From assembly GCF_000014265.1 (NCBI RefSeq), contig NC_008312.1, positions 2,520,001-2,552,000 of the forward strand: a stretch of DNA of 32,000 nucleotides, written 5' to 3'. Shown here in pieces: positions 1-32,000 of this stretch; the stretch's first letter is position 1, and each line of letters opens with the position of its first letter. A program made the translations under genes and the position numbers. The DNA comes from Trichodesmium erythraeum IMS101 (GTDB lineage: Bacteria; Cyanobacteriota; Cyanobacteriia; Cyanobacteriales; Microcoleaceae). The notes under the pieces were generated by a model. It was not told the DNA's origin and ran no database searches. It saw only the letters and a list, made by a program, of their open reading frames with translations.

Positions 1-14
1 TGGTAGGTAGGCAT
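1..14 (-). CDS. Possible 5' end of a fourth minus-strand gene of the left-end operon, running off the window (only 4 codons visible)
   Basis: Reverse complement of 1-34 reads TTAATTTTTGCGAGGAAAGT ATG CCT ACC TAC CA. GAGGA lies about 5 nt before an ATG at 12-14, 20 nt after the stop (35-37) of the 178-aa ORF. Confidence 0.25.
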
Positions 15-34
15 ACTTTCCTCGCAAAAATTAA

Positions 35-571
35 TTAGTTTTTGGTTAAGAAGTGGTCAAAAAACTTTGAGCCTAGAACGCGATAATACGGCTCCAGGGA
101 AGGTTCCATCAAAGTCCGCAAAAGCTGGCTAAATCCTTCTTTCCATTGTGGAGAAAAAGATTTCCCTTGAGCCAGTTTCTCAAGCATTTCCTCATACATA
201 GCTAACAAGCGCCTGCGCTTTTCTTGATATTCCCCCACTGTCATCTGGGCTACTTCTGCATGAGGAAAAGTACCAACCTCCTTTTCCCAATTTGCTTCCG
301 GCCAAGGATTGCTATAGCGGAAGTTGAGGTATTCGACTATCATTTGGTTAGACCAATCCCAGGTTATTTTGGCAAACGGTGGAAATAAAGCCGTCTGAAC
401 TTTGCTCTGGGTATGAGCACCAAAAAAAGGTAAGGTGACATAGACTTTTCCACCTTTGCGTTGGGGAATTGGCCATCCGCTTTGCGCCTCCATTGGTACG
501 AGCTGGCGAAAAAGTGGAGTTTTGCGGATGTCTTCCATCAAATTTTCAATTTTCTGCTTTGTTTGTTCCAT
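35..571 (-). CDS. Hypothetical 178-aa protein, third gene of the Hsp70-TPR/peptidase operon (immunity or accessory candidate)
   Basis: Complete ORF starting 18 nt after the stop of the 420-aa ORF on the same strand. No family recognised by eye. No obvious signal peptide or TM segment; the core is rich in W/F/P and the C-terminal half looks helical. Confidence 0.6.
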   Translation of the reverse strand: MEQTKQKIENLMEDIRKTPLFRQLVPMEAQSGWPIPQRKGGKVYVTLPFFGAHTQSKVQTALFPPFAKITWDWSNQMIVEYLNFRYSNPWPEANWEKEVGTFPHAEVAQMTVGEYQEKRRRLLAMYEEMLEKLAQGKSFSPQWKEGFSQLLRTLMEPSLEPYYRVLGSKFFDHFLTKN

Positions 572-589
572 GATTTTCGTGCTTAGGTT

Positions 590-1852
590 TTAGACTCCTC
601 CCAATATGCCAAATAAATAATAACCAACGCTAATAATATCGGTACCGCCGACGGCTTTTATCGTTCCACCCATATTATGAACCTTATGACAACTATCAAC
701 CCATCCAACCTGAACTCCTTTGGCATCGTACACATTTCCATCGGCACCTAACTTTCCAACGTAATATCCTTGAGTGTTATAAAATTCACGGGCTTTGACA
801 CTTCCCACCGAGCTACCATTTATATAGCAACTACCATCAGGATAGACATTAAAATAGTCGTTACAGCCCAAGATTAAATCATGGGAATCGTGTTGTTGCA
901 GGTCTCCAGAAAAGATTAAATCTTGTTGGTGAGTATTCTGGTTGTCATGTACGTTAGTAGCAACTAGATAGTTACCGCCCGCGGCCCAAGCCTTCTCAAA
1001 TTGCTCCAAGGGAACCATCATCCCGCCTCCATCAGGAGAGCCGGGATCGTTGAGAACAACTTTTGGATGCAGGGGGTCTGACTCTGGGTATACAATCCCA
1101 GTAACTTCGACTGCATGGTCGGCTTGCTGGCCGGGAATACCTGAGTACTCATTTAAGGTTTGATTTAAGTTTGCCTCTTTCTCTGACATCCAGATTTCTT
1201 CAGAGTTTACTCCTACAATTACCTTTTCTCCACGAGCTAATTTGTCACTCAATTCTAGAGTAGTTCCACCAAAATGACGCTCTACGGGGATGCCGTGTTC
1301 TTCTAAGAGATGGCCAACATGGTATGCTGGTGTTCCGCTACCTGGGTGATAACATCCGTCAGCTATAGCTTCTCTACAGAGATCGTTTTCTGAGAAGTGC
1401 TTTCCCGTGAGGTTTTCCAGAACGAATTGTTGGGAGACAATGGCACAATCATCGGCGTAGCGTTGTTGATGCCAGCATTCCATGTCGTGACCAGGATCTC
1501 CAATCACTAAACCATCGGGGTGTTCTGGGTCAAAGTGTTGGTGAGCCGAATATTCTGACTGGTCTTCGGTGTCTCCTAATAAAGGGGAATAATCGCCGCT
1601 ATCTTCTGCGGGTTGAAAGTGCCAGTCGTCTAGCTGACTGCTAGAATCGTCTAAGAAACTGTAATAATCAGTTTCGTAGGCATCGAAAGTATGCAAATTC
1701 GAGTCATGCTCGTCGTTACCCAAATCATGCTCGGTGTCGGGGGTATCGGAGTCGTAATTATGACCGAGGTCATCAAGGTTCGAGTCAAGAACTTCAATGG
1801 CCGCCTCTTCTAAGCTGTCCGTAACTAGCGAATTGTTATCAAATATGTTCAA
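590..1852 (-). CDS. Papain-like (C39-like) cysteine peptidase domain protein with an acidic His/Asp-rich N-terminus and a C-terminal Gly-zipper hydrophobic tail
   Basis: Motif order is typical of the papain fold: WHQQRYADDCAIVSQQ (Gln plus nucleophile Cys), then QQADHAVEVTG (His), then VVLNDPG (Asn/Asp). The first ~120 aa are low-complexity D/E/H/S. The C-terminus has G-x-x-Y/VG repeats and ends in AVGGTDIISVGYYLFGILGGV. It starts 34 nt after the stop of the upstream gene. Confidence 0.7.
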   Translation of the reverse strand: MNIFDNNSLVTDSLEEAAIEVLDSNLDDLGHNYDSDTPDTEHDLGNDEHDSNLHTFDAYETDYYSFLDDSSSQLDDWHFQPAEDSGDYSPLLGDTEDQSEYSAHQHFDPEHPDGLVIGDPGHDMECWHQQRYADDCAIVSQQFVLENLTGKHFSENDLCREAIADGCYHPGSGTPAYHVGHLLEEHGIPVERHFGGTTLELSDKLARGEKVIVGVNSEEIWMSEKEANLNQTLNEYSGIPGQQADHAVEVTGIVYPESDPLHPKVVLNDPGSPDGGGMMVPLEQFEKAWAAGGNYLVATNVHDNQNTHQQDLIFSGDLQQHDSHDLILGCNDYFNVYPDGSCYINGSSVGSVKAREFYNTQGYYVGKLGADGNVYDAKGVQVGWVDSCHKVHNMGGTIKAVGGTDIISVGYYLFGILGGV

Positions 1853-1886
1853 TTAACCATCCTCCTTGCTATGTAAATAGACGATC

Positions 1887-4515
1887 TTATGACAACAGTT
1901 TTTTGAAAAAGTTAGTCACTCCCGATAATGCTTTTGCTGCTGTTAAGGATTGACGAGCATCTTCGTGGCTAGGATCGAGGCGGATTGCTTCTTCATATTC
2001 CGCAATTGCTTCTTGATATTTGCCTTGTTTAGATAATTTTTCTCCCTTTCGATAGTGTGACTCTGATTCTCGCTTGCACAAGAAATTATCTATCTTGCTA
2101 GCTTCTTTGTCTTGGTTTTGAGTTTGGAATAAATCTCTTGCTTTTTTCAAATTGGCGATACCATCAGTCGTTCTATCTTGCTTGAGCAGGGCATATCCTA
2201 AATTAGCGCGAGCTGTTGCAAAGTTAGGATCGAGGCTAATCGCTTCTTTATAAGCGGCAACTGCTTCATCCTCCTTTTTTTGTTGCTCCAAAGCCACGCC
2301 TAACTTGTTGTGAACTATTGTAAAGTTGGGAGCAATGCCGAGGGCTTTTTTATAAGCATGAATAGCCTCATCTAATTTGCCTTGCATAAAAAAAGCCTGT
2401 CCCAAACCATCATAACCTTGTGCAAGTTTGGGCTCAATACAGAGGGCTTCTTGGTAAGCAGCGATCGCCTCTTCCCACTTTTCTTTAAATCCGAAAACTA
2501 CACCTATGCCACAGTGAGCCAATGGGTTATTGGGATTAAGCTTTAAGGCTTTTTTGAATTTTTGTTCTGCTTCCTCAATATCGTTCAAATAAAGATAAGC
2601 AGTTCCTAAAGCATCGTAAGCATAACTATTATTTGGAGCTATTTCTAAAGCACGGTTGAAATCTTTAATCGCTTCTTGCTGATTTCCCAACCAAGAGTAG
2701 CACTTGCCCCGCTCTGCGTACACGACCGTATATTTATAATTTATTTGCAATGCTTTGTCAAACTCTTCAATTGCTTTTTTTAACTCTCCAGTCTGTTCAA
2801 AATGGATTCCACGCCAACCATAAATATCAGCATCGTTAGAATTCAGACTCAGTGCTTTATCAAAATTATCCATGACAGCCTGATGGTTTCCAAGTGCAGA
2901 ATGAGCCATTGCACGATGAACATAAGCGCCAATGTTATTATTGTTTAACCGAAGAGCTTCTTGAAACTCTTCTAATGCTTTACTATGCTCCTCTAGCTGA
3001 GACAGAATTGCTCCACGGGTATTATAATCATCAGAAGTTTTTGGTATAATTTTCAATCCCTCATGCCAACAATCTTGTGCTTGTTTCTTCTTACCTAACT
3101 GTAAGAAACAGCGACCCTGATCATAATAAGCTAGGGGTAAGTTCGGATTAAGTCTTAGTCCTCGGTCATATATGCTAATTGCCTGTTGGTAATTATTTAA
3201 GCGAAAATCAACATCTGCCCGCTGAACATAAGCATTTGCATAGGCAGGTTCAAATTGTATTGCTCTATCAGCATCTTCGATCGCGATGCTATGCTTTCCT
3301 AGCTTAGTGTAAGCTGCTGATCGCTCTACATACGCCTTGGTATAGTTGGGACTCTCTTGTAAAGCTTGGTTGTACTTAGCGATCGCCCCTTGATGATCGC
3401 CTATATCTTCAAGGTCAATTCCAGCTTGCAGTGGAGCATAGCCAGGATTCCATCCTTCATAAATTGCCGCACCTTTGCAAACTGCTAGGTCTGGATCGTC
3501 TAACTGAAGTACGGATAGATTTAGTTCTTGCTCCAATACTTTCTGCACTAATGGAATCTTACAACTACCGCCTACTAAAATTATCTGATCTATCTGATTT
3601 TTTTTCAGATTGGCGTTTTTGATCAACTGCTTGCACAGTTGGACTGTTTCCTTAACATAAGGAGCAATCATTGATTCAAAAGCACTTCTGGTTAATCGAT
3701 ACTCTTGTAACCCCCCCAGGCAAAGGTAATGTAAATGAGTTTTCCTCCTTTGTGCTAAGACTTTCCTTGAGAACCCGACACAAGTCTGCCAAATAGAGAC
3801 GGGTTCGCAAAGCTTCTATGTCTTTACGATTAGGATTGAACAGCGCGAGCTGTTTTGGACTACAACGCTCCTTTACATCCTCAAATATCTGGCGATCGAA
3901 GTCTATTCCACCACAACGCGCCAAACCAACTGGCGGAGCCATAAACTTATAGCCAGAACCTTTTCTCTGAATTAGAGAAGCATCAAAAGTACCCCCACCC
4001 AGGTCATAAACCAACAAAATTTCTCTGTCCTTGACACTGGTACGCTGGGCATAATAGATGGCAGCAGCAACCGGCTCTTCTACAAGATGTACCTGTCGAA
4101 ACCCAGCAGCTTTACCCGCCTCTTCCATTAAGCGCTTCTTCTAATCTGAGTGAGTTGCGGGCACTGTGAGAACAACTCTTGTTAAGGATCCGCTAATCAT
4201 TTTTTCGGCTTCGCGTTTCAGTTTTCTGATAACCTCGACCACTAAATCTTCAGGTCGGAACTGGCAGCCTCCAATTTGATAAGGAGCAGATTTACCTAAG
4301 TCCCGTTTGAACTGCTCTTTATATCGACTAGAGTCTCTCAAACGCTGGTTGTAGGCCTCGTGACCTACTACCACCTGATTCTGCTTAGTGACATAAACAG
4401 ATGAAGGGAAAGAGTCACCAGGCGTGAAGCGACTATCCCTGACAACAAAAGGAATCCAGCCCCGCATCAAAGTCGCGCTGGAATTACAAGTTCCAAAATC
4501 AATTCCTAACCACAT
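1887..4515 (-). pseudogene. Hsp70-like nucleotide-binding domain fused to ~12 TPR repeats, split into three ORFs by an in-frame TAG and a homopolymer frameshift
   Basis: Hsp70 actin-fold motifs occur in order across the three ORFs: GIDFGTCNS (phosphate-1, ORF 4141-4515), LVYDLGGGTFDASLI (phosphate-2, ORF 3676-4128) and IILVGGSCKIPLVQ (adenosine motif, ORF 1887-3671). No DnaK-type substrate-binding domain follows; instead there are repeated A-x-x-x-(Y/F)-x-x-A-(L/I)-x-x-x-P-(N/D) TPR units. A TAG at 4141-4143 is in frame with both flanking ORFs. Deleting one base of the C7 run at 3711-3717 joins ...TLPLPGG to LQEYRLTRSAFESMIAPYVKETV. Confidence 0.85.
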
Positions 4516-4645
4516 AAATTATATTTAACCAAAGAAGAATGAAAAACAAAATTTTACGGCTACAAGCAACCCACATAAGGTTTTGCTTGCCCCGTCGATG
4601 GCCATTTTTACGAATGTGCTGGTGGCTACATTCAGGACATTGCAT
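4499..4645 (-). pseudogene. Remnant of an IS1-like transposase N-terminal zinc-ribbon (InsA-like), overlapping the Hsp70 start codon
   Basis: The minus strand from ATG 4643-4645 (GGAG upstream) reads MQCPECSHQHIRKNGHRRGKQNLMWVACSRKI... This matches the C-P-x-C...(R/K)KNG-x-x-x-GKQ-x-x-x-C-x-x-C pattern of IS1-type InsA proteins, but the second Cys pair is degraded. The ORF runs out of frame into the Hsp70 start (4515) and stops after 48 codons. Confidence 0.4.
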
Positions 4646-5355
4646 GGGTTTATCTCCCACAGTTGTTAGTCACGTTAATTATTATCTGACCATTAGCACT
4701 CCTAAATATGTTAAGTTTTAGTAAGTTTAGTAGTTTCAGGTTTCAGTTTAATAGCAAACATAGAAAATAATTGAAGTAAAAAGTTCCAGTCGAAAAACCA
4801 GGCCAAAAATCAATAAATTTTGTAGTAAGATGTTATCAATTTGTTAATTTTTAAACCTGACACCTGAAGCATTAATTAACAACTAATTTGATTTTTACCT
4901 AACATCAGGTATTATAATGCAACGAACTATTTTTGGGAAATAGATTCATTCCGCCATCTAACAACGCTATGTTTAATAATAAAATTCAGAACCCTGATAT
5001 CAAAAATGATACTACTAACTATAAGAATAAATTTTAGTCTATTTTTTCTCCGATAAACATAAATCATCAGTATAACCAACAAAAATCTATATCTTTTGTC
5101 AAAAAAAACATAGGCTCATTTGACTAATCATTAATACTAATTCTCAAAAGCTAGGCTATACTAGACATCTCCAAAAATTATCACTTCCCTTACTGTAACT
5201 ATCTTCTCCAGAGCGATCGCTAGCTCCTCCAGATAGTTATTTTTTATGGTATTTATAGTATTACAGATAGTTATTGTTAATTATTTAGCATTTTTATGTA
5301 ATTATTTCTTGCTTTTTACTAGACCTAAAGTTAGAATTTATGTTAACATTAGTGC

Positions 5356-6141
5356 TTAATCTCTTAATCTCACTAAACCACATATTGTTAAAATTACTTT
5401 TTCATAATTACTCTCTTTTAATCTGAATCTTTCTCGTGCAACTTTAAATATTTTTATCAGTCTTATTACATGTTCTACAAATATTCTTTTTTGAGCTTTT
5501 TTTTGATTCTCTTTTTTTACTTTGTATGACATTTTATGGTTTCTTTTTTTTTCTTTGGCGTGTCAATTCTTGACCCACCTTGATAACCTTTATCTCCTTG
5601 AAATCTTTGTTCTTTATCAAACTTTTTTTGTGGTTTTCTGAATAAAATTATATCACTCTCTGGACCTCTTTCTCCTACTATTACATCAACTATTTCTTTT
5701 CCATTATCTGTGATTATTATTTGATTTTTTAACGTATGAATTTTTTGCTTTCCTGAGTAATATTTTTTCTGCTTTTCATCATTTTTTGGCCTGAATATAT
5801 CCTGTTATGTACTATCAACTATCAATTCTATTTCTTTCAAAGCTTCTTTTATCCATAAATATTCGTTTTCTTTTCCCCAGAATTCCTCTAGTAAACTAGA
5901 TGGTAATAATTCCCTCAAAATATTGATCCAAAGCCTGAAAAATATTATTTGCTGTTGATTCACTAACTCCAAATATTGCTCCTAGCAGTTGAAATGTTGG
6001 TAAATGATGCAAATAATATAATGTCAAAATTATCTCTTCCGCCTTGCCTAAAGACTTTTTTCTGACTCCTCCTGCCTTAATTAATCTTTTTTCTTCTTTC
6101 TTCGATCGTCTGTCTTTTTTTGTCTTCAACTTTTTGAGCAT
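5356..6141 (-). pseudogene. IS5-family / DDE_Tnp_4 (Harbinger-like) transposase pseudogene with HTH_Tnp_4 N-terminus
   Basis: ORF 5896-6141 gives ...LTLYYLHHLPTFQLLGAIFGVSESTANNIF (HTH). Homology continues in other frames: FRLWINILRELLPSSLLEEFWGKENEYLWIKEALKEIELIVDST*QDIFRPKNDEKQKKYYSGKQKIHTLKNQIIITDNGKEIVDV..., then GDKGYQGGSRIDTPKKKK / RNHKMSYKVKKENQKKAQKRIFVEHVIRLIKIFKVARERFRLKESNYEKVILTICGLVRLRD*. Lesions are a frameshift in the A5 run 5938-5942, an in-frame TAA at 5805-5807 and a frameshift in the T9 run 5544-5552. Candidate imperfect terminal inverted repeats have the core GTATTACAGATA at 5258-5269 and its reverse complement at 6166-6177. Confidence 0.75.
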
Positions 6142-6550
6142 TTTCTATTAATTTTATTAGTTGTTTATCTGTAATACCAATAATCCTTTTTGTATATGGA
6201 TGGATGATTATAAATATATTCTAATACATTATTCATTTGGGGACAGCATATATATAATTGGGCACTACAATTTTACCTTAATTTCTATTTTGGAGAGGTC
6301 TACTTAGAACCTGGCAAAAATAACTTTCCTTCATAAACGAAGTTACCAATAATATCGAGTATTTGCTCCAACAAATAAATACTATATTATTGAAATAATT
6401 TTATTGTTAACTAACCTCTGTGATTTCTCCAGTCCTAGTTTACTATCTTCCAAGGGCAGCGTAAATGATCAAAAAATGGTATTATATATAATATCATCTC
6501 CAAATAATTAGTGCTCAATAACTTTCTCCTGTAAGTGCCTTTTCTTTCCT

Positions 6551-6592
6551 TCTCGCTTCTGCTTCCAGCCTAAGTGCCTTCTGCCTTCTGCC
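6551..6592. repeat. Degenerate tandem heptamer tract (TTCTGCC-type, about 6 units)
   Basis: tctcgct tctgctt ccagcct aagtgcc ttctgcc ttctgcc, read in 7-nt phase. Intergenic, upstream of ribD. Confidence 0.6.
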
Positions 6593-6785
6593 ATGTAGAT
6601 AAGTATTCAACTGGACATAATATAAGCACCCATAAACCCAGTTTTTTCATAGATGTCTATTGTTCAAACATAAGATTTATCTTAGCAACCAGGTTTATTT
6701 GCGTAAGTTATATTCTCCTAACCAAATGGGTTCTGTATAATTTCTGAAGATGTCTAATATTTAACTTGAAACTAAAAATCTGAAG

Positions 6786-7910
6786 ATGTTGAAATTTGAT
6801 GATAGTGAAAATCAAAATCAGCTCGATCCCTTAATTATGGCTCATTGTCTAGAACTAGCCCGACGTGCTTTGGGTAATACTGCCCCTAATCCTTTGGTGG
6901 GTTGTGTTATAATTAAAAATGGCCAAATTATAGGTGAGGGATTTCATCCTGGTGCTGGTTATCCTCATGCCGAAGTTTTTGCTCTCACAGAGGCGGGGGA
7001 AAAAGCAAGAGGAGCTACTGCCTACGTTAATTTAGAACCATGTAATCATTATGGCAGGACACCACCTTGTACAGACGCTTTAATTGCAGCAGGTGTAGCT
7101 AGGGTAGTAATTGGAATGATTGATCCTAATCCTTTGGTTGCAGGTGCTGGTGTGGCCAAGTTGCAGGATGCTGGTATAGAAGTAGTAGTGGGAGTATTAG
7201 AGGCGGAATGTCGCGAACTGAATGAAGCCTTTATTCACCGAATGCTTTACCATTGTCCTTTCGGAATTTTGAAATATGCCATGACTCTTGATGGTAAAAT
7301 TGCTACCACTACAGGTCATAGTGCATGGGTGACATCTCAGGAGGCAAGGAGTGAAGTGCATAAGTTACGGGCTATTAGCGATGCCGTGATTATTGGAGGT
7401 AATACAGTTCGACGAGATAACCCCTTTTTGACGAGTCGCAGCACTCAAGCTAATAATCCTTTGCGGGTAGTTATGAGTCGTAGTTTAGATTTGCCCACAG
7501 AGGCTAATTTATGGGATGTCAGTGAAGCTCAAACTTTAGTATTTACAGAAATAGATTCTAATCAAGAATTTAAGGAGTATTTAAGGCAAAAAGGGGTGGA
7601 AGTGCTGGAAACTTCGACTTTAACTCCCGCAGTAGTAATGTCTAATCTCTATGATCGCGGATTTCTTTCTGTACTTTGGGAGTGTGGGGGAACTTTAGCA
7701 GCCAGAGCGATGGCTGATGGCGCAGTACAAAAAATTTGGGCTTTTATTGCTCCGAAAATTATTGGAGGGGAAATAGCTCCAACACCAGTAGGGAATTTAG
7801 GGTTAACTAAAATGACGGAGGCTTTTGAGTTAGAAAATATTAGTATGCGTACTGTTGGTTGTGATTATTTATTAGAAGGTTATTTGCATCAGAAAAAGGA
7901 AAAATTTTGA
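6786..7910 (+). CDS. ribD: Bifunctional riboflavin biosynthesis protein RibD (pyrimidine deaminase / uracil reductase)
   Basis: Cytidine/dCMP-deaminase zinc motifs HAEVFAL and PCNHYGRTPPC are followed by a RibD_C-type reductase domain (KYAMTLDGKIATTTGHSAWVT, GGNTVRRDNP). The true start could be the internal Met before AHCLELARRAL. Confidence 0.9.
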   Translation: MLKFDDSENQNQLDPLIMAHCLELARRALGNTAPNPLVGCVIIKNGQIIGEGFHPGAGYPHAEVFALTEAGEKARGATAYVNLEPCNHYGRTPPCTDALIAAGVARVVIGMIDPNPLVAGAGVAKLQDAGIEVVVGVLEAECRELNEAFIHRMLYHCPFGILKYAMTLDGKIATTTGHSAWVTSQEARSEVHKLRAISDAVIIGGNTVRRDNPFLTSRSTQANNPLRVVMSRSLDLPTEANLWDVSEAQTLVFTEIDSNQEFKEYLRQKGVEVLETSTLTPAVVMSNLYDRGFLSVLWECGGTLAARAMADGAVQKIWAFIAPKIIGGEIAPTPVGNLGLTKMTEAFELENISMRTVGCDYLLEGYLHQKKEKF

Positions 7911-8045
7911 GTCTTTTTATAAGACATTTACAGCATATTTCAAGTATATGAGTTACAAGTATTAATATTCAAACCTCTCAGGGCTTTTTGGAAAATGGGG
8001 TTTCAGGGGAGATTTCTCAACTAAGAATCAATTTGCTATAATACT

Positions 8046-8173
8046 AAGGGGTTTGGAATACTTGTTACAAGTGCTAGGGATATTCCATGTAATGGACCTA
8101 GGTTAAACTGAAGTTAGAGTAAATCTTGAAACCATATGGGGGATCGCGATAGAGATAACTGCTCTTTTATATT
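8046..8173. repeat. Short copy (~128 bp) of a MITE-like dispersed repeat; second copy at 22318-22573
   Basis: The 5' arm ggaatacttgttacaagtgctagggatattccatgtaatggacctaggt and the 3' arm gaagttagagtaaatcttgaaaccatatgggggatcgcgatagagataactgctcttttata both match the corresponding arms at 22318-22573. Confidence 0.6.
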
Positions 8174-8252
8174 TTGAGTGGCTATTTTTGAACGTATGTT
8201 ATCAAGATGTAACTTTTTAGTAAACTATTTTTTCACCGGTGGTATTGTAAAA

Positions 8253-8942
8253 ATGATTGATACAATTTTAGTTGTTCAAGGGCAAGAATTAAAGTCTGTG
8301 AAGCGTGGTCTTAGCTGTAGCTTATCTGTACCTCCAAAATTGTTACCTCTACCAATAGGCTTGACATCTGTTAGTCGCCATTTGCATCAGTGGCAAAAAA
8401 AAGAGGATTTTTGCTCTCAGCAACCATCAAATATATTAGTTATGGGATTGTGTGGAAGTCTCTCTAGTCAATATATGCCTGGAGATATAGTTATTTATGA
8501 TGAGTGTGTTTTACTTGATAAGTCTCAGTTGCTTAGGCAAAAGTGCAATAGCGTTTTAACTAATAAATTGCAAACTAATTTACCAAAAAAAGCATCTCTA
8601 GTAAGAGGTTTAACTAGCGATCACTTAATCTATAAAGCCGAGGAAAAACAATTACTGGGAAAAAACACTGGCGCAGCAGTAGTAGATATGGAAGGTTTTG
8701 CTATTCTGAATTTCTGCGCTAAGTTATCTATTTCGGTGGCGATGGTGAGGGTAATTAGCGATGACTGTCATCATGATATTCCTGATCTCTCTTCTACTAT
8801 AACATCATCAGGAAATTTGCGACCCTTACCATTAGCGATCGCTATGTTTCGGCAACCAATTGCTGCTTGGCAACTTATTCGAGGTGCCAGCAAAGGATTA
8901 CAAGTTTTGCAACAGGTGACAAGCTGTCTTTTTACGGATTAA
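8253..8942 (+). CDS. PNP_UDP_1-family phosphorylase / nucleosidase-like protein (MTA/SAH-nucleosidase or HpnG-like)
   Basis: ILVMGLCGSL...PGDIVIYDE and AAVVDMEGFAIL...VRVISDD are typical of the family. The ORF opens at GTG 8178, but the first 25 codons overlap the repeat end and are not family-like, so ATG 8253 (MIDTILVVQG) is preferred. Confidence 0.7.
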   Translation: MIDTILVVQGQELKSVKRGLSCSLSVPPKLLPLPIGLTSVSRHLHQWQKKEDFCSQQPSNILVMGLCGSLSSQYMPGDIVIYDECVLLDKSQLLRQKCNSVLTNKLQTNLPKKASLVRGLTSDHLIYKAEEKQLLGKNTGAAVVDMEGFAILNFCAKLSISVAMVRVISDDCHHDIPDLSSTITSSGNLRPLPLAIAMFRQPIAAWQLIRGASKGLQVLQQVTSCLFTD

Positions 8943-8959
8943 AAAAAAGCGGTCATTTT

Positions 8960-9019
8960 AGTCATCAGTTATCAGTTATCAGTTATAACTTATTAGCCAT
9001 TAGTTATAAGTTATCAGTA
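8960..9019. repeat. STRR-like tandem heptamer tract (TCAGTTA and variants)
   Basis: agtcatc agttatc agttatc agttata acttatt agccatt agttata agttatc ag, directly after the phosphorylase stop. Confidence 0.8.
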
Positions 9020-9283
9020 CCTCTAGCAGAAGCATTCAGATGAAATACTAAAGTTTATTTTCTCTAGGAACCTTGAAAGAGCATACTTAAAACCTTGTTT
9101 TTTGGTAAGCACTGAGATTAAATTATTTTTTTTAAGGTGCGAGAAGCAGATTTCCAATCATCCTAAACCATCCAGAGTTTTTATTCTCCGGGAATTTTAA
9201 CTCTAAGTTGCTCACAGTTTATAGCTAGTTATAGTTAGCATATCTATTGTCTAATGGCGTGAGGGTTTTTCCACCTCAGCAGG

Positions 9284-9442
9284 TCAATACAGATAAATGG
9301 CTTGGTCACCAGGTCCGGTGTAGTAAGAATTGTCCCCTAATTTTTCTGCTGCCGGTATGCCCAAAATCTTATCTATGCATGAGCTTGAGTCACCGACTTC
9401 TCGTATTTTGAGAAACCCCGAAATTTGGTTGGCTATGAGCAT
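9284..9442 (-). CDS. Possible 52-aa small ORF immediately downstream of the Crp-family gene
   Basis: ATG 9440-9442 to TGA 9284-9286 reads MLIANQISGFLKIREVGDSSSCIDKILGIPAAEKLGDNSYYTGPGDQAIYLY. It falls below the ORF-track cutoff, has no clear SD, and is GC-richer than the surrounding spacer. Confidence 0.2.
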   Translation of the reverse strand: MLIANQISGFLKIREVGDSSSCIDKILGIPAAEKLGDNSYYTGPGDQAIYLY

Positions 9443-9479
9443 AATTTGTGTCAATGCTTTGCGAATTAACCAGCAAGCC

Positions 9480-10037
9480 CTAGTTAAAAAGAATTAAATA
9501 GTTACTCTGTGACCACCCAATTTTATTTTCCTTCTCCAACTCATTTAGTATTCGCGTAACAGTAACACGACTAGTACAAATAATTTCAGCTATTTCTTGA
9601 TGAGTTAAGCGAATATTAAGTATTTTCCCTTCTGGCAGTTGATTCCCAAATCGATCTGTTAACCATTTTAATAATCTCAGCAGTCGTAATTTAATTTTTC
9701 GAGAATGAATAATTCTTAATAGTTCTTGAGTTTTTTGAATATGAGAAAGCATTACCTCTTGAGCATAAAAATAGCTCTTTGGTAAAATACTTGCTTGCAC
9801 AATAGTTAAGCATTGAACTTGATAAGGATAAAAAGGAAATAGAGGTTGACCAACAATATCTCCTTGACCCCAAAATCCTAGAGTAATAACATTTTTTTCT
9901 TCATTTTTACTTAAAGTGCGAACTACTCCAGTATCTATTCGCCATAATAATATATCTGTTAATGGCATGAGTTGATGACGTTTAAATTGATGATGCCTCA
10001 ACTTAGGGGATGCAGTCATTACTGAATTTAAGGTCAC
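9480..10037 (-). CDS. Crp/Fnr-family transcriptional regulator
   Basis: The C-terminal HTH is LTHQEIAEIICTSRVTVTRILNELEKENKI and the N-terminal domain is a cNMP-binding-like beta-roll (GFWGQGDIVG). GTG start with AGGAG 8 nt upstream. Confidence 0.8.
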   Translation of the reverse strand: MTLNSVMTASPKLRHHQFKRHQLMPLTDILLWRIDTGVVRTLSKNEEKNVITLGFWGQGDIVGQPLFPFYPYQVQCLTIVQASILPKSYFYAQEVMLSHIQKTQELLRIIHSRKIKLRLLRLLKWLTDRFGNQLPEGKILNIRLTHQEIAEIICTSRVTVTRILNELEKENKIGWSQSNYLILFN

Positions 10038-10382
10038 TTTTATTCTCCTGTTTATGTTGCATAATAATTATTTTTATAAGTATTTAGCTGTCAGTCATCA
10101 GCTACAGTACTTCCCGCTGTAATGAGGAGAAGATTTAGCGGTTAAAATGTCTATACCATAAGGGTTTTACTATTAAAAATAGTATATCATTTATCCGAAA
10201 TCTGCTGTATTATTTATAATTTTTAAGTAATTTGTGAAGTGAGAATAATTAATAAATAAAAGCAGAAAAATAAATTAAATTATGAACAATTACTACTTAT
10301 TAATTATTCGTTTAGTATAGCTTAAGACTGACATTTTTTTGCCATGCAACAATTAATTCTCAGCTAATTATTTTTGAGAAAA

Positions 10383-10757
10383 TTAATTGTGAGTTGCTGG
10401 ATTTTTAGCTTGGGAATAAAATCGTCGTGAATTAGCTTTAAATACTTGTAAAAATGGTTTTTTTTGATTATTGTTTTCTTCATAATCCCTACAATTTATT
10501 GCTGTTTCAGTTAGTGCGCTATAGGGATGTACAGTACATTTTAAACGATAGTCTCCTGTGAAAAATGTACAGCGACTACAAGGAATTTGATGCAGTCGTT
10601 TTACATAATTTATTCCTGAGTGAAACGTCAAATAAAAATTATACAAACTAATAGTAATTAGTGATATAATACCAATCATAAAAAATACATGAGCTAGGCT
10701 TTGAACTATCTCTTGGTGAAATAAATTAATCATAGTTTCAACTCTATACTGAATCAA
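10383..10757 (-). CDS. Hypothetical small membrane protein with a Cys-rich C-terminal domain
   Basis: One clear TM segment (VFFMIGIISLITISLYNFYLTF) is followed by PCSRCTFF...LKCTVHP...INCRDY (CxxC plus two more Cys). The start is uncertain (Met1 or Met9). Confidence 0.5.
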   Translation of the reverse strand: MIQYRVETMINLFHQEIVQSLAHVFFMIGIISLITISLYNFYLTFHSGINYVKRLHQIPCSRCTFFTGDYRLKCTVHPYSALTETAINCRDYEENNNQKKPFLQVFKANSRRFYSQAKNPATHN

Positions 10758-11395
10758 TACTTAGTGAAAAAATCCTAGTTAGAGGTAGTAATACAACTAA
10801 CCAAAAACTGAAGCGATCACTTATATTATATGTAATCTCAATAATAAAATTCAGACTATCTCCAGAACCATTATAGTATCAAACCATTTAATCATCCGCC
10901 TGAAAATTGTCATAGTAATTAAATGTGTAGGAAGTAATCTCAAGGGTGGCGCGAGATCGCTTCCTGTCGCTCCGTTGTAGTCACTGATCATCTACAATGG
11001 AACTCATTATTGGGATTTGATATGACTGCATTGAGAATTTAAAAATAATATCAAATGATCAACTGTTGTTGTTCATAAAATAACTAACTAATTAGTAATT
11101 ATGATCTTCTGCTTAACTACCGTGCAAATATCAACAATAGAGTGTAAGCACTCAGTAGTAAGCTAGCATCTTACAGAAAAATTGCCGCTTCATTACCTTT
11201 AGTTGAAAACTCAAAGTCGTTTTCTTTGTGTTTCAATTCTTTGATTGAAAATATAGTATAAGTTAAGGGAATACCTACTTTATTCATTAAAACACTGAGA
11301 GATGACTGGGAGCTAGCTGAATGTTTATAATAGACTATAATTTTAACAGGACATAAGGCTTTGAGAAGCTTTTTTGAAGGGCTCTAATAGAACAT

Positions 11396-12139
11396 TTAAC
11401 TTGCTATTGCTTGTGGAGTGATATTTGATGAAACCAGGCTATTTTCTTGCCAAAATTCTAGAAGTGGTTGTCCTACATTTAGAGGTGAAAAATGATGGAA
11501 AAAATAACCACCTTCAGGGCATTCCCAAATGCGATCTTCTGGTTTTAAAAACGGTTGCCATCCTTGAATTAAATTAGGATCAACAATTGTATCATCGTAG
11601 CTGCCACATACCATTAAAGGTACAGGAGATTCTCTTGGAACCATACTTTGGCGTTTTAATAATGAATGAGGGGATGGAGATAAATCTAAATCTCTCTCCA
11701 ATATTTTCACTAAATTTTGAGTAATTTTTTTACCTTGTTCACCAAATAAACTTTTTACCATATTCCTCAAAATTATTTCACGACTACAAGGTAAAAGATA
11801 ACGATGTACATAATAATGTGCTTGCCAATCAACTGTGGGATGAACACCTACAGATAATAAGGTTAAAGATTTGACTCTTTCTGGATATTTACGAGCATAC
11901 ATTAATCCTACTAATCCACTTGTACTATGACCAATAAGATGAATAGGTCTATTTATAGATTTGAGATAATCATGAAGTAAAGTTACAGCTATATCAAGAA
12001 GACAAGGTTCGTCGGGAGTTTGCAAATAATCCCATTCTGCAATTAAAATTTTTCTCGATAAGTAACGAATTAATCGCTGATTAAAAACTTTTAGACTCGG
12101 GCTAGTATTTAACCACAATACATCTGGAATTTTAGACAT
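11396..12139 (-). CDS. Alpha/beta-fold hydrolase (isiC-like position downstream of isiB)
   Basis: Nucleophile elbow GHSTSG, with later D and H residues in the usual order (SYDDTIVD, FFHHF). Same strand, 267 nt downstream of the flavodoxin gene. Confidence 0.8.
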   Translation of the reverse strand: MSKIPDVLWLNTSPSLKVFNQRLIRYLSRKILIAEWDYLQTPDEPCLLDIAVTLLHDYLKSINRPIHLIGHSTSGLVGLMYARKYPERVKSLTLLSVGVHPTVDWQAHYYVHRYLLPCSREIILRNMVKSLFGEQGKKITQNLVKILERDLDLSPSPHSLLKRQSMVPRESPVPLMVCGSYDDTIVDPNLIQGWQPFLKPEDRIWECPEGGYFFHHFSPLNVGQPLLEFWQENSLVSSNITPQAIAS

Positions 12140-12406
12140 TGCTTTTCTGTTCTCCTAGGTTATTAAGGTACTAATAAATAGTACCTTTGAGTAAAAAATA
12201 ATTTTTGGAGAAGGAAGTGTCTGAAATCAGAAGTATAAATTGACCTTTTCTAGTAGAATTTTTTTTAGTTTCAACTAGATATTGCTCAAATATTCTTTTC
12301 ATTTTTCTCCGAAAGCTTCCTTCTCCTAGAAGTTTTGAACGTTAAAGGAATTTCTCTGATTTAATCAACCTTAGTCAAATCTGAGAATTTTGCTGATTCA
12401 ACCAGA

Positions 12407-12922
12407 CTAAACCCCAAATTCTGTTTTCAGTTGCTTTACCCATTCTTTGATCCGTTCATCTGTTAAATCGGCTTGATTATCATCATCTAGAGCTAAACCT
12501 ACAAACTTGCCATTTTTGACTGCTTTGGAATCTTCATGATCATAACCCTCTGTAGACCAAGACCCAATAGTAGTACCTCCAAGCCCAGTGATTTTTTCCT
12601 CCAAAATACCCATGGCATCCTGAAAATTATCAGCATATCCTATTTGATCACCTGTACCAAAATAGGCCACTTTTTTGCCGGTGAATTTTACATTATCTAG
12701 TTCTTCACTATAGAAACCACTCCAGTCACTTTGTAGTTCACCAACATCCCAAGTAGGACAACCAATAATTACATTTTGATAACCATCAAAATCTTCGGGA
12801 CTTGCCTCGGATATGTCATGGATAGTAACTACATCGTCACCACCAAATTCCTCCTTAATCTTTTCTGCAGCTTCTTCAGTTTTACCTGTTGTGGTACCGA
12901 CAAAAAGACCAATTTTTGACAT
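12407..12922 (-). CDS. isiB: Long-chain flavodoxin
   Basis: Near-identical in pattern to Anabaena/Nostoc flavodoxin: KIGLFVGTTTGKTE (FMN phosphate loop), CPTWDVGELQSDW, YFGTGDQIGYADNFQDA, KFVGLALDDDNQ. Confidence 0.95.
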   Translation of the reverse strand: MSKIGLFVGTTTGKTEEAAEKIKEEFGGDDVVTIHDISEASPEDFDGYQNVIIGCPTWDVGELQSDWSGFYSEELDNVKFTGKKVAYFGTGDQIGYADNFQDAMGILEEKITGLGGTTIGSWSTEGYDHEDSKAVKNGKFVGLALDDDNQADLTDERIKEWVKQLKTEFGV

Positions 12923-14070
12923 TTTTACCTCCGTAGTAGTAGTTTTTTTTGTCTTAATACGTAAGATTTTAGCTTATCATATTCTAATATGTTTAAAAAA
13001 AAGAATGTCTTTGAATAATTTAGTCAACAAAAATAGTTATATTCAGATATATACTTCGTACAATAAAATTGCTTCAGAGTAAAAATGTAACAACAGCTCA
13101 GTCTAGCTGACTATTGATTATTTAAAACACTCCAAGCCTTTGTGGCAAATATTTATCACCCTTGGTATGAGGCATTAAAATTTTTCAGGTATTACAGCAT
13201 CGGAGCGGAAATTATTATTTACAGGGAGTGAATAGTAAAACTATTGTGGTGCGGGCATATTCTCCCTAAATTTTTCCTCGCTAGCAGCGGGAAGTGCTGT
13301 ATGTAATACCAATTTCTAAGAATCAATAAAATTATATAATCTCATTGTTTCAGATAATTTATAGCCATACTTGAGAAAATTGGTGTCAGAATTGAAAGTT
13401 TGTTATTTCTGGATTATCATAATTAGTTAGAATCTGCTTTAAGACTGTCTGCATAAAAAATAGTTATTTTTGAATTTTGATTTTTCTCTGAAGTAATAAC
13501 TAACTGCTACCCTCAAAACCTATTTATCAATATGATATCCTAGGGGAAGAGTTGATAAATATTTTCAATAAGTCTGGGAAACAAGTCTTAGTATAATTAT
13601 CTATAACTATATTTACTGTTGATTAATTATTGCGATGTAGTTCAGTTTGAAATATAAGTAGCATAAAATAGATAGTTGGTAGTTATTACAGGTTAAGCAA
13701 GATAGATTATAAACAACAGTTAAAACCTTCTAAGCTACTACCAAGTAATGGCTACCGAACAAAACGCTAACAGAGATATATCGCAAATTTCTTCTCACTC
13801 AAGTAACTACTGATAAAAAAAGTAGCTGCACTACAGAAATTAATCTGAAATCATTATGATTCTTAGGTGAAAACTTCATTTCTAGATCATATGTAATATT
13901 TAGGCTGCATTGTCATTTAATTCACCATAAGGAATTTGGTATTTATAATTAAGATAAATGAGAAAGATTTCTATTTATTAATTATATTAACTCATAACTA
14001 GAGTTAGTTTGTCAAGCCTGAAAGGCAAATTTTTTTATCACAGAAATTTTTCGTTTCCCGAAACACTTGC

Positions 14071-14097
14071 AGGGAGAATATCTACGCTCTCCCTACT
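14071..14097 (-). terminator. Hairpin ~85 nt downstream of the isiA stop (weak terminator candidate)
   Basis: agggaga-atatctacgc-tctccct gives a 7-bp stem and 10-nt loop. No clear U-tract follows on the minus strand, so this is only a structural observation. Confidence 0.25.
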
Positions 14098-14181
14098 GTA
14101 AGCTTTCCAGATACATAGTTTGAAAGTTGGAATTTGACAAATCACACTTAAAAACTCCAAATCTCAAACAGGTAAATTAGA

Positions 14182-15216
14182 TTAAGATTCTTCTGCTACG
14201 CCATTCAAAGCATCTTCTACGCGCTTAAAGTCAAAACCTATAGCTCTCAGAGCGTGCCATAAATGACCTTGCAAGAAAAAGAACGATAAGAAGAAATGAG
14301 CATTTGTCAACCAACAACGAGCAGTATGAGCACCATTAGGCAACTTGACACTGTCGGCAAAATAAGGAGTAATTCCTAACTTAATATCCAAAACAGGACC
14401 GTAAAATTCTACAGGATAAGCCAAAGTATTAACAGCACAGAAATAAGTTGCAACAAACCCTGCTAGGGCAATTCCACCTAGAGAGTAAGAAAGAATTGCT
14501 TCACCAGAGAAGATGAGAACCCGTTTTGCCCAAGGAAGGGGTTCCTTAATAATGTGCCAAATGCCACCTAAAACTAGAATAAATCCCACATAAATGTGAC
14601 CTCCAACTAGGTCTTCTAAACTATTAACAGTGGCGAAATGAGTTTGATATCCATATATTACCAATGGATCGAGAGTGGGATTTGTTACTAAACGAACTGT
14701 TTGAGTTGTCGCATCATAAAGCCCATCGAAATACATAGCTTTTGCTGCTAATAATAAAGCACCAAATCCTAAGAAAAGTAGGTGATGGCCTAAGATAATA
14801 CCTAGCTTTTTTGGATCATCCCATTCAAAGTGAAATTGCTTCGCTTGACCTGTTGCATCCTTTAAATTTGCTGGAGCTTTAAAGGTGTGAAAAAGTGCTC
14901 CTGCTCCTAATACTGCTGATGAAATTAGATGTACAATACCAACTACAAAATAGGGATAAGTGTCTACAACTGCTCCACCTTTTCCAATACCTAAGCCTAA
15001 AGTTGCTAGGTGAGGAAGTAAGATTAAACCCTGTTCACCCATAGGTAAATCTGGGGAATATAAAGATATTTCAAATAGAGTAAATGCTCCAGCCCAAAAA
15101 GTAATTAGAGCAGCTTGACCTGCATGAGCAGATATGAATAAACCAGATAATTTAGCGAAGCGAGCATTTCCAGCCCACCAATCGTATTTAACTTCTGGAC
15201 TACCATAAGTTTGCAT
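14182..15216 (-). CDS. isiA: Iron-stress-induced chlorophyll-binding protein IsiA (CP43')
   Basis: A 344-aa CP43-like protein lacking the large lumenal loop. N-terminus [15 protein letters not shown], six TM helices with conserved His (HLISSA, HHLLFLG, GHLWHA). Confidence 0.95.
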
Positions 15217-15371
15217 TAAGTTTTGCCTCTTTGAATTATAATCAATAGTTTATCGAAACAGTAAATACTAATTTTTATACAATAATTAGTCGCTGTTAAT
15301 GTTCAATATTATTCAATAAGTCAATCAAAAAAACAGTATGATCAATTACTTTTTTTAAAAGAAATTATAAA

Positions 15372-15401
15372 AATAATTAATCATCTATTAATTTGATGAT
15401 T
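15372..15401. promoter_or_regulatory. Candidate Fur-box-like AT-rich hexamer array upstream of isiA
   Basis: aataat taatca tctatt aatttg atgatt resembles tandem NAT(A/T)AT units, ~155-185 nt upstream of the isiA ATG. The AT-rich background makes chance matches likely. Confidence 0.2.
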
Positions 15402-16047
15402 TGGTGCTAAGTTATAATCGATTAATCCCTGAAATATTCAGCTATTCAGCCGTAATAATTCCGGGAAAATTATATATTTTTAACCACTAAAAAATAGATG
15501 ACATTTCTGTCAAAAAAAACACTGATATTAGGAAATTTTTCTCGCTAAAAATCTAACAACTATGTCAGTATTAGGGATAAAACTGCCTAAATATAAACTC
15601 TAATTTTCTGTGATATTTGTGATCTTATCCCACTATCAAATTGTCATTGACTTGATATTCAGTCCTGTTTTATATTTTTGTTTAGGAGTCGAAGATCTTT
15701 CTTTAGTTACTAATTGTGGTATCATGCCTTCAATCAAAATAAATATATCTGGCCACTAATTTATAGTGGTCATTTTTTTCTCTTCAAAGTTAGATGGCCA
15801 TTACTAGTCTATAAACCAATAGTTTTTGATTTTAGACTAAAGGATTCATGGTTAATGACAACTGTCACTACATCTGGCCTTTTGATTTATAAGTATATTA
15901 CATACTTATTGCAACTAATATTCAATAATTTACTAATTTTGTCAAGGTTTTTTTGAAATTATTTATCATTAATTTTTGCAAATACATATTTAAGTGTTTA
16001 TAAATATTCTTAATGCAAATTTTTTTTAGTAAAATCTCAAAAAAGTA

Positions 16048-16076
16048 TTGACAAATTTTATCATTAGCTTCATAAT
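16048..16076 (+). promoter_or_regulatory. Orphan near-consensus sigma70-type promoter (TTGACA-17 nt-CATAAT) in the isiA/kinase gene desert
   Basis: ttgaca at 16048-16053, a 17-nt spacer, then cataat at 16071-16076. No ORF follows. Confidence 0.3.
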
Positions 16077-16303
16077 ACAAATTACATTGCTTATGGTGTT
16101 CTTCTCTCTGGTAGGACAACGTATATTAAATTAGTCGAGTCCCTCGGTCACAATGATGATATTTCATTGATAGACTGGAAAGCAATTGGGGACTCTTTAT
16201 TATTTTGAGCTAAGAACTTGAGAAGGCTTGAAAGAACGAAGTTATACCAAATAAACTTGGGAGTAGAATCTTATAAGAAACTGAGTTGATGGAAGGTAGA
16301 TGG

Positions 16304-16594
16304 TAGCATGGTAGAGCATTTAATGCTTGAGCAAAAATAATTGACTTTTTTAGACTAAGACTACCGAATTTGAAGTTATAAGGTATTGGTTCATTTCTAG
16401 AGAGCGATCGCTTCCAAGTTATAAAATTTTCTTGGTATGGGAATACAGATATTAGTATGGTAGAGCATTTAATACTTGACGAGGAATAATTAACTGTTTT
16501 AGACCAAGACTACCGAATTTGAAGTTATAAGGTATTGGTTAATTTCTAGAGAGCGATCGCTTCCAAGTTGTAAGATTTTCTTGGTACAGGAACA
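16304..16594. repeat. Two tandem copies of a ~145-bp non-coding repeat, each containing a HIP1 site
   Basis: Copy 1 is 16304-16446 and copy 2 is 16453-16594. The 3' two-thirds (agactaccgaatttgaagttataaggtattggtt.atttctagagagcgatcgcttccaagtt) are nearly identical; the 5' thirds are more diverged. Confidence 0.85.
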
Positions 16595-17134
16595 AAAAGG
16601 TAGTAGAAAACTATGAAAGAAAATAGTTAACACATCTTGGCAACACTTCAAATCTGAAACACCCTCCTCATTGTCGGTTTCTTTGTGGTTTTCTTGACTT
16701 TATTTCTGATGCCATTATCTCTGGTAAGCTAATTCTTTTCTTAACTTTCTTTGTGCTAGATAATAGACTAACAAATACAATCATAATCATTGCTACTGCT
16801 TCTAATCTTTCTTGGTTTTTTACAAATACGCGCTTATGCAAAAAACGTAAAAAACAACGAGTGTTTCAAAAATTTTAACCCTCTCTCATTACATTGTTGG
16901 GTTTTGCATTCCCCTTCCAAAAGGTCTATATTTTGGATAGATAGGATAACTAATGGTTCTTTCATACTTTTTTTCTTTGTTGACTTGACTTTCATTGATT
17001 ATAAAAATAAAGAGCCTGAAATAATTTTCAGATAATCATCTCAGCCTTTATGATCAACCCAATTCACTCCGGTATAAAATCTGTTTCAATATCTGCTGAA
17101 TTTTGGCTACAAAATAATTAAAGCCTATTCTTCA

Positions 17135-17347
17135 ATGATAGCTTTAGTTAATGATGAACAACAGGAAGCTCTCAGACTCGCAGAAGCAACAGCAGACCAT
17201 TGTAATCACAAAGTTGAATATGATAAGGAGCAGTTAATAGATCTCAATAACTTATTAGATGTTGCAAGTATGCTCCAACCTGATATAGTATTAGCAGTGA
17301 TAGGCATGGAGTTTTTCTTATCTATTATGATAAAAAAATTGAGATGA
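17135..17347 (+). CDS. Possible 70-aa ORF upstream of the Ser/Thr kinase
   Basis: ORF only, with no SD and no recognised family. An acidic helical N-terminal half is followed by a hydrophobic C-terminus (IVLAVIGMEFFLSIMI). Confidence 0.25.
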   Translation: MIALVNDEQQEALRLAEATADHCNHKVEYDKEQLIDLNNLLDVASMLQPDIVLAVIGMEFFLSIMIKKLR

Positions 17348-17390
17348 CTTTTAATTTTTAATTTTTGACTTTTAATTTTAACTTTTAACT
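17348..17390. repeat. Tandem heptamer tract (TTTTAAT/TTTTAAC/TTTTGAC) abutting the kinase start codon
   Basis: cttttaa tttttaa tttttga cttttaa ttttaac ttttaac, ending 6 nt before ATG 17397. Confidence 0.75.
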
Positions 17391-17396
17391 TCCATA

Positions 17397-18692
17397 ATGT
17401 TAACTCCAGGACAAATTTTAAAAGAACGTTACCAACTACAAAAACAATTGGGGCGTGCTGTAGCAGGTCGTAAAACTTGGCTAGCATTTGACTCTCAATT
17501 AGAAGAACAAGTAATTATCAAAATGTTAGCCTATAGCCCGGAAATATTAGGGCAAGAATTAGATTTATTTGAGACAGAAGCCAAAATTTTAAAGGCTTTA
17601 AATCATCCTCATATCCCTCGTTATCGTGATTATTTTTCCTTAGAAAAAGAAGCAAATTTAGATTTGCCCTGGTTTGCATTAGTGCAAAATTATATTCCCG
17701 GTTTTTCCCTGCAAGAATTATTAGATAGAGATAAAATTTTCACAGAAGAGGATGTAGAGAAAATTGCCAAGGAGATGTTAGAAATTCTGATTTATCTCCA
17801 CGAACTAAAGCCTTCAGTTTTGCATCGAGATATTAAGCCTAGTAATTTAATTATGGGTGCAGACCAAAAAATTTATTTAGTAGATTTTGGTGCAGTACAA
17901 TCTCAAGGTAATGCTCAGGGAGTAACTTTTACTATTATTGGAACAAGTGGTTATGCTCCCCTAGAACAATTTTGGGGTAGAGCAGTGCCAGCTTCAGATT
18001 TATATGCTTTAGGAGCTACTTTAATTCATTTACTAACTGGAATTTCTCCGGTAGATTTACCACAAAAAAATTATCATATTCAATTTCCTGAAAATGTTAA
18101 TATTAATCCCAGCTTGGCTAATTGGATTAACAAAATAACAGAAATAGATTTAGAAATACGCTTTAAAAATGCCCGTGAAGCTTTGAAATGTCTCAACTCA
18201 AAACCAAAATATAAAAATTTTTTAAGTCATCAAAAAAGGTCTCTAATTTTTAGCATTATTAACATCAATAAATCTCCAGATATAATAGAAATATATACTC
18301 ACGCACCTAGTTTAAGAGAAATCAAAAAATCTGGACTGTTTGGTGCAGTATTTTGTATATTTTTTGGTTTACTGCTAACTAATATTGTTTATGGAATCTT
18401 ATTCTTTATCATATTTTGTGCTGGGGTATTTATCTTATTGGGGGAAAGGAATTATATTTATTTTGACCATAATTATTTTCGGATAGAACGACGTTTATTA
18501 GATTTTGTTTACGGAAAATATCAGGGGAAAACTAAAGATATTGTAGAAGTTGTATCATCTAAATTTGAATCAGGTTATCAAGTGATAGTTCTATCTCAAA
18601 ATAATAAATATCAACTAGATAAAGCAATGAATATTCAAGATAGTACATCCTTAGTTGAGCAAATTAACGAATGGTTGAATCAGATTAACTAA
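17397..18692 (+). CDS. Ser/Thr protein kinase with a C-terminal two-TM plus small globular extension
   Basis: Hanks motifs: VIIKM (Lys), HRDIKPSNL, DFG, GTSGYAPLE. After ~aa 300 come two hydrophobic helices (LFGAVFCIFFGLLLTNIVYGILFFIIFCAGVFILLG) and a ~90-aa tail. Confidence 0.9.
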   Translation: MLTPGQILKERYQLQKQLGRAVAGRKTWLAFDSQLEEQVIIKMLAYSPEILGQELDLFETEAKILKALNHPHIPRYRDYFSLEKEANLDLPWFALVQNYIPGFSLQELLDRDKIFTEEDVEKIAKEMLEILIYLHELKPSVLHRDIKPSNLIMGADQKIYLVDFGAVQSQGNAQGVTFTIIGTSGYAPLEQFWGRAVPASDLYALGATLIHLLTGISPVDLPQKNYHIQFPENVNINPSLANWINKITEIDLEIRFKNAREALKCLNSKPKYKNFLSHQKRSLIFSIININKSPDIIEIYTHAPSLREIKKSGLFGAVFCIFFGLLLTNIVYGILFFIIFCAGVFILLGERNYIYFDHNYFRIERRLLDFVYGKYQGKTKDIVEVVSSKFESGYQVIVLSQNNKYQLDKAMNIQDSTSLVEQINEWLNQIN

Positions 18693-18752
18693 CTATCAGT
18701 TTTTAGAGTTAGGGGTTGAAAATGCTCGTCAAAATTTAAGCATAGTATTAAT

Positions 18753-18792
18753 GTGTGAGAATTGGTTTTATATCTTAAATTCTGATCACACA
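18753..18792 (+). terminator. Imperfect hairpin ~60 nt after the kinase stop (weak terminator candidate)
   Basis: gtgtgagaatt ... aattctgatcacac: 6+5 bp stems with a 3-nt bulge and no strong U-tract. Confidence 0.2.
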
Positions 18793-19183
18793 CTAAGTTA
18801 AATACAATAAACCTCTCCCAAATGCTGATCAGAAAATATTGCTATGAGGGTTTCAGAACCATTACTAAGTTTTTTTAAATAATAGATTAGGAGTTTATAG
18901 TAAGTTTAAGATTATCAACTACTTAGTATAAAAATCTAAATCATTAATAATTATTATTTTCAATTATTTTTGATAAACAGACTCAAATTAGATTGGATAG
19001 TAATAAATACTACATTAATAAACTAAGTGTTTGGGATTATTATTCTTATGTAATATTTGCAGCTAATAAATTTTTGACATGATTAAACTCAGAAAAATAT
19101 ATGTATAAATAACTTTCAACAAATTCTCAAAAAAAAATGTTAAAATCACCATAATCAGATTTTATTAAAAATCAATTCTAATA

Positions 19184-21211
19184 ATGATGAGAAAACTTTT
19201 GTACTTATTAAAACAATATCAAGGGACAGGAGTAGTAGGATTAATTGGTATTACTTTTTCGATTACCGCTATGCTCATAGTTGATAACTGGGAACTAGCA
19301 ATAGATAAAGAGCAGTTTCAACAACAATCTACTGTTTTGGTAAATGAGTTCCAGAGGCAATTAGATGGTTACAACCAACTAACTAGATCCGTAGGTACCT
19401 TCCTAAATATGTCTCAAGAATTGACGAGAGAAGAATTTGAAGAATTGACCAGCCCCCTATTACCTTACTATGATGGTTTTTTAGCATTAGGCTGGAGTCA
19501 GAAAGTAAAGAATCAGGAACGATCGCTGTATGAGCAAAAATTACAAGCCCAAGGAATAATAAATTTTAAGATTAGCGAACGTAACCACAAAGGAAATCAA
19601 GTACTGGCAGGCGATCGCTCGACCTACTTCCCCACAACCTATATTGAACCCTTAGATAGATGGCAAAACTATATTGGTTGGGATGCTGCTGCAGACAGAA
19701 AACGTTTGCTGAGTATAGAAAAAGCAGAACGTACAGGAGTAACTGTAAGTACACCTTTAGTGCAGTTAGAAAATGGCGAACCAGGCTTTGTGCTTTACTA
19801 TCCGGTCTTTGGTTCTAAGAACTTGAATTCTCAATCCCTTGAATCAGAAAAACTTGACAGCAATAGAGAATTGCAAGGAGTAGTATTTGGTTTTTATGAA
19901 GTTATGACTTGGGTTGAAAAAGCCATCAAAAATCTTAACCTTAACGGACTTAATTTCTATCTCTATAGTTTACCAGAAGATCAATTAGATTCTGCTTTAA
20001 ACAAAACCGCTATTACTGCCACTGACTATTTCCTTGTAGCATACAAAGATGATTCCCAAAGCTTGACAGCATCTCCTCAAGTTGCGAATTTAGCACTCAT
20101 TGATAGCCCTAAAGAGCAGCGATCACATCTGTGTCGTTATAGCGATGAGTGGCAATTTTGTATTCGTTCAATTCATGTAGGGCAACAGGAATTTTCCTTG
20201 CTAATATTACCTGCTTCTAATCGTTCTATAACTGTTTGGTCTTCTGAAATAGTTTTGGTATTAGGATTATTAGTGACAGCCTCTTTAGTAATGTATTTCT
20301 TAATTTCCCATCAGGCAACTTTAAAAATTGAAACCAAAAACCGGAAGTTAGAAAAACTAGTGCAAGAAATACAGCAGACTAAACTACAACTGGTACAAAC
20401 AGAAAAAATGTCAAGTTTAGGTCTGTTGATAGCAGGTGTTGCCCATGAAATCAAGAATCCGATCAGTTTTATTTCGGGAAACATTAAATATGCAAGCCAT
20501 TATTTTCAAGATTTGTTGAATTTAATTCAGCTCTATCAAGTCGAATATCCCAGTCCTACTCCAAAAATTGAAGCAGCTATTGAAGATATTGGTTTAGATT
20601 TTATTGTTCAAGATTTACCTAAGTTATTAAATTCTATGAACGTTGGGAGTACACGTCTGCACGAAATAGTTTTATCCCTGCGTAATTTTTCCCGCTCAGA
20701 TGAGTCAAAAGTAAAGGAAGTGGATATTCACACGGGTATTGAAAGTACGTTAATGATTTTGGCACATCGCCTCAAGACCCAGCTAGCTCACCCAGAAATT
20801 ATGGTGACTAAAAACTATGGTAATTTGCCTTTGATTGAATGTTATGCAGGTAAATTAAATCAAGTATTTATGAATATTTTGGCTAATGCTATTGATGCTC
20901 TAGAAGATTCAATTCTGGTAGGGGAGTTAAAGGAGCGATCGCCGATAATTTCAATTAAAACAGCTCAACTTAACACCGAGTGGATTACAATCCAAATTGC
21001 TGATAACGGTCCGGGTATTGCACCAGATATTAAAACTCAGTTGTTTAATCCCTTTTTTACAACTAAACCAGTTGGCAAAGGAACGGGACTTGGACTGTCA
21101 ATTAGTTATGACATTATTTGTGATCAGCATCAGGGACATTTACTGTGTTCCTCTGAAGAGGGAAAGGGTACAGAGTTTATCATTAAGTTGCCGATCGCAT
21201 TATCAACTTAA
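19184..21211 (+). CDS. CHASE-domain sensor histidine kinase
   Basis: N-terminal TM, then a periplasmic CHASE-like region (LGWSQKV...ERSLYE, YFPTTYIEPL, IGWDAAADRKR), a second TM, and a coiled coil. H-box AGVAHEIKNPISF; N/G boxes NILANAIDAL, IADNGPGI, GKGTGLGLSIS. Confidence 0.9.
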   Translation: MMRKLLYLLKQYQGTGVVGLIGITFSITAMLIVDNWELAIDKEQFQQQSTVLVNEFQRQLDGYNQLTRSVGTFLNMSQELTREEFEELTSPLLPYYDGFLALGWSQKVKNQERSLYEQKLQAQGIINFKISERNHKGNQVLAGDRSTYFPTTYIEPLDRWQNYIGWDAAADRKRLLSIEKAERTGVTVSTPLVQLENGEPGFVLYYPVFGSKNLNSQSLESEKLDSNRELQGVVFGFYEVMTWVEKAIKNLNLNGLNFYLYSLPEDQLDSALNKTAITATDYFLVAYKDDSQSLTASPQVANLALIDSPKEQRSHLCRYSDEWQFCIRSIHVGQQEFSLLILPASNRSITVWSSEIVLVLGLLVTASLVMYFLISHQATLKIETKNRKLEKLVQEIQQTKLQLVQTEKMSSLGLLIAGVAHEIKNPISFISGNIKYASHYFQDLLNLIQLYQVEYPSPTPKIEAAIEDIGLDFIVQDLPKLLNSMNVGSTRLHEIVLSLRNFSRSDESKVKEVDIHTGIESTLMILAHRLKTQLAHPEIMVTKNYGNLPLIECYAGKLNQVFMNILANAIDALEDSILVGELKERSPIISIKTAQLNTEWITIQIADNGPGIAPDIKTQLFNPFFTTKPVGKGTGLGLSISYDIICDQHQGHLLCSSEEGKGTEFIIKLPIALST

Positions 21212-21677
21212 TTCAAGCTAGACGTGATACTAGATTCAGTTGTATTGATTAATATCAAAGGATTACGTACGCAATCTTTTGATAAGATAAACCATTGTTT
21301 TAACCATAGAAATCTCCCAGCACTCACATGAAACTACTATAAAAAGGTTAAGTCTTAATTTCCGGAGAAGTCTATTATACAAATACTCAAAAGCTTTGCT
21401 ATACTTTAACTTTATATTTATAAATGCTATTTCTCAAGGTAATTTTATGGTTTAGTAACCTTTGTCATATTTCTAGTAATTTTTACTACATTATAAGTAT
21501 AGCATAGCATAACTTTTGAGACAAAGTATTAGACATCAAGGAAAAACCAGAGTTTGTGGGTTCGCCGGCATATGAAGTCTCATTAATGAGCCATAATAAA
21601 CTAGTTACCTTTAGCCATGTTTAGATGATTCTTGACTCGTATGCCATCTTTTTAAATTTTAGACTAAATTTTACTAA

Positions 21678-22307
21678 ATGATTGATTACATTCGCAACGG
21701 AAAAGAAATTTACCGCAAATCTTTTGCAATGATTCGCTCTGAAGTAAACCTAGAGTTCTTGCCTATTGATTTAGCTGATATGGCAGTCAGGCTAATTCAC
21801 GCTTGTGGGATGACAGATATTCTTGAAGACCTAGTAACTTCACTGGATGCAGTAAAAATAGGTTGCGCTGCATTACAAAAAGGCGCACCCATCCTCTGTG
21901 ATACTCAAATGGTAGCAAATGGAATTATTCGTCATCGCTTGCCTGCCAATAACAAAGTTATTTGCACCCTCAATTATCCAGAAGTGCCAGAAAGGGCACA
22001 ACAAATTAACAATACTCGCTCGGCGACTGCTATAGAATTATGGAAACCTCTGATTCATGGTTCCGTTGTAGCTATTGGCAATGCACCAACCGCATTGTTT
22101 CACTTACTAGAATTATTAGATGAGGGAATGGCAAAACCTGCCCTAATTTTAGGTTTTCCTGTAGGTTTTGTGGGTGCAGCAGAGTCAAAAGTAGAGCTGG
22201 CAACCAATAGTCGGGGTGTTCCATTTATCACGCTGCATGGACGACGGGGAGGCAGTGCCATAGCTGCTGCCGCCGTTAATGCCCTAGCAAAGGAAAGCGA
22301 GGTATAA
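21678..22307 (+). CDS. cobH: Precorrin-8X methylmutase (CobH/CbiC)
   Basis: 209 aa. The N-terminus IYRKSFAMIRSE, IHACGM, the GNAPTAL motif and the C-terminal GGSAIAAAAVNAL are typical of the CbiC family. Confidence 0.88.
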   Translation: MIDYIRNGKEIYRKSFAMIRSEVNLEFLPIDLADMAVRLIHACGMTDILEDLVTSLDAVKIGCAALQKGAPILCDTQMVANGIIRHRLPANNKVICTLNYPEVPERAQQINNTRSATAIELWKPLIHGSVVAIGNAPTALFHLLELLDEGMAKPALILGFPVGFVGAAESKVELATNSRGVPFITLHGRRGGSAIAAAAVNALAKESEV

Positions 22308-22317
22308 CATTTATACC

Positions 22318-22573
22318 AAGGACTCGGAATGTTTGTTACATCCAGTAGGGATGTTCCATGGAACGAACCTAGGTCATATCATGTCTGCCTAGATACTTAA
22401 GGCTTGCTGAAAAAGTATGCATGGGTTCGGGTAGGAGTCATATTTTCCGGTTAAATAGTTACACTTTGGAGGAGGTAAGTAGAAGAAGGATGCTACCGGA
22501 TATTTTGTCAGAGCCAAGTTGGAGTCAATTTTGAAAGCAAGGGGAAAACGATAACGATAACTGCTCTTTTATA
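22318..22573. repeat. Long copy (~256 bp) of the MITE-like dispersed repeat seen at 8046-8173
   Basis: The 5' arm ggaatgtttgttacatccagtagggatgttccatggaacgaacctaggt and the 3' arm caagttggagtcaattttgaaagcaaggggaaaacgataacgataactgctcttttata match copy 1. About 125 bp of extra internal sequence lies between the arms. Confidence 0.6.
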
Positions 22574-22687
22574 ACTTAGAGCTGCTCTTATCAAGATCCA
22601 CCTTCTCCCTGTTCCCTAAAACGATAACTGCTCTTTTATAACTTAGAGCTGCTCTTATCAAGATCCACCTTCTCCCTGTTCCCTAAA
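22554..22687. repeat. Perfect 2 x 67-bp tandem duplication spanning the mfd stop codon
   Basis: Unit 1 (22554-22620) equals unit 2 (22621-22687): acgataactgctcttttataacttagagctgctcttatcaagatccaccttctccctgttccctaaa. Unit 2 carries the last 9 sense codons plus the stop of mfd (stop at 22658-22660); unit 1 is a silent downstream copy. Confidence 0.9.
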
Positions 22688-25600
22688 TTGACTTTTTGGT
22701 ATTGCACCCTCCATTTTACTTAACCATTCTATTAAACTTTCTAGCTGTTTATCTGCACTTAAAACACCTAAACCACGCACTATAACTTTACCTTTACTAA
22801 AAACAAAACGAGATTGTAAATGACCTGGTAATTTCTCTTTTAATAAATTCCATCCAGGTTCCTCCATTGGTGTTTCTAAAATAACGTGTTGTTTACCTTC
22901 TACTTTAATCCGAGAAAAGCCTATTTTTTTAGCAACTTGCTTTAATTCCATCATCCTTAATAACTGTAAACCAGCTTTTGGAATTGCACCGTAGCGATCG
23001 CTCCAATCAACTTCTATTTGACTCAATTCTTCTCTAGTATTAGCAGCAGCAACCGAGCGATAGGCACTAATTTTTTGATCTAAATCTAAAATATAATCTG
23101 CAGGAATAAATGCAGTCAAACTTAGGTCAATTTTCGTATCATCAACTTGAGGAATTTCCTGACCTTTGATTTCCCGAATTGCCTCTTCTAACATTTCCGT
23201 ATACAGATCAAATCCAATAGCGTTCACCTGACCAGACTGCTCTGCTCCCAAAATATCCCCTGCTCCCCGAATCTCTAAATCTCGTATTGCCAAATGATAT
23301 CCTGAACCCAACTGAGTAAATTCCTGAATTGCTCGCAACCGTTTTTGTGCATCATCCGTTAGTGCAATTCCACCGGAGCTCGTGGTAGGATAAAACAACC
23401 ATGCATGAGCTTGCACCCCTGCCCTACCTACTCTTCCCCGTAGCTGATACAACTGAGACAAGCCAAATTTTTGAGCATCTTCTATTAAAATAGTATTAAC
23501 TCGGGGAATATCTAAACCAGATTCAATAATTGTAGTACAAACTAAAATATCAGCTTCCCCCGCACTAAAAGTCAGCATAATTGACTCTAACTCTGCTGCA
23601 TCCATTTTACCGTGACCAATATTAATCCTAGCTCCTGGAATCATTTCTCGCAATTTTCCCGCCAATTCTTCAATACCTTCAATACGTGGCACCACATAAA
23701 AGACTTGTCCTCCCCGGTTTAATTCTTGGCGAATTGCTGTACGGGCAGTTTCAAGATCATAAGGTGCAAGGTGAGTTTTAATAGGGCGACGCAAAGGTGG
23801 TGGAGTTGTAATCACACTCATTTCCCGAATTCCTGAAAGTGCCATATATAATGTTCTGGGAATTGGCGTTGCCGTCAGTGTCAGCACATCCACTTCGGCT
23901 TTGAGCGCCTTAATTTTTTCCTTCTGGTTAACACCAAACCGTTGTTCCTCATCCACTACCAACAAACCTAATTCCCGAAACTGGATCGTCTTACTTAAAA
24001 TTGAGTGAGTACCGACAATAATATCTAATTCCCCCGTTGCTAACCGATGCTGAATTTCTTTCTTTTCGTTAGGAGTACGGAAGCGGTTGAGCAAACCTAT
24101 TTCTATAGGGTAGGGAGCAAAACGTTCTTTAAGAGTGTGATAATGTTGTTGGGTTAAAACTGTTGTCGGAGCAAGAAATGCTACTTGTTTTTCGGCGATA
24201 ACTGCTTTAAAAATTGCTCGGATGGCGACTTCTGTTTTGCCGAAACCAACGTCACCGCAAACGAGACGATCCATTGCTCGTTCACTTTCCATATCCCTTT
24301 TCACATCTTGGGTTGCTTTTAACTGATCGGGGGTAGGTTGATAGGGAAATGAATCTTCCATTTCTTCCTGCCACGGGGTGTCGGGAGGGAAACTGTAACC
24401 TGTTTGTTGAGCCCGTTGAGCATAAAGCTTCAGCAGGTCAACAGCTAATTTTTTGATTGACTTACGAACTTTATTTTTGGTACTTTCCCAGGTTTTGCCA
24501 GTCAGTTTATTGAGTTGGGGTTTTTTATGATCAGTGCTTCTCAACCGCGACAGGGAACTGAGTTGGTCGGCAGCAACTCTAAGCAAACCATCAGCATATT
24601 GAATTGTTAGATAGTCGCGAGTTTCATTATTTAGAGTCAGACTTTCTAATTTCACAAATTTGCCAATACCATGTTGGCGGTGAACTACATGATCTCCCGG
24701 TTGCAGTTTGTTGGGGTTTACCTGTTTGGAGGTCGCTTGACGGCGTTTACGAATATAGGTAGGAGTAGCGAGGGTATGTTGTCCGTAAAATTCTCTGTCA
24801 GTGATAACTGATAACCGAAATGTGGGCAAAATAAATCCTTCTAATTCTGCTAGACCACTATATTTGAGAGCAACAGGGGTATATTGGGTTTGCAGTTTGT
24901 CAATGGCAGGGTAGTCGTGGGAGTTGGGAATAAACTGAGCAGGACAGTCGTGTTCCTGAAGTAAAGAGACAGAGCGTGATGGTTGAGCCGAAATTAGGAA
25001 AACGGAATGTTTACGTTCTCTTTGTTGGCGCAGGTTTTCTGCTAGTTTGGCGTATTGGTGTGGTATGACTGGTAAAGGGCGACTAGCTAGGTTAATGGTA
25101 TAGGGAACTGAGGTGGTAATATCACTCTTGGTTTCTTTGGTGAGTTCCGATAAATATAGTCTTGGAAAAAGTTCGGCTTCTGCCAGGGAGTCTGCAAATG
25201 TACGATGAATTTTTGGTAATGCTTGAGATCTTTTGAGTTGTTGCCAGTTTTCTTCTACCAGTTCAAACCACCGATCGCCATGGGCAGCACATTGATCTGG
25301 TTCGTCTATGGCAATCAGAGTATTTTCTGGTAGATAGTCTAATAGGGAAACAAATGTTGAGTCAGTTATTGACTCTAGATTTCCTAACGCCCACTGACTA
25401 AAATCTCTAGGGGTTAATACTATTTGGGCAATTTTGTCAAGAGAACGTTGGGTAGAAGGGTCAAATTCCCGAATTTGTCTGAGTTCGTCCCCAAACCATT
25501 CTAGGCGTACCGGTAATTCTGAGGCCACGGGAAATACATCTATAATATCTCCTCGCCGACTCCACTGACCCTCAGTTTCGACTAATGGTACTAGTTCGTA

Positions 25601-26200
25601 TCCCATCTGGACAAGTTTTTCCTCTAAAGATGGACGCTCTAAACTATCAGACTCAGAATGATTTATCTCTATATCTGTGTTTGATATCTTAGTTGAGCCT
25701 AAGGTTTTTGAGCTACTAGCAATGCTGGCCATAAGGGTCAGGCAGTAGGGTTGAAATTTTTTAACTGTAGGTAGGTGAGGTTGGAGCGATCGCTCTGTTG
25801 CTACTACGGCCATTTTTGCTTTATTGCTACTGTTGCCGTTGCTGGTTACATTTTCTGGGACATTCTCACTTATTAAGTCTGCTAAAACCTGCATTTGTCC
25901 CCAAATCATTTCTTCTGAGTTGGAAGGTTCATAAGGGAATGCTTCTGAAGTAGGGTAAAAGTGAACTTTAGGCCATCCTATTGCTTCTAACTGTACCGCC
26001 CATCGGCCCGCCTCTTCTAAAGTTGCAGTAACTATCAGCAAATTTTGCTCTTGTTGTTGTGCGAGGGTGGATGTGAGTAAACCTTTAGGTAAACGGGAAG
26101 CGCCGTTGAGTCCTAAGCATTGGTATTGTTGGAGTTTGTTTAGGAGTTCGGTTGTGAGAGGCGATCGCCCCAGTAGCCTAATAATAGATGATAGTGTCAT
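22658..26200 (-). CDS. mfd: Transcription-repair coupling factor Mfd
   Basis: 1180 aa. CarD/TRCF RNAP-interaction region ([14 protein letters not shown]), SF2 helicase motifs ([34 protein letters not shown]) and a TRG/D7-type C-terminus. Confidence 0.95.
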
Positions 26201-26224
26201 TTCAGTTATCAGTTATCAGTTTGG
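26201..26224. repeat. Heptamer tract (TCAGTTA x3) directly abutting the mfd ATG
   Basis: ttcagttatcagttatcagtttgg. In the mfd sense this reads ccaaACTGATAACTGATAACTGAA-ATG, with no purine-rich SD. Confidence 0.8.
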
Positions 26225-26359
26225 AATGCCAGGCAAACAGAGGAACTTCGCTCCAGTTTCAGCAGGAAGCTTGAGACCTTATTGTTTTGGTCATCAGATT
26301 TTTAGTAATTTTGATTAGTATGTTATATTATCCCAGATTTATAACTTAGTTGTCATTTT

Positions 26360-27577
26360 ATGGGTAATTATTTCCAATTCATTAAACCGAAAAAAATCAA
26401 ATTTTTTTTATTATTAACATTTACATGGATAATTATACCTCTACTATTGGTAGAAATTTTGATGATTTTTTTTGAACCATACCTATTTAAAGGGCTGTAT
26501 CAATATGACCCAGATCTAGGCTTTCGAGTGCGGCCTTATATGAATGGCAATAATCAATTTGGCTTCAACGACCGAGATTATCCTTTAGAAAAAAACCAAA
26601 ATAAATTTCGTCTGCTAGTTGTTAGTGACTCCTTTAATTGGGCAGGTGGAAAAGAAGGAAATTATACGGCTTTATTGGAGAAAAAATTTGATAGTTATTT
26701 TGGTAAAAGTCAGGTAGAGGTAATTAATGTTGGCTATCCAGGAACTCATACTGGTGAGCAACTAGCTATGTTGAAAAAGTTTGGATTACAATATAATCCA
26801 AACTTAGTAGTATTAGGCTTTTTTGTCGGTAATGATTTTCAGGATGCTAACCCAAAAAGGAAACGCATTATTGTCAATGATATATATATAGATATAGATA
26901 AGAAAGACGAGTTAATTATTTTTGGTTATCCAATTATTGGTAAGTCTAGATTACTAATGTTTTTACAGCAAAAATATCAAGTTTACCAAAAATTACAAAA
27001 GGGTAAACAGGATTCTGTAAAGTTACTAAGTAGTTCTCTAGCTCCTAGTTTAAATTTAGGATCAAATCTAATAATTGACAGGGAAAAATCTCCGGGAATT
27101 TTATCTAATAAAGCTTTTCTAAGAGTAGAAAAAAGCCGGCTTAAGTTTTGTAATATTAAAGATTTAATTGATGGTAAATGGGATGAGAATATCAACTATA
27201 TTTTTCACAGTATTTTAGAGATGCAAAAATTACTAAAATCTCGGAATATTGAATTTATAGTCGCTATTTATCCTGACGAATATCAAGTTAATGAGAAGTT
27301 ATTAAATGAAATATTTGCAGAGTATGATAATTTACAACGAGAGTTTTATAATTTGACTTGTCAGCAAGAAATTTTGAGCAAATTTTTAGAAGTTAATGGC
27401 ATCCCTTATATAGATATGTTGGATAGATTTAAAATCGAACAAAATACCCGTCATTTATACTTGCTTAGGGAACCCCATTGGAATAGTGCTGGAAATTTAT
27501 TAGCTGCAAATATTTTATTCAATCATTTAGTTAAAGATATAAATAAATTTTTTTTTGAAAAACCTCTCTCCCTATAG
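26360..27577 (+). CDS. Membrane-anchored SGNH-hydrolase-type protein (AlgJ/AlgX-like D-x-H-W class), probable polysaccharide (de)acylation enzyme
   Basis: N-terminal TM (FFLLLTFTWIIIPLLLVEILMIFF). Block I LLVVSDSFNW, block III LGFFVGNDF, and a C-terminal REPHWNSAGN resembling the DxHW motif of AlgJ/AlgX-type SGNH proteins. Confidence 0.65.
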   Translation: MGNYFQFIKPKKIKFFLLLTFTWIIIPLLLVEILMIFFEPYLFKGLYQYDPDLGFRVRPYMNGNNQFGFNDRDYPLEKNQNKFRLLVVSDSFNWAGGKEGNYTALLEKKFDSYFGKSQVEVINVGYPGTHTGEQLAMLKKFGLQYNPNLVVLGFFVGNDFQDANPKRKRIIVNDIYIDIDKKDELIIFGYPIIGKSRLLMFLQQKYQVYQKLQKGKQDSVKLLSSSLAPSLNLGSNLIIDREKSPGILSNKAFLRVEKSRLKFCNIKDLIDGKWDENINYIFHSILEMQKLLKSRNIEFIVAIYPDEYQVNEKLLNEIFAEYDNLQREFYNLTCQQEILSKFLEVNGIPYIDMLDRFKIEQNTRHLYLLREPHWNSAGNLLAANILFNHLVKDINKFFFEKPLSL

Positions 27578-27700
27578 ATCCAGAGGTCGAATTAAACCAG
27601 GCTAATTTTTTCCATTCAATTTTTTGGTTTTGACGATTCATTTGGCTTAACTCTAAAAGTTCTTTCCGTGATAAATTAAGCAACTGAATTAATACTTTAG
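27491..27700. repeat. Founder copy (A0+B0) of a ~226-bp repeat family: the 3' tail of the SGNH gene plus ~125 nt downstream
   Basis: ggaaatttatta...aataaatttttttttgaaaaacctctctccctat (the end of the CDS), followed by agatccagaggtcgaattaaaccaggctaattttttccattcaattttttggttttgacgattcatttggcttaactctaaaagttctttccgtga, aligns to 28657-28882. Confidence 0.6.
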
Positions 27701-27915
27701 CAGACTCATTAGCAAACAAGTAAAATCTAAGTTTATATAAAATTTAATAACTTTTAGTCTACTTCGCCCCCATCCATTTTTTAATAAGCTTTTCAGTACA
27801 ATCTTTTCTTATTATTCTCCTCCTTATTCTCCGAAATATTCACCTTATTTCAGATGATCTGGCGATCAATTAAAATTAATTTTATCCTCTAATAAAATGT
27901 TAATTACTACTTGAT

Positions 27916-28536
27916 TTATAAACGATTTCTCCAAATTGAAACCTGTCCTAGCGCCCGATTTCTTAAATAGTTTTCTGGTGATAAATCAACCAATTCTAAT
28001 ATAGCTGATTCTTGGGTTTTTCCTTTGTCTAAAATTCTCAGCCAAAGAGTTTCTGGAAGTATTGGTAATTGATTAATTACAATTAGATTTGTTTTCCATC
28101 CTACTGGAGAAATATAAACTCCTGTAATCTGATTGACTGGGTTAAGCTGAAAACCAAAACTATTAATTAATTTCTCAGAAGTAGCAGTAGCTATAATCAA
28201 TAAAGAAGGTAAATCAATTTCATTAATCAATTCTTGGTTCTCTGTGGCTTCTCGCTGCAATTCACTCTGAATATAAAATAACTTCAGCAAACAATTACGA
28301 ACTTCATTCAAGGTAAGTTTATGCCGAAATGTTTCAATTAAACAATCACTCAATAATATTTTACTTAAAATTCCTAAATTAAGACTAGAAATAGGAGGTT
28401 TTGAGGCAGGAGAAAAATAAATATCTGCTTGTCTCCCCTCCCCAGCTAACTCTCGACTAATTTCGACTTGACCAAAAGGTGAAAGCAATTCTTTGAGGTA
28501 TTGTTTTGCAAATTTATCCTGGAGTTGTATTGTCAT
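27916..28536 (-). CDS. Conserved cyanobacterial hypothetical protein (multi-copy family, possibly PD-(D/E)XK / Rpn-like)
   Basis: The N-terminus DKFAKQYLKELLSPFGQVEISRELAGEGRQADIYFSP and the C-terminal ...IVINQLPILPETLWLRILDKGKTQESAILEL... resemble, from my recollection, a family that is repeated many times in cyanobacterial genomes. The functional assignment is an inference. Confidence 0.6.
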   Translation of the reverse strand: MTIQLQDKFAKQYLKELLSPFGQVEISRELAGEGRQADIYFSPASKPPISSLNLGILSKILLSDCLIETFRHKLTLNEVRNCLLKLFYIQSELQREATENQELINEIDLPSLLIIATATSEKLINSFGFQLNPVNQITGVYISPVGWKTNLIVINQLPILPETLWLRILDKGKTQESAILELVDLSPENYLRNRALGQVSIWRNRL

Positions 28537-28656
28537 TATATTTTCAGTTTCTGTTTAGTAATTCTACAGTTTTACGGAAGTTAAGTAGTCGTGCATTCAT
28601 CCATTTATGCATCAATATTCAATCGGATAAAAACTTTGACTCACTCAGTAATTTAA

Positions 28657-28997
28657 GGAAATTATTTAACATTTCAGCTATATTTAATTAGTATAGCTTA
28701 AGTGAATAACATGGACATTATAATTATTAATAAATAGTCAAGTTTTTTTGAGTAAAAACTCTCTCCTTATATGTTGAGAGCTCAAATAAACTAAGACTAA
28801 ATTTTACCTTTTAGTTTTTCTGTTTTGACTATTCATTTTTGATTACTCTAAGAGTTTATTCTGTGACGCTACATTAGTTTCAGGAAATTATTCTACATTT
28901 CAGCTATATTGAATCAGTATAGCCTAAGTTAATAAAATTGTTATGAAAATTATCAATAAATAGTCAAAATTTTTTGAGTAAAAACTATCTCCCTACA
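28657..28997. repeat. Tandem A1-B1-A2 copies of the SGNH-tail-derived repeat (unit ~226 bp)
   Basis: A1 (28657-28770) and A2 (28883-28997) are ~85% identical (ggaaattatt..acatttcagctatatt.aat.agtatagc.taagt...aataaatagtcaa..tttttgagtaaaaact.tctcc.ta). B1 (28771-28882) matches 27576-27700 at roughly 75%. Confidence 0.8.
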
Positions 28998-29832
28998 AAG
29001 CGGGCATTTTCATTCTCGGCGAGCGAAAAAAAAATCAAGGGCTCTTTTGTTATTTCTATTAAAAAATAGTGCTTAGTTTTTCTGTCAAGATATTATGGTT
29101 AAAAGTATACTTTAAAATTTAAAAAAAATTAATCATTTTTACCTAGAGATAAAAATATCAAAATCAAGTATTATTAACCATAATTTTCTTAAGTATTTTC
29201 ACAGTAAATAGTAGTTATAAACAGATTAATTGTTTAGTAAAATTCATCCTTGGTAAACTGATAAATATCTTAAATATATCCTCAAAAAAAGGCACCTTAA
29301 TATAGTACTCTTAGGAACGATAATCTATTGTTTTCAAAGTAGGTGCATAAGTTTTGGAACTCAAAAATAGAGAAAGTTATTCTCAAACAACTATCAAAAT
29401 CAATATCAATTAAATTAATATTTAGCAATATTAGGGATAAAACACAATTATTGTTATCAAAATTGAATACTAACTTTATAGAAAAATAACGTTATGAACC
29501 CTATGGTTTGAGTTTACCTACTCTAGTTTGACGTGAAGTATATAATAAAAGGTTTAGTCTCACATATAAGTATAACTAATTTTATATACCTGGTTAACTA
29601 TATCCTAATACGGTTCAGATAAGACCAAAACTATTATGATATGAAACCATAATTAGAAGGTCACTACTATTACAGAATTGCAAAAAAAACCTTGGCTGAA
29701 ATTTATTAAATTATATCCAATTCTAATATATGAGTAAAGCTCATCAGCTAACCTTAGGAGTTAGTTAAATATGTTCAAAAAGATGTTTGCGTAGCATGAC
29801 CAAGGAAAATCTGAATAGTTACTATTACTTAT

Positions 29833-31668
29833 TTAATTACCTAATAAAACACTAATATTTTCACCATTTTTGTTGACTATATAAATACCAGGAATTTGAT
29901 AAAATTTAGTTGTATTTGTATCTAATGCCCAAGCCTTTATATAAATATTTCCTTGGGGAAACCTATGAGTAGATAATACTTTTTGCCATCCTGATTTAAA
30001 ATATTTTTGACTCTTAAATTCTTTGACAAGGTTAGGTCTTGACATTGTCATATCTGCCACAGCAGAAACAATAGGTTCACCTTGCCAATTATCATAACTA
30101 AGCACTATTGCATCTACAGGTAAATTTGTATCAGTAAATATTGCCCAACCAGTTGCTAATAAATTATTAGCCCCAATAAATTCTAGCTTTTCAAAAGTAC
30201 CTTCTACTTGTCTACTATTATTCGTGTCTATTAACTCTGGAATTTGATTAGTCTTGATTAAGCCAGGATCTAAAAAGCCTAATTCTGTTAAGTAATGCGC
30301 CCGTTGTTTTATATATTCAAAATAGTAAGAATCAATTAGATTTTGACAGTTGTCATGAGTAAAATCAATTAGTAGTAAACAGCCTTTATATTTCAAAAAA
30401 TCTTGTTTCCATAACTTCATCTTTTCTACACTATAGGTGAAATTATGTACTTGTATAACAGTTATTATACCAATAAACCAGCAAATAACTTTCGAGAATA
30501 AACTTCTATTAATTAAAAAAGAATATTTTTTAATAGCATCTTCTCCCACAATTATCATTAAATGAATTATAGAGATAATAATGTATGTTGAAAATGTTGT
30601 ATATCTTGATGAAAGAGCTTGATCTATACCAAGTGTTACTCGACCAAATGATGTAACTAAAGCACTAATAACTGTATATGAACCAAGCATAATCCAGCTA
30701 ATAGTTTTATCTCGTAATTCATAGTCTTTAATATGCCATATTACATAAGAAAATAAACCAATAAATAGAATAATAATTACTGCGCCAAGAATAATTGAAT
30801 TATTTAGAGGTTGTATACTACTACCAATTCCTAGAGAACTACCTAAAAATGCTAGAAAATATTGGAAAGTTTGATCTGGATATTGAAGTGATTCTAATGG
30901 ACTAGGGTGAGATAATGGTTTTTGATAATCATGAAAGTAAAAGGTTATATTAGCTATAAATCCAATTATCCAAAACAGATATAAAATTATATTTTTCCTG
31001 ATCTCTGACCAAGATTTTAGTTTGACTAAAGCTAGTATTGGTAAAACTATTACCCAAGCTAATAAACCATTAGCATAAGAAAAAGTGCTGATGGTTGATA
31101 AGGCCATACAAATTAAAATTTTGGCTATATTATTTAGTGGAGAATAAGCAATTAATATACAGGTAGTAATGCAGACTATAGGAGTAAAAACGACTATTTG
31201 AATACCCCACAACCAATTTTCATATTGAACAGCAGAAAAGATGAATATATTAGATATTAATGCTATGGTTATACTTTTAATATGCGAACCAGATATTGTT
31301 AGTCTATTTAACAGATAAATATTTACAGAAACTATACAGGCTAGTAAAAATGTAACTAACATTTCATATCTAATATTCCATTTAGTGATCAATGCTAAGG
31401 TCAGAAAAATTAGCCGGGGAAAAAATTTTCTACTTTCATTATGTTGTGCTATTAAATCATTAAAAGATAGGGTTCCTTGATTGAATTTTTCAAAAATAGC
31501 AGAGATTTGCCATTGGTCTTGAATTGGTACATTAATACTATATTTAAGGATAAGAATTCCTAAAACTATAGCTGGAATTATTGCTAGACATAAACTGATG
31601 CCTAAAATTAATCTATAACTTAATTTATAATTATTTTTTTGCATATTTTTGTGGAGATTATATTTCAA
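29833..31668 (-). CDS. Large polytopic membrane protein with a C-terminal soluble domain (GT-C-type glycosyltransferase-like, putative)
   Basis: 611 aa with ~12 or more hydrophobic helices over the first ~420 aa, then a ~190-aa hydrophilic domain. Very AT-rich codon usage. The family is not confidently recognised; the architecture resembles ArnT/PMT-like or polymerase-like envelope enzymes. Confidence 0.65.
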   Translation of the reverse strand: MKYNLHKNMQKNNYKLSYRLILGISLCLAIIPAIVLGILILKYSINVPIQDQWQISAIFEKFNQGTLSFNDLIAQHNESRKFFPRLIFLTLALITKWNIRYEMLVTFLLACIVSVNIYLLNRLTISGSHIKSITIALISNIFIFSAVQYENWLWGIQIVVFTPIVCITTCILIAYSPLNNIAKILICMALSTISTFSYANGLLAWVIVLPILALVKLKSWSEIRKNIILYLFWIIGFIANITFYFHDYQKPLSHPSPLESLQYPDQTFQYFLAFLGSSLGIGSSIQPLNNSIILGAVIIILFIGLFSYVIWHIKDYELRDKTISWIMLGSYTVISALVTSFGRVTLGIDQALSSRYTTFSTYIIISIIHLMIIVGEDAIKKYSFLINRSLFSKVICWFIGIITVIQVHNFTYSVEKMKLWKQDFLKYKGCLLLIDFTHDNCQNLIDSYYFEYIKQRAHYLTELGFLDPGLIKTNQIPELIDTNNSRQVEGTFEKLEFIGANNLLATGWAIFTDTNLPVDAIVLSYDNWQGEPIVSAVADMTMSRPNLVKEFKSQKYFKSGWQKVLSTHRFPQGNIYIKAWALDTNTTKFYQIPGIYIVNKNGENISVLLGN

Positions 31669-31760
31669 TACGCTTCAGTTAATATTTTTTTGGCAATTCT
31701 GTAACCTGAAAAGCTCATGATAAATTAGATACACAAACAATTCTGTCTACCTATTTAAAA

Positions 31761-31787
31761 AGCTAATAGCTAACAGCTAACAGTTAT
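31761..31787. repeat. Heptamer tract (AGCTAAC-type)
   Basis: agctaat agctaac agctaac agttat, in the divergent intergenic region between the membrane protein gene and the next + strand gene. Confidence 0.7.
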
Positions 31788-31875
31788 ATGTTATATTAAT
31801 CTCTTACTGATTAGTAATCTAGATTCACTTTGCTTAAATCAAGCAAAAATATTCATCTCGCAAAACTAAAACTTA

Positions 31876-32000
31876 ATGATGAAAAAGATTTTTTCTCTCC
31901 TCCGTCAAACAGTAATTATCTCTTTAATAACATTTGGATTCACAGAAGTTGTATTCAGAATTTACCACAAAATTAATCCTTCATTTATGTTTTATGACCC
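31876..32000 (+). CDS. 5' end of a gene running off the window; the N-terminal TM resembles the N-terminus of the SGNH-like protein at 26360
   Basis: ATGATG at 31876 gives MMKKIFSLLRQTVIISLITFGFTEVVFRIYHKINPSFMFYD, open to the window edge. Compare ...LLLVEILMIFFEPYLFKGLYQYD in the 405-aa protein. Confidence 0.45.
   Translation, partial: MMKKIFSLLRQTVIISLITFGFTEVVFRIYHKINPSFMFYD

Follow-up and report, generated by a model that had tools for sequence, protein, structure and literature searches.

A predicted six-gene operon of Trichodesmium erythraeum that joins a toxin/immunity-type peptidase pair to bacterial dynamins

What is the function of the closely spaced minus-strand genes at the beginning of a 32,000-nt stretch of the Trichodesmium erythraeum IMS101 genome (contig NC_008312.1, positions 2,520,001 to 2,552,000; hereafter the window)? 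A preliminary description of positions 1-4515 had proposed three, possibly four, genes, in which an Hsp70-type ATPase/TPR scaffold regulates a membrane-anchored protease that is accompanied by a small partner protein. The ORF listing is in agreement with this cluster and with intergenic gaps of 34, 18 and 20 nt, and the fourth gene opens at position 14. The features, all on the minus strand, are the following:

1..14, dynamin-like GTPase 1, fourth gene of the operon, first 14 nt only (ATG at 12-14), remainder past the window edge
15-34, gap between genes 3 and 4, 20 nt
35..571, S178 (178 aa, Tery_1655), putative immunity-type partner of the peptidase and dynamin-associated domain
572-589, gap between genes 2 and 3, 18 nt
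590..1852, papain-fold (C39_2-like) cysteine peptidase, predicted, 420 aa, Tery_1656, TTG start
623..853, beta-hairpin repeat region (aa 334-410), followed by a short hydrophobic end, specific for the Trichodesmium clade
953..1540, papain-like catalytic core (aa 105-300), pLDDT >90
1463-1465, 1445-1447, 1115-1117 and 1046-1048, catalytic codons for Gln130, Cys136, His246 and Asp269, respectively
1541..1852, acidic His/Asp-rich disordered N-terminus (aa 1-104), pLDDT <50
1853-1886, gap between genes 1 and 2, 34 nt
1887..4515, Hsp70 NBD-TPR fusion, pseudogene, 875 aa once repaired
1887-3671 (594 aa), 3676-4128 (150 aa) and 4141-4515 (124 aa), ORFs of the broken gene 1
1920..3401, array of about 12 TPR repeats (TPR_1, 12 stretches, E 8e-85)
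3456..4515, Hsp70 nucleotide-binding domain (NBD) without substrate-binding domain (Pfam HSP70; motifs GIDFGTCNS and DLGGGTFD)
3711..3717, G7 homopolymer, +1 frameshift (G6 in L007)
4141..4143, in-frame TAG nonsense codon (Tyr in relatives)
5356..6141, degenerate IS upstream of the operon, with HTH_Tnp_4 and DDE_Tnp_4 fragments (Pfam)

The start of the fourth gene, ATGCCTACCTACCA, is translated to MPTY.. and is the same as the start of a 686-aa Dynamin_N/DUF6861 protein (MPTYQARYQ..) encoded on L007, a marine contig with 99.6% identity to the window. In relatives the operon runs on past window position 1 into two dynamin-like GTPases, which are LeoA/LeoBC-like, and a GrpE-like gene. The first three genes are therefore not a functional unit of their own, and positions 1-4515 are the 5' half of a putative six-gene accessory operon with the order Hsp70 NBD plus variable repeat domain, C39_2-like cysteine peptidase, S178, dynamin-like GTPase 1, dynamin-like GTPase 2 and GrpE-like exchange factor. 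GTPase 1 is the one with the membrane paddle, which is hydrophobic and Gly/Ala-rich, and it matches the PADLOC models LeoA (5e-36) and LeoBC (7e-19). A published description of the six-gene operon was not found, and it is apparently undescribed.

The lead gene had been viewed as an inactivated fusion of an Hsp70 ATPase domain with about 12 TPR repeats in place of the substrate-binding domain, and both parts of this view hold. All three fragments match Pfam HSP70 over a joint span of about positions 2-372 of the 599 profile positions, indicating that only the nucleotide-binding domain is present, and the 12 TPR_1 stretches lie within the 594-aa fragment. Deletion of one G from the G7 tract restores the frame, and mending of the frameshift and the nonsense codon yields a single 875-aa ORF. 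At the nonsense site the window reads TCA GAT TAG versus TAA GAT TAT in L007; the Hsp70 gene has acquired independent nonsense mutations in two close, viable Trichodesmium lineages. The frameshift and the split into 124, 150 and 594 aa recur in four independent assemblies, which excludes a sequencing error. Intact orthologues of 801-936 aa are present in L001 and L003, and the five remaining operon genes are intact in the IMS101 assemblies. T. erythraeum IMS101 thus probably has a module that is disabled or locked in the off state, because the Hsp70-TPR protein is knocked out.

For the second gene, a papain-like fold had been predicted, and the motifs DDCAIVSQQ, ADHAVEV and LNDPG are indeed found in Tery_1656. 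Residues Q130, C136, H246 and D269 are invariant in an alignment of 32 homologues, and the best Foldseek match of the structural model is the C39-like peptidase 3ERV (E 8e-6), followed by matches to the phytochelatin-synthase-like Alr0975, staphopain, the C39 domains of PCAT/ComA and the StbD-CT toxin (8SSK). We are confident that Tery_1656 adopts, as modelled, a papain/C39_2 fold with invariant Gln/Cys/His/Asp. It has 81 homologues, many of them with PF13529; in the Pfam search Tery_1656 itself stays below the C39_2 threshold. The acidic His/Asp-rich N-terminus reported before corresponds to the disordered residues 1-104, which have a net charge of -30, 20% Asp and neither Lys nor Arg. Length and sequence of this region differ among homologues, and a PAAR domain is found instead in relatives from type VI secretion loci. 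The region of aa 334-410 has a weak match to Bflower_2 (E 5e-4, under the Pfam cutoff), its strands have a pLDDT of about 80, and in the homologue alignment it is confined to P0002-P0004. The proposed membrane tail-anchor finds no support. The hydrophobic C-terminal tail exists, but it comprises only about 15 residues, no 19-residue window reaches a Kyte-Doolittle value of 1.6, the closest orthologues have an Arg in its middle (GYYLFGRLGGV), and it is missing from most of the family. Therefore, the peptidase is not demonstrably membrane-anchored.

The 178-aa protein had been described as lacking a recognizable family, which is in accordance with zero matches of S178 in Pfam, NCBIfam, PADLOC and the PDB sequences; no PADLOC defence model was matched by the peptidase either. 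The AF2 model of S178 (pLDDT 89.6, pTM 0.85) has no fold match in the PDB. An answer to its likely role comes from type VI secretion loci. Four of them (L028, L029, L030/31 and L032) have the gene order VgrG, PAAR-C39-like, and a gene of 176-182 aa. The peptidase profile aligns with the PAAR toxins with the Q/C/H/D residues in register (hhalign 99.3%, E 1e-20), and the S178 profile with the genes downstream of the PAAR-C39 toxins (98.7%, E 3e-16). These profile comparisons show that the predicted peptidase domain and its neighbour S178 have homologues that are likewise encoded side by side, namely the PAAR-fused toxins and the products of the genes that follow them. Relatives of the toxin domain form 59 clusters, nearly all of them PAAR-fused. 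A type VI secretion toxin gene is usually, albeit not always, followed by an immunity gene, and the conserved order points to a toxin-immunity arrangement. The earlier proposal that the small protein is a cognate immunity protein or inhibitor thus gains strong independent support. A precedent is provided by the C39-type interbacterial toxins Cpe1 and StbD-CT, whose neutralisation depends on immunity proteins encoded next to them (PMC12136450; bioRxiv 10.64898/2026.05.07.723447).

The conservation of S178 is higher than is usual among immunity proteins, which suggests constraints beyond toxin binding. The mean column identity is 55%, the identity between cyanobacteria and Streptomyces is 51%, and dN/dS is 0.12-0.21 for S178 and 0.12-0.39 across S178 and the peptidase. 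In five full-length representatives of 659-777 aa (P0245, P0259, P0263, P0290 and P0302) S178 is located N-terminal to Dynamin_N; the 300-aa fragment P0279 has the same order, and P0351 is a tandem double S178-like protein.

The synteny of the first three genes extends across five phyla. In L001-L004 and L007/L008 genes for the Hsp70-repeat protein, the C39-like peptidase, S178, two Dynamin_N proteins and GrpE are found in identical order with short gaps. A scan of GTDB with an S178 pattern revealed a rare and patchy distribution, with 20 loci in 185,579 species genomes, and hosts include cyanobacteria, Blastocatellia, tubeworm symbionts, Streptomyces, Kitasatospora, Actinomadura, Pseudonocardiales and Sphaerobacteraceae. 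A related locus is present in Dictyobacter (Chloroflexota), and L041 lacks S178. According to phmmer searches, both dynamins adjoin S178 in every evaluable locus outside the type VI group. Of these loci only L026 lacks the C39-like gene, and most have an Hsp70 NBD; no GrpE was detected in the loci of actinobacteria or symbionts. L040 combines the C39-like gene and S178 with three dynamin genes and has no Hsp70 nearby. Some loci have no Hsp70 nearby and S178-dynamin fusions occur; the peptidase/S178 pair is accompanied most constantly by dynamins, and not by Hsp70-TPR. The proposed control of the protease by an ATPase/TPR scaffold would thus be only one part of a larger apparatus.

The neighbourhood of the module elsewhere makes the suggested likeness to NTPase-plus-effector conflict systems an apt one. 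In Anabaena sp. 90 the module is borne on the plasmid pANA01, and its neighbours are genes for DO-GTPase1/2 (the DO-GTPases of Kaur et al. 2020), an NBD-only Hsp70 and a CHAT protease. A STAND NTPase that carries an HTH_VMAP-M9 domain adjoins the module in L001. L006 and L017 each contain three Hsp70-NBD paralogues, which in L006 end without an added domain, with a beta-helix or with WD40 repeats.

Taken together, we favour, with moderate confidence, the view that the operon is a conflict module of the toxin/immunity type that is coupled to NTPases and has bacterial dynamins at its centre. The peptidase would be a toxin-type effector acting in the cytoplasm, and S178 the cognate partner that binds and neutralises it and through which it would be docked at a membrane-bound dynamin pair. 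The dynamins would respond to an invader or to damage of the membrane, and their GTP-driven remodelling would release or position the active peptidase. Alongside, ATP-driven remodelling might come from the Hsp70-repeat protein, for which the GrpE of the operon would be the exchange factor and whose variable domain (TPR, beta-helix or WD40) might serve as a sensor or an adaptor; for Hsp70 and GrpE these roles are purely what we infer. The result would be growth arrest or cell death, similar to abortive-infection or kin-conflict systems.

Alternatively, the dynamin pair might export the peptidase by vesicles or membrane fusion in an interbacterial or kin-directed toxin delivery, with Hsp70/GrpE as motor or unfoldase and S178 as a classical immunity protein guarding producer and kin. 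In polymorphic toxins the N-terminal region determines how the toxin is delivered (Zhang et al. 2012, PMC3482391), and here the variable acidic disordered region replaces PAAR. The same toxin-immunity-type pair is used by type VI secretion systems for the delivery of toxins from cell to cell, strict retention of the immunity gene would suit self-protection, and filamentous or multicellular bacteria, whose cells are in contact, are enriched among the hosts. However, none of the components has a signal peptide or known secretion domain, and dynamins act on necks surrounded by cytoplasm and are ill suited to outward budding. S178-dynamin fusions would be odd for a freely diffusing immunity protein, and the pANA01 neighbours are of the intracellular conflict-system type; we regard delivery as unlikely. 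An adaptor, chaperone or co-factor function of S178, which would load or activate the peptidase on PAAR/VgrG spikes and dynamins instead of inhibiting it, is very doubtful. In its favour, many effectors of type VI secretion depend on adaptors of their own, DUF2169-type adaptor genes are present in the same type VI loci, and a scaffold role would fit the high conservation of S178 and its dynamin fusions. However, such adaptors are typically encoded upstream of the effector and immunity genes immediately downstream, as in all four loci, and the tandem protein P0351 resembles poly-immunity arrangements.

Distinctly unlikely is also a housekeeping or developmental machine for the remodelling of thylakoids or septa or for membrane repair. 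The peptidase would then process dynamins or another client, S178 would be a regulatory subunit or assembly factor, Hsp70/GrpE would disassemble dynamin polymers as plastid HSP70B-CDJ2-CGE1 does with VIPP1, and the type VI versions would be secondary co-options. Bacterial dynamin pairs do function in membrane fusion and repair (PMC6104087), and BDLP1 of Nostoc has a partner with a DnaJ-like domain; a 'chaperone clade' of cyanobacterial dynamins has DnaK-domain neighbours (Jilly et al., 2018, PMC5827413), and both S178 and the core of the peptidase are strongly conserved and under purifying selection. Against this stand the very rare and patchy occurrence in at least five phyla, the plasmid location in Anabaena sp. 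90, the loss of the lead gene in two viable lineages, the variable and duplicated C-terminal domains of Hsp70, the fact that at least four type VI loci have the homologous pair where toxin and immunity genes are expected, and the 59 clusters of PAAR-fused relatives. A fortuitous adjacency of genes or non-functional remnants without a common role has a negligible probability. Pseudogenes are numerous in Trichodesmium, and this locus has a broken lead gene and adjoining IS debris, but the gene order is kept across phyla, dN/dS is well below 1 and the five other genes are intact; the synteny data effectively refute this explanation.

The rest of the window contains housekeeping genes and no other defence genes. 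The IS debris noticed beside the locus was recovered as the transposase fragments listed above, which lie within a 1.1-kb stretch that is missing from L007.

In every close relative of the locus, genes for an Hsp70-repeat protein, a C39-like peptidase, the 178-aa protein S178, two Dynamin_N proteins (686-689 aa and 524-538 aa) and a GrpE-like protein (221 aa) follow one another in this order. The preliminary description had asked whether the first three genes co-occur in the neighborhoods of their homologs, and this is the case, with a conserved order across relatives. However, it had centered on the trio and had missed the dynamin and GrpE half of the operon. Only the first 14 nt of dynamin 1 lie inside the window: the last of the intergenic distances, which had been given as 34, 18 and 20 nt and agree with the ORF coordinates, extends to the ATG (position 14) with which a fourth gene starts, and dynamin 1 of the relatives begins with MPTYQ, as does the gene starting there. 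The 178-aa and 420-aa proteins are identical to Tery_1655 and Tery_1656, respectively, and the neighboring 374-aa protein is RibD. The window shows the operon truncated and partly decayed, with the following features.

Genes and lesions of the operon in the window
35-571, minus strand: S178, 178 aa (ORF call)
590-1852, minus strand: peptidase, 420 aa (ORF call)
1887-3671, minus strand: Hsp70-TPR piece, 594 aa (ORF call)
3676-4128, minus strand: Hsp70-TPR piece, 150 aa (ORF call)
4141-4515, minus strand: Hsp70-TPR piece, 124 aa (ORF call)
4141-4143, minus strand: in-frame TAG nonsense codon (by comparison with the Tara Oceans contig L007, which has a Tyr codon there)
3711-3717, minus strand: +1 frameshift in a run of seven G (six G in L007)

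The three upstream ORFs of 594, 150 and 124 aa are pieces of a single Hsp70-TPR gene. Jointly they cover about positions 2-372 of the 599 positions of the Pfam HSP70 profile, i.e., the nucleotide-binding domain (NBD) only, and the 594-aa piece contains 12 TPR_1 repeats after the end of this match. A canonical DnaK/Hsp70 chaperone with NBD, substrate-binding domain and lid was therefore rejected; the scores with the NCBIfam DnaK and HscA models are far below the cutoffs. Repair of both lesions restores an uninterrupted ORF of 875 aa. The lesions are real mutations, because the 124 + 150 + 594 split is identical in four independent assemblies. L007, which is 99.6% identical, is intact at the sites affected in IMS101, but has a TAA of its own, two codons upstream of the IMS101 TAG site (Ser to TAA in L007, 7704-7713, versus Tyr to TAG in IMS101, window 4141-4149, minus strand), and IMS101 has the G7 frameshift in addition to its TAG. 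Trichodesmium therefore harbors a decaying accessory module, in which two close lineages have distinct nonsense mutations in the lead gene, and this suggests repeated loss of, or selection against, the gene. The decay is recent, as dN/dS versus more distant orthologs is 0.15-0.35. The five genes downstream of the Hsp70-TPR gene remain intact.

Upstream, a 53-aa ORF with a Zn-ribbon-like motif (CPECSHQHIRKNGHRRGKQN) at 4499-4660 (minus strand) shares 17 nt with the beginning of the Hsp70 gene; Pfam gave no match to it, and it may be another IS remnant. A stretch of 1.1 kb at about 5179-6300 holds fragments of HTH_Tnp_4 and DDE_Tnp_4 transposases. IMS101 has this stretch and the near-identical L007 lacks it; it therefore represents a recent insertion that has since decayed. 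An Rfam search of positions 1-8000 gave no match, and promoter-like and terminator-like sites are no more common than expected from shuffled sequences.

Homologs of the peptidase were found in 81 cases, many of which match the Pfam family PF13529 (Peptidase_C39_2, clan CA). The window protein itself has no match to PF13529 at E ≤ 0.1, nor to any other Pfam peptidase family, while 13 of 32 aligned homologs match PF13529 at E ≤ 0.01 (best 3e-8) and the ortholog on the Anabaena plasmid pANA01 reaches 26.1 bits, the cutoff being 24. The alignment of the 32 homologs revealed a conserved core (aa 105-300) with variable flanks, in which Q130, C136, H246 and D269 are invariant, in the order Gln (oxyanion hole), Cys, His, Asp. 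In the AlphaFold2 model this core has a pLDDT above 90. The best Foldseek match is the C39-like peptidase 3ERV (E 8e-6), followed by the phytochelatin-synthase-like Alr0975, staphopains and cathepsins, and the C39 domains of PCAT, ComA and LahT. The core is thus predicted to have a papain-like alpha+beta fold and to be a cysteine peptidase, and in the light of the model, its structural matches and the invariant residues the papain fold assigned earlier to the 420-aa protein seems well chosen. The same is not true for the proposed C-terminal membrane tail. It comprises about 15 hydrophobic residues without any hydrophobic window of 19 residues, and in the closest orthologs it has an Arg in its middle; a tail-anchor or Gly-zipper helix was also rejected because the tail is restricted to four close relatives and has a low pLDDT. 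The stretch preceding it is a beta-hairpin repeat with a Bflower_2 match below threshold. The C-terminus (..LGGV) was considered as a ubiquitin-like Gly-Gly precursor, which was discarded because the domain consists of beta-hairpin repeats and the homolog P0004 lacks GG. At the other end, residues 1-104 are disordered and have a net charge of -30 without any Lys or Arg, and no PAAR or Rhs domain was found there with Pfam. The annotated length of Tery_1656 differs, with 377 aa in RefSeq (WP_155994358.1) and 420 aa in GenBank; an N-terminus MN(I/V)(F/V) common to the orthologs P0002 and P0003 supports the TTG start of the 420-aa version.

That S178 resembles no recognized family had been stated from the start, and searches against Pfam, NCBIfam, PADLOC and PDB sequences yielded no match. 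Its 49 close homologs (175-196 aa) have a mean column identity of 55%, and the family extends to Streptomyces with 51% identity. The AlphaFold2 model (pLDDT 89.6, pTM 0.85) has a beta-sheet at the N-terminus and a helical bundle after it; no PDB fold matches this model (best E 0.07, TM 0.23). Assignment to a known immunity family or any other family was therefore rejected, as was a J-domain, because the "FPH" that is invariant in S178 does not correspond to the HPD motif of a J-domain fold. A profile search in 1.84 billion representatives retrieved 404 clusters at E ≤ 1e-3, 59 of which had E ≤ 1e-30. S178 represents a new, uncharacterized immunity-type protein family of about 400 clusters at 50% identity, which has a confidently predicted fold and is absent from Pfam.

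The most distant S178 match revealed a link to type VI secretion. In Candidatus Thiodiazotropha (locus L028) it is encoded directly after a VgrG gene and a gene for a 319-aa PAAR protein, with sheath genes upstream. The PAAR protein has a C-terminal domain homologous to the core of the window peptidase, and the gene that follows encodes an S178 homolog. With this toxin domain as query, 59 clusters were retrieved, nearly all of them fused to PAAR. Three further loci on four contigs, one from Chondromyces apiculatus, contain VgrG, then a PAAR-C39-like gene, then a gene for 181-182 aa, and in all three both partners match the profiles. Both homologies are supported by profile-profile comparison (hhalign): 99.3% and E 1e-20 for the peptidase domains, with Gln, Cys, His and Asp aligned (Q153, C158, H261 and D283 of the PAAR toxins), and 98.7% and E 3e-16 over the full length for the small proteins. 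In four of four type VI secretion loci the S178 homolog lies directly downstream of the toxin, the same adjacency as in the window, where the gap is 18 nt. By gene order, this is the canonical arrangement of effector followed by immunity gene. The earlier idea of an effector with a cognate partner in a conflict system is therefore strengthened by the homology to the PAAR-toxin pair and by conflict-type neighborhoods, while the membrane anchor and the extent of the operon had to be revised.

Papain-like toxins of this kind have recent precedents. Cpe1/Cpi1 of E. coli (type VI secretion/CDI) and StbD-CT/StbI of Citrobacter rodentium (CDI) are pairs of an interbacterial toxin of the C39 type and an adjacent immunity protein, and both toxins cut GyrB and ParE at a Gly-Gly motif (PMC12136450; bioRxiv 10.64898/2026.05.07.723447). 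They share with the window family a papain/C39-clan domain with a Cys/His/Asp triad, a small cognate gene next to it, and fusion to PAAR, Rhs or CdiA carriers. Both act in the cytoplasm, and the window peptidase would probably do the same. However, the window domain belongs to the larger C39_2/YvpB-like type, with 3ERV as best match, in contrast to the compact ComA/LahT type on the Cpe1/StbD side, and the window peptidase has an acidic disordered N-terminus in place of a carrier domain and resides in a dynamin/Hsp70 operon. Searches with the profiles of the peptidase, the PAAR toxins and S178 against all PDB chains retrieved neither Cpe1 or StbD nor Cpi1 or StbI (E ≤ 1 to 10). Membership in the Cpe1/StbD family by sequence was thus rejected, and the similarity of the peptidase model to the StbD-CT structure 8SSK (Foldseek E 4.6e-4) is at the level of the fold only. 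S178 has no match among the PDB chains and is therefore related to Cpi1 and StbI neither by sequence nor by fold. Papain-like toxin domains that are related to C39 and use T2SS, T6SS or PVC for delivery have also been described, under the name Tox-PLC39 (Zhang et al., 2012, PMC3482391). The respective table row lists no dedicated immunity family, Imm-SuFu is tied elsewhere in that table to "Tox-PL-C39-like", and, in contrast to the window pair, no association with dynamin or Hsp70 is described. The present analysis defines a C39_2-type toxin family of at least 59 PAAR-fused clusters.

When one genome per GTDB species was scanned with an S178 pattern, 20 loci were obtained. The hosts are cyanobacteria (Phormidium, Microcystis, Dolichospermum, Acaryochloris), Blastocatellia, gammaproteobacterial symbionts of tubeworms, Streptomyces, Kitasatospora, Actinomadura and Pseudonocardiales, and Sphaerobacteraceae; a related locus is present in Dictyobacter (Chloroflexota). 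T. erythraeum itself is missing from these loci, even though EPxLEPYYR, the pattern searched for, occurs in the S178 of the window; its species representative may be another assembly or may not contain the locus. According to the phmmer classification of ORFs, S178 adjoins both dynamins in all evaluable loci outside the type VI secretion group, all of these except L026 contain a C39-like gene, and most contain an Hsp70 NBD with a variable C-terminus, i.e., TPR, beta-helix, WD40, TPR plus ferredoxin, or nothing added. GrpE was found in loci other than those of actinobacteria and symbionts. Two loci deviate: in L040 three dynamins accompany the peptidase and S178, and an Hsp70 gene is missing from the vicinity, and L041 has GrpE, the peptidase and one dynamin and lacks S178. 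In three loci of tubeworm endosymbionts (L015, L016, L027; about 7870-9893) two tandem C39-like paralogs precede a single S178 gene. The Hsp70-TPR ortholog of an uncultured relative (L001, 3297-6107) ends in a 2Fe-2S ferredoxin (Fer2), which is unusual for an Hsp70 NBD-repeat protein. Dictyobacter formicarum (L006, 8106-19634) and Acaryochloris (L017, 2-6009) each have three Hsp70-NBD paralogs. Those of D. formicarum have nearly identical N-termini and C-termini with nothing added, a beta-helix or WD40, a variety that resembles, by analogy, the diversification of sensors in immune receptors.

The two adjacent dynamin genes were identified in L007 (Dynamin_N, 2e-25 and 1e-18; Pfam). Dynamin 1, which has a Gly/Ala-rich hydrophobic paddle, matches the PADLOC Eleos models LeoA (5e-36) and LeoBC (7e-19), and dynamin 2 matches LeoA (2e-10). 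In five full-length representative proteins of 659-777 aa, an S178 domain is located N-terminal to the Dynamin_N GTPase; the fusions carry a hydrophobic C-terminal segment where this part is intact, and a 300-aa fragment has the same domain order. The anti-phage system Eleos (LeoA/LeoBC) is not known to comprise genes other than those of the dynamins. Like LeoABC of enterotoxigenic E. coli, it shares with the operon paired dynamin-like GTPases encoded side by side, but the operon has four further conserved genes, namely those for the peptidase, S178, the Hsp70-repeat protein and GrpE, and neither the peptidase nor S178 is represented by a PADLOC model.

A second comparison concerns the DO-GTPase systems with HSP70, GrpE and TPR modules, which have been described as NTP-dependent conflict systems of multicellular bacteria (Kaur et al., 2020, PMC7159879); the main text of this eLife article by Kaur, Burroughs, Iyer and Aravind does not mention dynamin. 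The DO-GTPase/GAP1 systems and the operon have in common paired GTPases, an Hsp70 that sometimes lacks the peptide-binding domain, GrpE, TPR, a predicted NTP-dependent control of effectors and a bias to multicellular bacteria (PMC7159879), and the operon fits in having, together with GrpE, an associated Hsp70, which in the DO-GTPase systems is often NBD-only. Its GTPases are not DO-GTPases, as they match Dynamin_N and MMR_HSR1, but not PF19975 or PF19993 (Pfam). This absence is informative, because both models were searched and match neighboring genes on pANA01. That 80-kb plasmid of Anabaena sp. 90 was the only match of S178 in plasmid records. Its RefSeq annotation lists a "C39 family peptidase", a hypothetical protein, which is the S178 homolog, and two "dynamin family" genes; directly upstream are genes for an NBD-only Hsp70, two DO-GTPases (PF19975, PF19993) and a CHAT-domain protein.

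Gene order on pANA01
L042, 1-13262: CHAT, HTH, NBD-only Hsp70, 412-aa unknown, DO-GTPase, DO-GTPase
L042, 1-13262, continued: 479-aa unknown, C39 peptidase, S178, dynamin, dynamin

The DO-GTPase genes are thus flanked by the NBD-only Hsp70 on one side and by the C39/S178/dynamin genes on the other, and two GTPase-centered modules appear to have merged on the plasmid. No GAP1 protein was recognized, S178 and the 412-aa and 479-aa proteins being without Pfam match at E ≤ 0.01 to 0.1. Because Hsp70 NBD-repeat proteins, together with a GrpE of their own, are repeatedly associated with two families of paired GTPases, the DO-GTPases and the dynamins, these data point to Hsp70 NBDs as general switches in prokaryotic conflict systems.

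The operon family appears to be undescribed: a literature search retrieved neither the combination of peptidase, S178, dynamin, Hsp70 and GrpE nor the locus tags Tery_1652-1657. In this operon, strict synteny and fused domains physically link a dynamin pair to a protease and its partner, a pair that serves type VI secretion systems as toxin and immunity protein. In the mechanism that we propose, the peptidase would be a toxin-type effector acting in the cytoplasm, S178 would bind and neutralize it and tether it to the dynamin pair, and nucleotide-driven remodeling by the dynamins and the Hsp70-repeat/GrpE pair would control its release. The operon might then represent a new class of dynamin-centered conflict or immune systems, in which the toxin is held by S178 on a membrane-bound dynamin pair and armed by GTP and Hsp70/GrpE, with the repeat domains as sensors similar to those of NLR/STAND proteins; this full scheme is tentative, and we would rate it as rather doubtful. 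If true, it would provide the first defined effector arm for bacterial dynamins of the Eleos type and the first Hsp70 NBD that serves as the switch of an immune receptor.

Other explanations are also possible. The peptidase could be delivered into other cells, with S178 as a classical immunity protein, as the arrangement in the type VI secretion loci would suggest; the large ORFs encoded in the 32-kb window have housekeeping functions, and none is a type VI secretion gene. S178 could also be an adaptor instead of an inhibitor, and its fusion to dynamins is compatible with such a role. A housekeeping function in membrane remodeling, with the peptidase as a processing enzyme, is a further possibility. 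It has been described that DnaK-domain genes adjoin some cyanobacterial dynamin-like genes, the "chaperone clade", and thylakoid membrane dynamics have been proposed as their function (Jilly et al., 2018, PMC5827413, as far as the excerpt available goes). In contrast to the operon, a peptidase, a 178-aa protein, GrpE or a link to toxin and immunity is not mentioned in this excerpt. The partner of Nostoc BDLP1 bears a DnaJ-like domain (Liu, Noel and Low, 2018). Against a housekeeping function argue the rare and patchy occurrence of the operon across phyla, its location on a plasmid in Anabaena sp. 90, the duplicated and variable C-termini of the Hsp70 proteins, and the fact that two viable lineages have different nonsense mutations.

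The reach of the S178 fold might extend to phages. The uncharacterized 158-aa protein A0A8S5LSF7 of Siphoviridae sp. ctMAv2 (BFVD) shares the fold of the S178 model (Foldseek E 4e-6, TM 0.66-0.73, identity 15%) and, judged from this structural similarity, could be a phage-borne immunity or anti-defense homolog; a tblastn search with S178 in GenBank phage records found nothing. In addition, the 345-aa protein P0351 consists of a tandem-duplicated S178-like domain of the type VI secretion type, which recalls poly-immunity proteins.
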